From contig CAMWVV010000001.1 in the NCBI GenBank assembly GCA_947177755.1, forward strand, positions 1,592-65,591: a stretch of DNA of 64,000 bases. Direction: 5' to 3'. A program made the translations under genes and the position numbers. The notes beneath the pieces are model-generated. The model searched no databases. It saw only the letters and a list, made by a program, of their open reading frames with translations, and was not told the origin of the DNA. This document shows, in pieces, positions 1 to 64,000 of the stretch. Each line of letters begins with the position of its first letter. Position 1 is the first letter of the stretch. This stretch comes from an uncultured Ruminococcus sp. (GTDB taxonomy: Bacteria; Bacillota; Clostridia; Oscillospirales; Ruminococcaceae).

Positions 1-293
1 AGTTCTATAAGACTGGAAATTCTGCCTTTCATAATTATTTCACCGCTGTCGGGGTACATTATTTTAGTCAGCAGTTTAAGGGTTGTACTTTTTCCGCAGC
101 CGTTATGTCCAATAAGTCCGACCGCCTCGCCCTTTTTCACCTGAAAGCTTATTCCCTTTAAAACTTCTCTTTCTTCATAACGGTTTCTTTTGCGGAACAG
201 AAGTCTTTCCTTGAGCTGTGAACCCTTGTCCATATAAATTTTAAATTTTTTTGTTATGTTTTTTACGTCTATGACTGTTTCATTCTTTGTCAT
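1..293 (-). CDS. wzt: Polysaccharide/teichoic acid ABC transporter ATP-binding subunit (Wzt-like), partial, runs off the window start
   Basis: Manual translation from the ATG at 293-291 (overlapping the wzm stop, TAATG) gives MTKNETVIDVKNITKKFKIY...GLIGHNGCGKSTTLKLL, with a Walker A motif; directly follows wzm. Confidence 0.85.
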   Translation of the reverse strand, partial: MTKNETVIDVKNITKKFKIYMDKGSQLKERLLFRKRNRYEEREVLKGISFQVKKGEAVGLIGHNGCGKSTTLKLLTKIMYPDSGEIIMKGRISSLIE

Positions 294-1069
294 TATAGTT
301 CCTCCGCAAAGTGACGCTGTAGTTTAAGGAAAAGAAAATGCCCTGCCACAAGAAATACAGTTCCCAGTATGAACGACGAAAGAAGTCCCGAAAGCTGCGG
401 AACGGTCTTATAATAAAGAACGTCCCTGTAACAGCCGATAATATGCGTCATCGGATTGAGATTGAATAACGGCAGAAGTCTTTCAGGAACTATTGATTTA
501 TCATACATAATTGGTGTCATATACATCCATGCCATTGTCACTATACCCAAAATATGTTCCAAATCCCTGAAATAAACCGTAACGGCAGAAGCAATGAGTG
601 CCGTACCGAGAGCAAGCATATATTCAACAATCATTATCACGGGCAGACAAAGCACCGCAAGCGGATTGATTCCCTCTCCCGAAAAAATAATAACAATAAA
701 CACGACTATAAAACTTAACAGCATATTCACAAAACTGCTTGTAACGTATGAAATCGGTATAACCTGTCTTGGAAAATATATTTTTTTCACAAGGTCTTTC
801 TGTGCGACTATCGAGGCAGAACCTCCCGTTAATGATGCTGAAAAGAAAATCCACGGAATCAGTGCGACAAAAAGATAGAGATAATATCTTTCTATATCGG
901 TACGCAGTATAAGACTGAAAACAACAGTATATACAACAAGCTGTAACAGGGGGTTTATAAAAGTCCACATAAATCCCAGAACAGAGCCTTTATATCTGCC
1001 ACGGAGGTCTTTTTTTACAAGACTGAAAATCATCTGTCTGTAATCATATATTTCTTTCAGTGTTTTCAT
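293..1069 (-). CDS. wzm: ABC-2 polysaccharide export permease (Wzm-like)
   Basis: DLRGRYKGSVLGFMWTFINPLL and YFRDLEHI...TPIMY...NPM motifs; about 6 hydrophobic segments. Confidence 0.9.
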   Translation of the reverse strand: MKTLKEIYDYRQMIFSLVKKDLRGRYKGSVLGFMWTFINPLLQLVVYTVVFSLILRTDIERYYLYLFVALIPWIFFSASLTGGSASIVAQKDLVKKIYFPRQVIPISYVTSSFVNMLLSFIVVFIVIIFSGEGINPLAVLCLPVIMIVEYMLALGTALIASAVTVYFRDLEHILGIVTMAWMYMTPIMYDKSIVPERLLPLFNLNPMTHIIGCYRDVLYYKTVPQLSGLLSSFILGTVFLVAGHFLFLKLQRHFAEEL

Positions 1070-1237
1070 TTGAATCTCCTTGAAAACTTATTATTATCAA
1101 TTATTATATCATGCTGTGTCAATATCTGTCAATCATAACTTTTTACATACTGTATTTATTTTCCTGTAAATAACTTGATTTTATTCATTAAATATGTTAT
1201 AATACCAATAGTATTTTTTATATAAAGGAGAAAAAAG

Positions 1238-2119
1238 ATGAAAAAAATATTTGCAGTCATTAAAAATCTCAAGCCGTTAAATATGGCTATGCTTACCGTT
1301 GCAGGAATCATTACCGCTTTCGGAATAACGCTTTTTCTTATGCCTGTCAAACTTTATGACAGCGGTATTACGGGAACTTCAATGCTACTTTCGCAGTTCA
1401 CTCCCGAATGGCTTTCGCTTTCAGTATGTCTTATTCTGCTTAACGTTCCTATTTTTATCTACGGACTTAAAAAACAGGGTGCAAGTTTTACATTCTGTGC
1501 GATTTATACAGTTCTGGTGTATTCAATATCTTCATGGCTTATTACAGATGTTCTGCCGATTGATGTCAGCACAGCTTCACCGCTTGCCGAAACTGATTTG
1601 CTTTTATGTGCATTGTTCGGCGGTGTTATCTGCGGTATAGGGAGCGGTGTTGCAATACGTTTTGGCGGTGCAATGGACGGCATAGAGGTACTGGCGATTA
1701 TATTTTCAAAAAAACTCGGAATGTCGGTAGGCAGTTTTGCAATGATATATAATATATTATTGTACGTGACCTGTGGTATTTTAATAAAAAGCTGGATTCT
1801 TCCGCTTTATTCAATTGTTACATATGTGGCAGCCATGAAAACGATTGACTATATAGTTGACGGTTTACAGCGTTCAAAGGCTGCAATGATAGTTACTTCC
1901 CGACCAGACGAAATATGTCAGGAGCTTATGGAAGAGTTCGGGTGCGGAATAACTCTCATTGACGCAAAGGGCGGTTTTTCAGGTGCAGACAGAAAGGTAT
2001 TATATTTTGTAGTGAACAGATTTCAGGTCATGAAAATGAAGAATATCGTCCGTAAGTCTGACCCTTTAGCATATATAACGCTTACAGAAGTTGCAGATAT
2101 TTTTTCAGCAGGTTCATGA
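1238..2119 (+). CDS. YitT family membrane protein
   Basis: LYDSGITG, GGAMDG motifs and C-terminal DUF2179-like GITLIDAKGGFSG...D segment. Confidence 0.85.
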   Translation: MKKIFAVIKNLKPLNMAMLTVAGIITAFGITLFLMPVKLYDSGITGTSMLLSQFTPEWLSLSVCLILLNVPIFIYGLKKQGASFTFCAIYTVLVYSISSWLITDVLPIDVSTASPLAETDLLLCALFGGVICGIGSGVAIRFGGAMDGIEVLAIIFSKKLGMSVGSFAMIYNILLYVTCGILIKSWILPLYSIVTYVAAMKTIDYIVDGLQRSKAAMIVTSRPDEICQELMEEFGCGITLIDAKGGFSGADRKVLYFVVNRFQVMKMKNIVRKSDPLAYITLTEVADIFSAGS

Positions 2120-2131
2120 ATCAGTCAGAAT

Positions 2132-2166
2132 AAAAGGGACGGTTTTCAGCCGTCCCTGTTTTTTCT
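2132..2166. terminator. Bidirectional intrinsic terminator between convergent genes
   Basis: AGGGACGG/CCGTCCCT stem with an A run before and a T run after. Confidence 0.75.
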
Positions 2167-3654
2167 TTCATGTCTGATTATCAATTTTTTTATAAGACCT
2201 AAAATAAATCCTGCTATAAATTCAAAACCGCCTGTTACAAGCATGAACATACTGAAATTTGTCAGAAGTTTTGAACTGAGATAGAAAACTATATGACTTG
2301 TCTGACTATAGATGACAGGCGGAACAATTACAGCTGTAAGTCCGACTGCAAGGCAGACTATTCCGCTTGTCGTGAAAATACTTTTGTAGAATCCTGTTAG
2401 ATACCGTCCACGCTTGTCCACTATAACGGCAGTCCATATCATTAATACAAGAACCAGGGCAAGAAGAATCCCGAGAGTTATGAACGAGAAAATATAGCTC
2501 ATGATTCCGAAGTCAAAGCCTGTTTCATTTTTCCATTCGTCAACCGAAAGTGCCTTATCTGTATTACCGTTGCCAATGTTATAAATCATTGATGAAAAGT
2601 CATTACGATTGAGATTATTATAACCCGACCTGTTAAACATATATTCGGCTATTTCTTCACTTGTAAGTGTGGGTTTTTTTCCGCCGTTAAGTATGTAATC
2701 GGCGTATACAGAGGCGTTTTCTCCTATATAGTCGGTTACATTGAGATTAAGGACGAAATTTCTGAAATCATTTTCATTGCCGTGTCTGCTTGTGATGTTA
2801 TAGAAATCTGTCTGTTCATAAAGATATTCATTTACATCACGGTTACTGTCATATTCGGCTTCAAGTACTTTTTCCATATCAAGACTTTTTATGCCTTTTT
2901 CAATGACTGTTCCCGAAAATCCGAGTTTTATACAGAAAAGAATACTCAGGACAATAAGAAGAATAACAGCAAAAAATGTGACAATACCCGCACCGAAAAG
3001 TCTCAGTCCGCCTACTTTTACGGGTCTGTATTCCTGTAAAATCGGCGGTGGTTCGGGATAAGGCTGGTTCCCGACATATTCGGGAAAGTCTTCTGGCGGA
3101 ATATCATACGGAGGGGGGAAAGGCTCTCTGTAATCGTCGTCGTAATTATCATACGTCGGAATATATTGTGTATTCAGATTATCGTCATATGGTTCGGAAA
3201 AATCCTCCTGAATGTTTTCGTCATATTCTTCAGTATGTTTTTTCAGAACTATTTTCGGAAGATTTTCTTTGTGTTCCGCATTATTGTATTCGTCAATTTT
3301 TTTCTGAATCTGTTCAACGTTTTCGGTTACAGGCGCAGAAATTATTTCGCTTACAGTTTCAATGTCAGCAGGTTCTTCCTGTTTTATTTCCTGAGAAGAT
3401 TCGGTAACAGGGTTATTTTCCTCAGAAAATTCCGTCTGCTGATTATTTTCGGGCATATAAAGGGAATCTGATATATCAGAATCTTTGTCTGTTGAAATTT
3501 TTTTGTCGGTTTGCGTATCGGACTTTTTGACAAGAGATATTATGCCCGTATCTGAAGAAATACTGTTTATAGCAATACGTTGTATTTTTGCACCGCATTC
3601 AGAACAGAAAAGAGAATCGTCGTCAATTTGTCTGCCGCATGAATTACAAAACAT
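2146..3654 (-). CDS. Zinc-ribbon domain membrane protein of unknown function
   Basis: N-terminal MFCNSCG...FCSECG zinc ribbon, acidic/Pro-rich region, one central TM and three C-terminal TM segments. Confidence 0.75.
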   Translation of the reverse strand: MFCNSCGRQIDDDSLFCSECGAKIQRIAINSISSDTGIISLVKKSDTQTDKKISTDKDSDISDSLYMPENNQQTEFSEENNPVTESSQEIKQEEPADIETVSEIISAPVTENVEQIQKKIDEYNNAEHKENLPKIVLKKHTEEYDENIQEDFSEPYDDNLNTQYIPTYDNYDDDYREPFPPPYDIPPEDFPEYVGNQPYPEPPPILQEYRPVKVGGLRLFGAGIVTFFAVILLIVLSILFCIKLGFSGTVIEKGIKSLDMEKVLEAEYDSNRDVNEYLYEQTDFYNITSRHGNENDFRNFVLNLNVTDYIGENASVYADYILNGGKKPTLTSEEIAEYMFNRSGYNNLNRNDFSSMIYNIGNGNTDKALSVDEWKNETGFDFGIMSYIFSFITLGILLALVLVLMIWTAVIVDKRGRYLTGFYKSIFTTSGIVCLAVGLTAVIVPPVIYSQTSHIVFYLSSKLLTNFSMFMLVTGGFEFIAGFILGLIKKLIIRHERKNRDG

Positions 3655-3856
3655 AACAATTTTTCCTCCCGAATAGTTTTCAGATATTATTATTTATTAT
3701 ATAACATTAAGCTTTGTATGTCAATAATTTATTTAGGTTTATTTGCCGAAATCGTGTTATACGTGCTTTTCGGCATATATCAGAATAAAAAATGCACAAT
3801 TTCATATATCCGAAAAAAATTTTTTTATGGAATTTCGCTGAATATTCATGTTTTTA

Positions 3857-3885
3857 TTGATTTTGCGATAATAAAGTGATATTAT
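3857..3885 (+). promoter_or_regulatory. Sigma-A promoter with extended -10 for the ilvB leader
   Basis: TTGATT (3857-3862), 17 bp spacer, TG-n-TATTAT (3880-3885). Confidence 0.65.
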
Positions 3886-3918
3886 ATTAGTTAAAGAGTA
3901 TTCAGGGGGTTGAGCAAA

Positions 3919-4026
3919 ATGAACGCTGTTTTTATTTTTTCCGGTACAGTCATTATTATCGGCACAGTCCTTAGCGGCTTGTGTCTTAATTCATTCTGCC
4001 CGTTCACCGCTGAGTATCTCGCCTGA
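3919..4026 (+). CDS. Putative ilv leader peptide, 35 aa, MNAVFIFSGTVIIIGTVLSGLCLNSFCPFTAEYLA
   Basis: Manual translation; SD-like AGGGGGT about 9 nt upstream; 11 of 35 codons are Val/Ile/Leu including a V-I-I-I run; sits between the promoter and terminator ahead of ilvB. Confidence 0.65.
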   Translation: MNAVFIFSGTVIIIGTVLSGLCLNSFCPFTAEYLA

Positions 4027-4061
4027 TTTAATGTATTATTCAGAGCAATGAAGCTTAGTAG

Positions 4062-4095
4062 AGCCACCGGCAGAATGTCGGTGGCTTGTTTGTTA
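4062..4095 (+). terminator. Attenuator terminator upstream of ilvB
   Basis: AGCCACCG/CGGTGGCT stem followed by TGTTTGTT (imperfect U tract). Confidence 0.6.
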
Positions 4096-4139
4096 GTACA
4101 TAAAATCAGAAAAAATTTAATCATAAAGGACTTTTTAAT

Positions 4140-5816
4140 ATGAAAATATCAGGAGCAAAAATTGTTGTTGAAACCTTAATCGAACAGGGCTGCAATACTG
4201 TTTTCGGCTATCCGGGAGGACAGGTTATCAATCTGTTTGATGAACTGTACCTTTGCCGTGACCGTATAAAACACGTCCTCACAGCACATGAACAGGGAGC
4301 GTCTCATGCTGCCGACGGATATGCAAGAGCTACAGGAAAAGTAGGTGTAGTTATTGCCACTTCAGGTCCGGGTGCGACTAATCTCGTTACAGGAATAGCC
4401 ACGGCTTATCTTGACTCTGTTCCTATGGTTGCCATTACGGGAAACGTTCCGTGCAGTCTTATCGGACGTGACAGTTTTCAGGAAGTTGACATTGTAGGCG
4501 TGACCATGCCTGTAACAAAGCATAATTTTATTGTTAAAGACGTTTCTGAACTTGCCGACACTCTCCGAATGGCTTTCAAAATTGCAAAGTCGGGCAGACC
4601 CGGACCTGTTCTTGTTGATATTCCGAAAGACGTACAGATAGCAAAATGTGACTTCACACCCGAAAGTCAGCCTGTTGTGCCTTATCCTCTCAGTTTCGCA
4701 CCGGACGAAAAACTGAAAGAGGCAGCTGAACTTATCAACTCATGTGAAAGACCGTATATCTATTTTGGCGGTGGTATAATTGCAGGCAAGGCATCAGATG
4801 AACTTGTTGCACTCGCTGACAAGATTGATGCACCGCTGGGATGTTCTCTCATGGGACTTTCAGCAGTTCCGTCGGATAATCCGCATTTTCTCGGTATGCA
4901 GGGTATGCACGGTCACTATGCTTCTTCTGTTGCGGAAGACGAGGCTGATTTGGTCATTGCACTCGGTGCAAGATTCTCCGACAGAGCAACAGGTAATCTG
5001 AAACGTTTTGCAAAGAATTTCAGAATAGTTCATATAGATATTGACAGTGCGGAACTTGACAAGAATGTTTCTGCAAATCTTTCCGTACAGGGAGATATAA
5101 AGGACGCTCTCGAACGTCTTACGGCAATGGTTGAGGAAAAGAAACATGAAGCATGGTCTGCACGTATTGAGGAACTCAGGTCAGACGAAGCAAGGCGTAT
5201 AGAAAGTGCAAGGTCGGGCAGGGAACTTGACCCGTTCGCAATTGTTGACATTGTAAGTGAATATGAAGAAAATGCAAATATCGTTACTGATGTAGGACAG
5301 CACCAGATGTGGACTGCCCAAAGATACCCACTTAAAAAACCGAGAACGTTCCTTACAAGCGGTGGTCTTGGTACTATGGGCTTTGGTATGGGTGCGGCAA
5401 TCGGTGCGGCAGAGGCTACAGGCAGAAGAAGTATTCTCTTTACAGGTGACGGCAGTTTCGGCATGAATCTCAACGAACTCGCTACATCTGTTACACAGAA
5501 TACTCCCCTTACAGTAGTTATCATGAATAATGGTGTACTTGGCATGGTTCGTCAGTGGCAGACACTTTTCTTTGATAAGCACTATTCAAACACCACTCTT
5601 GACGGACGTAAGACCGATTTTGTAAAGCTTGCCGAAGCTTTCGGTGCAAAGGGTACAAGGGTTTTCACTAAGGACGAACTCAGAAACGCTGTTCAGGAAT
5701 CATTTGCATATAATGGTACTTTTATTATTGATTGTGCTGTTGACTGTGATGAATTTGTACTGCCTATGCTTCCCCCTGGTGGTTCAATCGACGATATTAT
5801 TACAGAAATAAAGTGA
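4140..5816 (+). CDS. ilvB: Acetolactate synthase large subunit
   Basis: FGYPGG, HEQGASHAADGYARATG, TSGPGATN, DVGQHQMW and TPP motif GDGSFGMN...NN. Confidence 0.97.
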   Translation: MKISGAKIVVETLIEQGCNTVFGYPGGQVINLFDELYLCRDRIKHVLTAHEQGASHAADGYARATGKVGVVIATSGPGATNLVTGIATAYLDSVPMVAITGNVPCSLIGRDSFQEVDIVGVTMPVTKHNFIVKDVSELADTLRMAFKIAKSGRPGPVLVDIPKDVQIAKCDFTPESQPVVPYPLSFAPDEKLKEAAELINSCERPYIYFGGGIIAGKASDELVALADKIDAPLGCSLMGLSAVPSDNPHFLGMQGMHGHYASSVAEDEADLVIALGARFSDRATGNLKRFAKNFRIVHIDIDSAELDKNVSANLSVQGDIKDALERLTAMVEEKKHEAWSARIEELRSDEARRIESARSGRELDPFAIVDIVSEYEENANIVTDVGQHQMWTAQRYPLKKPRTFLTSGGLGTMGFGMGAAIGAAEATGRRSILFTGDGSFGMNLNELATSVTQNTPLTVVIMNNGVLGMVRQWQTLFFDKHYSNTTLDGRKTDFVKLAEAFGAKGTRVFTKDELRNAVQESFAYNGTFIIDCAVDCDEFVLPMLPPGGSIDDIITEIK

Positions 5817-5826
5817 GGTGAGTGAA

Positions 5827-6330
5827 ATGGCTAAACAGTACATAATAGGTGTAATCGTTTCAAATCTTTCGGGTGTACTTTCAAGAGTTTCGGGAATGTT
5901 CACAAGAAGAAGCTTCAATATTGACAGTCTCACAGTAGGTGAAACCGAATCAAGTGAATTTTCACGTATTACCATTGCTTTTCACGGCGACGAGGAAGTA
6001 AAGGACCGTATAATCAGACAGCTTGACAAGCTTCATGATGTAAAGGAAGTTCAGGTGCTTGACAAGCATGAAACTGTTATCCGTGAACTTCTTCTTATAA
6101 AAATCAGAAACAAGCCTGAAACAAGACAGGATATTATGACAGCGGTTGAGATTTTCCGTTCAAAGATTGTTGACTATTATCCGTCGTCGCTTACAATAGA
6201 ACTTACAGGCGAAACGTCCAAGATAGACGCTTTTATTGAACTTGTAAAGCCTTATGGTATCATGGAAATGTGCCGTACTGGTATTGTCGCCGTTGAACGT
6301 GGCGAACGTTGTCTTAAGACTGTTAAATAA
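5827..6330 (+). CDS. ilvN: Acetolactate synthase regulatory subunit
   Basis: ACT domain GVLSRVSGMFTRRSFNIDSL; C-terminal EMCRTG; start moved to the ATG after GAGGTG. Confidence 0.95.
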   Translation: MAKQYIIGVIVSNLSGVLSRVSGMFTRRSFNIDSLTVGETESSEFSRITIAFHGDEEVKDRIIRQLDKLHDVKEVQVLDKHETVIRELLLIKIRNKPETRQDIMTAVEIFRSKIVDYYPSSLTIELTGETSKIDAFIELVKPYGIMEMCRTGIVAVERGERCLKTVK

Positions 6331-6391
6331 CAGTAAGATTATAATTGTCCGTCAGGACAGTATAATAAATTTATTAAAATTAAAGGAGTAA

Positions 6392-7432
<1,041 letters not shown>

Positions 7433-7505
7433 CAATTAGCAATTAGCAGTTGCTGATTGCTGATTTACAAACCGAAGATTTTCGGCTGTGAATCGGACTT
7501 TATTC

Positions 7506-7541
7506 GGGTGACGGTTCATAACAGTTCCGTCACCTGTTTTT
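7506..7541 (+). terminator. Intrinsic terminator after ilvC
   Basis: GGGTGACGG/CCGTCACCT stem followed by GTTTTT. Confidence 0.7.
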
Positions 7542-7566
7542 GTAATGAGATTATGGAGGACATATT

Positions 7567-8196
7567 ATGTCTGATTCTTATATAAGAAAATTTATGCCAA
7601 ACAGAAAGCATATTATTTCTTTTGCTTTTGTTATTATATCTATATTTCTTTTTTTGAGCGGTTTTTACAGAGCATATCGTATCAGCGGACGACATACAAT
7701 GATTGAATTTACTTTTGACTACGAAATTCATAAAAATGACAGTATACTTTTATCAGCAAAACCGTTTGAGGCGAGATTAAAAGGAGCGGAACATGAAAAT
7801 GTTGTATGTTTTCAGACATTATTAACAGGTATTATTACTGAATATGAATGTTTTATAGTTCATATTGCGGGAAAATATCGTCCTATCATGGTTAAAAAAG
7901 GTACAGCCGAATATGATAAAGTTTTCAAGGGTGAAGAAGTATCAGGATATTTCACTGAAAAGAATTTTGATTATTTTCCGGATTTTGTATTAAATATGCA
8001 TAATTACTATGAACTGGAAAATAAAATCACAGACAAGGATTATTCAAAGCTTGGAATAGTAATTGTTGACCGTCAAAAAGAATTATTAAGTTTTATGTGG
8101 GGAATACCTTTTCTTGTTATCGGACTTATATTATTTAAAATTGCAGGTTCGTTGTTTTTCTATGTACCTGAAATGACAGATGTGGTGAAGGAGTAA
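7567..8196 (+). CDS. Hypothetical membrane protein (accessory, AT-rich)
   Basis: 209 aa ORF with GGAGG SD and N- and C-terminal hydrophobic segments; family not recognised. Confidence 0.7.
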   Translation: MSDSYIRKFMPNRKHIISFAFVIISIFLFLSGFYRAYRISGRHTMIEFTFDYEIHKNDSILLSAKPFEARLKGAEHENVVCFQTLLTGIITEYECFIVHIAGKYRPIMVKKGTAEYDKVFKGEEVSGYFTEKNFDYFPDFVLNMHNYYELENKITDKDYSKLGIVIVDRQKELLSFMWGIPFLVIGLILFKIAGSLFFYVPEMTDVVKE

Positions 8197-8251
8197 CATG
8201 GTCTGCTTCGTGCGTGACGAACGAGGGTGCAATTCCCTCCATCTGTCGCCA
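8175..8251 (+). ncRNA. tRNA-like element (non-canonical or degenerate)
   Basis: GACAGATG/CATCTGTC 8-bp stem plus GCCA 3' end; GAGGG-TGCAATT-CCCTC T-arm; GTG-AAGGAGTAA-CAT D-arm; no sound anticodon arm. Confidence 0.55.
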
Positions 8252-8307
8252 TTTACTGTTATTCAGTAAATTATGATAAATAAATATTTAAAGCGAGGTA
8301 AAAAATT

Positions 8308-9972
8308 ATGAGTGAAAATTTTTTCTGTTCAGGAGTTGAAAAAGCTTCACAGCGTTCACTTTTCAACGCTCTCGGACATACTAAAGAGGAAATGAAACGT
8401 CCGCTTGTTGGTATTGTATCGTCGTATAATGAGATAGTCCCTGGACATATGAACATAGATAAAATTGTAGAAGCTGTAAAACTCGGTGTTGCAATGGGAG
8501 GCGGTACACCTGTTGTATTCCCTGCAATAGCAGTATGTGACGGTATCGCTATGGGTCATACAGGTATGAAGTACTCACTTGTTACCCGTGACCTTATTGC
8601 AGACTCTACCGAATGTATGGCACTTGCTCACCATTTTGACGCACTTGTTATGGTTCCTAACTGTGACAAGAACGTTCCAGGACTGCTTATGGCTGCTGCA
8701 CGTCTGAATGTTCCGACTATTTTCGTAAGCGGTGGACCTATGCTGGCAGGTCACGTAAAGGGCAAGAAAACAAGCCTTTCAAGTATGTTCGAAGCAGTAG
8801 GTGCGTATACGGCTGGCAAGATGTCACTTGAGGACGTTGAAGATTTTGAAAATCATGCCTGTCCGACGTGTGGCTCATGTTCTGGTATGTATACAGCAAA
8901 CTCAATGAACTGTCTTACCGAAGTTCTCGGCATGGGTCTTAAAGGCAACGGCACTATTCCTGCTGTTTATTCCGAGAGGATAAAGCTTGCTAAAATGGCA
9001 GGTATGCAGGTTATGGAACTCTACAGAAATAATATCCGTCCGCTTGACATCATGACGGAAAAAGCATTCATGAACGCCCTTACTGCCGACATGGCTTTAG
9101 GATGTTCAACAAACAGTATGTTGCATCTCCCTGCAATTGCAAACGAGTGCGGAATTGACATTAATCTTGACATTGCTAACGAAATCAGTGCGAAAACTCC
9201 TAACCTTTGTCATCTTGCACCAGCAGGTCATACATACATGGAGGACTTGAACGAAGCGGGCGGTGTTTACGCTGTACTGAACGAACTTGCAAAGAAAAAT
9301 CTTATCAATACGGACTGCATGACGTGTACGGGAAAGACTGTCGGTGAAAATATTGCAGGTTGTATCAATAAAGACCACGAAACAATCCGTCCGATTGACA
9401 ACCCGTACAGCGAAACAGGCGGAATTGCTGTTCTCCGTGGAAATCTTGCACCCGACAGATGTGTTGTAAAGAGAAGTGCGGTAGCTCCCGAAATGCTTGT
9501 ACACAAAGGACCTGCCCGTGTATTTGACAGCGAAGAAGAAGCTATCAATGTTATTTACGACGGCGGTATAAAAGCAGGCGACGTTGTAGTTATCCGTTAT
9601 GAAGGACCAGCAGGTGGTCCTGGTATGCGTGAGATGCTCTCACCCACTTCTGCAATTCAGGGAGCAGGTCTTGGCTCTACTGTTGCACTCATTACAGACG
9701 GACGTTTCAGCGGTGCAACCCGTGGTGCTGCTATCGGTCACATTTCTCCCGAAGCTGTAAACGGCGGTACTATTGCATATGTCAAGGACGGCGATATTAT
9801 TTCTATTGATATTCCGAACTACAGCATTAATCTTGAAGTTTCCGATGAAGAACTTGCAGAACGTAAAAAGACCATGACTATCAAGAAAAAGGAAAATATC
9901 ACTGGTTATCTGAAACGTTATGCTTCTATGGTTTCATCTGCTGACAAGGGTGCTATAATCAACAGGAAATAA
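8308..9972 (+). CDS. ilvD: Dihydroxy-acid dehydratase
   Basis: [45 protein letters not shown]. Confidence 0.97.
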
Positions 9973-9976
9973 AAAT

Positions 9977-10468
9977 ATGAAAGACAAAGAACATTTGCCA
10001 GTATATGGCGTAGGACCGATTATTGTGCTTCCGCAGACAGTATTAACGGCAGTTGGAATCATTATGTCATTGTGCGGAGTTCTAGATTACGGAAAAATAG
10101 ATATTCTTAAAATACCGTTTCTTATTATCGGGATAATACTTATTGTTTTCGGTGCTTATATGTGGTATAGTGCAAATTATAAATCAAAGGTTTTTGACAA
10201 TATAGTTGAAAACAGACTTGTGACTTCAGGAATATATTCAGTTGTTCGGAATCCTATTTACAGTTCGGTTCTGCTGGAATGTACAGGAGCAGTTTTCATT
10301 GCTGGTAATGTGTTTTTGTTTATGATACCGTTTGTCTGCTGGATTTATATGACTGTATTTCTGAAACATACAGAGGAAAAATGGCTTAAAAACCTTTATG
10401 GTCAGGAATATATTGATTACTGCAAGAATGTAAACCGTTGTATACCGTGGTTTCCAAAAAAAAGATAA
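9977..10468 (+). CDS. Isoprenylcysteine carboxylmethyltransferase/PEMT family membrane protein
   Basis: LVTSGIYSVVRNPIY and EEKWLKNLYGQEY..YC..V.R.IP motifs. Confidence 0.85.
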   Translation: MKDKEHLPVYGVGPIIVLPQTVLTAVGIIMSLCGVLDYGKIDILKIPFLIIGIILIVFGAYMWYSANYKSKVFDNIVENRLVTSGIYSVVRNPIYSSVLLECTGAVFIAGNVFLFMIPFVCWIYMTVFLKHTEEKWLKNLYGQEYIDYCKNVNRCIPWFPKKR

Positions 10469-10504
10469 TATTATGTTTATACAAAAATGTTTTCTTACTG
10501 GTAA

Positions 10505-11206
10505 ATGGTATGTAAGGGAAATAAATATTATATGAACGGTTTTCAGCGTTCGGAAATGAGACAAAACATGAATAAATCTGTTGAAGAATATCGTGCGGAA
10601 ATAAAAAAAATCCTTGAGGAATTTTATGAACTTCAAAGCGTTCACAACAAAATCGGCATACAGATGCCTGAAGATTATGATATTCCTTCTGAAATGCTTA
10701 CGGGTGAAGTTGAAACGGATGCCAAATACAATATAAAACTTGTTACATGGAAAATGATACCGTCCGATATTACTGAAAAAGAAATTGCAGAACTTGAAAA
10801 AGAAATAAAAATGCGTTTGCCCGACCCTCTGAGAGCATATTATACATCATATTATCATTTATGGGAATTACATACAAGCATTTCCGGAAATTCACCACAA
10901 GCCAGAATGAGTGGTATTTACAGTTCTTACAATGAATTAATGATAAAGTTTGGATATCTTCCGTTCACATGGGATATTGAAGGAGCTTGGTTATATTGCA
11001 TGAAGTTTGATGAGAACAATAACGATTGCGGAATATATTGGATTGACCATGAATATATGTTTGATTTTGACAGTGAGACCGTTACAGCACAGGAAATTGA
11101 AAAGGTTATGGAATTTCAGGCAAAGGATTTTTGTGAATATCTTTATAATGAAACTATCGGTATGGCTAAATATTTCATTGAACATGGACTTTACAGTAAT
11201 AAATAG
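10505..11206 (+). CDS. SMI1/KNR4 (SUKH)-like protein, candidate immunity protein; true start may be 10568
   Basis: ITEKEIAELEKEIKMRLPDPLRAYY matches the SUKH N-terminal pattern; later YLPF and IYWIDHE motifs. Confidence 0.6.
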   Translation: MVCKGNKYYMNGFQRSEMRQNMNKSVEEYRAEIKKILEEFYELQSVHNKIGIQMPEDYDIPSEMLTGEVETDAKYNIKLVTWKMIPSDITEKEIAELEKEIKMRLPDPLRAYYTSYYHLWELHTSISGNSPQARMSGIYSSYNELMIKFGYLPFTWDIEGAWLYCMKFDENNNDCGIYWIDHEYMFDFDSETVTAQEIEKVMEFQAKDFCEYLYNETIGMAKYFIEHGLYSNK

Positions 11207-11224
11207 ACTTTTTGGTGAATTATT

Positions 11225-11605
11225 ATGAGAATTGAACACATTGCTATGTATGTCGTTGATTTGGAAAGGACAAAAGACTTTTTTGTCAATTATTTCAATG
11301 CTGTTCCGAATAATATGTATCATAACAAAAAAACAGATTTCAGGTCTTATTTTCTGTCATTTGACGAGGGAACAAGACTTGAAATAATGAACAAGCCACA
11401 AGTAAGCAACATAAAAGATACCAACAGAACAGGTTATGCACATATTGCGTTCAGTCTGGGAAGTGCTGAAAACGTTAATCGTCTGACAGCAGAATTAAAG
11501 GCGGACGGTTACACGGTCATAAGCGAACCACGAACAACAGGTGACGGATATTATGAAAGCTGTATAGTTGATTTGGAAGGAAATCAGATTGAACTTACTA
11601 TATAA
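11225..11605 (+). CDS. VOC/glyoxalase family protein
   Basis: MRIEHIAMYV.DLE, RLEIM, GYAHIAFSLG, GDGYYESC..D.EGN.IE. Confidence 0.9.
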   Translation: MRIEHIAMYVVDLERTKDFFVNYFNAVPNNMYHNKKTDFRSYFLSFDEGTRLEIMNKPQVSNIKDTNRTGYAHIAFSLGSAENVNRLTAELKADGYTVISEPRTTGDGYYESCIVDLEGNQIELTI

Positions 11606-11617
11606 CAAGGAGATGAT

Positions 11618-12151
11618 TTGATTATGGACAACATTAAAGATTATGTTAAAAGTCTGAATATTGATGATATTCCGTGGCACAGAATGGTTACCGCTTATGA
11701 AACGGCTGAAAAATATCCCGAATATCTCAGGATTCTTGACGAAATGAAAGACCTTGACGAAGTAAAAATGGCATGGAATAGTATTTCAGACTTTGAACAT
11801 CAAAGTACGCTGTTTACTCCTGCTCCATTTGCACTTGTTTTTCTTGTAAGAATTTACAGAAAGGCAAAGCAGACGGATACTCCCGAAGCTGAATGGCTCG
11901 TTAATCAGCTCAATAAATGTTTTAAATATTATCTTGAAGTGTGTACCGATGCTGACAGTATGAAACACGCTGAACCACTGGAAAATATGTCGGATATTCT
12001 GAATGACAAGTACCTGCTTCCCGAAGGTGTCAATCTCTATGATTATGATGATGAAGATGAATTTGAGGAACTTAATGAAAAACTTTTTCCAGAAGATTTA
12101 TTTTACAGTCTTTACTACTATACAAGAATTATTTTAAAGGAAGTGATTTGA
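11618..12151 (+). CDS. Acidic hypothetical protein, possibly immunity-type
   Basis: 177 aa acidic ORF with DIPWHRM.TAY and FEHQSTLF..APFAL.FL.R motifs that I associate with uncharacterised immunity-like proteins; tentative. Confidence 0.6.
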   Translation: MIMDNIKDYVKSLNIDDIPWHRMVTAYETAEKYPEYLRILDEMKDLDEVKMAWNSISDFEHQSTLFTPAPFALVFLVRIYRKAKQTDTPEAEWLVNQLNKCFKYYLEVCTDADSMKHAEPLENMSDILNDKYLLPEGVNLYDYDDEDEFEELNEKLFPEDLFYSLYYYTRIILKEVI

Positions 12152-12272
12152 TATATACTGGGAGCATTGGCAGGCATAATTGCCGTATTTATTTACAGGA
12201 ACACACAGAAAAAAGACAAATAACTTCTTAAAGAAGTTTATTATAAAAAATCTGAAAGGAATGATATAAAAA

Positions 12273-13547
12273 ATGGGTATGACAATGACTCAGAAAATCC
12301 TTGCAGCTCATGCAGGACTTGAATCAGTTCAAGCAGGACAGCTTATTCTTGCTAATCTGGACTTGGTTCTCGGAAATGACATAACGTCTCCGGTAGCTAT
12401 AAAGGAGTTTGCAAAGCTCAATAAGGAAAATGTATTCGACAAGGACAAGGTAACAATGGTTATGGATCATTTCGCACCTAACAAGGACATAAAAGCCGCT
12501 GAACAGTGCAAGATGTGCCGTGACTTCTGCGGTGAAAAGGAAGTGACACACTTCTATGATGTTGGCAGAATGGGTATTGAACACGCACTTTTACCCGAAA
12601 AAGGACTTGTTACCTGTGGCAACGTAGTAATCGGTGCGGATTCACATACGTGTACTTATGGTGCATTGGGTGCTTTTTCAACGGGTGTCGGCTCAACTGA
12701 CATGGCGTGTGGTATGGCAATCGGTAAGGCATGGTTTAAAGTACCGTCTGCTATAAAGTTAAATCTTATCGGCAAGCTCCGCAAGTATGTTTCAGGCAAG
12801 GACGTTATTCTTCATATCATCGGAAAAATCGGTGTGGACGGTGCCTTGTATCGTTCAATGGAGTTCACAGGAGAGGGACTTTCTTCACTCTCTATGGCAG
12901 ACCGTCTGTGTATTGCCAATATGGCTATTGAAGCAGGTGCAAAGAACGGTATTTTTGAAGTTGACGACATAACACTTGAATACATAAAGGCTCACGGTGC
13001 AAAAGAACCGACGGTTTACAAGGCAGACGAAGATGCTGTTTACGACGAAGTTATTGATATAAATCTTTCTGAAATCGAACCTACTGTATCATTCCCGCAT
13101 CTTCCCGAAAATGCCAAGACTTTTGACCAGTTCGGTGATATTGAAATAAATCAGGTTGTAATAGGTTCATGCACAAACGGCAGACTTGAGGACTTACAGG
13201 AAGCCGCCGAAATCATGAAAGGAAAGCAGTGTGCGAAAAACGTCCGTGTAATAATCATTCCTGCAACACAGCAGATTTATCTTGACGCTATGGAACAGGG
13301 TCTTATGAAGATATTCATTGAAAGCGGTGCGGTTGTTTCAACTCCCACTTGCGGTCCATGTCTGGGCGGACATATGGGTATACTTGCAGAGGGTGAAAGA
13401 GCCGTTGCGACAACAAACAGGAACTTTGTCGGAAGAATGGGTCATGTCAAGTCGGAAGTTTACCTTGCAAGTCCTGCGGTAGCGGCAGCAAGTGCGATTA
13501 CAGGAAAAATTTCAAGTCCTTGGGAGGTTATGAACTATGAAGTATGA
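12273..13547 (+). CDS. leuC: 3-isopropylmalate dehydratase large subunit
   Basis: [30 protein letters not shown]-type aconitase motifs; adjacent to leuD and leuB. Confidence 0.93.
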
Positions 13548-14031
13548 GGGTAAAATTATTAAATACGGCGATAACGTCGATACGGACGTTATTATTCCTG
13601 CACGTTATCTCAATACAAGCGACCATGCAGAACTTGCTTCTCACTGTATGGAGGATTTGGACAAAACTTTTGTCACAAGAGTTCAGCAGGGTGATATTAT
13701 AACGGCAGGTTTCAACTTCGGCTGTGGCTCATCAAGAGAACACGCACCTATTGCTATCAAGGCAAGTGGTATCTCACTTGTCATTGCAAAGAGCTTTGCA
13801 AGAATTTTTTATCGTAACTCTATCAATATCGGACTTGCTATTGTTGAATGTCCCGAAGCAGTTGACGGTATCAGCGAGGGCGACCGTGTTGAAGCAGATA
13901 TGGACAACGGTATTATCCGCAACCTTACAACAGGCAAGGAATACAAGACAGCACCGTTTCCGGAGTTTGTACAGAAAATCATTGAAAACGGCGGTCTGAT
14001 TAATTCTATTGCTGAGGGCATTATAAAATAA
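13537..14031 (+). CDS. leuD: 3-isopropylmalate dehydratase small subunit
   Basis: [35 protein letters not shown]. Confidence 0.93.
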
Positions 14032-14091
14032 TTGTAATTTGTTCGGAGTATGGAGTTATTTAACTCCTGCTCCGTACTGACTGGAGTTTTT

Positions 14092-14523
14092 ATGAGTAAA
14101 CTAATTAAAAGCCTTAAAAAAATTGCTCCCGATAAGGAAATAATGGAAGGTACTTTCACAAGCAAATTCTTTAAGAATGAATACAGCTATAAACTGTCTG
14201 TATACATGGAAAATTCCTCATTGATTGAATATGCTGAAAAGTGTATTGAGCATTTCAATTCGCTTTCTGATGATATGATTGACGAAATATGTCACGGACT
14301 TATTGAAAGCTGTCATTTATCGGACGTGGATTTTGAACTTCCTGAACTTGAAAATATCAGGGATATTCTTGATTACTGTTGGTTTACTTCACTTGTTACT
14401 ATTGAAGACGATGGAATATATTATTTAGTCGAGGGTGAAGGCGACTGGGGAGAAGAAGTCGGATTTGTAATACATAATGACAATGTAAATTATGTTGGTT
14501 ATGATTATTTTAATGTTGTATAA
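14092..14523 (+). CDS. Acidic hypothetical protein inserted between leuD and leuB (ORF track start 14050; SD favours 14092)
   Basis: GGAG SD before the ATG at 14092; very acidic; no recognisable enzyme motif. Confidence 0.65.
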   Translation: MSKLIKSLKKIAPDKEIMEGTFTSKFFKNEYSYKLSVYMENSSLIEYAEKCIEHFNSLSDDMIDEICHGLIESCHLSDVDFELPELENIRDILDYCWFTSLVTIEDDGIYYLVEGEGDWGEEVGFVIHNDNVNYVGYDYFNVV

Positions 14524-14539
14524 AAGGAGATAATAAAAA

Positions 14540-15613
14540 ATGGAATTTAATATTGCACTTCTTAAAGGTGATGGCATAGGTCCTGAAATCGTGGACAGTG
14601 CTGTTGCAGTACTTGAAAAGGTGGCTGAAAGATTCGGTCACAAATTTAATTTCACGCCGTATTTAATAGGTGGTTGTGCATACGACGCTACAGGTGAACC
14701 GCTTCCGCAGGAAACAATTGACGGCTGTCTTGCAAGTGACAGCGTACTTTTAGGAGCAGTAGGCGGTTACAAATGGGACAATCTCGCAGGTGACAAAAGA
14801 CCTGAAAAGGCTTTGCTCGGAATCCGTTCCGCTCTCGGACTTTTTACAAATCTCCGTCCTGCAAGGCTTTATAATGCACTCCGTTCAGCATCTCCGTTAA
14901 AAGATGAGATAGTTGGCGATGGTTTTGACCTTATGATAGTACGTGAACTTACAGGCGGTATTTACTTTGGCGACAGAGGTTACAGACAGGGCAAATACGG
15001 CGAAGAAGCTTTTGATACGGAGGCTTACAGCGTTACAGAAATTGAGAGAATCGGACGAGTTGCATTTGAAACGGCTATGAAGCGTAACAAGAAACTTTGC
15101 AGTATCGACAAAGCAAACGTTCTTGAAAGTTCACGTTTATGGCGTAAGACTATGCACGAACTTGCTGAACAGTACCCCGAAGTTGAATATACGGATATGT
15201 TCGTGGACAATGCAGCTATGCAGTTGGTGAGAAATCCACAGCAGTTTGACGTTATCGTGACATCAAATATGTTCGGAGACATTCTTTCCGATGAGGCTTC
15301 ACAGATTACGGGTTCTATCGGAATGCTTGCATCTGCATCACTTGGAGCAGGTACAAGAGGTATGTATGAACCTATTCACGGCTCTGCCCCCGACATTGCA
15401 GGACAGAATAAGGCTAATCCGATTGCTACAATTCTTTCAGGTGCTATGATGCTGCGTTATTCTTTCGGACTTTCCGAAGAGGCTGACGCTATTGAAAAAG
15501 CTGTTGACAAAGTTCTTAATGACGGTTGCCGTACCGCTGACCTTATGGGCAGTGCAGAGGGTACACCGCTTTCATGCACTGAAATGACTGAAAAAGTATT
15601 AGAGGCGTTATAA
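14540..15613 (+). CDS. leuB: 3-isopropylmalate dehydrogenase
   Basis: [49 protein letters not shown]. Confidence 0.97.
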
Positions 15614-15617
15614 TTCT

Positions 15618-16817
15618 ATGAATGATAAAATAACTCAACTTTGCAGAAAGTGTAATACAACCACTGTTTTTTGCAATCTCGGGGCAGACAGGGTTATTGT
15701 CAATCTCATGTGCCTTCTTAGTTCAGACCCTGATGAAATATGTGATTTTATCAGGGACTATTCAGACGTAGCGTCGGCACTTTATAAGACAAATATAAAT
15801 CTGAGTGAATATATTCTTAAAGCTGTACTTGAGGACGATAATTTTTATATACGTGGAATAGCACAGGGGCAAGTTTTCGACAGTTACATTGTTGAAGCTG
15901 TTGAAAACGAACTGAAAATATTTCAGGAACTTTCAAGATTTACTCCCGAAGATGTAACTGCTGATATTGATTATGACGGTTTTCTGCCGAAGTGGAGAAC
16001 TTCCGAGATAGATTTTGTTGAAGAGTATAATAAACGTCTTGAAAATATCGGAAAATACGGCTATGGAAAATATTCACAGAACAGAATGTTTATTCTCAGA
16101 AACGGCGAGACAGTTCCCGTGAAATATCCCGATACACAGCGACTTGACCATTTATACGGCTATAAAAGGGAACGACAGGCAGTTATTGACAATACCCTTG
16201 CACTTCTTGACGGCAAGCCTGCCCAGAACGTTCTTTTATACGGCGACGCAGGCACGGGAAAATCTTCGTCTGTAAAGGCTATTGTAAATGAGTATGCTGA
16301 CAGAGGGTTACGCCTTATTGAGATAACAAAGGAGCAGTTAAGGGACATTCCACAGATTATCGACGATATAAGTCATAATCCGCTTAAGTTCATAATATTC
16401 ATAGACGATTTGACTTTTACGTCTGGTGAAGACTGTTTCGGTTCTCTCAAGGCTATGCTGGAGGGTTCTGCATCGGCACGGTCGGACAATATAGTTATCT
16501 ATGCCACAAGCAACCGCCGTCATCTTGTCAAGGAAACGTTTTCGGAGCGTGACGGCGACGACGTTCATCGCAACGATACAATGCAGGAGCTTATTTCACT
16601 TTCTGCACGTTTCGGTCTGCGTGTTAATTTCGGAAAGCCCGACAAAAAAGAGTTTGTCCGCATAGCAGGAGAACTTGCAAGACAGAAAGGTCTTGAATTT
16701 GAAGAAAAGGACTTTGAACTGAAAGCAGAACGTTTTGCGATGTCGTCGGGTAACGGACGTTCGCCCAGAACGGCAAAGCAGTTTGTGAATCAGCTTATCA
16801 ACGAAAAAAGTGTTTAA
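15618..16817 (+). CDS. DUF815-family AAA+ ATPase
   Basis: Walker A GDAGTGKSS, Walker B IFIDDL, IYATSNRRHLVKE, SLSARFGL, RSPRTAKQF. Confidence 0.85.
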   Translation: MNDKITQLCRKCNTTTVFCNLGADRVIVNLMCLLSSDPDEICDFIRDYSDVASALYKTNINLSEYILKAVLEDDNFYIRGIAQGQVFDSYIVEAVENELKIFQELSRFTPEDVTADIDYDGFLPKWRTSEIDFVEEYNKRLENIGKYGYGKYSQNRMFILRNGETVPVKYPDTQRLDHLYGYKRERQAVIDNTLALLDGKPAQNVLLYGDAGTGKSSSVKAIVNEYADRGLRLIEITKEQLRDIPQIIDDISHNPLKFIIFIDDLTFTSGEDCFGSLKAMLEGSASARSDNIVIYATSNRRHLVKETFSERDGDDVHRNDTMQELISLSARFGLRVNFGKPDKKEFVRIAGELARQKGLEFEEKDFELKAERFAMSSGNGRSPRTAKQFVNQLINEKSV

Positions 16818-16833
16818 GGAGGTAAAAAATAAA

Positions 16834-18033
16834 ATGCTTACCCTTGATAAAATCTATCATGCAAGGTATGTTTTAAAACAGGTCATAAGGGAAACCGACA
16901 TAATTCATGCACCCAATATAAATACCGAATCCGAAATTTTTCTTAAAACCGAAAATCTTCAGATAACGGGTTCTTTCAAGGTAAGAGGTGCATACTATAA
17001 GATGTCACAGCTTTCCGACGAGGAAAAGGCACGTGGAGTTATTGCCTGCTCGGCAGGAAATCATGCACAGGGCGTTGCACTTGCCGCTCAGAAAAACGGT
17101 ATCCCTGCAATAATATGTCTGCCTGACGGTGCGCCTATTTCAAAAGTAGAGGCTACAAAGAGTTACGGTGCAGAGGTATGCCTTGTAAAAGGCGTTTACG
17201 ATGATGCCTACGCCGAAGCCCTCAGACAGCGTGACGAAAACGGCTATACATTTATTCACCCGTTCGATGACGAAAATGTTATAGCTGGACAGGGTACAAT
17301 AGGTCTTGAACTACTTGAACAGCTTCCCGAAATGGACGCTGTAATTGTTCCAGTTGGTGGCGGAGGACTTATTTCGGGCGTTGCATATGCCATAAAGAGC
17401 CTTAATCCGAATATAAAAGTTTACGGCGTACAGGCTGCGGGCGCTCCGAGTATGTTTAATTCTGTTCATGACCATAAAATAGAGTGCCTTGAAAGTGTTT
17501 CCACAATTGCCGACGGTATAGCAGTGAAAGAACCAGGGGAGAATACTTTTAAATATGTTTCGGAATACGTTGACGACATTGTGACAGTTACAGACGACGA
17601 AATTTCCGCCGCTATACTGGCACTTATGGAACAGCAGAAACTTGTAACGGAAGGTGCAGGAGCTGTTTCGGTTGCGGCAGCTATGTTCAATAAAGTTCCG
17701 ATAAAGAACAAAAAAGTAGTTTGCCTGCTTTCGGGCGGAAATATTGATGTTACGATACTTTCAAGAGTAATAAAGCGTGGTCTGCTGATGACGGGAAGAA
17801 CGTGTTCAATGAATATTGAGCTTATTGACAAGCCTGGTCAGCTTATGGACGTTTCAAGAATTATTGCGGAAGCAGGCGGAAATGTTATCTCTATTCACCA
17901 TGAACGTGCTAATGAGGGTTCGGCTGTAAACGGCTGTTATCTCAGAATAGTTCTTGAAACACGCAACTATAATCATATTGACGAAATAAAGACCGCTCTC
18001 AAAGAAAACGGTTTCAAAATTGTAAATGACTAA
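16834..18033 (+). CDS. ilvA: Threonine ammonia-lyase with C-terminal ACT domain
   Basis: ENLQITGSFKVRGA (PLP lysine), SAGNHAQG, VGGGGLISG, LSGGNID; start set at the ATG after GGAGG. Confidence 0.95.
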   Translation: MLTLDKIYHARYVLKQVIRETDIIHAPNINTESEIFLKTENLQITGSFKVRGAYYKMSQLSDEEKARGVIACSAGNHAQGVALAAQKNGIPAIICLPDGAPISKVEATKSYGAEVCLVKGVYDDAYAEALRQRDENGYTFIHPFDDENVIAGQGTIGLELLEQLPEMDAVIVPVGGGGLISGVAYAIKSLNPNIKVYGVQAAGAPSMFNSVHDHKIECLESVSTIADGIAVKEPGENTFKYVSEYVDDIVTVTDDEISAAILALMEQQKLVTEGAGAVSVAAAMFNKVPIKNKKVVCLLSGGNIDVTILSRVIKRGLLMTGRTCSMNIELIDKPGQLMDVSRIIAEAGGNVISIHHERANEGSAVNGCYLRIVLETRNYNHIDEIKTALKENGFKIVND

Positions 18034-18049
18034 ACAGGAGGTTATAACA

Positions 18050-18427
18050 ATGAAAAAGATTCATACAGAAAAAGCACCTGCTGCCGTAGGTCCTTATTCA
18101 CAGGCAGTAATTTCAGGTGGTATGGTTTACACTTCGGGACAGATTGCAATAAATCCTGCCACAAATACCATTGAGGCGGTTACTATTCAGGAACAGACAG
18201 AGCAGATTATGCAGAATCTCAAAGCCGTTCTTGAGGCTTCGGGGTCTTCATTTGAAAAGGCAGTGAAAACAACCTGTTTCCTTGCCGATATGAACGACTT
18301 TGCCGCATTCAATGAAATTTACGGCAAATATTTTACTTCACTTCCTGCAAGAAGCTGTGTGGCTGTAAAGACACTTCCCAAGAACGTTCTTGTAGAAGTT
18401 GAGGTAATTGCAGAAGTTGGCGAATAA
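18050..18427 (+). CDS. ridA: RidA enamine/imine deaminase
   Basis: APAAVGPYSQA, YTSGQI, N..YG.YF...PARSCVAVK.LPK.VLVEVEVIA. Confidence 0.93.
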   Translation: MKKIHTEKAPAAVGPYSQAVISGGMVYTSGQIAINPATNTIEAVTIQEQTEQIMQNLKAVLEASGSSFEKAVKTTCFLADMNDFAAFNEIYGKYFTSLPARSCVAVKTLPKNVLVEVEVIAEVGE

Positions 18428-18481
18428 CTTTGAATAGGGCGGTCAGTGACCGCCCGTTCTTGAATAAAAGGAGTTTTATAT

Positions 18482-19408
18482 ATGAAATTACATGAATTAC
18501 AGGAGAAAATCCTGAAACTTAAAAAAGAAACAAATACTGTTATTCTTGCACACAGCTATCAGGCAAGGGAAATTGTTGAGATAGCTGACTTTACAGGTGA
18601 CAGCTATAAACTCAGTGTCGATGCAAAGGGTGTTGACGCTGACAATATACTTTTCTGCGGAGTTCATTTTATGGCTGAAACGGCAAAAATGCTTGCACCG
18701 CAGAAACGTGTTTTTCTTGCAAATAAAAACGCAGGCTGTCCTATGGCTGAACAGATGGACGCTGAAATGATTTCCATGCTTAAGGAAAGAGAACCCGACA
18801 GAACAGTTGTGGCTTATATAAATACAACTGCTTCACTGAAAACGGTATGTGACGTTTGTGTCACATCTTCCAGTGCCTTGAAAATTGTAAAGGCGATTGA
18901 CAATGACAAGATTCTTTTTATTCCCGACTGTAATCTTGGTGACTATGTGAAACGCAGTATTCCCGAAAAAGATATAAAGCTCCTCAACGGCGGTTGTCCT
19001 ACTCATGCAGGAATTACCGTAAAAGAAGTCATGAAAGCAAAGGAAGAACACCCCCACGCTCTTTTCCTTGTTCACCCCGAATGTACACCAGCTGTCGTAA
19101 AGCTTGCTGATTATGTCGGCTCTACTTCAGGTATCATGGACTATGCTTTGAAATCCGATGCAGAGGAATTTATAATAGGTACTGAAACTTCAATAGCCGA
19201 ACATCTGCAATATGACTGTCCCGAAAAGAAATTCTATCCTGTCACTAAAGATATAGTATGTCATAATATGAAAATCACAACACTTCCCGACGTTTACAAT
19301 GCTCTTAAAGGTATAGAAAACGGCGGTGCGTTTGAGATTCTTATGGACGACGAACTTATTGCCAAAGCAAGAAAATGCATAGACGAAATGATAAGACTTG
19401 GCGGTTAA
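18482..19408 (+). CDS. nadA: Quinolinate synthase A
   Basis: LAHSYQ, FCGVHFMAETAK, GCPMA, YINT, HPEC, GSTSGI, C..MK. Confidence 0.93.
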   Translation: MKLHELQEKILKLKKETNTVILAHSYQAREIVEIADFTGDSYKLSVDAKGVDADNILFCGVHFMAETAKMLAPQKRVFLANKNAGCPMAEQMDAEMISMLKEREPDRTVVAYINTTASLKTVCDVCVTSSSALKIVKAIDNDKILFIPDCNLGDYVKRSIPEKDIKLLNGGCPTHAGITVKEVMKAKEEHPHALFLVHPECTPAVVKLADYVGSTSGIMDYALKSDAEEFIIGTETSIAEHLQYDCPEKKFYPVTKDIVCHNMKITTLPDVYNALKGIENGGAFEILMDDELIAKARKCIDEMIRLGG

Positions 19409-20444
19409 TATGACTGAAATTGTTGAAAAGCTTTATAATACGGGAAATCTTTCTGACGGTGAATTAAAGTTACTTATTGAAACAGACAGTGAATGTGTTT
19501 CAAGTCTCATTGTAAAATATGCCGACGAAACAAGACGGAAATATTACGGAAGAAAAGTTTTTCTGCGTGGTCTTATAGAAATTTCAAGCTATTGCAGAAA
19601 TGACTGTTTTTACTGTGGTATACGTCGTAGTAACAGGAATGCGGAACGTTACAGGCTCAGCCGTGCGGAAATACTGTCATGCTGCGAAAACGGCTATGAA
19701 CTTGGTTTCCGTACTTTTGTAATGCAGGGCGGTGAGGATTTTTGTTTTACGGACGATTTTATGTGTTCTCTGATTTCTGAAACAAAGCAGAAATATCCCG
19801 ACTGTGCCGTTACTCTCTCTCTCGGTGAACGTTCATACGAAAGTTACAGAAGAATGAAAGAAGCAGGTGCAGACCGTTATTTACTCCGTCATGAAACCGC
19901 TTCCGACGAACTTTACAGAAAACTGCACCCGAAAGAAATGAGCCTTGCAAACCGTAAGGAATGCCTTTTTAATCTGCGTAAACTCGGCTATCAGGTGGGT
20001 TCAGGATTTATGGTAGGCGTGCCGTTTCAGACAACGGAAAATATTATTGAGGATTTGCGATTTTTGCAGGAACTCCGTCCGCATATGATTGGAATAGGTC
20101 CGTTTGTTCCTCACCATGAAACGCCGTTTGCAGAAGAAAAAGGCGGTACTCTTGAATTGACACTTAAAATTCTCGGAATACTCCGCCTTATGTTTCCGAA
20201 AGCCCTTATTCCAGCAACAACTGCACTCGGTACAATATCGCCGAACGGTCGTGAACTTGGTCTTAAAACAGGCTGTAATGTTGTTATGCCGAATCTCTCA
20301 CCTGTCAGTGTCAGAAAAAAATACGATTTATATGACAACAAAATCTGTACAGGAGAGGAATCCGCCGAGTGCAGAATATGTCTTGAAAAAAGAATTGTGT
20401 CGGCAGGCTATGAAATTTCTTCCGAACGTGGCGACGCACTGTAA
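19398..20444 (+). CDS. hydE: Radical SAM protein, HydE family (start may be 19410)
   Basis: RGLIEISSYCRNDCFYCG, GSGFMVG.P.Q, IGIGPFVPHHETPF, G.NVVMPN and C-terminal YDLYDNK. Confidence 0.85.
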   Translation: MAVNMTEIVEKLYNTGNLSDGELKLLIETDSECVSSLIVKYADETRRKYYGRKVFLRGLIEISSYCRNDCFYCGIRRSNRNAERYRLSRAEILSCCENGYELGFRTFVMQGGEDFCFTDDFMCSLISETKQKYPDCAVTLSLGERSYESYRRMKEAGADRYLLRHETASDELYRKLHPKEMSLANRKECLFNLRKLGYQVGSGFMVGVPFQTTENIIEDLRFLQELRPHMIGIGPFVPHHETPFAEEKGGTLELTLKILGILRLMFPKALIPATTALGTISPNGRELGLKTGCNVVMPNLSPVSVRKKYDLYDNKICTGEESAECRICLEKRIVSAGYEISSERGDAL

Positions 20445-20448
20445 ATAT

Positions 20449-20479
20449 AAAAAGGACAGCACCTGAAGCTGTCCTTTTT
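20449..20479. terminator. Bidirectional terminator
   Basis: AAAAAGGACAGC/GCTGTCCTTTTT perfect inverted repeat between convergent genes. Confidence 0.8.
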
Positions 20480-20498
20480 GTTTGATATTCAGATTAAA

Positions 20499-21257
20499 TT
20501 ATGTTTCGGGCATAACGTTACTTACTTCGGGAAATTCCTGAGAAGAATCCTGATTATCCTGCTGTGCCTGATTGTTCTGATAATAATTTTGTGTGTCCTG
20601 GAATCCCTGAGAATCCTGATAGCCCTGATTGTTCTGATTGTTCTGAATATCGGGGGTATTCTGAGGTACGTCGGGAGTTAAGTCCTGCTGATTCACATCA
20701 GGTGTTAAGGGCGTAGCACTGGGGTCTGTAACATTTACCTGAATCGGTATGCTGATTTCGGGGTGATTGCTGAATGAAAGAGTAACAAGACAAGTACCTG
20801 CATTTACGCCTGTTACATTTCCGTAAATATCAACTGTAGCGATATTTTCGTTGTCGGATTTCCAGACTTCATTGTCGGCTGTCGAGCCTTCGGGGTAGTT
20901 TGTAATAAGAGCATAATCCGAACTTCCGCCGACTGTAACATTTATTGTGGTCTTATCAAGCTGTACCTGAGCGGAAAGGTCGGGGTCAGCCGTAGGAACA
21001 GGTATGGCAGTTGTTGTTGGTGGTTCTGTAATGGGTTCAGTTTCGGTTGTTGTGGTAGTGGTAGTGGTTGAAGATGTGGTAGAATCTTCTTTTTTTGGCT
21101 TTGTGGTTTTATCAGTACAAGCGTTAGCTATAAGAATAACCAGAATAAGCACGATAAGTGCGATGACTGCAAGGGCACAGAGCTGTCTGCGTCTGAGAAT
21201 TTTCTTGGTAACCTTTTTACGAGGTTTTTCGGAATTATGGTTGTTGCTGTTATCCAT
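20499..21257 (-). CDS. Membrane-anchored protein with Thr-rich linker, Ig-like (Big_2) domain and Q/N-rich tail
   Basis: Basic N-terminus plus TM, poly-Thr linker, WKSDNENIATVD..GNVTGVNAGT Ig-like motif, QNNQ repeats. Confidence 0.8.
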   Translation of the reverse strand: MDNSNNHNSEKPRKKVTKKILRRRQLCALAVIALIVLILVILIANACTDKTTKPKKEDSTTSSTTTTTTTTETEPITEPPTTTAIPVPTADPDLSAQVQLDKTTINVTVGGSSDYALITNYPEGSTADNEVWKSDNENIATVDIYGNVTGVNAGTCLVTLSFSNHPEISIPIQVNVTDPSATPLTPDVNQQDLTPDVPQNTPDIQNNQNNQGYQDSQGFQDTQNYYQNNQAQQDNQDSSQEFPEVSNVMPET

Positions 21258-21638
21258 TTTTTTGAATCCCTTTCTTTAATTTATAGTATTAATCCGCATA
21301 ATATACGGGCAGATTAATTAAGACCGTAAAAGTGTTTTTTGTTGCAGGCATAAACATTTGGTCTTTGAAGATAATCGACTTACGCTGTAATGACATGAAT
21401 TACAGACGTTTTATACATAGAAAAGTACCTTTACTACATTATATCATAGTGTGAAAGAAATGTCACGTACTTTTGCAAAATTTCCGCACATTGACCTATA
21501 ATGAAGATAATTTTTGTCATTTTTTGCTAAAATAAAATCAAACAGATGTTCTTAAATAAACCTTGGTTAACTTAAATTTAATATTTTTATCACATGACGA
21601 TATTTAAATTGCGCGCTTATGTTTATTTATCAAACTAT

Positions 21639-24017
21639 TTATCTCCAAAATTCAATAAGTTCATGAAATTGACTTGTTATTAACGGGTAGTCATATTCAG
21701 AGAAAGTAAAATTAAATATCTGAGGAATATTTATTATAAACGCCGTTATCATTGAGAATGACATAAAATATCCGAACAGTTTTTTAATCGTTGTGTTTTC
21801 TGTATTCTGATAGAGAAAGAAAAGTATCACATACGCTCCTATAAGAATCTGCCATGAGAAATCCGCTGTATACCTTACGGCATATCCGCTTTCCCATATT
21901 GAGAATATTATTACCAGAGGCATTATTACACATGGAAGAAGTGTAATAACGGAATACTTTATTTTGGTGCGTCTGCCATTAAGTTTTCGCAGGGCTTTTC
22001 CGCCGAGCAGATAGGCGAATACAGGCAGTGCAAGGAACAATATGCCTGAAGTCTGTCCGAGGTCTTTGAAGTAATAGCCGTTTGCTTTGAGATATGAAAA
22101 AGGTGTTTCAACATACGGGTATTCAAATCTGAGTGACGGAACGGCAAAAATATATGCAAAAAGTCCTATAAGAACGAAAAGGGTGTGATATTCGGAATCA
22201 ATGAAATCATTTATTGTGAGGGAGTATTTTATTCCGAAATCGAAAGGAGAATCAAAGCGGGCGTAGTTATACCACATCTGAACCGAGCCGAGAACCGCAA
22301 ACGGAATCACAGCAGCGAGTATATATTTTATTTTCCTGCTTTTCACTGTTTTTATACTTCCGTCTGTTTCATAAACCTTTGCAGATTTGCCGAATCCTAT
22401 GGCGTAATATACACAGGCACATATTGAGTATACCGCAAGTGTCGGACGGCAAAGCACGGCAGTGGCAAGAAACAGAGAAGCAAATGTAACTTTTTTAAGG
22501 GAAATTTCCCCGCCTCCGATTACATTTGAAGATATGAGGAAATAAGCACCGAGAGCCGTAAAGGCAAAACCCGATGATATTGATATTTCATAGAAAAGAG
22601 GTCGACCGATACTATACCATATTCCGCAGACTGTAAGGAGAATGGCAAGTCCTGAAATATAACAGCCCGAGGGTATACGGCTGAACCAGCGTTTTATTAT
22701 TGCATTATAAGTCAGTGCAAGGAATATAAGACCCAGTGCCGAGAAAATCAGTGCTGCTATATCAGTAGGGAAGAAACTGCCTGTTATCAGGTGATACGGC
22801 AGAAAAAGAAGTATAACGGGTGCTATGCCGTAATAGGAATAATATTTACCGTTATAAAGAACATGGTCCCATGCCTCATTATCTGTCACCGATTCACGTA
22901 AATATCTGTCATAAGGGTCAGGTGATTCAAGAAGTTCCTTTACAGGTTCTCTTAATAACGAAACCTGACCTTTTTCAAAGGCAAGTACAAGCTCCTCGGA
23001 AATCTGGTTGCCTTCTTTCTGGAAAAAATAATTTTCCGAATCATACGGAATTTTTTCACAGGTCATGCCGAATGCAATCAGAACGGCGGAAACGGTGATT
23101 ATAAGTGACGAAATTTCACAGAATTGCAAATTTTCCTTGTATGTTCTTTTCATAAGTCCAGAAAATGCCACAGCATATGCAAGTGTTGAAATAATAATGA
23201 TAAGCATCATTCTGAGAGCCGATATTTCAAACGGAATGGGTGTATTGATTTCTATTTCAGATAAATAGAATAAATCATAATCATTTATGCCCGAAAAATT
23301 GAACTGCATTGAGCCGACTTTTCCCGAAAGAAGAACGGTTGTATATGCGGTGCTTGGATTTGTTGTAATAACATCTGCTTTGATTATTGACGTACGGTAT
23401 AATGAAGATGTTTCGTCAGTTGCGTCGATACTGACTGAAAGCTTGTCTGAATTTGCAGTTTCCACATTGATTTTTATTGTACCTACTTTTTTGTTGATAT
23501 TTTTAAATTCAACTGTGGAAGTATTCCGTCCGCTTACTTTAAGATTACCTGTTTTTTCTTCGGTTTCTCCATTGATTAATGTTCCCTCCGATACGGAAAT
23601 TTTCTGCTGTTCGTAATCTCCGAAAAATATTCTGTATGACGGAAACTGAAAGACAGTAATTTCCAGTATGAAAACAATCAGAAGTATTTTTCCGAAAAAT
23701 TTCAGTGTGCGTGATTCAATTCTGTTTCTGATTAGGTTACATAATTTTTCAAGCAGGAGAACAGCTCCCATGACGGCGAATGCTCCGTGAAACATACCTG
23801 TGTCTGTCAGTCTGATAATGTCAGATATTCCAAGAAACATAGTAAATATAGTGCAGACATCTGCAAATATTTCTTTTGCTGACGGAGGGGATTTTTCTTC
23901 ATTATCTTCTTCAGATTCGGACAGAGGAGAGATTTTATTTCTGATGTCGGTTATAAAGATGACCGACGCATAAACTGTCATTATGACTACAATAAAAAAC
24001 AAAAGTTTTATTAACAT
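21639..24017 (-). CDS. Large polytopic membrane protein, possibly GT-C fold glycosyltransferase-like
   Basis: Many TM helices; WDHVLYNGKYYSYYG.AP, RP.FYE, CRPT, YNY.RF.SPF.FG motifs; function inferred. Confidence 0.6.
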   Translation of the reverse strand: MLIKLLFFIVVIMTVYASVIFITDIRNKISPLSESEEDNEEKSPPSAKEIFADVCTIFTMFLGISDIIRLTDTGMFHGAFAVMGAVLLLEKLCNLIRNRIESRTLKFFGKILLIVFILEITVFQFPSYRIFFGDYEQQKISVSEGTLINGETEEKTGNLKVSGRNTSTVEFKNINKKVGTIKINVETANSDKLSVSIDATDETSSLYRTSIIKADVITTNPSTAYTTVLLSGKVGSMQFNFSGINDYDLFYLSEIEINTPIPFEISALRMMLIIIISTLAYAVAFSGLMKRTYKENLQFCEISSLIITVSAVLIAFGMTCEKIPYDSENYFFQKEGNQISEELVLAFEKGQVSLLREPVKELLESPDPYDRYLRESVTDNEAWDHVLYNGKYYSYYGIAPVILLFLPYHLITGSFFPTDIAALIFSALGLIFLALTYNAIIKRWFSRIPSGCYISGLAILLTVCGIWYSIGRPLFYEISISSGFAFTALGAYFLISSNVIGGGEISLKKVTFASLFLATAVLCRPTLAVYSICACVYYAIGFGKSAKVYETDGSIKTVKSRKIKYILAAVIPFAVLGSVQMWYNYARFDSPFDFGIKYSLTINDFIDSEYHTLFVLIGLFAYIFAVPSLRFEYPYVETPFSYLKANGYYFKDLGQTSGILFLALPVFAYLLGGKALRKLNGRRTKIKYSVITLLPCVIMPLVIIFSIWESGYAVRYTADFSWQILIGAYVILFFLYQNTENTTIKKLFGYFMSFSMITAFIINIPQIFNFTFSEYDYPLITSQFHELIEFWR

Positions 24018-24038
24018 AATGTTTTTCCTTTCATATGC

Positions 24039-24073
24039 AAAATATATGGGACAACTTTCGGCTGTCCCATATT
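24039..24073 (-). terminator. Hairpin or terminator after the solute-binding protein gene
   Basis: ATATGGGACA/TGTCCCATAT 10-bp stem with a short T run on the minus strand. Confidence 0.55.
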
Positions 24074-24081
24074 CTGAATTT

Positions 24082-25488
24082 TTAGGTTTGTTTCAATCGT
24101 TCGATTTCTTCCTTTATGACAGCTGAACACGAATTACGGAAAGTTTTCCATGTATCGTAAGTACCGCCCGAAAGAAGCATATTTTTTTCAATCTGGTCGA
24201 TTATGCCGTCAGAACCCTCCGAACTGTAAAGCCTTTCACCCATTCCGTAGGCAAAATCAACTACAGGTGTGATTTTTGCGGGGTCTGTATATTCCTGTAA
24301 AACGTCATACTGTTCGGCGGTAAGCTGGCTGACGGTAACGCCTCTTGAGTTTTTCTCAGGAAGAAGTGCAAACTCCTTTGCAGGTTCTTTATAGTCTTCC
24401 TGAGTGGCAGCAAACCGTTCACACTTTATATATGTTGCCACTGCATCTCCCTTTTTGGAATTTTTTACAAGCATTTTGGCATTGAAGTCACATACTATAT
24501 AGTTTCCCTTTGCTTTGGAATATTTCGGGAATGGTACTGCCATGAAGTCCATATCGGGACATTTTACATTTGAAACACCGATAGTCCAGAAAGGAGCAGC
24601 GAAGAAAAGTGTGTTTTTTCCTGACGGAAAACTTTCGTTTCTGTATGATGAATACAGATTTTTGTTTGCTATTTTCTGCATAAACATTTCGGCTTCCTTT
24701 ATCGGAGAAGTGTTTATATTGTTGAAAAGTTTTCCGTTTGTATAGTCCACGATGTTGAAACCTGTGGAATGAATAAGCGAATTTCCGACAAATCCGTTTA
24801 TTCCGTAACCACCTGTATTGGCTTTGAATTTTTCCGACATTTCCATAAAAGCGTCCCAGTCCCATTTGTCTTTTTTGTAAAGTTCATACGGGTCGTCAAG
24901 CTTGTTTTCCTTAATCATTTTACGGCTGTAGGTAAGCACAACGGGATTTGACAGCGAATAAGGAATGACATAATGATTGTCATTGTATTCAAACATATCA
25001 ATAACATCGGACATATCGTCCCATATACTGCTGTTGATTTCAAGTGAGTTGAAATACGGGTCAAGCGGTTCATACTGATTTTTCTTCACTCCGTCAGGCA
25101 ACGCACTGACATCATATTCGAACATATCAACTTCGTCACCTGCCAGAATCATTGAGGAAAGCTTTTCAAATCTCTCTTCCGCCGATGTATAGACAAATTT
25201 TATCTTACCGCCGAAAACGTCTTCAAAGAGTGAAAGTGCTACGGAACGTTTGTCTTTTTCTGTGGGGTTAAGGTCATAATCCGAAAGCCACACTATTTCA
25301 GTACCCGAAATATCAGCAGGTTTATCTGTTCCGTCGGGTTCTTCTGTACCTTCGGGAAGCATTGCTATAGGTTTTTCGTCTGTTTCAACAGAAAGATTTC
25401 CTGTTACATTCTTTCTACAGGAAACTGCCGAGGTCATCGCCGTGGCAGCGGCAATGATTCCTGCAAGCGTTTTCTTTATTTTTTTCAT
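24082..25488 (-). CDS. Extracellular solute-binding lipoprotein (sugar ABC type)
   Basis: MKKIKK...AMTSAVSC lipoprotein signal; FEDVFGGKI, WDWDAF, VPFPK motifs; no permease adjacent. Confidence 0.75.
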   Translation of the reverse strand: MKKIKKTLAGIIAAATAMTSAVSCRKNVTGNLSVETDEKPIAMLPEGTEEPDGTDKPADISGTEIVWLSDYDLNPTEKDKRSVALSLFEDVFGGKIKFVYTSAEERFEKLSSMILAGDEVDMFEYDVSALPDGVKKNQYEPLDPYFNSLEINSSIWDDMSDVIDMFEYNDNHYVIPYSLSNPVVLTYSRKMIKENKLDDPYELYKKDKWDWDAFMEMSEKFKANTGGYGINGFVGNSLIHSTGFNIVDYTNGKLFNNINTSPIKEAEMFMQKIANKNLYSSYRNESFPSGKNTLFFAAPFWTIGVSNVKCPDMDFMAVPFPKYSKAKGNYIVCDFNAKMLVKNSKKGDAVATYIKCERFAATQEDYKEPAKEFALLPEKNSRGVTVSQLTAEQYDVLQEYTDPAKITPVVDFAYGMGERLYSSEGSDGIIDQIEKNMLLSGGTYDTWKTFRNSCSAVIKEEIERLKQT

Positions 25489-25733
25489 ACGGAGGACTCC
25501 TTTCATTGCTCATTACAGTTTTTCCATGTAGATTAGTTCACCTTATTATACATTATGTTTTACTGATATGTCAAGTATTTTGGTAAAATCCTTATGTGAT
25601 ATTTTATACACATTTCTGCTTTTTTACTGCCGTAAATAATGGTATATCTGTACTTTATTCATTATTTTTCCATATGAAAACACCGCTGTTATGGTTAAAA
25701 TATAAGTTTTTAAAAGAAATTTTCTGAAAAGAC

Positions 25734-25762
25734 TTGATTTTTACAGAAATACATGATATAAT
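25734..25762 (+). promoter_or_regulatory. Sigma-A promoter of the rimP operon
   Basis: TTGATT, 17 bp spacer, TG-n-TATAAT. Confidence 0.7.
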
Positions 25763-25786
25763 ATAAACAAGGTAATAGTTAATCTC

Positions 25787-25810
25787 AAAGACCGGAAATC
25801 TCCGGTCTTT
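25787..25810 (+). promoter_or_regulatory. Hairpin in the rimP leader (possible attenuator)
   Basis: AAAGACCGGA/TCCGGTCTTT perfect 10-bp stem; rimP-nusA leaders often carry a terminator-like hairpin. Confidence 0.5.
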
Positions 25811-25861
25811 CGTTTATATTGGGACTATTGTATAAATTCGGTGAAAGGAGATGAGTTTTAT

Positions 25862-26335
25862 ATGAAATTCAAAAAATTCGGTGCTACCGAACAAAAAGTA
25901 TATGACCTTGTAAAGCCGATAACGGACGAACTCGGTTATTATCTCTGGGACGTATGCTATGAAAAGGAGGGTGCTGTCTGGTATCTCCGCATATTCATTG
26001 ACAGTGACGACGGTATTACTATTGAGGACTGCGAAAGGGCAAACACTCCGATAAATGCAGTCATGGACGAAGAAGACCCCGTTTCACAGGCATATACTCT
26101 TGAAGTCGGTTCGGCAGGTCTTGAGAGGGAGCTTGTCAAGGAAGAACATTTTGAAATATGCGTGGGCGATAATGTAAGAATCCGCTTTATAAGAAGCGTT
26201 GACGGTGAAAAGGAAATCATTGCAGTGCTTTCGGGTGCGGATAAAGACGGCGTTTCAGTTGTTCTTGACGACGGAAGTGAAAAGAAATTTTCGCTTGCCG
26301 ATATTGCCTACGTCAGACTTTATTTTGAATTTTAA
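25862..26335 (+). CDS. rimP: Ribosome maturation factor RimP
   Basis: LRIFID...GITIEDCE, YTLEVGSAGLEREL; first gene of the nusA operon. Confidence 0.93.
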   Translation: MKFKKFGATEQKVYDLVKPITDELGYYLWDVCYEKEGAVWYLRIFIDSDDGITIEDCERANTPINAVMDEEDPVSQAYTLEVGSAGLERELVKEEHFEICVGDNVRIRFIRSVDGEKEIIAVLSGADKDGVSVVLDDGSEKKFSLADIAYVRLYFEF

Positions 26336-26400
26336 CAGAATCCGCAGGTTTCAGACCATAATAATAAAAATATTTTTATATACTGGAGGAATATACAGAC

Positions 26401-27597
26401 ATGAACATTAACAAGAGCTTTTTCGATGCACTTCAATCTCTCGGAGAGGAAAACAGTGTTGAAACTGAACTTCTCATCGAAAAAGTAAAGTCGGCAATGC
26501 TTAAGGCTGCGAGAAAGGCTTATCCGCACAGTGAAGAACGTATAAAGGTTGAAATAGACCCTCTTACAAAGAAGTTTGCAATGTATATCGAACAGGAAAT
26601 TATTGATGATTATCCTATTGACGAAAACGAAGTCAATATTGACGTTGCAAGAACCATTGACCCTTATGCTGTTGTCGGCGGTAAGATTCTGAAAGAGATT
26701 GATATTTCAAAACTCGGCAGAATGGCGGCACTTTCAGCCAAGCAGTCAATAAAGGGCGACCTCAGGGAAATTAACCGTGAACAGATGCTTAATCGTTTTG
26801 AATCAAAGGAACATGAATGCATTACGGCTAAAGTTTCTCAGATTGACCCTGGCAGAGGCACTGTTACTGTTGAATATGAGGGAACGGAACTCTATCTTTT
26901 CAGAAATGAACAGATTCCGGGGGAAGTTCTGAAAGAAGGTTCGTCTGTAAAGGTTTATGTAACCAGTATTATAGGAAAAACCAAAAAGCCGATTGTCAAG
27001 ATTTCACGTACTCACAAGGACCTTGTAAAAAGACTTTTTGAACTGGAAGTCCCTGAAATCTATGACGGAACGGTTGAAGTCAAATCAATTTCAAGGGAGG
27101 CAGGTTCAAGAACAAAGATAGCCGTATGTTCAAGAGATGCAAACGTTGATGCGGTAGGTGCTTGCATCGGTGTTGACCATTCAAGAATAAAAGCAGTTGT
27201 TGAAGAACTCAACAACGAAAAGATAGATATTATTCAATGGAGTGAAGTACCTGAAAAATTCATTTCAAAGGCACTTGCACCTGCATCTGTTCTTAAAACT
27301 GTCATAACTTCCGAGGAAGAAAAGACCTGCACGGTTATAGTTCCGAACAATCAGCTTTCACTTGCTATCGGCAACAAGGGACAGAATGCAAAGCTTGCCG
27401 CCAAGCTTACAGGTTACAAAATCGACATCAAACCTCAGTTTGATAACGAAACAAATAAAGAAGCTCCCGAATTAAGTCCCGATTTTAAAGTACCCGAAAA
27501 GCAGACTGACGTTGAGGAAGAAAAAGCTGTTGCAGAAGAAGTCTCGGCTGAAAATGCGGAAGTTTCCGCAGAAGCGGTTACTTCGGAAGAGGAATAA
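26401..27597 (+). CDS. nusA: Transcription factor NusA
   Basis: S1 and KH domains; SREAGSRTKIAV, VGACIG, LSLAIGNKGQNAKLAAKLTGYKIDIK. Confidence 0.96.
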   Translation: MNINKSFFDALQSLGEENSVETELLIEKVKSAMLKAARKAYPHSEERIKVEIDPLTKKFAMYIEQEIIDDYPIDENEVNIDVARTIDPYAVVGGKILKEIDISKLGRMAALSAKQSIKGDLREINREQMLNRFESKEHECITAKVSQIDPGRGTVTVEYEGTELYLFRNEQIPGEVLKEGSSVKVYVTSIIGKTKKPIVKISRTHKDLVKRLFELEVPEIYDGTVEVKSISREAGSRTKIAVCSRDANVDAVGACIGVDHSRIKAVVEELNNEKIDIIQWSEVPEKFISKALAPASVLKTVITSEEEKTCTVIVPNNQLSLAIGNKGQNAKLAAKLTGYKIDIKPQFDNETNKEAPELSPDFKVPEKQTDVEEEKAVAEEVSAENAEVSAEAVTSEEE

Positions 27598-27600
27598 TTT

Positions 27601-27870
27601 ATGAAACCGAAAAAAATTCCCATGAGAATGTGTCTGGGCTGTAATGAGATGAAGCCTAAAAAGGAGCTTATACGTGTTGTAAAATCGCCCGAGGGTGAAA
27701 TAAGTCTTGATTTTACCGGAAAAAAGTCCGGCAGAGGTGCATATATATGCCACAGCAGTGAATGTTTTGACAAGGCAAGAAAAGCACGCAGATTTGAAAA
27801 ATCATTCTCATGCAGGATTGATGAAAGCATTTACGGGGTGATGGCAGATGAACTCGAAAAAAACGGCTAA
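27601..27870 (+). CDS. ylxR: YlxR (DUF448) RNA-binding protein
   Basis: KKIPMRMCLGC, KKELIRVV, GKKSGRGAYIC. Confidence 0.93.
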   Translation: MKPKKIPMRMCLGCNEMKPKKELIRVVKSPEGEISLDFTGKKSGRGAYICHSSECFDKARKARRFEKSFSCRIDESIYGVMADELEKNG

Positions 27871-28153
27871 TCTGCTGACGATATGTCTGAAAGCAGGAAA
27901 AACCGTAAAGGGATTTGACAGTGTATGCGACGCTTTAAAAAACGGCAGTGTATTCTGCGTTCTCACCGCTTCGGACGCATCTGAAAAAACCGTCAAGGAA
28001 ATTTCCTTTGTATGCGGAAAACATTCTGTTCCGCTTTTCCGTACCGAGCTTACAAAGGAAGAAATGGGCATACTCTGCGGAAAAATCACGGCGGTTATTG
28101 CCGTATGTGACAAGGGTTTTGCAGACGGTTTTTCAAAGATTGTCAGTGCCTGA
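27848..28153 (+). CDS. L7Ae-family RNA-binding protein (YlxQ-like)
   Basis: LLTICLKAGKTVKG, ASDASEKT, LG...GK motif; conserved position between ylxR and infB. Confidence 0.88.
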   Translation: MNSKKTANLLTICLKAGKTVKGFDSVCDALKNGSVFCVLTASDASEKTVKEISFVCGKHSVPLFRTELTKEEMGILCGKITAVIAVCDKGFADGFSKIVSA

Positions 28154-28269
28154 TTACAGCAAAGACTGTATTGACATATATTTTTCAAAAAACGGATTTG
28201 TCGTAATTATGACAAGCCAAAACAAAGCCGTATTATATACGGCACAATTAACTGGAGGTATTTGAGCCT

Positions 28270-30828
28270 ATGATGAAAAAAATAAAACTTGGTGATGCAG
28301 CTAATGACCTTAATGTTTCCGTACAGGAAGTTATTGATTATTTTGCATCAAAGGGCGATACTAAGAAAAAAGCTTCAACAGGTCTTACTGAAACTGAAAT
28401 GAACCTGCTTCTTGAACACTATACAAAAGTTCATGAAGTAAAGTCTTTTGACGAGTATTACAAGTCAAAGAATCAAGAAAAGCCTGTTAAAAAGGAAGAA
28501 CCTAAAAAGGAAGAACCACAGAAACAGGACAGAAAAAATTCCGCCAGAAAGTCGGAAAAAACGGCAAAACAGTCCGCATCTGTAAAGAAGAATGACAAAA
28601 AATCCGAAGCTACAGCAGAAAATACACCTGTCAAGAAACAGAACGATTTAAAGCCTGCTCCGAAAAAACAGGAGGAAAAGAAGTCGGAAACAGTTTCCGA
28701 AGCAAAGCCAGCTGAAACAAAACCTGCCGTACAGTCCAGACCGAAGAACAAGAAGAACGACAGAAACAAACCACAGGCAAAACCGCAGGAAAGGGGCGAA
28801 CGTTCAAAGCTTAATGTTTCGTTCAGTTCAGAAACGGCACAGACTTCAACTCAGAGAAGAACAGTTGACACAAGAGGAAGCTATGTTGACCTTGATAAGT
28901 ACAACGAGCGTTATGAGCAGATTGCTCCGACAAACAAGCACAAGAATGACAATTACTCTTCAAAGAAACAGAAGATAAATCAGAAGTCCGCACAGAGAAA
29001 CAGACAGCAGTATTCCAGAAAGGAAACAGAAACTGAAAAGCTTAAAAGACTTGAACTCGAAAGAGCAAGAAAACAACAGCTTAAAGTGCTTATTCCCGAC
29101 AACATAACAGTAAGTGAACTGGCTGCACGTCTGAAAGTTACCGCTACTGAAGTTATCAAAAAACTTATGGGTCTTGGTATCATGGCGACTATCAATCAGG
29201 AAATTGACTTTGACACAGCTTCACTTGTTTCGGAAGAACTCGGTGCAAAGGTTGAAAAAGAAGTGATTGTCACCATTGAAGAACGTCTTATAGACGACAG
29301 CGACGATGACGACACAAATCTTGAAGAACGTTGTCCCGTTGTTGTTGTAATGGGACATGTTGACCATGGTAAAACTTCTATTCTTGACAGAATCAGACAC
29401 GCACACGTTGCCGCAGGCGAGGCAGGCGGTATTACTCAGCATATCGGTGCATATCAGGTTAAAGTCAATGGTCAGGACATAACTTTCCTTGATACTCCAG
29501 GACATGAGGCATTTACTTCAATGCGTGCAAGGGGTGCAAATATCACTGATATTGCTATTCTCGTAGTAGCCGCAGACGACGGTATTATGCCACAGACTGT
29601 TGAATCAATCAACCACGCAAAAGCCGCAGGTGTTTCACTTATAGTTGCCATAAACAAGATGGACAAAGAAGGTGCTAACCCCGACCGTATCAAAGAAGAA
29701 CTCACAAAGTATGATATTGTATGCGAGGAATGGGGCGGTGACGTTATCTGTGTTCCCGTATCGGCAAAGACAGGCGAGGGTATAGACGAACTTCTTGAAA
29801 ACGTTCTGCTTGTTGCCGAAGTAAAGGAACTCAAGGCAAATCCCGACAGACTTGCAAAAGGTACTGTAATTGAGGCACGTCTTGACAAGGGAAGAGGTCC
29901 TATAGCTACACTTCTTGTTCAGAACGGCACATTAAAGCAGGGTGATGTGCTTATTGCAGGTACGGCAGTAGGCAGGGTAAGAGTTATGACCAATCATAAG
30001 GGCAGGACTGTCAAGTCAGCAGGACCGTCTGTACCTGTTGAGATAACGGGTCTTGCGGAAGTTCCGAGTGCGGGCGATATATTCAACGCTGTAGAGGACG
30101 AAAGACTTGCGAGAGAGCTTGTTGAAAAGAGAAAGCACGAAGCTAAACAGGAACAGTTCAATGCTTACAGAAAGGTTACTCTTGATAACCTGTTCAGTCA
30201 GATTGCAGAGGGCGAAATAAAGGAACTTCCGATTATTGTAAAGGCAGATGTTCAGGGTTCTGTTGAAGCTGTAAAACAGTCGCTTGAAAAGCTTTCCAAC
30301 AATGAAGTAAGGGTAAGTGTAATTCACGGTGCGGTAGGTGCTGTAAAGGAAAGTGACGTTATGCTTGCCAATGCTTCAAATGCTATTATTGTAGGCTTTA
30401 ACGTAAGACCCGACCCCGTAGCAGCGGAAAATGCACAGCGTGACGGCGTTGATATTCGTCTTTACAGAATCATTTATGACGCTATCGAGGAAATCACAAC
30501 CGCTATGAAGGGTATGCTTGCACCAAAGTTCCGTGAAGTTGAGCTGGGACGTGCCGAAGTCCGTCAGGTATACAAGATTTCAAATGTCGGAATGGTTGCA
30601 GGAAGTTATGTTCTTAACGGCAAGGTGACAAGAGGCTGTCAGATACGTGTTGTACGTGACGGAATTATTATAGCTGATGACAAGATAGCAGGTCTTAAAC
30701 GTTTCAAGGACGATGCAAAGGAAGTTGCCGACGGTTATGAATGCGGTATCAGCCTTGAAAAGTTCAGTGACGTTAAAGAGGGCGATATATTCGAGGCATA
30801 TATTGTTGAAGAATACCGTGAGGACTGA
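28270..30828 (+). CDS. infB: Translation initiation factor IF-2
   Basis: [40 protein letters not shown]. Confidence 0.98.
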
Positions 30829-30841
30829 TATATGAAACTAA

Positions 30842-30876
30842 TCAGGGCGTATCCGTATTTTTCGGATATGCTCTGA
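30842..30876 (+). other. Long hairpin between infB and rbfA
   Basis: TCAGGGCGTATCCG/CGGATATGCTCTGA 14-bp stem with two G-U pairs and no U tract. Confidence 0.55.
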
Positions 30877-30942
30877 ATATACCATTGAAAAAAATAATGA
30901 TACAAATTTTATAGTAAAAATCTTATTAAAGAAAGGAAAACA

Positions 30943-31284
30943 ATGGCAAATTTTAAAAACAGCCGTATGGCAGAAGATATAAAAAGGGAAATGACGGCTA
31001 TCCTCCGAGAACTCAAAGACCCGAGAATAGACAAGATGCTTACAATAGTAAGAGCGGATTTGTCGGGTGATATGTCTGTTTGTAAGATATATGTATCAAG
31101 TTTTCAGGGAATTGAAAAGACAAAGGAATCTGTAAAAGGTCTTACAAGTGCAGGCGGATTTATAAGGCGTGAACTTTTTCACAGACTGAAAATGCGTAAA
31201 TCTCCCGAACTTACTTTTATAGCCGACAATTCAATTGAAAGAAGTGCGGAAATCAGTAAAAAGCTTAATGATTTGCTGAACTGA
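30943..31284 (+). CDS. rbfA: Ribosome-binding factor A
   Basis: LKDPR, DLSGDMSVCKIYVS, GFIRREL..RLKMRKSPELTF..D.SIE. Confidence 0.95.
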   Translation: MANFKNSRMAEDIKREMTAILRELKDPRIDKMLTIVRADLSGDMSVCKIYVSSFQGIEKTKESVKGLTSAGGFIRRELFHRLKMRKSPELTFIADNSIERSAEISKKLNDLLN

Positions 31285-31314
31285 TTATTTTTAAAGGAAA
31301 GAGGTGCATTTATA

Positions 31315-32259
31315 ATGTATATAGGTTTCAGTGAAGCAGAAACTTTTCTCCGCAACTGTAAGGACGCTGTTATAATTACCCACAGAAATCCCGACGGCGA
31401 CTGTATCGGAGCAGGCTTTGCCATGAAAGATATTCTTGAACAGCTCGGAATAAGAAGCAGGGTAGTATGTCATGACGACTTTCCGAAACGCTATGGATTT
31501 CTTACAGAGGGCGGAGCAGGTGAGGACTTTGAACCGCAGACGATAATTGCCGTTGATGTTGCAGACATCAGACTTATGGGTAAATATCAGGAAATTTATG
31601 GCAGTAAGGTTCAGCTTTGTATAGACCACCATGTTTCAAATAAAAACTATGCCGAGAAAACTCTTCTGAGGGCAGACGCTGCGGCAGCCTGTGAGGTTAT
31701 ATATGACCTTGCGGAATTTATGGGGCTTACTATAACAAAGCACTGTGCGATGTGCCTGTATACAGGAATTGCTACGGATTCGGGCTGTTTCAAGTACGTC
31801 TGCACCACTCCGAGAACGCACGAGATAGCAGCCGATATTATGAAAAGATATGATATTGATTTTGCAAGAATAAACAGGTATATGTTTGATGTGAAGTCGG
31901 TTGGAAGGGTAAAGCTTGAAAGCAGACTGAATGAAATGCTTGAAACATATCTTGACGGCAGACTTTGTATTATCGCTGTTACAAGAGATATTATGTCTGA
32001 ACTTGGTATCAGCGACGAAGAACTTGAAGGATTTGCACCGCTTACAATTCAGTATGAAAATGCTGAAGTAGGAATTTTTATACGTCAGCGTGCAGACGAT
32101 TATAAATGTTCGTTCCGTTCGGCAGACATTGTGAATGTTTCGGAAATATGCGAAACACTCGGCGGTGGTGGTCATGCAAAAGCTGCCGGCTGTAATATGT
32201 CGGGAAATCTTGACGATATAAAGAAACAGCTTGTTGAGGCGGTTAGTAAAGCAATATGA
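31315..32259 (+). CDS. nrnA: DHH/DHHA1 oligoribonuclease/PAP phosphatase
   Basis: THRNPDGDC, IDHH, GIATDSG, SFRS, GGGGHAKAAG. Confidence 0.9.
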   Translation: MYIGFSEAETFLRNCKDAVIITHRNPDGDCIGAGFAMKDILEQLGIRSRVVCHDDFPKRYGFLTEGGAGEDFEPQTIIAVDVADIRLMGKYQEIYGSKVQLCIDHHVSNKNYAEKTLLRADAAAACEVIYDLAEFMGLTITKHCAMCLYTGIATDSGCFKYVCTTPRTHEIAADIMKRYDIDFARINRYMFDVKSVGRVKLESRLNEMLETYLDGRLCIIAVTRDIMSELGISDEELEGFAPLTIQYENAEVGIFIRQRADDYKCSFRSADIVNVSEICETLGGGGHAKAAGCNMSGNLDDIKKQLVEAVSKAI

Positions 32260-33149
32260 TGAACGGTATGATAGGCATAAACAAGCCAAAGGGTTTTACT
32301 TCATTTGACGTTATCGCCAAATTAAGAGGCATACTTAAAATAAAACGTCTCGGTCACAGCGGTACTCTCGACCCTATGGCAACGGGTGTACTGCCTGTTT
32401 TTGTCGGCAATGCAACAAAAGCCTGTGACATGGTTAAGGGCTTTAAAACCTATGTGGCGGACTTTAAGTTCGGACAGACTACAGATACACAGGATATTAC
32501 AGGAAAAGTTTTAACAATGTCCAACAAGGCTGTAACGCTGAAAGAACTGAAAGAAGTTATTCCCGAATTTACGGGGAAAATCATGCAGTTACCGCCCATG
32601 TATTCCGCAGTACAGGTAAACGGCAGACGTCTGTATGACCTTGCAAGGCAGGGAATTGAAGTCGAGAGAAAACCACGTGAAATTGAAATAAAAAATATTA
32701 AGTTATGGCAATATGATGAGAAGTCACGCACGGGAATAATGGAAATAATATGCGGAAAAGGCACTTATATACGCACGATAATTAACGACATCGGCGAAAA
32801 ACTCGGCTGTGGCGGAGTTATGACGGCACTTGAAAGAACAGCCGACGGCGGTTTTTTTATTGCTGACTGTTACACTCTCGAACAGATACAGACGGCAAAG
32901 GACGAAAACTGTCTTGAAAAGCTGATAATCCCTATAGAATACGCCTTTAAAAATCTTGACAGAATCCGTCTCAATGAGGTGCAGACGAGAATGTATAAAA
33001 ACGGCGTAAAACTCGATTTGGCGAGAATCAATAACATAAAATCAGACATCAGGGACTATGCGGTTTACGGATATGATAATAATTTTATCGGTACAGCCAT
33101 AGCAGAACATGAAAACGGCGTGTTGCGTGTGGGAAAGAATCTTGTGTGA
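32256..33149 (+). CDS. truB: tRNA pseudouridine-55 synthase
   Basis: GHSGTLDPMATGVL, QLPPMYSAVQVNG.RLY.LARQG, GTYIRT. Confidence 0.96.
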   Translation: MMNGMIGINKPKGFTSFDVIAKLRGILKIKRLGHSGTLDPMATGVLPVFVGNATKACDMVKGFKTYVADFKFGQTTDTQDITGKVLTMSNKAVTLKELKEVIPEFTGKIMQLPPMYSAVQVNGRRLYDLARQGIEVERKPREIEIKNIKLWQYDEKSRTGIMEIICGKGTYIRTIINDIGEKLGCGGVMTALERTADGGFFIADCYTLEQIQTAKDENCLEKLIIPIEYAFKNLDRIRLNEVQTRMYKNGVKLDLARINNIKSDIRDYAVYGYDNNFIGTAIAEHENGVLRVGKNLV

Positions 33150-33158
33150 GGTGATATA

Positions 33159-34055
33159 ATGGAAATAAAAAGAAGTGCGGTTGCACTTGGTCTTTTCGAC
33201 GGCGTACATCTCGGACACCGTGCCGTGCTTGACCTTGCACTTGAACAGGAAAAAAATGCTCTCACTCCTGCTGTATTTACGTTTAATCCGTCGGCTGTAC
33301 TCCGCAAGACAAGTGGTCAGGACGGCTATATATATAACTATACGCAGAAATTTGAGATTCTTAAAAAGCTCGGATTTTCGGGCAGAAATATTCATTTCGT
33401 GGATTTTGATGATGTCTGTGGACTTACAGGTGAGGAATTTTGTGAAAATATTTTAAAAAACAGATTTCTTAATGCAGAAATAGTATGTTGCGGAAATGAT
33501 TTCAGATTCGGTAAAAACGCCTCGTGCGGTGTTGAGGATTTAAAGAATTTCGGCAGGAAGTACGGTTTTGAGGTCCAGACAGCTGACGACATAAAAACTG
33601 ACTGTATTACTGTATCTTCGGGAGAAATACGTCGTTGTCTTGTAAATGGTGAAATCGAAAGGGCGAATACTCTTTTAGGTATGTCGTATAAATTTCTGGG
33701 TAAAGTTATTCACGGAAACGAAATAGGAAGAACAATAGATTTTCCGACGATAAATCAGGAATATTCTGACGGACAGCTTGTCCTTAAATACGGCGTATAT
33801 CAGACCGTGACGGATATTGACGGCGTAAAATATAAGTCAATAACTAATGTCGGAGTAAAGCCGACTATAAAAGGCGAGAGAAAACCTCTTGCGGAAACGC
33901 ATATACTTGACTTTTCAGGTGACCTTTATAATAAAATTGTTTCGGTTGAGTTTCATAAATTTATCCGTCCCGAAATGAAATTTTCGTCTGTTGACGAGCT
34001 GAAAAGTCAGATTTCAAGGGATATTTCTCAGGTTGGTTCGCTTCTCAAAGATTAA
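33159..34055 (+). CDS. ribF: Bifunctional riboflavin kinase/FAD synthetase
   Basis: LG.FDGVHLGH, G.DFRFG, VSSGEIR, GRTIDFPTIN, NVGVKPT, ETHILDF. Confidence 0.95.
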   Translation: MEIKRSAVALGLFDGVHLGHRAVLDLALEQEKNALTPAVFTFNPSAVLRKTSGQDGYIYNYTQKFEILKKLGFSGRNIHFVDFDDVCGLTGEEFCENILKNRFLNAEIVCCGNDFRFGKNASCGVEDLKNFGRKYGFEVQTADDIKTDCITVSSGEIRRCLVNGEIERANTLLGMSYKFLGKVIHGNEIGRTIDFPTINQEYSDGQLVLKYGVYQTVTDIDGVKYKSITNVGVKPTIKGERKPLAETHILDFSGDLYNKIVSVEFHKFIRPEMKFSSVDELKSQISRDISQVGSLLKD

Positions 34056-34158
34056 TATAATATTCGCAGTGTTTTCACTTCATTATCACAAAAAAAGTAT
34101 ATCATTGTAATATCTGAAATCAACAGCTGTCAACGAACTGTTTCAGGGAGGGAATTTA

Positions 34159-35208
34159 ATGATAGAGGTTAAGAACCTTAGTAAAAAATACGGCGACAAG
34201 CAAGCCGTGAAAAACATCAGCTTTAAAGTGGAGCAGGGCGAAATTCTCGGCTTTCTCGGTCCTAACGGTGCAGGAAAGTCCACAACCATGAATATGCTTA
34301 CTGGTTATATTTCGTCAACTTCGGGACAGATACTTGTCAACGGAACAGATATATTTGAAGACCCGAAAAAAGCAAAGTCCTTTATAGGTTATCTGCCCGA
34401 AATTCCGCCTCTTTATATCGATATGACGATTGAGTCCTATCTTAATTTTGTATATGATTTGAAGAAATGCAAACTTCCGAGAAAAGCTCATCTTAAAGAT
34501 GTGTGCGACTTATGCAAGATTACAGACGTAAGAGGGCGTATAATAAAGAATCTTTCAAAGGGTTATCGTCAGAGAGTGGGACTGGCACAGGCTCTTATAA
34601 ACAATCCGCCTGTACTTATTCTTGACGAGCCGACTGTGGGACTTGACCCGAATCAGATTATTGAAATCAGAAGCCTTATCAAAAAACTCGGCAAACGTCA
34701 TACTGTTATACTTTCGTCACACATTCTTCCCGAAATTCAGGCGGTATGTGACAGAATTATTATAATAAACAAGGGCGAAGTTGCCGCAGACGGTACGGCT
34801 GACGAAATCGCAAAACAGCTTACAAACGAACACAAGATGACTGTCCGCATAGAAGGTACTTCAAAGACTTCCGCCGACAAGGACGAAATTGTAAAAGCCA
34901 TTAAATCACTCAAAGGTATAAAATATGTGCGTGCTGACATGGAGCGTGAAAAAGGCATTTATGATTATGACGTTGAGGCGGACGAAAAAACTGATGTAAG
35001 ACGTTCACTCAACGACCTATGCCGTAAAAAAGGCTGGAATATACTTATGCTTCAGCTTTCAGACCTTACTCTTGAGGATATTTTTCTTAAAATCACTATG
35101 GGTGAAAATGATGTCAAGGTCAGTGAGGACAAACCACGTATACGTGTGGAGCTTAACAGCGTAAGCAGTGATACGGCAGAAGATGACGAAAACGGAGGTA
35201 ACGACTAA
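34159..35208 (+). CDS. ABC transporter ATP-binding protein (GldA-like)
   Basis: GPNGAGKSTT, LSKGYRQRVGLAQAL, LILDEPTVGLDP, SSHIL. Confidence 0.92.
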   Translation: MIEVKNLSKKYGDKQAVKNISFKVEQGEILGFLGPNGAGKSTTMNMLTGYISSTSGQILVNGTDIFEDPKKAKSFIGYLPEIPPLYIDMTIESYLNFVYDLKKCKLPRKAHLKDVCDLCKITDVRGRIIKNLSKGYRQRVGLAQALINNPPVLILDEPTVGLDPNQIIEIRSLIKKLGKRHTVILSSHILPEIQAVCDRIIIINKGEVAADGTADEIAKQLTNEHKMTVRIEGTSKTSADKDEIVKAIKSLKGIKYVRADMEREKGIYDYDVEADEKTDVRRSLNDLCRKKGWNILMLQLSDLTLEDIFLKITMGENDVKVSEDKPRIRVELNSVSSDTAEDDENGGND

Positions 35209-35912
35209 TGGGTGCAATTTACAGACGTGAAATGAATGCCTTTTTTATATCGGGTGTAGCTTATGTATTTCTTTCGGTATTCTATCTCCTTTCTGGATAT
35301 TTCTTTTATGCATATGTAATAGGTTCGGGCAGGACAGACACTTCACCGATGTTCAGCAGTATGTTTATAATAATACTGTTTCTTATACCTATTCTCACTA
35401 TGCGGCTTCTCAGTGAGGAAAAGAAAAACAAGACAGACCAGGGATTACTGACCGCCCCCGTCGGATTGTGGGATATAGTTTTAGGAAAGTACTTCGCCGC
35501 ACTTACTCTCTTTATAATTGCAGAAAGCGTAGTGTTTATTTATTCGGGAATACTTGCATATCTCGGCGATGTTGTATGGCCGACCCTTATCGGAAACTAT
35601 TTTGCAATGCTGTTTCTCGGTTCTGCATTTATTGCGGTAGGTCTTTTTATTTCGTCCCTTACGGAAAACCAGATGGCTTCCGCTGTTGCAAGTATGCTTG
35701 CACTTTTCGTACTTTATCTTTTTGACTCTTTCGCTATGAATATATCAAATGAATATATCAGCAAGGTTATAACTTCTCTTTCATTCTATTCAAGATATAT
35801 TGAATTTACACAGGGAATTTTCAGTCTTCCGAGTGTTGTGTTTTTCCTTAGTGTTGCATTTATCTTTAATTTCTTCACTGTGAGGGTTCTCGACAAGAGA
35901 CGCTGGGGATAA
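35208..35912 (+). CDS. ABC-2 permease (GldF-like)
   Basis: PILTMRLLSEEKKNKTDQGLLTAP...IVLGKY, SSLTENQ, RVLDKRRW. Confidence 0.88.
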   Translation: MGAIYRREMNAFFISGVAYVFLSVFYLLSGYFFYAYVIGSGRTDTSPMFSSMFIIILFLIPILTMRLLSEEKKNKTDQGLLTAPVGLWDIVLGKYFAALTLFIIAESVVFIYSGILAYLGDVVWPTLIGNYFAMLFLGSAFIAVGLFISSLTENQMASAVASMLALFVLYLFDSFAMNISNEYISKVITSLSFYSRYIEFTQGIFSLPSVVFFLSVAFIFNFFTVRVLDKRRWG

Positions 35913-35938
35913 TAATACGGAAAGAGAGGTATTTTCAG

Positions 35939-37522
35939 ATGAGTAACAAAGAAGTTTCAAAAACAACAGAAACCAAACCCAAGAAAAATTTAAAAAAATT
36001 CAAGTACGGCTCAATGTCCGTAGTGGTGATAGTGCTTGTTATTGTACTGGTTATAATAGTTAATCTTATATGCAGTATGATTTCAAAGCGTTCACCGATT
36101 AAAATTGACCTTACTTCCGACAAGAGGTATGAACTCAGTGACGAATCCGTTGAAGCAATAAAGAATCTCAAGGGTGATGTTGAAATTACCGTAACTTTTC
36201 CGAAAAGCGATTTTACTTCCATGGGAAGTTACTATCAGCAGATGTATGCCGCATATTACGGAATAAACGTTGAAACGCCATATGAAATGATACCGTCTAT
36301 TCTTGAAAACTACGAGATGTACGCAAAGCAGGGAGAGGGCAGTATCAAGGTACAGTATGTTGACATGAACAAAGACCCCGATATTATTACGAAATACAGA
36401 AAATTCTATAATAATGACATTCCGGAAGGAAGTATTGTTGTATTTTCAGGAAATGAAGATAACGGCAGGGTAAAGGTTATCAGTCAGGAAGAAATTGTAG
36501 GAATGATTCAGCCCTCCAATACAAGTACACAGACTGCTGTTACAATGAGTTTTGTGGGTGAAAGTACTTTCACTTCTGCAATTCTCAACGTTACCGATTC
36601 AAATCCCATAAAGACGGCTGTTGCTTCCATGATGAACGGTACTTCAATAACAGGACAGGGTTATGAATCAATAACTTCAGAACTTATAGAGTTTCTCGGA
36701 AAGAACGGTTATGACTGTACAGAAATTGACATTGCATCAGATGAGCTTAATCCCGATGATTATGACTTTGTTGTAGTACCTATGCCGTCCGTTGATTTCA
36801 GTGCGGACATTATCGGCAAACTTGGTGATTTCCTCTATAACGGCGGAAACTATGAGCGTAATATGCTCTACATTCCTAATCTTTATGTAAGTGAACTGCC
36901 GAATATTTCGGAGTTTCTCGCAGACTGGAGTATTCAGGTAAAGGAAAGTGCGGTGCTTGACGATACAAACTGGGTTGAAACATATATGGGATTCAACCAG
37001 AATGTAAATATAAAGCTTGAAATAAGTGATGCTGATTCTGTCGGAAGTCTTCCTAATGATAGTCTTCCTGTTATTGCTCCGGCGACAAGAAAGCTTTCCG
37101 TTCTTACAAAGAACAATGACAGTGTTGCAACTGCCGTACTGAAAACAATGGATACATCATATGACCAGGACAACAGCGAAAAGGGTGCAAGAGATGCGGC
37201 AATCATCTCCAAAAAGGAAACAAGCATAGGACTTGATACTTACACAAGTCATCTTCTTGTTTTCGGCAGTTCTTTCATGACATACAGTACACTTTTAACG
37301 CAGACAAACACATTCAACAATGCAAATGTAGTTATTGGTATGCTCAATACAATGACAGGCAAGGAGACATCTGCCGTTATTCCTGAAAAGGCACTCCAGC
37401 AGTCTCTTATTGCTCCTACAGCACATGAAATGAATATAATAAAGGTATTTGCTATCTATGTTATTCCTGCTGTGGTTGCAGTTATAGGAGTATGTGTATT
37501 TGTAAGGAGAAAGAACCGATGA
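35939..37522 (+). CDS. GldG-family ABC accessory protein
   Basis: N-terminal TM, IDLTSDKRYELS, GES.FTSAI, C-terminal TM plus RRK. Confidence 0.8.
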   Translation: MSNKEVSKTTETKPKKNLKKFKYGSMSVVVIVLVIVLVIIVNLICSMISKRSPIKIDLTSDKRYELSDESVEAIKNLKGDVEITVTFPKSDFTSMGSYYQQMYAAYYGINVETPYEMIPSILENYEMYAKQGEGSIKVQYVDMNKDPDIITKYRKFYNNDIPEGSIVVFSGNEDNGRVKVISQEEIVGMIQPSNTSTQTAVTMSFVGESTFTSAILNVTDSNPIKTAVASMMNGTSITGQGYESITSELIEFLGKNGYDCTEIDIASDELNPDDYDFVVVPMPSVDFSADIIGKLGDFLYNGGNYERNMLYIPNLYVSELPNISEFLADWSIQVKESAVLDDTNWVETYMGFNQNVNIKLEISDADSVGSLPNDSLPVIAPATRKLSVLTKNNDSVATAVLKTMDTSYDQDNSEKGARDAAIISKKETSIGLDTYTSHLLVFGSSFMTYSTLLTQTNTFNNANVVIGMLNTMTGKETSAVIPEKALQQSLIAPTAHEMNIIKVFAIYVIPAVVAVIGVCVFVRRKNR

Positions 37523-39045
37523 ACAAGACTGCTAAAAGTATTATAGGACTTGGTGCGGCGGTTATTGTTCTCGGCGGAGGTCTTGCCGCTCTCATGCTTA
37601 CCGAACCGAAAGACAAGGAGAATGAAGAAAATTCTGTTTCGTCGTCGGAAGAATCATCTGTAACGGAAGGTGCGGGAATAGTTCTCATTCAGGACGAAAA
37701 GGCAGGAGAATCTAAAAGCGTCGTAAAGGAAGTTACCGTAAAAAATACGGACGAAACACTTCATGTCGTCATGGACAAAGCACCTACAGATGAATCAGCC
37801 GCAACTTATAAACTTGACGGTTACAGTGATATTCCGATTAATACCGCTCTTGTCAGCACTCTTGCCAATAACGCCGTAAACATGGTTACTAATTCTGTTA
37901 TTGATGAGAACTGTGAAAATCTTTCAAAGTTCGGTCTGGACAATCCGCAGGCGGAAGTTGAGGTTAAATTTCAGACGGGAACTATAAGAAAGCTCATGGT
38001 GGGCGACAAAGCTCCTGCCAACTCTGAAACATATGTGATGATTGACGGTGAAAATACCGTTTATACCGTTTCTACTTCATATATCGCAAACTACAGCAAG
38101 ATTCTTACGGATTTTGTGGATATGGTTATTCTGGAAGAACCGTCGGAAGATGATTACCCAAAAATAAACAGTCTGAAAATCGAGCGTGAAGATATTGACT
38201 ATAATATTCTTCTTGAATACGACAAGAGCAGTGACGACGGCAAATATTCGGGCGGTACTTCCGCAACTCATGTCATGGTTGAACCCACCGACGCTTATCT
38301 TACCGTTGAGCGTTCGGAAGATATTACAAACGGTATGTTTGGCTTACGTGCAGAGGGGATATATTCCATTCACTGCAAAGATTCCGATATTGCGGAGGCA
38401 GGTCTTAAAGAACCTTTCTGTACCGTAACTATGGACTGCGATGATGGCAATAAATATGTACTTCTTATGAGTGAGCCTTTCACAGACGACAATAATAAAA
38501 AATGTTGTTATGTCATGTTTGAGGACAGCAATATAATTTATATTGTCGATACCGAAAACGCCAAATGGAGTACTGTTCTTCCGATTGACATAACGTCAAG
38601 AATAATGGTAGGTTCTTATGTGTGGAACATAACAGACCTTACTGTAAATTGCAGTGACGGAACTTCCGAGAAGTTTGTAATTGAAGCAAAGGACAAAAAT
38701 GCAGACAATACAAAAGCAGAAGATTTTAATGTCACAAGAAATGACACTGCTTTTAACAGCGAACGTTACAGACAGTTTTATGGTTTCCTTATAAACGCAG
38801 CGGCAGAAGAATTTGCATTAGGTGAGAAAATTCCCGACAGTGAGCCTGTTGTGACCGTTGAATACAGTGATTCCTACACCAAAAAGAAAACAAAGCTTGA
38901 ATTTTATGAATATTCAAATCTTACCGCACTTATCGCCGTAAACGGTGAAAGCAAGTATTTCTGTGCAAAGTCATATGTTGACACTCTTATTGAAAATATT
39001 AAACGGATTGAAACAGGGGAGGATTATATCACAACCTGGAAATAA
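37519..39045 (+). CDS. DUF4340-like extracellular protein
   Basis: N-terminal TM, LSKFGLDNP, L.VGDKAP...YVM pattern in repeated domains; position after GldG. Confidence 0.7.
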   Translation: MNKTAKSIIGLGAAVIVLGGGLAALMLTEPKDKENEENSVSSSEESSVTEGAGIVLIQDEKAGESKSVVKEVTVKNTDETLHVVMDKAPTDESAATYKLDGYSDIPINTALVSTLANNAVNMVTNSVIDENCENLSKFGLDNPQAEVEVKFQTGTIRKLMVGDKAPANSETYVMIDGENTVYTVSTSYIANYSKILTDFVDMVILEEPSEDDYPKINSLKIEREDIDYNILLEYDKSSDDGKYSGGTSATHVMVEPTDAYLTVERSEDITNGMFGLRAEGIYSIHCKDSDIAEAGLKEPFCTVTMDCDDGNKYVLLMSEPFTDDNNKKCCYVMFEDSNIIYIVDTENAKWSTVLPIDITSRIMVGSYVWNITDLTVNCSDGTSEKFVIEAKDKNADNTKAEDFNVTRNDTAFNSERYRQFYGFLINAAAEEFALGEKIPDSEPVVTVEYSDSYTKKKTKLEFYEYSNLTALIAVNGESKYFCAKSYVDTLIENIKRIETGEDYITTWK

Positions 39046-39071
39046 CAAACAACAATAAAGGAGGATATTAA

Positions 39072-39356
39072 ATGAACGAAAAATTTTACACCTATAAGGG
39101 CTATCCGCTTGTGAGAAGCAAAAACACTATTTATTACGGTTATATGTCCGACCAATATGTAATTATGATTCAGATTCTTGCAACTAAAAAAATCGGTGAT
39201 TCCGATGTTGCAAGTAAGGTAAGAGTAGTTCAGATGTCCACTGACCTGACATTAGACCCCTTGAAAGCCTGTATAAAAAATACGGAGCGTGAGTGCGGAC
39301 TTTATGAAGCACTTGACATTGCAAGGGTATGGCTTGAAAAGTCTCTGAAAAAATAA
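39072..39356 (+). CDS. Small conserved hypothetical protein
   Basis: GAGG SD; YKGYPLVRS...IYYG.M...Y pattern familiar from clostridial hypotheticals. Confidence 0.75.
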   Translation: MNEKFYTYKGYPLVRSKNTIYYGYMSDQYVIMIQILATKKIGDSDVASKVRVVQMSTDLTLDPLKACIKNTERECGLYEALDIARVWLEKSLKK

Positions 39357-39399
39357 AAAATAACTGCTGTACAGTCATTGATTGTACAGCAGTTTTTTT
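39355..39399. terminator. Bidirectional terminator
   Basis: AACTGCTGTACA/TGTACAGCAGTT stem with flanking A and T runs. Confidence 0.8.
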
Positions 39400-39400
39400 A

Positions 39401-41782
39401 TCAGCCGAGAATAACAGTTATTTCGTTAATATCTGAAAGTCTGTCAGCAGGAATATAATTGTTTTCAAGCTTTTCACCGTTTAAAATAACTTCCTTTACA
39501 CCTGATTCAACGTGTGCGGAGTTGTCAACGGTAATGTTTAATTTTTTGCCTCTGAAATTCTTTTCAATTTTAAAGCCGTCCCATTCTGACGGTATTGACG
39601 GGGAAATTGCAAGTCCTTTCATATCGGGACGCATACCGCATATACCCTCAACACAGCCGACCATTACAGTTGATGCCGTACCTGTCAGCCAGTGAACATG
39701 AGAACGTCCCTCATAAGATGATGCTCTTGACTCTGTAAACTGTCCATGAACATAAGGCTCCATGACACGAATTTCTGCTTTGTTGTTCATTGCGGCAGGC
39801 GAACTTTCCATGAAGTACTCAAACGCACGGTTTCCATGTCCCAGAAGTGCTTCTGCGAGAATAAGCCAGCCCTGCGACTGTGAGAAGATACCGCCGTTTT
39901 CCTTAGTATCGTCGTTGAAGATGTGCATTAACGCACCGTCGAAATAGTGTTTTTTGTACGGAGGGTCAAGGAGTTTTGCACCATAAGGAGTATTGAGAAG
40001 TTCGTGAACACTGTTCATAGCCTTTTCAGACTGTTCAGCAGTTGCGAATTTTGAAATTACACTCCATGACTGCGGATTCAGCCACATATTAGCTTCAGGG
40101 TCTTTCTTTGCTCCGACAAGTATGCCGTCCTCACGGATTCCACGGATAAATCTGTCATCGTCCCAGCACTTTTCGAGGGTATTGGCAAGTTTTTTCTGAA
40201 CGTCGTCAATATAAGTGATATAGTCGGTATCATTCTTGGACTTTGCCATGTCTTTAATAACGCTCATTGCATAGTAAAGCTGGAACGCCACAAAAGTAGA
40301 TTCACCTTTTGCACCGAGACGGAGACAGTCATTCCAGTCAGCATGGAGACCTGCGGGCATATCGTGGTCACCAAGATGATTCATTGAAAATTCAATAGCT
40401 TTCTTTAAGTGGTTGTAAACTGTATCTTCACCGCCGTTTGCATATACAATTACTTCGTCAAGGAATTTTTCATTGCCCGATTCACCGAGATACTTGACAA
40501 TAGTTGGGAAAAGCCACAGTGCGTCGTCCGCACGGTATGACGGGTGACCTGTTTCCTTTACATATTCGGGGTCATCGGGGGTATTTTCGTGACCTGCATT
40601 GTGCGTGAACTTTACAAGCGGAAGTCCTCCGCCGTTGTCTACCTGTGCTGACAGCATGAAGCGGATTTTTTCACACGCTAATTCGGGGTCGAGGTGAATA
40701 ATGCCCTGAATGTCCTGAACAGTATCACGGTAACCGTAGCCGTTACGCAGACCGCAGTAAACGAAAGATGCAGCTCTTGACCATATGAATGTTATGAAAC
40801 ACTGGTAAGCGTTCCAGACGTTAATCATATTGTTGAACTCTTCCGACGGTGTTTCAACCTTGAAATTTGAAAGCTGACCATGCCAGTAGTTTTTAAGTTC
40901 GGCAATTTCAGCGTCAACTTTGCCCGACTGTCTGTATTCGTTCAGAATTTCGTCTGCCTGCTCGTTGTCACGCTGTCCGAGAATATAGACAAGTTCAATA
41001 GTTTCGCCCGATTTAAGTGTAATATCGGACTGCAACGCACCGCATGAATTTGAATTGTAGTTCATGACATTACTGCACTTTCCTGTCTCAACGGCAACAG
41101 GATTTGAATATGTTCTGTAACTGCCTATGAAGTCCGAAAGATTACCGCATGAAGCTGTAATGTCCGCACCGACCATGCCGAAAAATCTGTTTCTGCGGTC
41201 TTTCTCACTGTTTCCGCTGATAGTCTGTAAAATTTTATTATCTTTAAATTCCGTCTGGGAAATAAACAGTGAATACTGTAAATTTACCTGATCCTGTTCA
41301 TAGTTGTCTTCGTTTGTGAACTCTACAAAACCGAAAGCGGAAAGATTCCTGTCATGGTCGCTGTTGTTTGTGATTTTTGCACGCCATACTTCGTATGTCT
41401 TGCCATATGGAACATAATAGGTTACTTCGGACTTTATTTCTGCATATTCTGCGGAAATAACCGTATACGCTGTGCCGTGTCTGCATTCGGATTTATACTT
41501 GTCCAGCGGTTTTCCCACAGGCTGCCATGATGCAGACCAGTAATCATTTGTTTCGTTGTCACGTATATAGATATAACGTCCGGGGAGTGCCATTTCCGAA
41601 TTGAAACGGAAACGTGTTATTCTGCCGTTTGCTCCCGATTTCACAAAGCTGTAGCCTGCTGCGTTGTTTGAAATCATTGCACCGTATTCAGGGTCGCCGA
41701 GATAGTTTGCCCATGGTGCAGGGGTTGCGGGGTTGGTGATTACGTATTCTTTGTTTTGAAGGTCAAAGTGTCCGTACTGCAT
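39401..41782 (-). CDS. GH94 glycoside phosphorylase (cellodextrin phosphorylase-like)
   Basis: TPAPWANYLG, GYRDTVQD, DWNDCLRLG, ENGGIFS, HWLTGTA; exact substrate uncertain. Confidence 0.88.
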   Translation of the reverse strand: MQYGHFDLQNKEYVITNPATPAPWANYLGDPEYGAMISNNAAGYSFVKSGANGRITRFRFNSEMALPGRYIYIRDNETNDYWSASWQPVGKPLDKYKSECRHGTAYTVISAEYAEIKSEVTYYVPYGKTYEVWRAKITNNSDHDRNLSAFGFVEFTNEDNYEQDQVNLQYSLFISQTEFKDNKILQTISGNSEKDRRNRFFGMVGADITASCGNLSDFIGSYRTYSNPVAVETGKCSNVMNYNSNSCGALQSDITLKSGETIELVYILGQRDNEQADEILNEYRQSGKVDAEIAELKNYWHGQLSNFKVETPSEEFNNMINVWNAYQCFITFIWSRAASFVYCGLRNGYGYRDTVQDIQGIIHLDPELACEKIRFMLSAQVDNGGGLPLVKFTHNAGHENTPDDPEYVKETGHPSYRADDALWLFPTIVKYLGESGNEKFLDEVIVYANGGEDTVYNHLKKAIEFSMNHLGDHDMPAGLHADWNDCLRLGAKGESTFVAFQLYYAMSVIKDMAKSKNDTDYITYIDDVQKKLANTLEKCWDDDRFIRGIREDGILVGAKKDPEANMWLNPQSWSVISKFATAEQSEKAMNSVHELLNTPYGAKLLDPPYKKHYFDGALMHIFNDDTKENGGIFSQSQGWLILAEALLGHGNRAFEYFMESSPAAMNNKAEIRVMEPYVHGQFTESRASSYEGRSHVHWLTGTASTVMVGCVEGICGMRPDMKGLAISPSIPSEWDGFKIEKNFRGKKLNITVDNSAHVESGVKEVILNGEKLENNYIPADRLSDINEITVILG

Positions 41783-41828
41783 ATTTTTTATTCTCCTTTT
41801 CTGCCGTTTACGGCATAATTTTTAATTA

Positions 41829-42944
41829 TCAGAATGAAAGATAGTCCGTGCTTACATATCCTGTATATCCGCCCCATGAAACATAACACCAGTCGTCACC
41901 GTATTCAATTATAGTTACGGTACTTCCTTTGGGTATACCTGTTATGATTGTACCATTCATTGATGCTGATTTACGAAGATTAAGAACGTCCTGTTTTGTT
42001 GAAACAACGGCTGTTGTCGGTATATAGGACTGATAAACAGGCTCCTGACCAGCGGTTACATAATCAGCACTGACAAATCCGCTTTTTCCGTTATATGTTG
42101 TATAATACCAGTCAGAATCGCTTGTATTGTATACATATACAGATGTTCCTTTTGGTATTGATGTAACAACTTTTGCACTTTTTGAAGCATCTGCACGGAC
42201 ATTCAGAGGGTCTTTCTGAGTTGTGATATATCCATAGAATCCCGATTCATAAATACGTGTGTAATTTTGTTCAATTACGGGTGGCTCGGTTTCGGCAGGA
42301 ACTTCAACTATAACGGTAACTGTAACGACTTCGGTTACAGGCTCGATTATTTCTTCAACCAAAACGGGCATTGTTTCTACGTGTTCTTCTGTCTCCTCTT
42401 CTGTTTCTTCTTCAGTCTCTTCTTCTGACTCTTCGTCATCTGCATTTTCAGAAAGTGTTATATTTCCGTTTAAAACATCTTTGTCATTATTCTTGTTGTT
42501 TTTGTTTACCATTGCTTTCATGATTGTAGACATTGCAATGATTATCACGGCAAAGAAAATTATTACAGCTATAAGCATAATATACATTCCCACAGATGTT
42601 TTCTTTTCTGGTTTATCCACACGCTGTCTTATATATTGCTGCTGATTACCGTTTTGCTGATGGAAGTTATTCTGTGGCTGTCGTTGAATGTTTTGCTGCT
42701 GGTAGTTATTATATGGCTGCTGATAAGGGAATTGCTGATAATTGTTATTTGTATTATTATAGTCTGAAACAGGCGGATTATTTGTGTTCTGCTGAAATGA
42801 CTGCGAATGGTTGTAATTTGTGTTCTGAAATTGTATCTGGCTGTTGCTTTCTGCGTACTGTGTGGGATATGAAGAGTTATTGTCGTATGTGTTGGTGTTG
42901 TTTTTGGACAGGTCTATAAATTTTTTCTGGTTGTTGTTATCCAT
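41829..42944 (-). CDS. Single-pass membrane protein: Q/N-rich N-terminus, acidic linker, two SH3b domains
   Basis: LNVRADAS..AKVV..IPKG...WYY..Y.GKSGFVSADYV and LNLRKSAS...IPKG...WCYV.W.G..GYVS.DYL. Confidence 0.85.
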   Translation of the reverse strand: MDNNNQKKFIDLSKNNTNTYDNNSSYPTQYAESNSQIQFQNTNYNHSQSFQQNTNNPPVSDYNNTNNNYQQFPYQQPYNNYQQQNIQRQPQNNFHQQNGNQQQYIRQRVDKPEKKTSVGMYIMLIAVIIFFAVIIIAMSTIMKAMVNKNNKNNDKDVLNGNITLSENADDEESEEETEEETEEETEEHVETMPVLVEEIIEPVTEVVTVTVIVEVPAETEPPVIEQNYTRIYESGFYGYITTQKDPLNVRADASKSAKVVTSIPKGTSVYVYNTSDSDWYYTTYNGKSGFVSADYVTAGQEPVYQSYIPTTAVVSTKQDVLNLRKSASMNGTIITGIPKGSTVTIIEYGDDWCYVSWGGYTGYVSTDYLSF

Positions 42945-42975
42945 AAAAATCTCCTCATATTATTTTTCCTTGAAA

Positions 42976-44886
42976 TTAAATTATACCTTCGTCATCAATT
43001 ACAGGAGTATCAACAGGTGTGTCAATAACGGGAGGTTCTGTTTCAGGAGGCTCGGTGACAGGCGGTTCTGTTTCGGGCGGTTCAGTGACAGGCGGTTCTG
43101 TTTTTTCTGTAGTGGTTTCTGTTTCCGTCTGTTCGGTTGTTGTTTCCGTCTCTGGCGGTTCACCGAGAGTGACATACTTTGCAGACACAAACCCCTCCTT
43201 GTTTTTATAGCGAACATAGTACCATTCTTTTGAAGCCTTGTTGGGATTATTGTCATCCATATAAATTTCACATACTTCTATAATCTCACCTTTTGGAATT
43301 TCGGTTAATACATCTGCGTTCATATCAGGCCCCTGACGGAGGGAAAGGGGGTCGCTCTTCGTTGTTACATATGCTTTTTCTTTTGTACCCGTACTGCCGA
43401 ATTTGTTTGCATCGCTGAGATTAATCCAGCCGTCACCTGAAAGAAGTTTTCCCCATTTTCCGTCGTCATCGGTTTCAACAATTGTGTATATTTCTCTGTC
43501 CCTTATGTGCGTTGTGATTTTTGACTTGTATTTTGCTTCTTTGTATACAGGAAGATTATAGTTGTTTATTTGCAGTTTATATGATTCAAATTTATCGGGA
43601 GCTTTTCCAAGTGTAACATATCTTTTATCAATAAATCCGTCTGCATCTTTATAACGGACATAATACCAGCCCTCTATATCAATATAATATATGTAGATGT
43701 TTTCGCCTCTTGGAATATATCCCTGAGCTTTTGAATCTATAAGAGGAGCGTAACGAATCGTAAGGGGGTCTTTTTCGGTTGAAATGTACGCTTTTTCCCT
43801 GCCATAAGTATTGCCGAAATTATCCGCATCGTCAAGATTTATCCAGCCTGAGCCGTTCTTAAGCTTTCCCCAGTGTCCCTGACGTTCGGTAATTGTGTAT
43901 GTTCCTCTGTCATTTATGTAATCATTAGTTGGATTGTCGGGATTTGCGTCCTTGTATATAGGAAGATGATAATTATTTATCTTCACATAATAAACGGGTG
44001 TTGAAGATACTTTAATATCTTTCATGAAGTCAGAAAGGTTACATTCTGAAACTTCGCTCCAGCCACTATATATTTTTCCGTCGTCTTTGTTTTTATAGGC
44101 TCTTACTCTTACCTGTATGTTTATGGGTACTGATGCGCCTGTTTCAAAATAATTATCTGAAGTATATATGGTACGGCGGTATGGTTCGGAATCATTTTCC
44201 GTTTCGGAATCTTCTATTTCATAACCGTCAGCGTTTTCAACAGCGTTCCATGTCACATAAACCGTAACGCCGTTGTCATGTTTGTCGGGTGTTTTCTGAA
44301 ATCTGCTTATATCAGGTACGGAAAGTTCACTTATATCTTCTTCGGTTTCTTCGTCGTCCTCTTCATCTTCACTGTCTGTTTTTTTATCTGTATTTTCTTC
44401 TGTATCGGAAATAAGTATATTGTCATTATTATTTTTTATTTCGTCTTTTTTATCTCCGCCGTCCATCATGGCACGCATTACTGCGGACATTGAAATTATT
44501 ATAACGGCAAATAAAATTACTACTGCTATAAGAATTATATAAAGTCCCGAAGGTGTTTTCTTTTTTATGGGCTGATAGCCGTCTGTGTAATTAACGGGAT
44601 TTTGCTGAAAATTAACTGGCTGTTGATAATTGCCGGCATAGCTTGTCTGTGTCTGGTTGTACTGTTGAAAATTGTTTCCATTGTTATTCGGATTCTGTCC
44701 GTACTGCTGATAATTACTTCCGTTGTTGCTGGGATTCTGCCCGTACTGCTGATAATTGTTTCCGTTGTTGCTGGGATTTTGCCCGTATGGATAATTGCTA
44801 TTGTTATTGTAATTCTGTCCGTACGGATAATTGTTATTGTTGTTATAATTCTGTCCGTACTGCTGAAAATTATTATTGTTATCCAA
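42976..44886 (-). CDS. Single-pass membrane protein: Q/N/Y/G repeats, FN3-like domain, four SH3-like domains, TEPP repeats
   Basis: VTWNAVENADGYEI...VRAY...YSGWS (FN3); duplicated WGKL..G.GWINL and DPL..R..P...IP.GE...WYYVRY...GF modules. Confidence 0.85.
   Translation of the reverse strand: MDNNNNFQQYGQNYNNNNNYPYGQNYNNNSNYPYGQNPSNNGNNYQQYGQNPSNNGSNYQQYGQNPNNNGNNFQQYNQTQTSYAGNYQQPVNFQQNPVNYTDGYQPIKKKTPSGLYIILIAVVILFAVIIISMSAVMRAMMDGGDKKDEIKNNNDNILISDTEENTDKKTDSEDEEDDEETEEDISELSVPDISRFQKTPDKHDNGVTVYVTWNAVENADGYEIEDSETENDSEPYRRTIYTSDNYFETGASVPINIQVRVRAYKNKDDGKIYSGWSEVSECNLSDFMKDIKVSSTPVYYVKINNYHLPIYKDANPDNPTNDYINDRGTYTITERQGHWGKLKNGSGWINLDDADNFGNTYGREKAYISTEKDPLTIRYAPLIDSKAQGYIPRGENIYIYYIDIEGWYYVRYKDADGFIDKRYVTLGKAPDKFESYKLQINNYNLPVYKEAKYKSKITTHIRDREIYTIVETDDDGKWGKLLSGDGWINLSDANKFGSTGTKEKAYVTTKSDPLSLRQGPDMNADVLTEIPKGEIIEVCEIYMDDNNPNKASKEWYYVRYKNKEGFVSAKYVTLGEPPETETTTEQTETETTTEKTEPPVTEPPETEPPVTEPPETEPPVIDTPVDTPVIDDEGII
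44680..44870 (-). repeat. Coding tandem repeats (2 x 36 bp and 3 x 42 bp, approximate)
   Basis: Encode YGQNYNNN(N/S)NYP twice and YGQNP(S/N)NNG(N/S)N(Y/F)QQ three times. Confidence 0.8.
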
Positions 44887-44907
44887 ATAAACCCGCCCCT
44901 TTTATAA

Positions 44908-45438
44908 TTATTTTTTTATACATAAGGATACGGCAAATTTTCCGTCTTTCAGTATGTATTGTCTGAATCTATACCCCTCAACCGATGTTTTTATTTTATT
45001 TCCCTCAAAGGAAAATTCAACTGTATTAAGAGGATATGATATACCGATTCCGATAGCTTTCACATATGCTTCCTTAAGCGTCCATAAACGGAAGAAAAGA
45101 AGGTCACGCTCATTTTCGGGTGCATTTTCTATTAATTTTTTTTCATTTTCCGAAAATGCCCTTTTTACTACATTCGGACGGTAAGGGCGGACACCCTCAC
45201 AGTCAACACCACATTCTCTGTCCGTCATCAAGCATACTGCTATGCCGTCGGCATGGGACATATTGTACCTGATTTCGGGGTGTTCCGCAAGAGACGGCTT
45301 ACCGTGTTCGCCTCTTATTACGGGCGTTTCGTCGGTGACATAGTTGATTTTTTTTGTTCTCAGACATTCACGCAAAAGATTATGTGCGTGTTTACGCTGT
45401 TCCTTTTTCGGAACTTCCTTTATTTCTATCAGTAACAT
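44908..45438 (-). CDS. 4'-phosphopantetheinyl transferase (Sfp-type)
   Basis: GKP, YNMSHADG, CGVDCE, FFRLWTLKEAYVKAIGIG; start set at the ATG after GGGAGG. Confidence 0.9.
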   Translation of the reverse strand: MLLIEIKEVPKKEQRKHAHNLLRECLRTKKINYVTDETPVIRGEHGKPSLAEHPEIRYNMSHADGIAVCLMTDRECGVDCEGVRPYRPNVVKRAFSENEKKLIENAPENERDLLFFRLWTLKEAYVKAIGIGISYPLNTVEFSFEGNKIKTSVEGYRFRQYILKDGKFAVSLCIKK

Positions 45439-45582
45439 ATTAAACCTCCCTGTAAAAAATGTCCTTGCAGGTCTTATTATATCATATACAATAGTAAAAA
45501 GCAAGAAAAAAGTGACATTTGTCATCTTGTAAATATATAAGCTTTATGTTATAATTTGAAAAAACAAAAGGAGGATTTTTAT

Positions 45583-45804
45583 ATGAGTATTATTTTTTCA
45601 TTTGTGTTGTTTTTCGGAATACCTGTGGGAATAATTATATTTTTTATAATGTCACTGCTTGAATTTAAAGGTACTCCAAAAGACCATTTATACTATAAGA
45701 AAAGAAAGACAAAGTTTATAGTATCCGCTGTGCTTATGGGAATAATTGTGGCATCAGTTGTGGGGTTATTTATAATGTCTCAGATGATAATCAGATATAT
45801 GTAA
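45583..45804 (+). CDS. Small two-TM protein
   Basis: GGAGG SD and two hydrophobic helices. Confidence 0.65.
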   Translation: MSIIFSFVLFFGIPVGIIIFFIMSLLEFKGTPKDHLYYKKRKTKFIVSAVLMGIIVASVVGLFIMSQMIIRYM

Positions 45805-45816
45805 AGGAGTACAAAA

Positions 45817-45954
45817 ATGAGTGACAAACTTTTTAGGAGTATATTAATAATAATTTTAATTATCGGTGCGGTAAGTACGGCTGTACTTGTTGCGTACACT
45901 TATTATCTGCACGAACACTGTTCTATAATTTCCTACATAGCAAACGGAGGCTGA
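45817..45954 (+). CDS. 45-aa membrane peptide, not in the ORF track (MSDKLFRSILIIILIIGAVSTAVLVAYTYYLHEHCSIISYIANGG)
   Basis: Manual translation; AAGGAG SD; its 3' end supplies the GGAGG SD of the next gene. Confidence 0.65.
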   Translation: MSDKLFRSILIIILIIGAVSTAVLVAYTYYLHEHCSIISYIANGG

Positions 45955-45958
45955 TTAT

Positions 45959-46912
45959 ATGAAACTTTTTCAACAGCTTTCAACACTTTTTTTGTTGATA
46001 ATGTGCTTTGTCGGCTTTGATATATCGGTGTATAATCTGTTTACAAAGCGTTACATAAACAATACAAGCGAACAGATGCAGGCGAAGTCAATAGAACTCG
46101 ACAAATATCTTCCGTTTGAGGAAAATTCAGAAGTTATAAAGATTGATACTGATTTCAGACTTTCGGGTGATTTGCCTGTTGTTGACGGTGCGGCTGCACT
46201 TTATCCTGTGTTTTCGGGATTTGTGAACGCAGTATACCCGAAAGACAGCGTTATTTTTGACGGTGAAAATTTCACGCCTGAAAGTTCACTGCAATATACA
46301 AACACACTCAGAGCCTATAAGTCGGTTGTGGACGGCGGAGCGGATATTATTTTCTGTGCAGAACCGTCTGCCGAACAGCTTGAATATGCAGATGAGCAGG
46401 GTGTGGAACTTGAGTTCGTACCGATAGGAAAAGAGGCTTTTGTATTTATTGTGAACAATGAAAATCCTGTGGATAATCTTACTGTTGAACAGATAAGGGG
46501 CATTTACTCGGGAAAATATAAAAACTGGTCACAGGTTGGCGGTGACAATACCATAATTGACCCCGTTCAGAGAATTGAGGGTAGCGGAAGCCAGTCTGTT
46601 ATGGTGTCTTTCATGGACGGCATACCCATGAAAAAGAATTTATTCGGATTTATGGGACGTGCTGTCGGTTTTTCGTTCAGATACTATGTGTCGGAAATTG
46701 TTGATAACGGCGGTGTGAAGATGCTTTCTGTGAATGGTGTCTATCTCGACAAGGAAAATATTTTGTCTGGAAATTACCCGATAACAGTTGACTTCTATGC
46801 GGTTTACAGAAAAGACAACCCCAACATAAATATAAAATTATTAACTGACTGGATTCTTTCAGACGACGGACAGCAGATAGTTGAACAGTCGGGGTATATT
46901 CCATATTATTGA
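45959..46912 (+). CDS. PstS-like periplasmic-binding-domain protein
   Basis: DGAAALYPV, T..AY, EAFVFIVN.ENPVDNLT.EQIRGIYSG, QR.EGSGSQ. Confidence 0.8.
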   Translation: MKLFQQLSTLFLLIMCFVGFDISVYNLFTKRYINNTSEQMQAKSIELDKYLPFEENSEVIKIDTDFRLSGDLPVVDGAAALYPVFSGFVNAVYPKDSVIFDGENFTPESSLQYTNTLRAYKSVVDGGADIIFCAEPSAEQLEYADEQGVELEFVPIGKEAFVFIVNNENPVDNLTVEQIRGIYSGKYKNWSQVGGDNTIIDPVQRIEGSGSQSVMVSFMDGIPMKKNLFGFMGRAVGFSFRYYVSEIVDNGGVKMLSVNGVYLDKENILSGNYPITVDFYAVYRKDNPNINIKLLTDWILSDDGQQIVEQSGYIPYY

Positions 46913-46926
46913 TATGAGGTATTTAT

Positions 46927-47403
46927 ATGGCTAAAACAGAAATTATTTTCTTTTTTGCAGTTATGATTAATATAATCGGATTTTATTTTATGACAAAAAA
47001 TTTTTTCCGTAAGCGGACAGCCAGCGGAAAAATTTCATCATTCAGTACAGCAACAAAAGTTTTTTCAGTGATATTAAATCTTGCACTTGCTTTTGGAGCA
47101 TTATTTGGTGTGGCGCTGGGATTGTTTTGTATATCGCCTTTTGGTTTGTTTGGAATTGTTCGTGATGAGTTCTGGGTTTCGGATTTTGCAACAGGTTTGT
47201 TGTTGTGTGAAGTTTCAGTATTTGTGCCGTACGGTCTGAACATACTGTTATATAAGTTCTGGTATAAAAAATTCGGTCTGTCGAAGTGGTGGACGTTTCC
47301 GGCATTGGTAATCGGAGCAGGAGCGTTTATATTTTGTGTATTCGACATACTTTCAGAAAGATTTATACGCTACTGGTCATATGGCGAATGGATATGGAGG
47401 TGA
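46927..47403 (+). CDS. Hypothetical four-TM protein
   Basis: GAGG SD and four hydrophobic segments. Confidence 0.65.
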   Translation: MAKTEIIFFFAVMINIIGFYFMTKNFFRKRTASGKISSFSTATKVFSVILNLALAFGALFGVALGLFCISPFGLFGIVRDEFWVSDFATGLLLCEVSVFVPYGLNILLYKFWYKKFGLSKWWTFPALVIGAGAFIFCVFDILSERFIRYWSYGEWIWR

Positions 47404-47407
47404 TTAA

Positions 47408-47704
47408 ATGAAGAAAGTCCCGTCGCATACTAATTTATTGTTTGTCCTTGCGTTAATGCCGATGATAGTGTTTGTTATTTTTTTTATTATAGGTATAATT
47501 TACGGAGATGTAGAGGAAGTTATGTATTCGATTTTTATGGTTGTTCCTGTGATTTTCTGTCTCAAACGGGGAATCAGTCTTAATATTCTTTATGTAATTG
47601 CGTTTTTTGTATTAGTATTTCAGATATTGTCTGTTGTAAACTTTATTCGTGTCTGTAAAAAAGTTCGTAAATATAAAGAAAGTCATGAAGATAATGAAAA
47701 GTAA
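47408..47704 (+). CDS. Hypothetical small membrane protein
   Basis: GGAGGTG SD, hydrophobic, basic tail. Confidence 0.6.
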   Translation: MKKVPSHTNLLFVLALMPMIVFVIFFIIGIIYGDVEEVMYSIFMVVPVIFCLKRGISLNILYVIAFFVLVFQILSVVNFIRVCKKVRKYKESHEDNEK

Positions 47705-47725
47705 AAAAAAGTTTATGATATGGTA

Positions 47726-47754
47726 TTGTAAACAGCCGTAATCCGTGTTATAAT
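47726..47754 (+). promoter_or_regulatory. Sigma-A promoter of asp23-DAK2
   Basis: TTGTAA, 17 bp spacer, TG-n-TATAAT. Confidence 0.6.
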
Positions 47755-47786
47755 ATTTACATTATGACACGGAGGTTTTTTATATT

Positions 47787-48137
47787 ATGGTAAAAGAAAA
47801 TCATATAGGTAAAATAACTATTACTGAATCTTATCTGACGGAAATAGTACGCCATGCCGTATGCGACTGTTTCGGTGTTGCGGACGTATGCAGTACAAAT
47901 ACATTCCGTTCGGCTGTTTCCTCTCTCACAAGGGGAAAGCTTTTCAGACGCAAAGGCGTTATAATCCACACGGACGACGACGGAATAACAATTGACCTTC
48001 ATATAAAAGTCTCATACGGTACAAATATAAAAGCGGCTGTAAACAGTATAATACACAAGGTAAGCTTTACAGTTGAGGAAACTGCCGAAATACACGTTAA
48101 TAACGTGAATGTATTTGTGGACGATATGAACGTTTAA
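47787..48137 (+). CDS. Asp23/Gls24 family protein (YloU-like)
   Basis: G.ITI, CFGVADV, IDLHIKVSYGTNI...V...V..VNVFV; paired with DAK2. Confidence 0.9.
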   Translation: MVKENHIGKITITESYLTEIVRHAVCDCFGVADVCSTNTFRSAVSSLTRGKLFRRKGVIIHTDDDGITIDLHIKVSYGTNIKAAVNSIIHKVSFTVEETAEIHVNNVNVFVDDMNV

Positions 48138-48151
48138 AGGAGGTTTTTAAA

Positions 48152-49798
48152 GTGATAAACGGTGCTTTATTCAGAGATGCCATTATTTCAGCGGCTGTTA
48201 CAATAGACAACAGAAAAAGGGAAGTTGACGAATTGAATGTATACCCTGTTCCCGACGGCGACACAGGCACAAATATGTCAATGACTATAGGAAATTCTGT
48301 CAGCGAACTCAGAAGACTTGAAAACAATGTGACAATTTCGGAAGTTTCGTCTGTGGCTGCATCGGCATTTCTAAGAGGAGCAAGGGGAAATTCGGGTGTT
48401 ATACTTTCGCTTATTTTCAGGGGAATTTCAAAAGGACTTTCGGGTTGTACAGAGGCAGGATGTGCGGAATTTACAGAAGCTCTTGAATCAGGAGTTGAGT
48501 CGGCATACAAGGCGGTTATGAAGCCTGTGGAGGGGACTATACTTACAGTTGCAAAGGCTTGTGCAGTAAAAGCAAGGGAAATTTCGCTGTCCACGAATGA
48601 AGATGTTATTTTCTGGACGGAAATATGCAAAGAGGCTGAAACTATTCTTGAAAAAACAACGGAAATGCTTCCTCAGCTGAAAAAAGCAGGAGTAGTTGAT
48701 GCAGGCGGTAAAGGTCTTGTAATCATATTCAGGGCAATGACGGAAATTTTTGCAGGCGGTAAAATTGCAGAACCTGTTTCTGTACAGGAAAATGCAGGTG
48801 ATTCTTTCAGAACTGCCGTTAGTGAATATGACGACGAAATAAATTATACATACTGTACGGAGTTCATGATTGAAAAAAAGGAAAACTGTCCTGACCCGTT
48901 TATGCTCCGTGCGTATCTTGAAACAATCGGCGACTGTGTTGTTGTGGTTGACGACGAAAAGATAATAAAAGTTCATGTACACACCGACAACCCAGGAAAC
49001 GCTATTCAGAAAGGTCTTGAATTTGGTCATTTTACAAATAATCCACGTCCGAAAATTGAGAATATGCGTATTCAGCATGAAAACAAGGTGAAAGAAGTCC
49101 GCAACGCTGAGCAGGGTCTTAAACCTGCTCAACCTGAAAAACAGTTCGGCTTTGTTGCGGTTGCGGCAGGTCATGGAATTGAAGCAATGTTCAGGGACTT
49201 GGGTGCTGATATTGTCGTAAGGGGCGGACAGACAATGAATCCCTCAACAGACGACATTCTCAGTGCTGTTCTTGCAACTCCTGCTGAGGTTATTTTTGTA
49301 CTTCCGAATAACAAAAATATAATCATGGCGGCTGAACAGGCTGTTAAACTTACAGACAGAAGTGTGTGTGTACTTCAGACAAGAACCATTCCGCAGGGTA
49401 TTTCCGCAATGCTTGCATTTGACGAATCAGAGGGACTTGCCGAAAACCGTCTTAACATGACAAAGGCGTTTGAAAGAGTTTCAACGGGTCTTGTGACGTT
49501 CGCCGCAAGGGATTCCGAATTTGAGGGTCATCAGATTAAAGAGGGTGAAATTCTTGCTCTCGATAACGGAAAACTTGCTTTCACGGAAAAGGACGTAAAC
49601 AAAGCTGTGCTGAAACTTTCAAAGAAGCTTGCAAAGGGCGACGTAAGTTATATTACGCTTATTTATGGTGCGGACGTTACAGAGGAGAACGCTGAACAGA
49701 CCAGAAACCTCATACAGTCCAAACTCAGTGATAAAATAGAGGTTATGCTTGTAAACGGCGGACAGCCTGTATATTATTATATTATTTCTGCTGAATAA
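48152..49798 (+). CDS. DAK2 domain fatty acid kinase subunit A (YloV/FakA-like)
   Basis: LNVYPVPDGDTGTNM, GARGNSGVILS, VVDAGG, YCTEF, GGQTMNPS, GGQPVYYYIISAE. Confidence 0.93.
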   Translation: MINGALFRDAIISAAVTIDNRKREVDELNVYPVPDGDTGTNMSMTIGNSVSELRRLENNVTISEVSSVAASAFLRGARGNSGVILSLIFRGISKGLSGCTEAGCAEFTEALESGVESAYKAVMKPVEGTILTVAKACAVKAREISLSTNEDVIFWTEICKEAETILEKTTEMLPQLKKAGVVDAGGKGLVIIFRAMTEIFAGGKIAEPVSVQENAGDSFRTAVSEYDDEINYTYCTEFMIEKKENCPDPFMLRAYLETIGDCVVVVDDEKIIKVHVHTDNPGNAIQKGLEFGHFTNNPRPKIENMRIQHENKVKEVRNAEQGLKPAQPEKQFGFVAVAAGHGIEAMFRDLGADIVVRGGQTMNPSTDDILSAVLATPAEVIFVLPNNKNIIMAAEQAVKLTDRSVCVLQTRTIPQGISAMLAFDESEGLAENRLNMTKAFERVSTGLVTFAARDSEFEGHQIKEGEILALDNGKLAFTEKDVNKAVLKLSKKLAKGDVSYITLIYGADVTEENAEQTRNLIQSKLSDKIEVMLVNGGQPVYYYIISAE

Positions 49799-49819
49799 TT
49801 TTTCTGATTTACTCTTTTT

Positions 49820-50119
49820 GGGGAATATATTTGTAGCTTGGGGAATATGCAGGGAATTGGTTTTTAAATATTTCCCCAAGCTTTTTCGGCTATATTCAGG
49901 GATAAATTATACTTTCAGGGAATTTAGGGAATGTTTTATTTATTTTCTATATAGAAAATATGTATGCTTGTTATAATAAATATTATATATATAATATAAA
50001 AAGAAAATTTTAAAATTCTTTCCCCAAGTTCCCTAAAACATTACATTTCGCCTATATTTCGGCAAAAAAATTAGGGGAAACTTTGGGGAAGTCAGGGAAA
50101 AACACAACAGTTTAGGGAA
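49820..50119. repeat. Array of 12 RGGGAA hexamers in both orientations flanking an AT-rich core (replication-origin-like)
   Basis: Copies at 49820, 49840, 49851, 49872(rc), 49917, 49926, 50020(rc), 50029(rc), 50074, 50085, 50094 and 50114; near-pure A/T at about 49932-50018. Confidence 0.75.
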
Positions 50120-50149
50120 TATTCTGTAAGAATTAAAAAAGGAATCAAT

Positions 50150-50722
50150 ATGGATAATAAAGAAAATTTCACTCTCCAAGAACAGAAAGCTATAAATAAA
50201 TATTCATGGCTTAATACTTTATTTATTTTAATAAACGGAATAATGCTGGTATATGTAAATAATGCAGTCAAGCAGGGTACTTATCATTTATATCTTGTTA
50301 CGGCATTGTTAATTGCCTCAACTGTAATTACTGTAATGATATTGGTTACATATTTTCAGAAAAACAGACATATTACAAAATATAAGTCAAGATATTTAGC
50401 GTCTACTGTACTTATGATTTTTCTGTTTATACTTCATGTTTTTATATGCAAAGACTACATAATGGATATATTCGCTGGTGAAAGAACGATTATTACAAGT
50501 GAATACAGTGTATTATGGGATTATTTCCATACTGAAATTGACGGCGAAGAAATACGGCTTAATCTTACGGACGAAACTATAAAAAAACTCCGTAACAACG
50601 AGTATATCGACAGTGACGAAATATATAATTTCAGTACTGGTACATATTACTACAAGAAAAAAGTCCATGTTACTTATTATCCCAACAGCAAAATATTAAA
50701 AGATGCATTTATAGAAGATTAG
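50150..50722 (+). CDS. Hypothetical AT-rich membrane protein
   Basis: Three N-terminal TM segments and a soluble C-terminus; AAGGAA SD. Confidence 0.7.
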   Translation: MDNKENFTLQEQKAINKYSWLNTLFILINGIMLVYVNNAVKQGTYHLYLVTALLIASTVITVMILVTYFQKNRHITKYKSRYLASTVLMIFLFILHVFICKDYIMDIFAGERTIITSEYSVLWDYFHTEIDGEEIRLNLTDETIKKLRNNEYIDSDEIYNFSTGTYYYKKKVHVTYYPNSKILKDAFIED

Positions 50723-50773
50723 TATAAAAAGACCTTTTGTGCGAATACTATCACAAAAGGAGATGATTAAACT

Positions 50774-51208
50774 ATGGTTGAACAGGACACAATAAAACTG
50801 CTCCGTGAATGCGATGCAGGTGTAAAAATGGGTGTATCGGCGATTGACGAGGTAATGGACTACGTAAAAAATGAAGATTTGCGTAAAACATTACAGTACA
50901 GCATGAACGAGAACGAAAAGTTAAAATATGACTTACAAACCGCTCTTGACGATTATCACGACGACGGAAAAGAACCAAGTGTTATGGCAAAAAGTATGTC
51001 ATGGGTAAAGACAAATATGAAGCTTAAAATGCATGAATCCGACAGTATGATTGCCGAACTGATAACGGACGGCTGTAATATGGGAATAAAGTCTCTTAAT
51101 AAATATCTTAATCAGTATCAGGCGGCGGACGAACGGTCAAAGAGTATCGCACGCAGACTTGTCAGCACAGAAGAAAAACTTTCATTTGATATGAGACAGT
51201 TTTTATAA
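50774..51208 (+). CDS. Conserved clostridial helical (ferritin-like) hypothetical protein
   Basis: DTIKLLRECDAGVKMG, IAELITDGCNMGIKSL.KYLNQY pattern. Confidence 0.8.
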   Translation: MVEQDTIKLLRECDAGVKMGVSAIDEVMDYVKNEDLRKTLQYSMNENEKLKYDLQTALDDYHDDGKEPSVMAKSMSWVKTNMKLKMHESDSMIAELITDGCNMGIKSLNKYLNQYQAADERSKSIARRLVSTEEKLSFDMRQFL

Positions 51209-51209
51209 A

Positions 51210-51246
51210 AAACAAAAGCGGACACACAAATGTCCGCTTTATTTTT
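51210..51246. terminator. Bidirectional terminator, copy 1
   Basis: AAAGCGGAC/GTCCGCTTT stem. Confidence 0.75.
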
Positions 51247-51259
51247 TCACAATGTATAC

Positions 51260-51952
51260 TTAATCATTTTCAATAACGGAAATTCCTTTATCTTCCAGTA
51301 ATTTTCTGTCCTCTTCTGAAATAGTTCCTTTATCAATTTCCAATACCTTTAAAGAATCCATTTCAAGAATACCGGCTATATCTTCTATTTTATCTTCAAA
51401 TATTCTTAGTTCTTCAACATAATCAAATGATGCAAATATTGAACTGTCTTTAGTAATATTATTGTCAGATATTGCTGAAACAATTATAGTTATACTTTTA
51501 AGTGACTTACATTCTGCCAATTTTTCAAAATTTTTGACGATACTCTCAATAAACCTTATTGAAGAAACCGTATCACTGTTAAAGCCCTTAAAATCAACAT
51601 TAGTACGATAAAAATCCAACTCTTTCAGATTATCAAACTTGCTGATTTTTTCACAATCGGCACTGCTTATATCAGAACTCATTATCATTAAATCGTAAAG
51701 ATTATGAAAGTTTCTGAATTTGGAAATTGTATTTTCACTTGCTCTTGTCAACCATATTTGCTCAACTTCAGTACATTTGTTTATTTCTCTTACATTGGTA
51801 ATGTCTAAAGAAGAGTCTATTTTTTTAATATCATTTTTATAGATTTTTTTATCAATTACAGCAAAATGTGTATCAAAATAGACAGCTCCGAAAATCAGGC
51901 TGAATATAACTACAGCTATAACAGAGATGATTATAAATTTTTTTGATTTCAT
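51260..51952 (-). CDS. AT-rich membrane-anchored protein with degenerate leucine-rich repeats
   Basis: N-terminal TM; repeated L..L.I/L.F patterns (NLYDLMI, NLKELDF, SLKSITI, SLKVLEI). Confidence 0.7.
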   Translation of the reverse strand: MKSKKFIIISVIAVVIFSLIFGAVYFDTHFAVIDKKIYKNDIKKIDSSLDITNVREINKCTEVEQIWLTRASENTISKFRNFHNLYDLMIMSSDISSADCEKISKFDNLKELDFYRTNVDFKGFNSDTVSSIRFIESIVKNFEKLAECKSLKSITIIVSAISDNNITKDSSIFASFDYVEELRIFEDKIEDIAGILEMDSLKVLEIDKGTISEEDRKLLEDKGISVIEND

Positions 51953-51967
51953 AGTTATTCTCCGATT

Positions 51968-52002
51968 AAACAAAAGCGGACTTTTTTAGAGTCCGCTTTT
52001 TT
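51968..52002 (-). terminator. Rubrerythrin terminator, copy 2 of the same hairpin
   Basis: AAAGCGGAC/GTCCGCTTT stem with arms identical to copy 1. Confidence 0.75.
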
Positions 52003-52008
52003 GTGTGA

Positions 52009-52551
52009 TTAATAATTTTCACTTTTTACTTCAAAGTAGCTCTGTGGGTGTGCGCATACGGGACATACTTTCGGAGCTGATGTGCCTACTACGATATGAC
52101 CGCAGTTTCTGCATTCCCATACTGTTACACCGCTCTTTTCAAATACCTGCTGATTTTCAACGTTTTCGAGAAGTTTACGGTATCTTTCTTCGTGAGCCTT
52201 TTCGATAGCACCAACCATGCGGAACTTTACAGCGAGAGCCTTGAAACCTTCTTCTTCGGCTTCCTTAGCCATTCTCTCATACATATCAGTCCATTCGTGG
52301 TTTTCGCCCTCAGCAGCAGCACAGAGATTTTCAGCAGTATCACCGATACCGCCGAGTTCCTTGAACCACATTTTAGCGTGTTCCTTTTCGTTGTTTGCGG
52401 TGTTAAGGAAGATTTCAGCTATCTGCTCATATCCTGCCTTCTTTGCAACGGAAGCAAAGTATGTATACTTGTTTCTTGCCTGAGATTCGCCAGCAAAAGC
52501 GTCTTTTAAGTTCTGCTCGGTTTTAGTACCTGCATATTTGTTTTCTGCCAT
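52009..52551 (-). CDS. rbr: Rubrerythrin
   Basis: [23 protein letters not shown] diiron motifs; WECRNCG...[10 protein letters not shown] rubredoxin domain. Confidence 0.95.
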
Positions 52552-52582
52552 AATAAAAAAACTCCTTTTCAATAATATTTAA

Positions 52583-52921
52583 TTAAGCTTTCCAGAGACC
52601 GTGAAGATTGCAGTAAGCATATACTGCTTCAACGGTTTCGCCGTCAGCTGTAAAGCAAGCCTGTGGCTTTTCTTCGGGTTTAAGATTCTTTACATAGAAA
52701 CCCTTGTCTGTCTGAACTGCAACCCATTCAATGTAGTGGTTTTCAGCCATAGGGTGTTCCACAGAACCGACTTTCACACATATTTTTCCGTCGTTCACTT
52801 CATAGACGGGGACGTGCTTTTCAACAGCAGCATCTGTTGTGTTGGCAGTAATTTCCGTAAGATTTTCCGCTGAACCGCTTAACAGTGCAAGTACAGACTT
52901 GTTGTCTTTGTAGAAATTCAT
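52583..52921 (-). CDS. Superoxide reductase (desulfoferrodoxin family) lacking the N-terminal Cys ligands
   Basis: AVEKHVP, EHPM..NHYIEW, YAYCNLHGLW centre II ligands. Confidence 0.9.
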   Translation of the reverse strand: MNFYKDNKSVLALLSGSAENLTEITANTTDAAVEKHVPVYEVNDGKICVKVGSVEHPMAENHYIEWVAVQTDKGFYVKNLKPEEKPQACFTADGETVEAVYAYCNLHGLWKA

Positions 52922-53009
52922 AAAAAAACCTCCTTAAATAAATCTGAAATTATTTTATCACAAAATCTGATTTTTGTCAATAAAGAATGGTGATATAATA
53001 CAAACTTTT

Positions 53010-53708
53010 TTATACAAGGGGGATAGAATTGTGTTTTTCGTCGAAAAAAACGATGTTGTCGATATATAAGTTGGACTGGTTTTCACTGCCCCACCGCATT
53101 ATAAGAAAATTAGCATCATTCATTGTTTCAGACCAGCAGTAACCGCTGTCAGCAAGAAGAAATTTAAATATACCGTGAACTGCTCCAGACATACTTAAAT
53201 TATATTCACCGCCCTCGAATCCCGTAAAATCATACCATTTTCCTTTGCCGTCGCTGTCTGTTATATCTACGACAGTTCCTCCGCCACATGATATTGTGCC
53301 GCAAGCCTTTACATTGTTCCCGTCCTGATTTATATAATCGTCTGAAACTGCGTCTGCATAAATGTCAAATTCAATGCTTCTTACTTTCGACAGATTTTCC
53401 GTACCGAGAAGCTGAGCAGCGTTAATACTTATTTTCTGGACTTTTTTGTCAAGAGATACTGTCATATCGTCAGTAAACTTAAGCATTTTATTGCCCAGCA
53501 CTTCAGCTATTTCAAGCGTACCGCCTGCTGATTCGCTGTCATCAATTATAACGGAGGCAAAAGAAAAATCACCGTTTTCAAAAGTAACTGCATTTGGGTC
53601 TGAAGATTCCACAGGGATATTGAGGGAAAGCTGTCCGACATCTGACGTGCATGAAGTGTTGAATAAAAATAAGATTGTAAGTAATATTCTGTAATTAAAT
53701 TTTTTCAT
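53010..53708 (-). CDS. Hypothetical lipoprotein, possibly carbohydrate-binding-like
   Basis: MKKFNYR..LFLFNTSC lipobox-like signal; beta-rich, ends in NLYIDNIVF. Confidence 0.65.
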   Translation of the reverse strand: MKKFNYRILLTILFLFNTSCTSDVGQLSLNIPVESSDPNAVTFENGDFSFASVIIDDSESAGGTLEIAEVLGNKMLKFTDDMTVSLDKKVQKISINAAQLLGTENLSKVRSIEFDIYADAVSDDYINQDGNNVKACGTISCGGGTVVDITDSDGKGKWYDFTGFEGGEYNLSMSGAVHGIFKFLLADSGYCWSETMNDANFLIMRWGSENQSNLYIDNIVFFDEKHNSIPLV

Positions 53709-53805
53709 ATTGAATTTTCCCCGTTTATAAAAACTTCTCAATAATAAAATTCAGTATATCACGATTCTGAAACTTTGTCAAGTATATAATAATTAATTTT
53801 AACGG

Positions 53806-53834
53806 TTGAAATTATCCGGAAAAAATGTTATAAT
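53806..53834 (+). promoter_or_regulatory. Sigma-A promoter of pth-mfd
   Basis: TTGAAA, 17 bp spacer, TG-n-TATAAT. Confidence 0.65.
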
Positions 53835-53883
53835 TCAGATATGAGAATATATTATATAAAACTTTATACAAGGAGAAACTACA

Positions 53884-54507
53884 ATGAGTATTTTTGATGT
53901 ATTTGACAGGATTTCACAAAATTCTGCCTCACAGACGGGTAAAATGGAGTATGTGATAGCAGGACTTGGCAATCCTGGTATGCAGTATGACAATACACGC
54001 CATAACGCAGGTTTCGGCGTTCTCGACCTGCTCGCCTCACAGCTTGGTACAGAAATAAACAGGCTTCGTTTCAAGGGAAAAACCACAGAAGTGAATATAG
54101 ACGATGTACGCTGTCTGCTTCTCAAGCCGACGACTTACATGAATAACAGCGGTGAATCAATAGTACAGGCACTTGAATTTTATAAGATTGATGTTACAAA
54201 GCTTATTGTCGTATGCGACGATATTTCACTTGACTGCGGAAAAATCCGTATAAGAAGAAAAGGCAGTCATGGCGGTCATAACGGTCTGCGGAGCATCATA
54301 GACCTTACAGGCAGGGACGACTTTCAGCGTATAAAGACAGGTGTCGGCAAAAAGCCTCACCCCGATTATGACCTTGCAAAGTGGGTACTCGGAAAGTTCA
54401 ACAAGGAAGATACGGAGAAAATGAAAATTTCCGCTGAAAATGCCTGTGAGAGCATAAAGCTTATGGTGCAGGGAAAAACGGACGAAGCAATGAACAAATA
54501 TAATTAA
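53884..54507 (+). CDS. pth: Peptidyl-tRNA hydrolase
   Basis: GLGNPG..Y..TRHNAGF, KPTTYMNNSG, GSHGGHNGLRSI. Confidence 0.96.
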   Translation: MSIFDVFDRISQNSASQTGKMEYVIAGLGNPGMQYDNTRHNAGFGVLDLLASQLGTEINRLRFKGKTTEVNIDDVRCLLLKPTTYMNNSGESIVQALEFYKIDVTKLIVVCDDISLDCGKIRIRRKGSHGGHNGLRSIIDLTGRDDFQRIKTGVGKKPHPDYDLAKWVLGKFNKEDTEKMKISAENACESIKLMVQGKTDEAMNKYN

Positions 54508-54549
54508 GAACTGAAATTTTTGAAGACAGATAGAATTGGAGATAGCACA

Positions 54550-57500
54550 ATGAAACTTTTTAAAAACTTTTTCAGGGAACTTTCAGGTTACAAGAGTATC
54601 TGTGAAGCGGTTGAAAGAAAAATTTCACCTGTTTCTGTAACAGGTCTTTCACATATACACAGGGCAAACCTTGTATATGCTCTCTCGGACGACAAAGTAA
54701 ACATAGTAATAGCAGGTACAGAGGCGGAGGCAAGAAAACTGTGTGATGATATAAATATGATGTCGGGAAATGAAACAGCGGTGCTTTTTCCATCAAAGGA
54801 ACTTGTTTTCACTCCTGTTGATACGGCAAATCATGAGTATGAATATATGAGGCTTTCCGCACTGACTAAGATTATCAGGGGAAAGAGCAGGATAATATGT
54901 GCAGGAATAGAAGCGGTAATGCAACCTGTTATTCCACCTGAAAAACTTGTTTCCGCAATTGTGGAAATCAGTCAGGGGCAGGAAATTAATATTTCGGAAT
55001 TTTCGGCACTTCTTGCGGAAAACGGTTATCAGCGGTGTGAAAAGGTAGAAGGAGCGTCGCAGTTTTCCGTAAGAGGTTCTATAATTGATATTTTTCCCGT
55101 GCAGGCAGACCGCCCCGTGCGTATTGAACTCTGGGGAGATGAGATTGACAGCATTTCAGAATTTGAAACCGATACACAAAGACGTACAGAACCGCTTGAA
55201 AGAATTGAAATTCCGCCTGCAAGCGAGATACTTTACAATAATGAAGAACTTGCCGACAGAATAGAAAGTCTAATTAAAAGGGCAAGGGGAAAGCGTACCG
55301 CCCTTATCCGTGAAAATCTCGGTGCAGATGTTCACAGACTCCGTGCAGGTGAAATACTTGCACACGGTCAGAAATATTACCCCCTTGTTTATGACACTCC
55401 GTCAACTGTGTTCGACTATGTGGACGGTGTTGTCATGTTCAGCGACTATTCCGCCATTATGGACAGTGCAGGCGGTATAATTTCACGTCATAACGAGGAC
55501 GTTAAAATTTTAATGGAAGACGGTCAGCTTTGCAGGGGTCTTGACGGTCATATTATTGAACTTCCACAGATACAGCATATTACAGAAAAATATGTCTGCC
55601 TTTATATCAGCAACTTTATGCAGAGCGGTGAACGGATAGATTTCCGTCGGCTTGTGAGTTTTGAAGCAATGCAGACTGCCGTGTGGGGCGGTGAAATGAA
55701 ACAGCTGACGGAAGATTTGAATGAATTTATAAAAAGAAAATACAGAATAATTCTATGTGCAGGAAGTGAAAAGACACTGCCGATTATTCAGGAAGATTTG
55801 AATGAAAAGGGTATTTTATGCGACCTGTGCGGTGATGATATTATTCCGCAAAACAGCCGTGTATGTCTTATGTCGGGAAGTTTCAGCGGTGGTTTTGAAT
55901 ATCCCGAAAACAAAACCGTGCTTATAACGCAGGGGCGTTCAATGGACAGCAAACAGCATAATAAGCGTAAAAAGAAGAACAAAGCCGAAGAAATACGCAG
56001 TCTTGCCGATATAGCGGAGGGCGATTTGGTTGTACATTCAGGTCATGGCATAGGGCGTTTTATTGGTATACGCAAACTTGAATTTGACGGCGTGACAAAA
56101 GATTATATTACAATACAGTATGCAGGTACAGATAAATTATATATACCTGTTACACAGCTTGATATGGTTTCAAAATATATCGGACCTCGTGACGACAGCG
56201 GTGTGAAACTGAATAAACTTTCGTCTAATGAATGGCAGAAAACAAGAGGAAACGTAAAGCGTGCGGTTAAGGACATGGCACATGAACTTATTGAACTCTA
56301 TGCAAAGCGTGAACAGAGCAGGGGTTTTGCGTTTTTTCCCGACGACGAAATACAGCGTGATTTTGAGGAACGTTTTCCGTATGTGGAAACAGATGACCAG
56401 TTACAGTCAATATCAGAAATAAAGGCTGATATGGAAAGTGAGAAACCTATGGAAAGACTGCTGTGCGGAGATGTCGGATTTGGAAAGACGGAAGTTGCAT
56501 TCCGTGCAGCTATGAAGTGTGTTATCGCAGGAAAACAATGTGCGATTCTTGCACCGACTACTGTTTTAGCGTATCAGCACTATCAGACAGCTTTAAGGCG
56601 TTTTGAGCAGTTCCCCGTAAATATAGAACTGCTTTCAAGATACCGCACACAAAAACAGCAGACCGAGATTTTGAAAAAACTGAAACAGGGAAGAATTGAC
56701 CTTATAATAGGTACACACAAGATTATACAGAAAAGTGTAATTTTCAAGGATTTGGGACTTGCAATAATAGATGAAGAACAGCGTTTCGGAGTTGCACACA
56801 AGGAAAAATTCAAGGAGAGTTTCAGCGGTGTTGATGTTCTTATGCTCTCAGCCACACCTATTCCACGTACTCTTAATATGGCAATGAGCGGTATACGTGA
56901 TATGTCCGTACTGGAAGAACCTCCGCAGGACAGATACCCTGTGCAGACTTATGTTATAGAGTATAATATAAGTACAATAATTCAGGCTATAGTGCGTGAG
57001 TTGAGGCGTGGCGGACAGGTTTATTATATTCACAACAGGATAGAAACGATTCAGGCTTGTGCCTCACGTTTGCAGGAAAGACTGCCCGATGCACGTATTG
57101 CATATGCACACGGACAGATGAATGAGGAAGAAATGTCTGATATATGGGAAAAACTTGTTGAGCATGAAATTGATATACTTGTATGTACTACTATAATAGA
57201 AACGGGTGTTGACGTTCCAAATGTAAACACTCTTATTATCGACGATGCCGACCGTTTCGGTCTTTCACAGCTCTATCAGCTGAGAGGACGTGTGGGACGT
57301 TCAAACAGAAGAGGATATGCATATTTCACGTATCAGAAAGATAAGGTATTAACGGAAGTAGCGGCAAAACGTCTTAACGCAATGAGAGAGTTCACACAGT
57401 TCGGAAGCGGTTTCAGAATTGCCCTCCGTGACCTTGAAATAAGAGGAGCAGGAAGTATTCTCGGAGGCAGACAGCATGGACATATGGAAGCGGTCGGTTA

Positions 57501-58011
57501 TGATATGTATCTTAAACTTCTTTCGGAGGCTGTAGCCGAGGAAAAAGGCGAAAAACCTGAAAGGATTCCCGAATGTCTCATAGACATTCAGATTGACGCT
57601 CATATTCCCGAAAAATATATATCAAGTCTTAATCAGCGTATAGACATATACAGAAAAATTATGCTTGTAAACAACAACGAGGACAAGGCTGACCTTATTG
57701 ACGAACTTATTGACCGTTACGGTGAACCGCCTAAATCGGTTCTCGGTCTTATTGAAGTATCATTGCTCAGAAATAAGGCGGCACATCTCGGTATTACCGA
57801 AATATCACAAAGAAACGGTTCAATGTATTTCTATACGGAATATATGGAAACTCAGCAGATAGCAGCGTTGTCCAAACATTACAAGGGTAGTATAACTTTC
57901 AACGGTTCGGGAAAATCTTACATTTCTGTGAAGATTTCGCCGAAGTCAAAGCCATTTGACATGATGAGGGAAACAGTGGAAATAATTTATCAGAACCGTA
58001 TGAATAAATAA
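54550..58011 (+). CDS. mfd: Transcription-repair coupling factor
   Basis: GDLVVHSGHGIGRF, CGDVGFGKTEVA, IDEEQRFGV, SATPIPRTL, QLRGRVGRS; start moved from 54520 to the ATG at 54550. Confidence 0.97.
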   Translation: MKLFKNFFRELSGYKSICEAVERKISPVSVTGLSHIHRANLVYALSDDKVNIVIAGTEAEARKLCDDINMMSGNETAVLFPSKELVFTPVDTANHEYEYMRLSALTKIIRGKSRIICAGIEAVMQPVIPPEKLVSAIVEISQGQEINISEFSALLAENGYQRCEKVEGASQFSVRGSIIDIFPVQADRPVRIELWGDEIDSISEFETDTQRRTEPLERIEIPPASEILYNNEELADRIESLIKRARGKRTALIRENLGADVHRLRAGEILAHGQKYYPLVYDTPSTVFDYVDGVVMFSDYSAIMDSAGGIISRHNEDVKILMEDGQLCRGLDGHIIELPQIQHITEKYVCLYISNFMQSGERIDFRRLVSFEAMQTAVWGGEMKQLTEDLNEFIKRKYRIILCAGSEKTLPIIQEDLNEKGILCDLCGDDIIPQNSRVCLMSGSFSGGFEYPENKTVLITQGRSMDSKQHNKRKKKNKAEEIRSLADIAEGDLVVHSGHGIGRFIGIRKLEFDGVTKDYITIQYAGTDKLYIPVTQLDMVSKYIGPRDDSGVKLNKLSSNEWQKTRGNVKRAVKDMAHELIELYAKREQSRGFAFFPDDEIQRDFEERFPYVETDDQLQSISEIKADMESEKPMERLLCGDVGFGKTEVAFRAAMKCVIAGKQCAILAPTTVLAYQHYQTALRRFEQFPVNIELLSRYRTQKQQTEILKKLKQGRIDLIIGTHKIIQKSVIFKDLGLAIIDEEQRFGVAHKEKFKESFSGVDVLMLSATPIPRTLNMAMSGIRDMSVLEEPPQDRYPVQTYVIEYNISTIIQAIVRELRRGGQVYYIHNRIETIQACASRLQERLPDARIAYAHGQMNEEEMSDIWEKLVEHEIDILVCTTIIETGVDVPNVNTLIIDDADRFGLSQLYQLRGRVGRSNRRGYAYFTYQKDKVLTEVAAKRLNAMREFTQFGSGFRIALRDLEIRGAGSILGGRQHGHMEAVGYDMYLKLLSEAVAEEKGEKPERIPECLIDIQIDAHIPEKYISSLNQRIDIYRKIMLVNNNEDKADLIDELIDRYGEPPKSVLGLIEVSLLRNKAAHLGITEISQRNGSMYFYTEYMETQQIAALSKHYKGSITFNGSGKSYISVKISPKSKPFDMMRETVEIIYQNRMNK

Positions 58012-58027
58012 AAGCTGAAATTTTTTA

Positions 58028-58056
58028 TTGACATATTATAAGAAATATGATAAAAT
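58028..58056 (+). promoter_or_regulatory. Sigma-A promoter of the GH74 gene
   Basis: TTGACA, 17 bp spacer, TG-n-TAAAAT. Confidence 0.7.
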
Positions 58057-58104
58057 ATATTTATATATAAAGTCGTATATAATAATTGACGGGAGGGAGT
58101 AATT

Positions 58105-60795
58105 ATGACTTTAATTAAGAAAACTATGGCAGGTATTTTTACAGCCTGCATGGCAGTTTCATGTATACCATATGCAAACGCTCCTGCACAGGTGCAGGCA
58201 GTTTCAGAAAGCATTGCCGATACTATGAAGTGGGATACGCTCAAAATCGGCGGCGGCGGATTTGTTTCGGGCATTGTTACAGGACAGAAAGAAATGTATC
58301 TCCGTACAGACGTTGGCGGTGCGTATAAATTCGACTATGAACAAAACAGATGGGTTCAGCTTTTTGACTTCCTCAACGAAGACGAAAGAGGACTTTTAAG
58401 TATCAAGGGTATGGCAATAGACCCGACTGATGATAACACTGTTTACTTCCTTTGCGGTTGTGCTTACTTCTCGGGTGCAAGGACTGTTATTTACAAGACT
58501 ACTGACGGCGGTGAAACTTTCACGGAATCTGATGTAACTGATATGATTCAGGTACACGGAAACGGTGACGGTCGTGAATGCTGTGAACCTATTGCAATAG
58601 ACCCCGACAACACTGACACTATCTATGCAGGCGGTGACGTTACCGCAGGTGATTCCGCACTTATCAAGTCAACCGACGGCGGTAAGACATGGAAAGCCGT
58701 AAAGGGTTACGACGATTTAGGTTTATTCAACTACAGCATGAAATATCCTTTCTGGACTGACCATGTAGTACGTGGCAGTGAAGACAAAGGCGAACAAGGA
58801 TATAATCAGCAGAACGGTATAGGCACTATTCACATAGAGGGCGGTAAGGTTTATGTCGGTACTTCCGTAACGGGTCAGACAAATATTCATGTTGCCGACG
58901 TTAAAGACGACAATTTCACCGAACTTTCAGCAGATTTACCGAACGAAAATTATCCTGTTTCCATAACAAGCGACAGAAACGGCAATCTTTTCTTCTCATA
59001 TATTCAAGGTCTTGCATTCGCTGGTAAGGCTGGCGGTGCTTATAAGTACAACGTAGAAAGCGGAGATGTTACAAGGCTTTCCGTAACTAACAGTGCAGTG
59101 GGCATGATTACCGTTGACAAGAACGACCCTAATAAAATGGTTGCAAGAACCTGCGGTGATTGGCTTGACCAATGGTACGAAGAAGAATGGACTGACGGCA
59201 GTATAGCATGGGGCGACTATTTCTTCCGTTCAACTGACGGCGGTGAAACATGGCAGAATATTACTCCTGGTGCTGGTGAAACTATTTACGATGCAGAGGG
59301 TTCACATAAGGAATTTGTTTCTCTTCCTATTGATACTAATGGTTATGACTGGGTTTACGGTAAAGCCTGTCACTGGGGAAGCGGTATTCTCATAGACCCC
59401 AGAAATCCCGACAGAATCCTTATGACTTCCGGTAACGGCGTTTTTGCCTGCGATAACACATGGGACAAAAAAGGCGTGCAGTTCTACTTCCAGCCCGACG
59501 GTGTTGAAGAAGTCGTTGCACTTGACTTTGTAAGTGTTCCGGGCGGTTCTAATTATTCCGTAATAGGAGACTATGACGGTTTCATTCATGAAAGTGCTAC
59601 TGAAATTCCACAGCAGTATAAGCCTAATATTGGGTCGACAGGTGCTATTTCATACTGTCCGCAGAATCCTGATGTTATGGTGAGAGTTTCCGAACACGGA
59701 AGCGATAACGGCAATGGTTTCTATTCAACTGATGCCGGAAAGACATGGACAAAAATGGATATTTCTTCTGGTGGTAAAGTTGCCATAACTCAGCTTGAAG
59801 ACGGCACATACAGGGTTATCAAGGCAGACGGCAGTAATTCAAAGATACAATATTCAGACGATTTCGGTGCAACATGGAACGATGCAAAAGGGCTTGAGGG
59901 TTCAAAGACAACATATCCGCTTGTTGACCCCGAAAATCCTGCTATTGTCTATGGTTCGGGTATCAAGTATAATGATTACTGGGCATCTGATACAAGCAAG
60001 AAAGAGCCTACTCTCGACGATGCACAGTATGATTTCTATATCAGCACTGACTATGGTGCAACTTTTGAAAAGACTATTGTATGTAAGTATGATATGTGCG
60101 ACCACACGGGCGACCTTGCATATATCACTGACGACACAGTTGCTATGGCTGTCGGCTGGGAAGGTATGTATATAATTACAGACGGCGGAAAAAATGTTGA
60201 AAAATCTGATGTATTCTATGCAAAGACAATCGGTTACGGAGCTCCCGAAAAGGACGGCGGTGTAAATACCCTGTTCATTTACGGTAAACCTGAAGAAGAT
60301 GACGTTGAAGGTATTTACCGTTCGACTGACAGCGGTAAAACATGGGTGTGTATCAATACTGACCACCTCTATGGCGGTACGGGTAACGGTAACTTCCTTG
60401 TTGGTGACATGAATGAATTTGGTACAGTTTATATGTCAACTGTCGGCTGTGGTATCGTTTACGGTGAACTTTCCGACGGTCAGGGCAGTACGAAACCAAC
60501 AAAGCCTACTACTCCTACAAAGCCAACAAATCCGTCGGGAAAAACTGTATGGGGTGATGCAGATGAGGACGGAGAAGTAAATATTAATGATGCAGTTCTT
60601 ATAATGCAGTCAATTGCAAATCCAGACAAATACAAGCTTACGGCACAGGGTAAGCTTAATGCAGACGTTGTTGACAACGGCAGCGGTATTACTAATTCAG
60701 ACGCTCTTGCTATTCAGTATATCGAATCAAAAACAATTACTAACGGTGATTTTCCGATGACAGCAAAAGACCTTGAAAATTTGAGTGCCGAATAA
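58105..60795 (+). CDS. GH74 xyloglucanase-family enzyme with C-terminal dockerin
   Basis: Signal peptide; IGGGGFVSG, YLRTDVGGAY, repeated S/T-D-G-G-x-T-W Asp-boxes, IGDYDGF; KPT linker; dockerin WGDADEDGEVNINDAVLIMQ...NADV...DALAIQ. Confidence 0.92.
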   Translation: MTLIKKTMAGIFTACMAVSCIPYANAPAQVQAVSESIADTMKWDTLKIGGGGFVSGIVTGQKEMYLRTDVGGAYKFDYEQNRWVQLFDFLNEDERGLLSIKGMAIDPTDDNTVYFLCGCAYFSGARTVIYKTTDGGETFTESDVTDMIQVHGNGDGRECCEPIAIDPDNTDTIYAGGDVTAGDSALIKSTDGGKTWKAVKGYDDLGLFNYSMKYPFWTDHVVRGSEDKGEQGYNQQNGIGTIHIEGGKVYVGTSVTGQTNIHVADVKDDNFTELSADLPNENYPVSITSDRNGNLFFSYIQGLAFAGKAGGAYKYNVESGDVTRLSVTNSAVGMITVDKNDPNKMVARTCGDWLDQWYEEEWTDGSIAWGDYFFRSTDGGETWQNITPGAGETIYDAEGSHKEFVSLPIDTNGYDWVYGKACHWGSGILIDPRNPDRILMTSGNGVFACDNTWDKKGVQFYFQPDGVEEVVALDFVSVPGGSNYSVIGDYDGFIHESATEIPQQYKPNIGSTGAISYCPQNPDVMVRVSEHGSDNGNGFYSTDAGKTWTKMDISSGGKVAITQLEDGTYRVIKADGSNSKIQYSDDFGATWNDAKGLEGSKTTYPLVDPENPAIVYGSGIKYNDYWASDTSKKEPTLDDAQYDFYISTDYGATFEKTIVCKYDMCDHTGDLAYITDDTVAMAVGWEGMYIITDGGKNVEKSDVFYAKTIGYGAPEKDGGVNTLFIYGKPEEDDVEGIYRSTDSGKTWVCINTDHLYGGTGNGNFLVGDMNEFGTVYMSTVGCGIVYGELSDGQGSTKPTKPTTPTKPTNPSGKTVWGDADEDGEVNINDAVLIMQSIANPDKYKLTAQGKLNADVVDNGSGITNSDALAIQYIESKTITNGDFPMTAKDLENLSAE

Positions 60796-60816
60796 TTTAT
60801 ATTATAAAGTGACATG

Positions 60817-60850
60817 AAAAATCCCCATGTAACAAGGGGGATTTTTTATT
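60817..60850. terminator. Bidirectional terminator
   Basis: AAAAATCCCC/GGGGATTTTT stem. Confidence 0.7.
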
Positions 60851-61403
60851 TTCTGAAATACAGAAAAAATATATTGTCGTCTTTGAGATATTCGCACTCT
60901 TCCTCAACATGTTTTTCCGAGAGAAATATATGACTTATATTCATACCAATCATTTTGGTAATTTCTGTGGTTTCGTCTTCGGCGAATGCTTCCATAAACT
61001 TTTCCCAGCTATAGCCGTCTTCCAGAAAACCGCCCCAGACTTTTTCGGTCGGGTCGGAATATCCCATTGCTTCATTTTCTTCCTCGTCCCAGTACGGCTC
61101 ACCAATCAGAATGGATTCGATTTTTTTGCCTGTACAGGAATACACAGCCATTGTCACAAAATCGCTGTCCACTTCTTCAACACGTATGCAGTCCATATTC
61201 AGACGTTTTGCCATATTCGGACTGTCTGATACCAATGTAATCCATTTGTCCGTAAATGCAACTGCACGGAAAAATTCAGCATTTTCTTCGTCGGTTGCAA
61301 CATAGCCCATTTCCTGCATTTTTTCACAGAATAATTTCGTAAACTTTTCACGGCTGAGATTTTCACGGTTATGCAGAACCGTTGTCACGCTGAAACATCC
61401 CAT
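60846..61403 (-). CDS. Acidic hypothetical protein
   Basis: AGAGGTG SD, 185 aa, no recognised motif. Confidence 0.65.
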   Translation of the reverse strand: MGCFSVTTVLHNRENLSREKFTKLFCEKMQEMGYVATDEENAEFFRAVAFTDKWITLVSDSPNMAKRLNMDCIRVEEVDSDFVTMAVYSCTGKKIESILIGEPYWDEEENEAMGYSDPTEKVWGGFLEDGYSWEKFMEAFAEDETTEITKMIGMNISHIFLSEKHVEEECEYLKDDNIFFLYFRK

Positions 61404-61430
61404 AATATTCACCTCTTTCAAGAATATAAA

Positions 61431-61471
61431 GAAAAGCCGTTATCCGTCAAAAAACAGATAACGGCTCTTTT
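61431..61471 (-). terminator. ppdK terminator
   Basis: AGCCGTTATC/GATAACGGCT stem followed by TTTCTTT on the minus strand. Confidence 0.7.
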
Positions 61472-61513
61472 GGTTATGTGAAATTAAATATTCACAGTTA
61501 TTGTTTGTACAAA

Positions 61514-64000
61514 TTACTTCTGGTCAGCAATAGCAGCCTGAGCAGCAGCAAGTCTTGCAATCGGCACACGGAAAGGTGAGCATGAAACGTAATCAAGACC
61601 AATCTTGTGGCAGAACTCAACAGAAGTCGGGTCGCCGCCGTGTTCGCCGCAGATACCGCAGTGAAGTTTTTCGTTAGCGGGTTTACCGAGCTTGAGAGCC
61701 ATATCCATGAGCTTACCTACACCTGTCTGGTCAAGCTTAGCGAACGGGTCGTTTTCGAAAATCTTCTTGTCGTAGTAAGCATCGAGGAATTTACCAGCGT
61801 CGTCACGTGAGAAGCCGTAAGTCATCTGAGTAAGGTCGTTTGTACCGAAGCAGAAGAAGTCAGCATTTTTAGCGATTTCGTCAGCTGTAAGAGCAGCACG
61901 TGGGATTTCAATCATAGTACCAACTTCGTATTCAAGTTCAACGCCAGCTTCCTTGATAAGAGCGTCAGCAGCTTCAACAACTACTTTCTTAACAAACTTG
62001 AATTCCTTGATGTCACCAACAAGCGGAATCATGATTTCAGGCTTAACAGTCCAGTCAGGGTGATTAGCCTTAACGTTGATAGCAGCCTTGATGATAGCAT
62101 TTGTCTGCATTTTAGCGATTTCGGGGTATGTTACAGCAAGACGGCAGCCTCTGTGACCCATCATCGGGTTAAATTCGTGGAGACCTGCAATAATGTTCTT
62201 GATAGCTTCAACGGACTTGCCCTGTGCATCAGCGAGAGCCTTGATGTCAGCTTCTTCTGTAGGAACAAATTCGTGGAGAGGCGGGTCAAGGAATCTGATA
62301 GTAACAGGGTTACCTTCGAGAGCCTCATAGAGAGCTTCAAAGTCAGCCTGCTGCATGGGTTCGATTTTAGCAAGGGCAGCTTCTCTTTCTTCAACTGTAT
62401 CTGAGCAAATCATTTCACGGAATGCAGCGATTCTTTCAGGGTCAAAGAACATATGCTCTGTACGGCAGAGACCAATACCTTCTGCACCGAGTTCACGAGC
62501 CTTCTTAGCGTCAGCAGGTGTATCAGCGTTTGTTCTTACCTTGAGAACTCTGTATTTGTCAGCCCACTGCATGATTCTGTCAAATTCGCCTGCAATTGTA
62601 GCGTCAACAGTAGGAATGACACCATCATAGATATTACCTGTTGTACCGTCGATTGAGATGTAGTCGCCTTCAACGAAAGTCTTTCCGCCGAGTTCAAACT
62701 TCTTGTTAGCTTCGTCCATCTTGATTTCGCCGCAGCCTGATACACAGCAAGTACCCATGCCACGAGCAACAACAGCAGCGTGTGAAGTCATACCGCCACG
62801 AACTGTGAGGATACCCTGAGCCACTTTCATACCTGTAATATCTTCAGGTGATGTTTCAAGACGAACGAGTACAACCTTTTCGCCCTTTGCAGCCCAAACT
62901 TCTGCGTCGTCAGCTGTAAATACAACCTTACCGCAGGCAGCACCGGGTGAAGCACCAAGACCCTTGCCCATAGGAGTAGCAGCCTTGAGAGCAGCAGCGT
63001 CAAACTGTGGGTGGAGAAGAGTATCGAGGTTTCTCGGGTCAATCATTGCAACAGCTTCCTGCTCTGTCTTCATGCCTTCGTCAACGAGGTCGCAGGCGAT
63101 TTTAAGTGCAGCCTGTGCAGTTCTCTTACCGTTACGGCACTGGAGCATATAAAGCTTGCCGTTTTCAACAGTAAATTCCATATCCTGCATATCGTGATAA
63201 CGGTCTTCAAGAATCTGACAAACCTTTACAAATTCTTCATAAGCTTCAGGGAACTTTTCAGCCATCTGAGCAATAGGCATAGGAGTTCTTACACCTGCAA
63301 CAACGTCTTCGCCCTGTGCGTTTGTAAGGAATTCACCCATAAGCTTCTTTTCGCCTGTAGCAGGGTCACGTGTGAATGCAACACCTGTACCGCAGTCGTC
63401 GCCCATGTTGCCGAATGCCATTGACTGAACGTTAACAGCAGTACCCCATGAGAAAGGAATATCGTTGTCACGTCTGTAAACGTTAGCTCTCGGGTTGTCC
63501 CATGAACGGAATACAGCCTTGATAGCACCTATGAGCTGTTCCTTCGGGTCATCGGGGAAGTCACTGCCGATTTTTGACTTATATTCAGCCTTGAACTGGT
63601 TAGCGAGTTCCTTGAGGTCATCTGCATTGAGTTCAACGTCCTGAGTAACGCCTCTGTCTTCTTTCATAGCGTCGATAAGCTGTTCAAAGTACTTCTTACC
63701 AACTTCCATAACAACGTCTGAGTACATCTGGATAAATCTTCTGTAGCAGTCCCAAGCCCATCTGGGGTTGTTGGATTTTTCTGCGATTGTCTCAACAACT
63801 GTTTCATTAAGACCGAGATTAAGGATAGTATCCATCATACCAGGCATTGAAGCTCTTGCACCTGAACGAACGGAAACGAGGAGCGGATTTTCCTTGTCGC
63901 CGAACTTCTTGCCTGTGATTTCTTCCATTTTTACGATATATTCGTTGATTTCGGTCATGATTTCATCACTGATACCGCCGTCCTCATAATACTGAGTACA
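61514..64000 (-). CDS. ppdK: Pyruvate, phosphate dikinase; 5' end lies beyond the window
   Basis: SVRSGARASMPGMMDT, GGMTSHAAVVARG (phospho-His), GIGLCRTEHMF, FGTNDLTQ, GICGEHGGDP; frame is open to 64000. Confidence 0.98.
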   Translation of the reverse strand, partial: CTQYYEDGGISDEIMTEINEYIVKMEEITGKKFGDKENPLLVSVRSGARASMPGMMDTILNLGLNETVVETIAEKSNNPRWAWDCYRRFIQMYSDVVMEVGKKYFEQLIDAMKEDRGVTQDVELNADDLKELANQFKAEYKSKIGSDFPDDPKEQLIGAIKAVFRSWDNPRANVYRRDNDIPFSWGTAVNVQSMAFGNMGDDCGTGVAFTRDPATGEKKLMGEFLTNAQGEDVVAGVRTPMPIAQMAEKFPEAYEEFVKVCQILEDRYHDMQDMEFTVENGKLYMLQCRNGKRTAQAALKIACDLVDEGMKTEQEAVAMIDPRNLDTLLHPQFDAAALKAATPMGKGLGASPGAACGKVVFTADDAEVWAAKGEKVVLVRLETSPEDITGMKVAQGILTVRGGMTSHAAVVARGMGTCCVSGCGEIKMDEANKKFELGGKTFVEGDYISIDGTTGNIYDGVIPTVDATIAGEFDRIMQWADKYRVLKVRTNADTPADAKKARELGAEGIGLCRTEHMFFDPERIAAFREMICSDTVEEREAALAKIEPMQQADFEALYEALEGNPVTIRFLDPPLHEFVPTEEADIKALADAQGKSVEAIKNIIAGLHEFNPMMGHRGCRLAVTYPEIAKMQTNAIIKAAINVKANHPDWTVKPEIMIPLVGDIKEFKFVKKVVVEAADALIKEAGVELEYEVGTMIEIPRAALTADEIAKNADFFCFGTNDLTQMTYGFSRDDAGKFLDAYYDKKIFENDPFAKLDQTGVGKLMDMALKLGKPANEKLHCGICGEHGGDPTSVEFCHKIGLDYVSCSPFRVPIARLAAAQAAIADQK

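What the first reader, a model, noticed from the sequence alone, without database searches (positions are those of the whole stretch)
3857..4095. Unannotated leader-peptide attenuator controlling the ilvBNC operon
Seen: a promoter (3857-3885), then an SD and a 35-codon ORF (3919-4026) with GTC ATT ATT ATC GGC ACA GTC CTT (V-I-I-I-G-T-V-L), then a terminator hairpin (4062-4086) ahead of ilvB. CATTCTGCC (3992-4000, inside the ORF) is exactly complementary to GGCAGAATG (4069-4077, top of the terminator stem and loop), which gives a mutually exclusive antiterminator. No T-box motif is present. Established: clostridial and bacillar BCAA operons commonly use T-boxes, while ribosome-stalling ilv leaders are known in enterobacteria, Lactococcus, Staphylococcus and Listeria. 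Inference: Val/Ile-sensing classical attenuation, which I do not know to be described in Ruminococcaceae.
Basis: partly seen in the sequence, partly recalled or inferred. Interest (0 to 1): 0.7.

Follow-up and report, generated by a model that had tools for sequence, protein, structure and literature searches.

The report
Isoleucine/valine leader-peptide attenuator before ilvBNC
A tiny, translated mini-gene rich in isoleucine and valine codons, followed by a switchable transcription stop signal, sits in front of the branched-chain amino-acid genes of this Ruminococcus. It is a textbook kind of ribosome-sensing switch, found here as an uncatalogued family shared by about two thirds of the species of the genus.

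Summary
Window 3857-4096 holds an extended -10 promoter, a Shine-Dalgarno (SD) site, a 35-codon ORF (3919-4026), an intrinsic terminator (4061-4087 plus U-tract) and an exact 9-nt complement (3992-4000 vs 4069-4077), all directly upstream of ilvB-ilvN-ilvC.

- **Conservation.** A covariance model built from 70 congeneric leaders finds one copy per genome in 108 of 162 species of the genus. Every copy I fetched with ilvB in reach lies just upstream of ilvB. Named carriers include R. flavefaciens FD-1 and ATCC 19208.
- **Restriction to the genus.** There was no convincing hit in 400 other genomes of the order.
- **Evidence of translation.** ATG and SD are conserved. The distance from ATG to the Ile/Val run varies only by multiples of 3. 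Ile/Val codons vary synonymously, with 6-8 Ile/Val in an 11-codon core and Leu scarce.
- **RNA structure.** The terminator, an in-ORF hairpin and the antiterminator pairing all show compensatory changes. Where the frame shifts, the antiterminator strand stays conserved as RNA, not as peptide.
- **Known families.** No Rfam, Pfam or NCBIfam family matches. Relatives outside the genus use T-boxes or unrelated BCAA-rich leaders.

This is a new family of a well-known mechanism. Response to amino-acid supply is untested, and so is the way a non-stalled ribosome blocks the antiterminator.

The parts
3857..3885 (+). Promoter: -35 TTGATT, 17-nt spacer, extended -10 TGaTATTAT. The predicted transcription start is near 3890-3893.
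   Evidence: Consensus scan. TTATTGATTT...AAAGTGATATAATA is conserved in the 17-sequence alignment of relatives.
3896..3909 (+). 5'-UTR strand of the closing helix H0 (GAGUAUUCAG, GG), overlapping the SD site AGGGGG 3904-3909.
   Evidence: MFE fold. The 5'UTR/ORF-end duplex has a median of -15.9 kcal/mol and z<-2 in 46 of 70 relatives. The SD columns are 90% paired with the ORF end.
3919..4026 (+). Leader ORF, 35 codons plus stop: MNAVFIFSGTVIIIGTVLSGLCLNSFCPFTAEYLA.
   Evidence: An SD-preceded ATG ORF of 30-40 codons is present in the 70 aligned relatives. The ATG-to-core distance is 28, 31, 34 or 40 nt, so it varies only in multiples of 3.
3949..3972 (+). Regulatory codons: V11 I12 I13 I14 (3949-3960) and V17 L18 (3967-3972).
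   Evidence: Per-codon table: codon 11 is V/I in 70/70, codon 12 is I in 68/70, codon 13 is I in 66/70 (ATT/ATC/ATA), codon 17 is V in 70/70, codon 18 is I/V in 57/70, codon 20 is V/I in 49/70.
3961..3985 (+). In-ORF hairpin H2 (GGCACAG...UUGUGUC). Its 5' arm lies in the second Ile/Val cluster. It is a candidate pause / '1:2' hairpin.
   Evidence: MFE fold. In the family it is 91.8% paired, and 7 of 11 pairs carry compensatory changes.
3992..4000 (+). Antiterminator 5' strand 'A' (CAUUCUGCC), inside the ORF (codons 25-28).
   Evidence: Exact complement of 4069-4077. Conserved as nucleotides even where the reading frame differs, in L003 and L014. Covariation.
4007..4026 (+). 3' strand of H0 (CC, CUGAGUA, CUC), followed by the last sense codon and the stop codon (4021-4026).
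4044..4056 (+). Conserved spacer motif AGCAAUGAAGCUU ('B'). In relatives its 5' half pairs with the ORF end as the base of a post-ORF hairpin.
   Evidence: Alignments. UUGCU:AGCAA is 80.8% paired and 4 pairs carry double changes. An alternative partner was rejected.
4061..4096 (+). Intrinsic terminator: stem-loop 4061-4087 (core GCCACCGGCA-GAA-UGUCGGUGGC) with the U-rich tail UUGUUUGUU. 'C' = GGCAGAAUG 4069-4077 pairs with A.
   Evidence: Scan, fold. Terminator helices are 93% paired and 7 of 9 pairs carry compensatory changes. A terminator was found 150-186 nt after the ATG in all relatives.
4140..7432 (+). Regulated genes ilvB (4140-5816), ilvN (5818-6330) and ilvC (6398-7432). The co-oriented cluster continues through ilvD, leuC, leuD, leuB and a threonine-dehydratase-like gene to a strong terminator at 20447-20481.
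   Evidence: Pfam and terminator scan. That these genes form one operon is inferred.

Best explanation
This is a ribosome-mediated (leader-peptide) transcription attenuator that senses the supply of charged Ile- and Val-tRNA and controls read-through into ilvBNC, and probably into the whole ilv-leu cluster.

Proposed sequence of events:
1. Transcription starts near 3890. A ribosome loads at the SD/ATG (3904-3921) and translates the 35-codon leader.
2. If Ile/Val-tRNA is scarce, the ribosome stalls in the Ile/Val clusters (codons 10-14 and 17-20 in the family; 3949-3972 here). It melts the in-ORF hairpin H2 but leaves strand A (3992-4000) exposed.
3. When RNA polymerase has made the 5' arm and loop of the terminator, A pairs with C (4069-4077). 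The remaining 5-6 bp of the terminator stem cannot close over that 9-bp helix, so polymerase reads through into ilvB.
4. If Ile/Val-tRNA is plentiful, the ribosome runs over A to the stop codon. A is then occluded or refolded while C emerges, the terminator forms, and transcription ends at about 4090-4096.
5. A conserved helix between the SD region and the end of the ORF (H0) probably shuts the leader SD after the first round of translation.

Shown here: the anatomy, its conservation, signs that the ORF is translated, and covariation for the terminator, H2 and A:C.

Inferred: stalling, the timing, the pause role of H2, the role of H0, and the response to amino acids.
For: Anatomy in the window.

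Position and conservation:
- Leader DNA is conserved directly upstream of ilvB in congeners.
- Covariance model R1 finds 108 of 162 genus genomes (66 of 93 high-quality), with one match in 107 and two partial matches on one contig in the other.
- It finds only the window's own genome convincingly among 401 genomes of the order.

Evidence of translation:
- ATG is invariant, and the SD columns are invariant or >=90% conserved.
- The ATG-to-core distance varies only by multiples of 3.
- Ile/Val identity is kept through synonymous changes, for example codon 13 ATT 43 / ATC 15 / ATA 8.
- There are 6-8 Ile/Val in the best 11-codon window in 62 of 70 sequences. Overall composition is I 14%, V 11.6%, L 4.1%.

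Terminator and H2 covary: 86.6% paired, 20 pairs with double changes, 0 of 500 shuffles reach this.

Antiterminator A:C:
- 93.1% of cells are paired, against 32-75% for slid controls. Four pairs and 15 cells carry compensatory changes; no shuffle reached the observed 15 compensated cells or the pairing rate, and 1 of 500 reached 4 such pairs.
- Examples are CUGUC:GACAG in the ATCC 19208 clade, A-U to G-C in L116 and L167, and CUGUGCCC:GGGCGCAG in L149 and L151.
- The duplex has a median of -13.8 kcal/mol and z<-2 in 65 of 70 sequences.
- A stays conserved when the frame shifts, in L003 and L014.

Folding with ribosome masks: A:C probability is 0.78 with a stalled plus a queued ribosome, against 0.47 with a ribosome at the stop codon (47 sequences higher, 1 lower).

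Other points:
- No promoter-like site lies between the terminator and ilvB.
- RNA-run contigs span leader plus ilvB in R. flavefaciens FD-1-type sequence, so read-through transcripts probably exist (weak evidence).
Against: - No expression data bear on regulation. The RNA runs are held only as assembled contigs and show nothing about premature termination.
- The antiterminator is only 9 bp, and at equilibrium the terminator dominates in every ribosome state (T about 0.66-0.78).
- In the window's own leader the masks make no difference (A:C 0.94-0.99 in all states). A ends 23 nt before the stop codon, so it lies outside a terminating ribosome. In the family that distance is 9-32 nt. The step 'a non-stalled ribosome prevents A:C' is therefore not explained by simple occlusion.
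- The window's U-tract is interrupted (UUGUUUGUU).
- The window's peptide has only 5 Ile/Val in its core, plus 3 Leu nearby.
- Transcription and translation are reported to be poorly coupled in some Bacillota (my own knowledge). That would make ribosome-timed attenuation harder.
Confidence: 0.85

Rival explanations
1. An RNA-only or factor-dependent attenuator. The same terminator/antiterminator switch is set by a protein, a small molecule or an uncharged tRNA that binds the conserved RNA. The ORF is incidental or not translated.
For: Several stretches are conserved at the nucleotide level beyond what the peptide needs: GTCATTAT, GTC of codon 17, TTCATTCTGCC and AGCAATGAAGC. The C-terminal half of the 'peptide' is really RNA-constrained. 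Simple ribosome occlusion of A is geometrically marginal.
Against: The ATG is invariant, and the SD columns are invariant or >=90% conserved. Indels upstream of the core come only in multiples of 3. Synonymous variation keeps Ile/Val identity. The Ile/Val over Leu bias matches the pathway. There is no T-box, riboswitch or other Rfam match.
Confidence: 0.06
2. The small ORF encodes a functional hydrophobic micro-protein with its own terminator. ilvB is expressed and regulated independently of it.
For: The peptide is hydrophobic and is conserved across many species. Gene callers predict it as a 'hypothetical protein' in several assemblies.
Against: It always lies directly upstream of ilvB, with one match in 107 of the 108 genomes that hold it. 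No promoter-like site follows the terminator. An ORF-internal segment covaries with the terminator top. The C-terminal third changes frame or sequence in L003, L014, L149 and L151 while the RNA pairing is kept. Leu, the commonest residue of membrane helices, is scarce. No Pfam or NCBIfam family matches.
Confidence: 0.04
3. Leader translation mainly controls translation or mRNA stability, through SD sequestration by helix H0, rather than transcription termination.
For: H0 pairs the SD region with the end of the ORF in most members (median -15.9 kcal/mol; 90% paired at the SD columns).
Against: H0 sequesters the leader's own SD, not the ilvB SD (4126-4131), which stays unpaired in the fold. A canonical hairpin plus U-tract is conserved with covariation. 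The conserved pairing of A with the terminator top has no role in this model.
Confidence: 0.05

Closest known systems
Enterobacterial ilvBN (ivbL) and ilvGMEDA (ilvL) leader-peptide attenuators
   Same: A short SD-preceded ORF rich in codons for the pathway's amino acids, followed by alternative antiterminator and terminator pairings, upstream of acetolactate synthase genes. Read-through is set by ribosome stalling (established knowledge; PMC1183508).
   Different: There is no sequence homology: no NCBIfam, Pfam or Rfam hit. Here the antiterminator 5' strand lies inside the ORF, 9-32 nt upstream of the stop, and is only 9 nt long. It pairs with the top and loop of the terminator rather than forming a large 2:3 hairpin. 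The codon bias is Ile/Val with little Leu.
Corynebacterium ilvBNC leader (ilvB-II motif uORF), the ilvB-OMG motif and the Leptospira ilvB motif
   Same: Conserved uORFs rich in BCAA codons with a terminator stem upstream of ilvB, found by comparative genomics. The Corynebacterium case has been tested by reporters (PMC10272879, PMC11857589).
   Different: They occur in different phyla and have different sequences. cmscan of Rfam 15 gave no match at E<=10 in the window's leader or at E<=1 in eight relatives.
Leader-peptide attenuators of Bacillota: S. aureus ilv leader, Listeria Rli60, Lactococcus leu/ilv leader, and predicted His leaders in the B. cereus group, Peptostreptococcaceae and Erysipelotrichales
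   Same: Ribosome-mediated attenuation in Gram-positive bacteria, where T-boxes are the usual solution (PMC5794164, PMC5864092, PMC2965389, PMC9413887).
   Different: The lineages, operons or amino acids differ. None is in Oscillospirales/Ruminococcus, and none is detectably similar in sequence.
T-box leaders upstream of ilvB in other Oscillospirales
   Same: They occupy the same genomic position and the same output module (an intrinsic terminator before ilvB). They sense tRNA charging.
   Different: A T-box binds uncharged tRNA directly. RF00230 hits L031 and L045 directly upstream of ilvB, but hits nothing in the window. In L022 a T-box precedes the upstream gene, and the leader peptide still precedes ilvB.

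Membership tests
Ribosome-mediated (leader-peptide) transcription attenuators | A short ORF with its own SD and start codon in the 5' leader of an amino-acid biosynthesis operon | tested here: met
   AGGGGG-9 nt-ATG, 35 codons. Conserved in 70 aligned relatives, with the frame preserved.
Ribosome-mediated (leader-peptide) transcription attenuators | Clustered codons for the amino acid(s) made by the operon | tested here: met
   6-8 Ile/Val in an 11-codon core in 62 of 70 sequences. Identity is kept through synonymous codons. The window has VIII..V plus 3 Leu.
Ribosome-mediated (leader-peptide) transcription attenuators | A Rho-independent terminator between the leader ORF and the first structural gene | tested here: met
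   12-bp hairpin plus U-rich tail at 4061-4096. Present in all relatives examined, with covariation.
Ribosome-mediated (leader-peptide) transcription attenuators | An alternative pairing that excludes the terminator (antiterminator) | tested here: met
   A:C is 9 bp, 93.1% paired, with compensatory changes at 4 pairs. Only 2-3 nt would remain to span a 9-bp helix if the lower terminator stem also formed (my geometric inference).
Ribosome-mediated (leader-peptide) transcription attenuators | Geometry such that a stalled ribosome frees the antiterminator strand and a ribosome that finishes blocks it | tested here: inconclusive
   A lies >=20 nt past the last regulatory codon, so it is free when the ribosome stalls. 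It ends 9-32 nt before the stop, so it is only marginally covered by a terminating ribosome. Mask folding gives 0.78 against 0.47 on average, but no difference for the window itself.
Ribosome-mediated (leader-peptide) transcription attenuators | Read-through rises when the cognate aminoacyl-tRNA is limiting and depends on leader translation | not testable with these tools
   Public RNA runs that hold relatives are kept only as contigs.
T-box leader (RF00230) | Match to the T-box covariance model (specifier loop, T-box sequence) | tested here: not met
   No hit at gathering score in the window, or at E<=10 in 3600-4250. The same search finds T-boxes in L031, L045, L028, L033 and L022.
Rfam amino-acid leader and ilvB-associated motifs (ilvB-OMG, Leu/Thr/His/Trp leaders, Leu/Phe leader, ppGpp riboswitch) | Match to any of those covariance models | tested here: not met
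   cmscan of all 4227 Rfam 15 families gave nothing relevant at E<=10 in the window's leader, or at E<=1 in eight relatives.
Named leader peptides in NCBIfam / Pfam (e.g. IvbL, IlvL) | HMM match of the peptide | tested here: not met
   No family at E<=10 in NCBIfam or at E<=1 in Pfam. Public records call the ORF at most 'hypothetical protein'.

The most novel reading that the evidence does not exclude
The Ruminococcus leader may be a structurally distinct solution to ribosome-timed attenuation in a phylum where RNA polymerase tends to outrun the ribosome.

- The antiterminator strand sits inside the ORF, about 75-90 nt upstream of its partner. It would then be the still-translating, lagging ribosome that masks it, not a ribosome parked at the stop codon.
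- A conserved SD:anti-SD helix (H0) competes with a post-ORF hairpin for the end of the ORF. That competition would make the decision depend on whether the initiation site is occupied by a queued second ribosome.
- The same design (two Ile/Val clusters, a GUCAUUAU core, pairing to the terminator top) may be shared by weakly matching ilvB leaders in other lineages: L177, L038 Oligosphaera, L041 Oribacterium, L086. If so, there would be a wider and partly horizontally spread family.
Probability: 0.2. Interest if true: 0.6.

Novelty: new member of a known kind. Interest (0 to 1): 0.4.

Why it matters
It adds a well-supported, uncatalogued cis-regulatory family to a genus of major rumen and gut fibre degraders. 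I estimate about 110 species from one genus carry it, including cultured R. flavefaciens strains.

It also explains a recurrent 'hypothetical protein' call of 30-40 codons as a leader peptide.

It documents a switch of sensor at one locus. Neighbouring Oscillospirales carry a T-box before ilvB, and some Ruminococcus carry a T-box before the upstream gene. ilvB itself has a leader peptide.

The 70-sequence alignment and structure could seed an Rfam entry. The element is a natural Ile/Val-responsive part for engineering branched-chain amino-acid or isobutanol pathways in cellulolytic Clostridia.

It does not change what is known about how attenuation works unless the unusual geometry proves to matter.

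Tried and rejected
- **Start-codon region pairing with A, or with the Ile codons (AUAAUGA:UCAUUAU).** Both are compatible (88% and 96% paired), but neither exceeds the shuffles. They are not claimed.
- **Spacer motif B (AAUGAAGC) pairing with the 5' part of A as an anti-antiterminator.** Rejected: 70% paired, below the shuffles, and the ATCC 19208 clade changes both sides to a non-pair.
- **H0 as a strict anti-antiterminator.** Not claimed. An H-type pseudoknot of H0 with A:C looks sterically possible by my own estimate of loop lengths.
- **Antisense ORF 3891-4124 (77 aa).** Not conserved: only about 10 of 70 relatives keep the minus strand open over the segment.
- **RNA evidence.** Three run searches and two read-laying runs gave only assembled contigs with flat depth. 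They are uninformative on premature termination.
- **Homology to other clostridial ilvB leaders.** The R1 model gives only weak (16-29 bit) full-length matches to L086, L038, L041, L043, L046 and L177. Distant homology or convergence is not settled.
- **Weak order-wide R1 hits.** Of the eleven fetched as loci, only L177 lies next to ilvB, and two were not fetched. The others are probably terminators.
- **CodY-box-like sequence near the promoter.** I looked by eye, saw no good match and did not pursue it.

Full report
**1. What is in the sequence**

- Promoter-like site: TTGATT (3857-3862), 17 nt, TATTAT (3880-3885), with TG two bases upstream of the -10.
- SD site: AGGGGG (3904-3909).
- ORF: an ATG at 3919 opens a 35-codon frame ending at TGA 4024-4026 (MNAVFIFSGTVIIIGTVLSGLCLNSFCPFTAEYLA). 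The run GTC ATT ATT ATC GGC ACA GTC CTT is at 3949-3972.
- Terminator: the scan gives 4061-4087 (12 pairs, loop GAA) followed by a U-rich, G-interrupted tail.
- Complement: CATTCTGCC (3992-4000) is the exact complement of GGCAGAATG (4069-4077). That segment comprises the top four pairs of the terminator's 5' arm, its loop and two bases of its 3' arm.
- Fold: the 211-nt leader folds better than shuffles (z = -2.95).
- Genes: ilvB, ilvN and ilvC follow at 4140-7432. The co-oriented cluster continues through ilvD, leuC, leuD, leuB and a threonine-dehydratase-like gene, interspersed with accessory genes. The next strong terminator is at 20447-20481.
- Divergent neighbour: the upstream gene (2146-3654) is on the other strand and has its own perfect consensus promoter.
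- Rfam: nothing in the whole window at gathering scores, and only noise at E<=10 in 3600-4250.

**2. Conservation and taxonomic range**

The leader DNA is found directly upstream of ilvB in many genomes of the same genus. A pattern scan of named genomes identifies the genus as Ruminococcus. Named carriers are R. flavefaciens FD-1, ATCC 19208, ND2009, YAD2003 and SAb67, plus many rumen and gut MAGs.

I built a 70-sequence alignment (A2) and from it a covariance model (R1).
- In the genus, R1 hits 108 of 162 species genomes (66 of 93 high-quality ones). 107 of them have one match; one genome has two partial matches on one contig.
- Among 401 genomes sampled across the order, only the window's own genome gives a real hit.
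- Of the eleven weak order-wide hits fetched as loci, only one (L177) lies next to ilvB.
- Other Oscillospirales carry a T-box at the same position (L031, L045).
- In one Ruminococcus MAG a T-box precedes the upstream gene while the leader still precedes ilvB (L022).

**3. Is the ORF translated?**

- ATG is invariant, and the SD columns are invariant or >=90% conserved.
- The distance from ATG to the conserved core is 31 nt in 56 of 70 sequences and otherwise 28, 34 or 40 nt. Indels therefore come only in multiples of three.
- The per-codon table shows amino-acid-level constraint:
  - codon 13 is Ile in 66 of 70, encoded by ATT (43), ATC (15) and ATA (8);
  - codon 20 is Val through GTC, GTT, GTG and GTA;
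  - codon 11 is Val or Ile in 70 of 70;
  - codon 17 is Val in 70 of 70.
- The best 11-codon window holds 6-8 Ile/Val in 62 of 70 sequences.
- Overall composition is Ile 14%, Val 11.6% and Leu only 4.1%. That fits a sensor of the ilvBNC products and does not fit a generic membrane helix.
- The consensus peptide is M-R-x-V-Y-I-S-S-G-I-V-I-I-I-G-A-V-I-N-V-S-D-C-x-L-x-S-F-C-P-N-G-A-L-A.

The C-terminal third behaves differently. It is constrained as RNA, not as peptide.
- In L003 and L014 the frame over TTCATTCTGCC is shifted (FHSA instead of SFCP), yet the nucleotides are kept.
- In L149 and L151 both this stretch and the terminator are replaced by a different complementary pair.

The antisense ORF is not conserved. 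The peptide matches no Pfam or NCBIfam family, and public records call it at most 'hypothetical protein'.

**4. RNA structures and their support**

*Helices counted on A2*
- Terminator: 93% of cells paired, 7 of 9 pairs with compensatory changes.
- H2, a hairpin inside the ORF whose 5' arm lies in the second Ile/Val cluster: 91.8% paired, 7 of 11 pairs compensated.
- SD columns: 90% paired with the last codons of the ORF.
- For the whole structure, no shuffle of 500 reached the observed pairing, compensated cells or covariation score. The slid controls give 33-54% pairing.

*Antiterminator A:C*
- 93.1% paired, against 32-75% for slid controls.
- Four pairs and 15 cells carry compensatory changes. 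No shuffle reached the observed 15 compensated cells or the pairing rate, and 1 of 500 reached 4 such pairs.
- Concrete cases:
  - CUGCC:GGCAG becomes CUGUC:GACAG in the clade of ATCC 19208;
  - an A-U pair becomes G-C in L116 and L167;
  - L149 and L151 have CUGUGCCC:GGGCGCAG.
- The duplex energy has a median of -13.8 kcal/mol and z<-2 against shuffles in 65 of 70 sequences.

*Helix H0*
- It pairs the 5'UTR/SD region with the ORF end. The median is -15.9 kcal/mol, with z<-2 in 46 of 70.
- In the window it is GAG-UAUUCAG (3896-3905) with CUGAGUA-U-CUC (4010-4020).

*Spacer motif B (AGCAAUGAAGCUU, 4044-4056)*
- It is partly explained. Its 5' half pairs with UUGCU at the ORF end (80.8% paired, 4 pairs with double changes).
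- That forms the base of a post-ORF hairpin that competes with H0.

*Pairings without support*
- The start-codon region with A or with the Ile codons is possible but shows no covariation.
- B with A is rejected.

**5. Mechanism**

The best-supported reading is classical attenuation.
- A ribosome stalled at the Ile/Val codons melts H2 and leaves A free. A lies at least 20 nt beyond the last regulatory codon.
- A captures the emerging terminator top. Once that 9-bp helix exists, only 2-3 nt would be left to bridge it, so the lower terminator stem cannot close (my geometric inference).
- A ribosome that is not delayed passes over A and reaches the stop. The terminator then forms.

Equilibrium folding with ribosome masks agrees in direction.
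- On transcripts truncated after C, the A:C probability averages 0.78 with a stalled plus a queued initiating ribosome, 0.64 with a stalled ribosome alone, 0.60 without a ribosome, and 0.47 with a ribosome at the stop. Comparing the stalled-plus-queued state with the stop state, 47 sequences are higher and 1 is lower.
- On full-length leaders the terminator wins in all states, so the switch must be kinetic, as in known attenuators.

The weak step is how a non-stalled ribosome prevents A:C.
- A ends 17 nt before the stop in 39 of 70 sequences, with a range of 9-32 nt and 23 nt in the window. That places it at or beyond the trailing edge of a terminating ribosome.
- The window's own leader shows no mask effect.
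- I see two possible answers, neither tested here:
  1. The ribosome still translating over A is what matters. H2 could act as a pause hairpin that synchronises polymerase and ribosome.
  2. Refolding behind the ribosome disfavours A:C, for example when H0 closes and removes the post-ORF hairpin.

**6. Comparison with what is known**

- The mechanism is that of the enterobacterial ivbL and ilvL leaders and of the Corynebacterium ilvBNC uORF. Conserved BCAA-rich uORFs before ilvB are also reported for the ilvB-OMG and Leptospira ilvB motifs (PMC10272879, PMC11857589).
- In Bacillota, leader-peptide attenuators are documented or predicted for S. aureus and Listeria ilv genes and for his operons, including Peptostreptococcaceae (PMC5794164, PMC5864092, PMC2965389, PMC9413887).
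- I found no description for Ruminococcus or Oscillospirales, and no Rfam family matches.
- Unrelated BCAA-rich small ORFs followed by terminators also precede ilvB in Christensenella-, Oribacterium- and Oligosphaera-type genomes and in other loci (L035-L046, L086, L095).
- Earlier notes of this scan report similar leaders in other gut Clostridia. They are leads only, but they agree with what I saw.
- R1 gives weak full-length matches to a few of these. L177 encodes MRSLNPFNYSVNVIIINGVIIIDSAFLRYAVIGARRV. A wider family or convergence both remain possible.

**7. Verdict**

It is a new, genus-wide family of a well-known kind of switch.

My confidence that it is a ribosome-mediated Ile/Val-responsive transcription attenuator is about 0.85. 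What is missing is any measurement of termination or of the response to amino acids. Interest is moderate. It is useful for annotation, as an Rfam seed and as an engineering part, but it would not surprise a specialist unless the unusual placement of the antiterminator strand inside the ORF proves to matter for the mechanism.

Noticed in passing
window 7567-8196, 9977-12151, 14050-14523, 15618-16817: Accessory genes sit between the core ilv/leu genes on the same strand. They are a 209-aa protein with no family, a PEMT-like methyltransferase, a SUKH/SMI1 protein, a glyoxalase-fold protein, a 177-aa protein with no family, a DUF6985 protein and a DUF815 AAA ATPase. No strong terminator occurs before 20447-20481.
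   Followed up: partly
window 8175-8251: Another first-stage note calls this a tRNA-like element. ARAGORN finds no tRNA anywhere in the window, and Rfam has no hit at gathering score.
   Followed up: partly
window 3696-3724 (- strand): A perfect sigma-70 consensus promoter (TTGACA-17-TATAAT) faces the divergent gene 2146-3654, which encodes a zinc-ribbon protein.
   Followed up: no
L022:156-406: In a Ruminococcus MAG a T-box (105 bits) lies about 1.8 kb upstream of the leader (2242-2445), which in turn precedes ilvB (2501). The two sensors therefore occur in series on one locus.
   Followed up: partly
L166 (genome G088): The leader is disrupted. The ORF ends after 20 codons (MRSIIASTGIVIMTAPPADR), and roughly 90 extra bases separate the Ile codons from H2, A and the terminator, which are all retained.
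   Followed up: no
L177:1475-1775 (- strand); L038:2324-2460: Leaders outside the genus resemble the Ruminococcus design. L177 encodes MRSLNPFNYSVNVIIINGVIIIDSAFLRYAVIGARRV followed by a strong terminator. The Oligosphaera ethanolica leader (L038) shares TATCGTCATTATT and has a UUUUGCCG:CGGCGGAA pairing to its terminator top.
   Followed up: partly
window 12564-12572 (-), 26716-26724 (-), 51510-51518 (+): The 9-mer CATTCTGCC occurs five times in the window against 0.56 expected. Three copies lie outside the leader.
   Followed up: no
window 3949-3956 and 3967-3969: GTCATTAT and the GTC of codon 17 are nucleotide-invariant or nearly so in 70 leaders, while neighbouring Ile/Val codons vary synonymously. 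This points to an RNA-level or codon-specific constraint that remains unexplained.
   Followed up: partly

Follow-up and report, generated by a model that had tools for sequence, protein, structure and literature searches.

By sequence comparison, the 77-nt tRNA-shaped element that ends 56 nt upstream of the ilvD start codon (ATG at 8308) in the window, a stretch of 64,000 nt from an uncultured Ruminococcus sp., is real: it is a rare tRNA-shaped RNA without an anticodon, present here as a shortened copy. It very probably represents a truncated member of a rare and sporadic family of non-decoding, tRNA-shaped RNA genes of gut and rumen Clostridia, and it may act as an RNA-processing signal. The best explanation overall, held at slightly less than even confidence, is that an arm-deleted copy of such a gene was inserted before ilvD and that its body was kept as a signal for processing. 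The features of the locus are collected in Table 1.

Table 1. Features of the element and of its surroundings in the window
Feature	Position	Strand	Basis or remark
Terminator-like hairpin GGTGACGG-12 nt-CCGTCACC followed by TGTTTTT, 3' of ilvC	7507..7541	+	strongly conserved
ORF209, conserved two-TM hypothetical protein, 209 aa	7567..8196	+	40 homologues
tRNA-shaped element, short type, G-1 to C73 plus GCCA	8175..8251	+	RF00005, R2, ARAGORN -ps80
G-1 (8175) and 5' acceptor strand ACAGATG (8176-8182)	8175..8182	+	pairs with 8240-8247
D arm: GTG 8185-8187, loop AAGGAGTAA 8188-8196, CAT 8197-8199	8185..8199	+	
Long-arm remnant ("anticodon arm"): GTC..GAC base kept, TGCTTCGTGCGT in place of the interior	8201..8218	+	alignment A6
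T arm GAGGG-TGCAATT-CCCTC, G at position 55	8223..8239	+	same in 5/5 short copies
3' acceptor strand CATCTGT, C73, then GCCA	8240..8251	+	
Inserted segment relative to the empty site	8175..8254	+	L138
Old ORF209 3' end (..T V I Q *), now non-coding	8255..8269	+	last codons and stop of the L138 homologue
ilvD, dihydroxy-acid dehydratase, SD GAGG 8295-8298	8308..9972	+	Pfam ILVD_EDD_N and ILV_EDD_C

The sequence reads as noted in the initial annotation, which had described a tRNA-like element of 77 nt with an 8-bp acceptor, D and T arms and a GCCA end. The D stem of the window copy has 3 bp, the D loop 9 nt and the variable region 4 nt. The tRNA shape proposed at that stage is borne out by a match to the Rfam tRNA family RF00005 with 35.1 bits against a gathering score of 29 (E = 6.8e-6, positions 8176-8247, cmscan of a 351-nt region) and by ARAGORN at 80% thresholds (-ps80), which delimits the element as precisely 8175-8251 and labels it tRNA-??? 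with an anticodon of 4 nt. With default settings, ARAGORN called no gene in the whole window, and the Rfam gathering scan of the whole window missed the element, which was passed over by the fast filters. The same scan returned no T-box, riboswitch or leader family at gathering score; the sole leader match, to the leu/phe leader in the scan of the 351-nt region, lies downstream of the element and reaches 17 bits against 70. RAGATH-21 (RF03097) scores 17.4 bits against a cut-off of 70.3, and the likeness is limited to the closing stem and the UGCAAUU loop. The minimum free energy (MFE) fold has -25.5 kcal/mol as against -18.7 for the cloverleaf, which thus stands 6.8 kcal/mol above it, and the fold z-score of the element is only -1.49. 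The UUCGU/ACGAA hairpin that had been pointed out as an alternative to the anticodon arm is part of the MFE fold, and the stem of that arm, described as poorly pairing, is indeed bulged.

A BLAST search with 8140-8310 against 60 relatives returned AT-rich noise only, and the family to which the element is related emerged only through covariance models and a scan for the D-arm pattern. Its long-arm members are genes of about 105 nt found in Ruminococcus, R. albus, Oscillospiraceae and Lachnospiraceae. They have in common an 8-bp acceptor with the pair G-1:C73, the base U8, a T arm of standard form and a D arm whose loop counts 9 nt; the place of the anticodon arm is taken by an 11-bp stem, a conserved CGUG/GGGG internal loop and a hairpin of ~5 bp. 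Rfam matches these genes by the generic RF00005 only, with a 37-nt insertion. A model built on the short type (R1) found 111-nt relatives at 48-59 bits, and a model built on long-arm sequences only, without any short copy (R2), gives the element of the window a score of 53.7 bits (E about 2e-10). This match excludes a chance origin of the element, and the short element also recurs at the corresponding position in four further genomes or contigs. It is clearly homologous to the long-arm family: common to both are the acceptor G/A-CAGATG, U8, the D arm NNG-AAGRRGTAA-CNN, the T arm and the GTC..GRC base of the arm. The 11-bp stem, the CGUG/GGGG loop and the distal hairpin are missing from all five short copies, and the window copy is not a stand-alone gene, in that it lies in the ilv operon and overlaps a coding region, namely the last 7 codons of ORF209.

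The initial annotation had proposed to look for homologues with covariation, and compensatory changes were found in the relatives. In the acceptor, A:T becomes G:C at pair 1:72 and G:C becomes A:U at -1:73, the latter in the family member L104. The 3' strand of the D arm reads CAT, CAC or CGC in the orthologues and its pairing with GTG is kept every time, and the long-arm relatives have D stems GCG/CGC, ACG/CGT or CTG/CAG and T stems GTGGG/CCCAC, GCGGG/CCCGC or GCAGG/CCTGT; the short and long types differ in a compensatory manner in the acceptor, D and T stems. The long-arm structure itself is real: 96% of cells are paired and 13 pairs are changed on both sides, a result matched by none of 500 shuffles, whereas pairing in slid controls amounts to 33-57%. 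A tertiary-type association was also observed, A or G in the D loop going with G55 or U55 in the T loop in 18/18 sequences, with the TGC loop always accompanied by the D-loop A. Conservation of the long arm suggests a dedicated partner, and this arm is probably the functional part of the parent RNA.

A literature search on the long-arm RNA family gave nothing specific. Its genes have no consistent neighbours, some adjoining ppk and a flavin reductase and others lying elsewhere. A phage or viral origin was rejected, as a pattern search of IMG/VR gave no matches. The long-arm genes were also considered as intron-containing tRNAs; this was rejected on the inconsistent anticodons (Thr, Lys, Asp) given by ARAGORN -i. 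Mobility bounded by the ends of the RNA was likewise rejected for the long-arm genes, as the empty site seen on comparing G122 with G145 corresponds, at that locus, to an insert of ~190 nt that extends beyond the RNA ends and includes an upstream GC hairpin and an AT tail. Public RNA data consist of assembled contigs (X7, X21, X22, X25, X37, X44-46, X48), mostly from relatives, and do not usably cover the window element; on such metatranscriptome contigs, transcription runs through the long-arm genes, apparently in one piece with the upstream gene, and no ends of the RNA were visible.

The manner in which the element reached its present position can be read from a related metagenomic contig, L138, which has ..cctgaaatAactgttattcagtaa.. 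at this place, i.e., the window sequence minus 8175-8254. This empty site shows the element to be, on comparison of the two sequences, a clean insertion of ~80 bp into the 3' end of ORF209. The copy that was inserted in the lineage of the window lacked the interior of the arm. An RNA contig of a relative diverges from the window exactly past 8175. Remnant letters "GACAGAT" are kept in L033, and in L142 they likewise stand before a different cassette. The bases 8175..8182 double as codons for the ORF209 residues M-T-D, and the last 7 codons and the stop of ORF209 fall inside the element, which gave this ORF a new tail, ..MTDVVKE*, together with a new stop. The overlap with the end of ORF 7567-8196 had been noted at the outset and holds, the stop codon TAA (8194-8196) being situated within the D loop. 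The idea of a decayed canonical tRNA or an old integration site, put forward in the initial annotation, gives way to an arm-deleted long-arm copy that forms a discrete unit of ~80 bp; the other option raised there, a functional tRNA mimic, gains support from a body that appears conserved beside a freely changing remnant.

ORF209 has no Pfam match; its 40 homologues show 49-91% identity and hypervariable C-terminal tails. The element was also considered as cargo of ORF209 and this was rejected, many ORF209 homologues being without the element (G014, G027, G028 and L138, with spacers of 37-47 nt) and L036 having the element without ORF209.

Among 162 genomes of the genus, eight carry the element family, with one copy each, four of them long and stand-alone and four short and before ilvD; no copy of any kind was found in 400 further genomes of the order. 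The most diverged orthologue, L036, keeps the element although ORF209 is deleted there. On comparing the window copy with that of L036, the acceptor, D and T arms were found to be identical at 49/51 positions, both changes being structure-neutral, and the arm remnant with the variable loop at 15/22 (both values being hand counts from the L036 alignment). The remnant loop reads CUUCGUG in the window as against AUUUAUG in L036. The spacer is identical at 39/56 positions, and the third codon positions of ilvC, ilvD and ilvN at a fraction of 0.56-0.64 (ilvD 0.59). The tRNA body (acceptor, D and T) is probably under selective constraint, since it is far better kept than the arm remnant and the third positions of ilvD; this argument stands on one diverged orthologue, L036. 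In the closer orthologues, the entire block of ORF209, element and spacer has diverged less than ilvD, a pattern indicative of recombination and not of selection.

In transfer RNA, RNase P, RNase Z and the CCA-adding enzyme recognise the part that is made up of the acceptor, D and T arms. As it is this part that stays constant while the remnant drifts, a cis-acting mechanism of processing by RNase P and RNase Z is proposed; it is possible but doubtful. According to this mechanism, the ORF209-ilvD transcript would carry the folded element as a recognition site, with one cut at the 5' end of the element (ahead of G-1 or of A+1) and another at its 3' end. The ilvD mRNA would thereby be set free from the RNA upstream of it, a tRNA-like fragment of about 77 nt would be liberated, and the ORF209 mRNA would lose its stop codon through the 5' cut. 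Processing would be in competition with translation, because ribosomes that complete ORF209 have to open the D arm and the 5' strand of the acceptor. Several findings speak against processing: the G in place of U55 is unusual for a substrate of RNase P or TruB, a non-stop ORF209 mRNA is a cost, the cloverleaf lies above the MFE fold and the z-score is weak. In its fuller form, which is unlikely, the proposal is that of a bacterial "t-element", a tRNA-shaped gene captured in an amino-acid operon, stripped of its arm and kept for cutting by RNase P and RNase Z, which would uncouple the ilvD mRNA from ORF209. A bolder addition is that the insert derives from the processed, CCA-tailed RNA itself, because the ends of the insert are those of the RNA, with G-CCA after an 8-bp helix.

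A serious rival, though somewhat unlikely, is that the element is a neutral relic, a dead arm-deleted copy brought by illegitimate recombination into a hot spot for cassettes, where it only supplies the stop codon of ORF209. The cargo of the ilvC-ilvD spacer does vary, from nothing to a DUF4303 gene, a chorismate-mutase-like gene, a small Cys-rich ORF or a palindromic repeat, and the element is dispensable, since it is lost or replaced in close relatives: the same site holds the DUF4303 gene in L033 and G003 and the small Cys-rich ORF in L142. The loss of the conserved long arm would fit a dead copy, as would the 5 nt of microhomology (AAATG) shared by the end of ORF209 and the sequence 5' of some long-arm genes, and a recent spread is suggested by how little the whole block has diverged in L032, L034 and L035. 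A relic would not, however, be expected to show the L036 pattern of a near-identical body beside a diverged remnant, spacer and synonymous sites, to keep its pairing through all stem changes, or to be retained in L036 after the deletion of ORF209.

It is improbable that the short form is a trans-acting small RNA, the working family RNA of this lineage, transcribed by read-through and trimmed like a tRNA. It would then act elsewhere, perhaps by occupying a tRNA-binding enzyme such as HisRS, the CCA-adding enzyme or a toxin directed at tRNA, either as its substrate or as a decoy, and its position before ilvD would be incidental. The conserved body would agree with this, as would the single copy, long or short but never both, in each of the eight genomes of the genus that have the family (G000 is without a long copy) and the apparently continuous transcription of long-arm genes with their upstream gene. 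On the other hand, the family-invariant CGUG/GGGG loop and the long stem are missing, the element has no promoter or terminator of its own, and the GCCA tail is not conserved, reading TCCG in L036; the change of -1:73 to A:U in L104 further indicates that strict His identity is not kept in the family.

A ribosome-coupled attenuator of ilvD, in which passage of the ribosome over the Val-Val codons GTG GTG (8182-8187), located at the end of ORF209 or of the L036 mini-ORF of 7 codons (MTGVVKK*), would determine whether the structure forms and would so adjust ilvD to the supply of valine, is very improbable. The Val codons do overlap the acceptor and D stems, and in L036 an SD sequence AAGGAG and an ATG precede the 7-codon frame, which ends at the same TAA; but the same frame occurs by accident in stand-alone long-arm genes far from ilv genes (ATG GCA GAT GTG GCG AAG GGG TAA), there are just two Val codons, and neither a terminator nor an SD-sequestering helix lies downstream, where a simple scan found none and the hairpin present is the old tail of ORF209. 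A genuine decoding tRNA (Arg-UCG or suppressor), or alternatively a hairpin or terminator that arose by chance, is scarcely credible: the Rfam tRNA score exceeds the cut-off and a nominal 7-nt loop with U33 exists, but ARAGORN rejects the element by default, the anticodon stem requires a bulge, the nominal anticodon changes from UCG in the window to UUA in L036, positions 37 and 55 are U and G, and the element sits within a coding region and has relatives without an anticodon arm.

Of the known systems, the plant mitochondrial t-elements (Forner et al. 2007, PMC1920247) and the mascRNA of mammalian MALAT1 (PMC8457004) share with the element a tRNA-like, non-decoding fold and a conserved body of acceptor, T and D arms; they lie within longer transcripts, as the element would by its position inside the putative ORF209-ilvD unit. 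It was demonstrated that RNase P and RNase Z cut these RNAs, making the ends of mRNA or lncRNA (PMC1920247; PMC8457004). These systems are organellar or eukaryotic, whereas the element described here is bacterial, is known from its sequence and is a putative processing signal. We know of no description of a conserved t-element-like module in a bacterial biosynthetic operon. Li and Altman are said to have found, in 2003, that RNase P cleaves in operon spacers of E. coli, without cloverleaf mimics.

The likenesses to tRNA-His and tRNA-Sec that had been noted earlier hold for the shapes, but not for membership of either family. Bacterial tRNA-His likewise has a paired extra 5' nucleotide, G-1:C73 (G8175:C8247 in the window), and an 8-bp acceptor helix; the element, in contrast, has no GUG anticodon, continues after C73 with GCCA rather than CCA and shows low similarity to the tRNA-His of the genome itself. 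The 8/5 arrangement of acceptor and T stem, with G-CCA past the helix in the window copy, is also found in bacterial tRNA-Sec and in allo-tRNAs (Mukai et al. 2017, PMC5389517), but the 6-bp D stem with 4-nt loop, the long variable arm and the UCA anticodon of tRNA-Sec are missing. Compared with a canonical tRNA, the T loop is TGCAATT and not T54-Psi55-C56, and there is no regular 5-bp anticodon stem. The Y RNA YrlA (Chen et al. 2014, PMC4201824) is, like the long-arm family, non-decoding and a mimic of the tRNA body with a long helix in the place of the anticodon arm. The element differs from YrlA in that it ends at the acceptor stem, and it matched no Rfam family but tRNA. YrlA reportedly ends in a long Ro-binding helix, with a closed acceptor-like stem and a permuted topology.

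Processing, if it takes place, would make the element the bacterial equivalent of the organellar t-elements and of mascRNA; the operon would be punctuated by a tRNA mimic and not by a terminator or a site for RNase E or RNase Y, and a structured RNA gene would have been exapted as a cis signal. The element also ties this locus to rare, horizontally scattered, anticodon-less tRNA-shaped RNAs of rumen and gut Clostridia, and the short copy can be seen as a natural "deletion mutant" of the long-arm family, which reveals the half that is able to persist alone.

Two further hairpins were observed in the ilvC-ilvD region. An AT-rich hairpin at 8252-8270 (TTTACTG-TTATT-CAGTAAA) consists of 8252-8254 and the old tail of ORF209; it was rejected as a regulatory helix, since comparison with L138 identifies it as this tail and its stop codon. 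The terminator-like hairpin 3' of ilvC was passed over by the simple terminator scan owing to its loop of more than 8 nt, and it is near-identical in L036.

The 77-nt element preceding ilvD is an arm-deleted, inserted copy of an uncatalogued tRNA-shaped RNA family; its known kin by type are tRNA mimics and tRNA-like elements within transcripts. It reads GACAGATG TG GTG-AAGGAGTAA-CAT G GTCTGCTTCGTGCGTGAC GAAC GAGGG-TGCAATT-CCCTC CATCTGTC GCCA on the forward strand, and the coordinates (8175-8251), the 8-bp acceptor helix (G-1:C73) and the TGC T loop described in the initial annotation all match the sequence. The overlap with the last codons of the upstream frame, which encodes a conserved 209-aa two-TM hypothetical protein (ORF209), was also borne out, its stop codon TAA (8194-8196) lying within the D loop, as was the distance to ilvD, whose ATG is at 8308. 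Whether the element is detected varies with the program used and how it is set. Under default parameters ARAGORN reported zero tRNAs in the whole window, and with thresholds lowered to 80% it called exactly 8175-8251, with a 4-nt 'anticodon'. An Rfam gathering scan of the whole window gave no match; when 8050-8400 was scanned with looser filters, the tRNA model RF00005 (cut-off 29 bits) matched 8176-8247 over its full length with 35.1 bits (E = 6.8e-6). The minimum free energy was -25.5 kcal/mol (z = -1.49), in a fold that uses the alternative UUCGU/ACGAA hairpin pointed out earlier, and the cloverleaf energy was -18.7 kcal/mol; taken alone, this thermodynamic support is unimpressive. The element is present once in the 2.6-Mb assembly. 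A sigma-70-like match (TTGTTA-16-TAAAAT, 8114-8141) lies in the 3' end of ORF209, about 35 nt 5' of the element, though the number of such matches nearby equals the shuffle expectation and this one may mean nothing.

A covariance model built from five short copies was searched against the 162 genus genomes. The short type was found in four of these (G000, which is the window's own genome, G095, G139 and G185), and a second tier of 111-nt matches, scoring 55-59 bits, was found in four others. These correspond to the element in acceptor (G-GCAGATG / CATCTGC-C), in D arm (GCG or ACG - AAGGGGTAA - CGC or CGT), in the base of the arm that follows (GTC..GGC) and in T arm (GTGGG-TTCAATT-CCCAC). Between these parts they have an additional interior: a stem of 11 bp, then the internal loop CGUG/GGGG, then a distal hairpin of roughly 5 bp. 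The set was enlarged by a D-arm pattern scan of species-representative genomes, followed by the short-copy model, and by a metagenome pattern scan checked with a second model made from long-arm genes only. This gave 13 long-arm genes, from Ruminococcus MAGs, R. albus AR67 and KH2T6, Oscillospiraceae, one Lachnospiraceae MAG and two metagenome contigs. On aligning the 11 genes of the first scan (nine distinct sequences), it was found that 96.2% of cells were paired in a five-helix structure and that 13 of 32 pairs changed on both sides; none of 500 shuffles reached these values and slid controls paired at 33-57%, so that the structure is well supported. In Rfam the sole match of these genes was the generic tRNA model (42.3 bits, the anticodon loop carrying an insertion of 37 nt), and ARAGORN in intron mode gave them inconsistent anticodons; hence, they are tRNA-shaped but not decoders.

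The long-arm model recovers the window element at 53.7 bits, and in a model-based alignment the short type equals the long type minus the arm interior. The element is not a decayed canonical tRNA, and identity with tRNA-His or tRNA-Sec was likewise rejected, the element belonging to the long-arm family. The fifth D-loop base is G in the 12 sequences with a TTC T loop and A in the six with TGC (all five short copies plus L104, the long copy from Lachnospiraceae). Such an association would fit replacement of the G18-U55 elbow contact by A18-G55, and may stem from no more than one or two events.

With the long-arm model, the family was detected in 8 of the 162 genus genomes, one copy apiece, four being long and stand-alone and four short and before ilvD. 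At E <= 1e-8 none was found in 400 further genomes sampled evenly from 179 genera of the order, and IMG/VR gave zero pattern matches. Long-arm genes were found to have no constant neighbours, and close relatives of carriers lack the gene, as in the pair G122 and G145, where one intergenic region is longer by an insert of some 190 nt. The family is thus an accessory one with a scattered distribution, and the occurrence of near-identical bodies across Oscillospirales and Lachnospirales suggests horizontal spread. Two contigs of one Lachnospiraceae MAG (L097:1-89 and L104:31-141) both break inside or beside a long-arm gene. The gene near the latter (2822-4078) is, judged by its N-terminal sequence alone, a candidate plasmid Mob/Pre-type relaxase, and the RNA gene may lie on a mobilisable element.

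Coordinates of the ilv neighbourhood (window numbering) and of long-arm RNA genes
Feature	Position	Remark
ilvB	4140-5816	first of the ilv gene order
ilvN	5818-6330	after ilvB
ilvC	6398-7432	after ilvN
ORF209	7567-8196	between ilvC and the element; no Pfam family
ilvD	8308-9972	after the element
PEMT-like gene, then SUKH-family gene		downstream of ilvD
Long-arm RNA gene	L043:1503-1607	about 105 nt, stand-alone
Long-arm RNA gene	L084:3439-3539	about 105 nt, stand-alone
Long-arm RNA gene	L074:5062-5161	about 105 nt, stand-alone
Long-arm RNA gene	L102:626-725	about 105 nt, stand-alone
Long-arm RNA gene	L104:34-134	about 105 nt, stand-alone

About 40 homologues of ORF209 (49-91% identity), all from Ruminococcus-like MAGs and gut metagenomes, lie between ilvC and ilvD wherever the contig is long enough, and their C-terminal tails are hypervariable. 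On comparing the ilvC-ilvD interval (7433-8307) with that of relatives (L033, L142, L138, L026, L004), it was observed that the cargo differs by lineage: ORF209 alone, ORF209 with a DUF4303 gene, a CM_2 (chorismate mutase-like) gene with ORF209, a small Cys-rich ORF, a palindromic repeat (in G023) or the tRNA-like element. The interval is a cassette hot spot. In sequencing run X1, one DNA contig passes directly from 7541 to 8283 and leaves out both ORF209 and the element. The palindromic repeat, tgtaggggcggatat(c/t)atccgccc..gggcggataatatccgcccctaca, was seen at L026:1381-1500 (reverse strand) and downstream of flavin-reductase genes in G126 and G029; repeats of this type occupy unrelated intergenic sites in several members of the genus and look like REP- or MITE-like elements.

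The origin of the window copy can be read from L138, a Logan contig with an ORF209 71% identical, which reads ..ttctatgtacctgaaatAactgttattcagtaaattat.. and whose ORF209 ends ..PEITVIQ*. The letters are the same as in the window except that 8175-8254 stands where L138 has a single A, and hence the element was inserted cleanly, as a unit of about 80 bp. The ends of the insert equal the RNA ends within a few bases, and most of the AT-rich 'hairpin' that follows (8252-8270) consists of the former ORF209 tail with its stop codon. More distant homologues end ..VPEM-LETN.., and a metatranscriptome contig of such a relative tracks the window to 8175 and then diverges, which puts the left junction at the G of an ancestral ATG codon. 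In L033/G003 and L142, 'acg ACAGAT aaa tga' is kept and followed by other cassettes (the DUF4303 gene and the small Cys-rich ORF, respectively), and this ACAGAT is read as a probable leftover of the element's 5' strand, that is, secondary loss. The matching ends and the G-CCA after the 8-bp helix would fit insertion via cDNA of a processed, CCA-tailed RNA; against this route, the tail differs in a diverged relative (TCCG in L036, GCCA in the window). Plain illegitimate recombination would fit equally well, as the end of ORF209 and the 5' flank of some long-arm genes share 5 nt of microhomology (AAATG).

Searching with an exact 25-mer taken from T arm and acceptor yielded three species-representative genomes, and the element is also on one Logan contig. 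Loci L032, L034 and L035 have the same arrangement as the window, and their elements differ only in the D-stem 3' strand, where CAT becomes CAC or CGC, both still pairing with GTG (G:U to G:C, U:A to U:G). Their ORF209-element-spacer block is 0.88-0.99 identical to the window as against 0.69-0.80 at ilvD third positions, which indicates mosaic recombination and is uninformative on selection. The informative orthologue is L036 (genome G185), in which a 285-nt spacer after ilvBNC holds the element without ORF209, the latter being reduced to decayed ends on both sides. Between the window and L036, third-codon-position identity is 0.635 in ilvC, 0.583 in ilvD and 0.561 in ilvN, and the 56-nt spacer after the element is identical at 39/56 positions, gaps counted. 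By hand count from the alignment, the arm remnant and variable loop agree at 15/22 positions (the nominal anticodon loop is AUUUAUG in L036 and CUUCGUG in the window) and the acceptor, D and T arms at 49/51. Neither the T arm nor the 3' acceptor strand differs; the two changes are a D-loop G-to-A and a single acceptor A-to-G that retains a G:U pair. Had the entire element been transferred recently, such uneven divergence within 77 nt would hardly be expected.

This one diverged orthologue points to constraint on the tRNA body, and the earlier interpretation is partly supported. A caveat on constraint is that high conservation is likewise seen in a neighbouring non-coding hairpin, which resembles a terminator and follows ilvC. 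Two hairpins lie 3' of ilvC (7462-7545), CCGAAGATTTTCGG and then GGTGACGG-12 nt-CCGTCACC with TGTTTTT; in L036 both read almost the same, although synonymous sites have diverged by about 40%, and they look like a terminator or attenuator that is conserved between ilvC and the genes after it.

The acceptor/T-stem stack, the elbow and the D arm are the parts of a tRNA recognised by RNase P, RNase Z and the CCA-adding enzyme. The element keeps these and has lost the family-specific arm, and the most economical functional reading is therefore a putative cis-acting processing module, in likeness to plant mitochondrial t-elements (PMC1920247) and MALAT1 mascRNA (PMC8457004). RNase P acts as a ruler of the acceptor-elbow distance (PMC4919913). 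If the transcript were cut 5' of G-1 or of A+1 and again 3' of C73, the ilvD mRNA would be set free, a tRNA-like RNA would come off, and ORF209 would lose its stop codon and be left as a non-stop mRNA. A ribosome terminating at 8194-8196 would have to open the 5' acceptor strand and D arm, and translation and processing would then compete. In assembled public RNA contigs, transcription runs at flat depth from ppk through a stand-alone long-arm gene to its terminator; these contigs show no RNA ends and yielded nothing usable for the window element. The main rival to such a processing module is a neutral relic in the cassette hot spot. Lesser rivals are a trans-acting small RNA that happens to reside before ilvD, and a Val-codon attenuator; the latter is weakened because the same small frame is present by accident in stand-alone family members.

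Three more odd tRNA-like genes were observed in the window's genome (G000:C88:1571-1645, equal to L176:372-446; G000:C21:124-195, L177; and G000:C180:3834-3906, L178:335-404), with RF00005 scores of 42-46 bits. One has a GCU anticodon, lacks a long variable arm, and shows UGCAAAU as its T loop and no GG in its D loop; another lies directly 3' of 5S rRNA and has an irregular anticodon region, and another follows tRNA-Met and has a nominal 4-nt anticodon.
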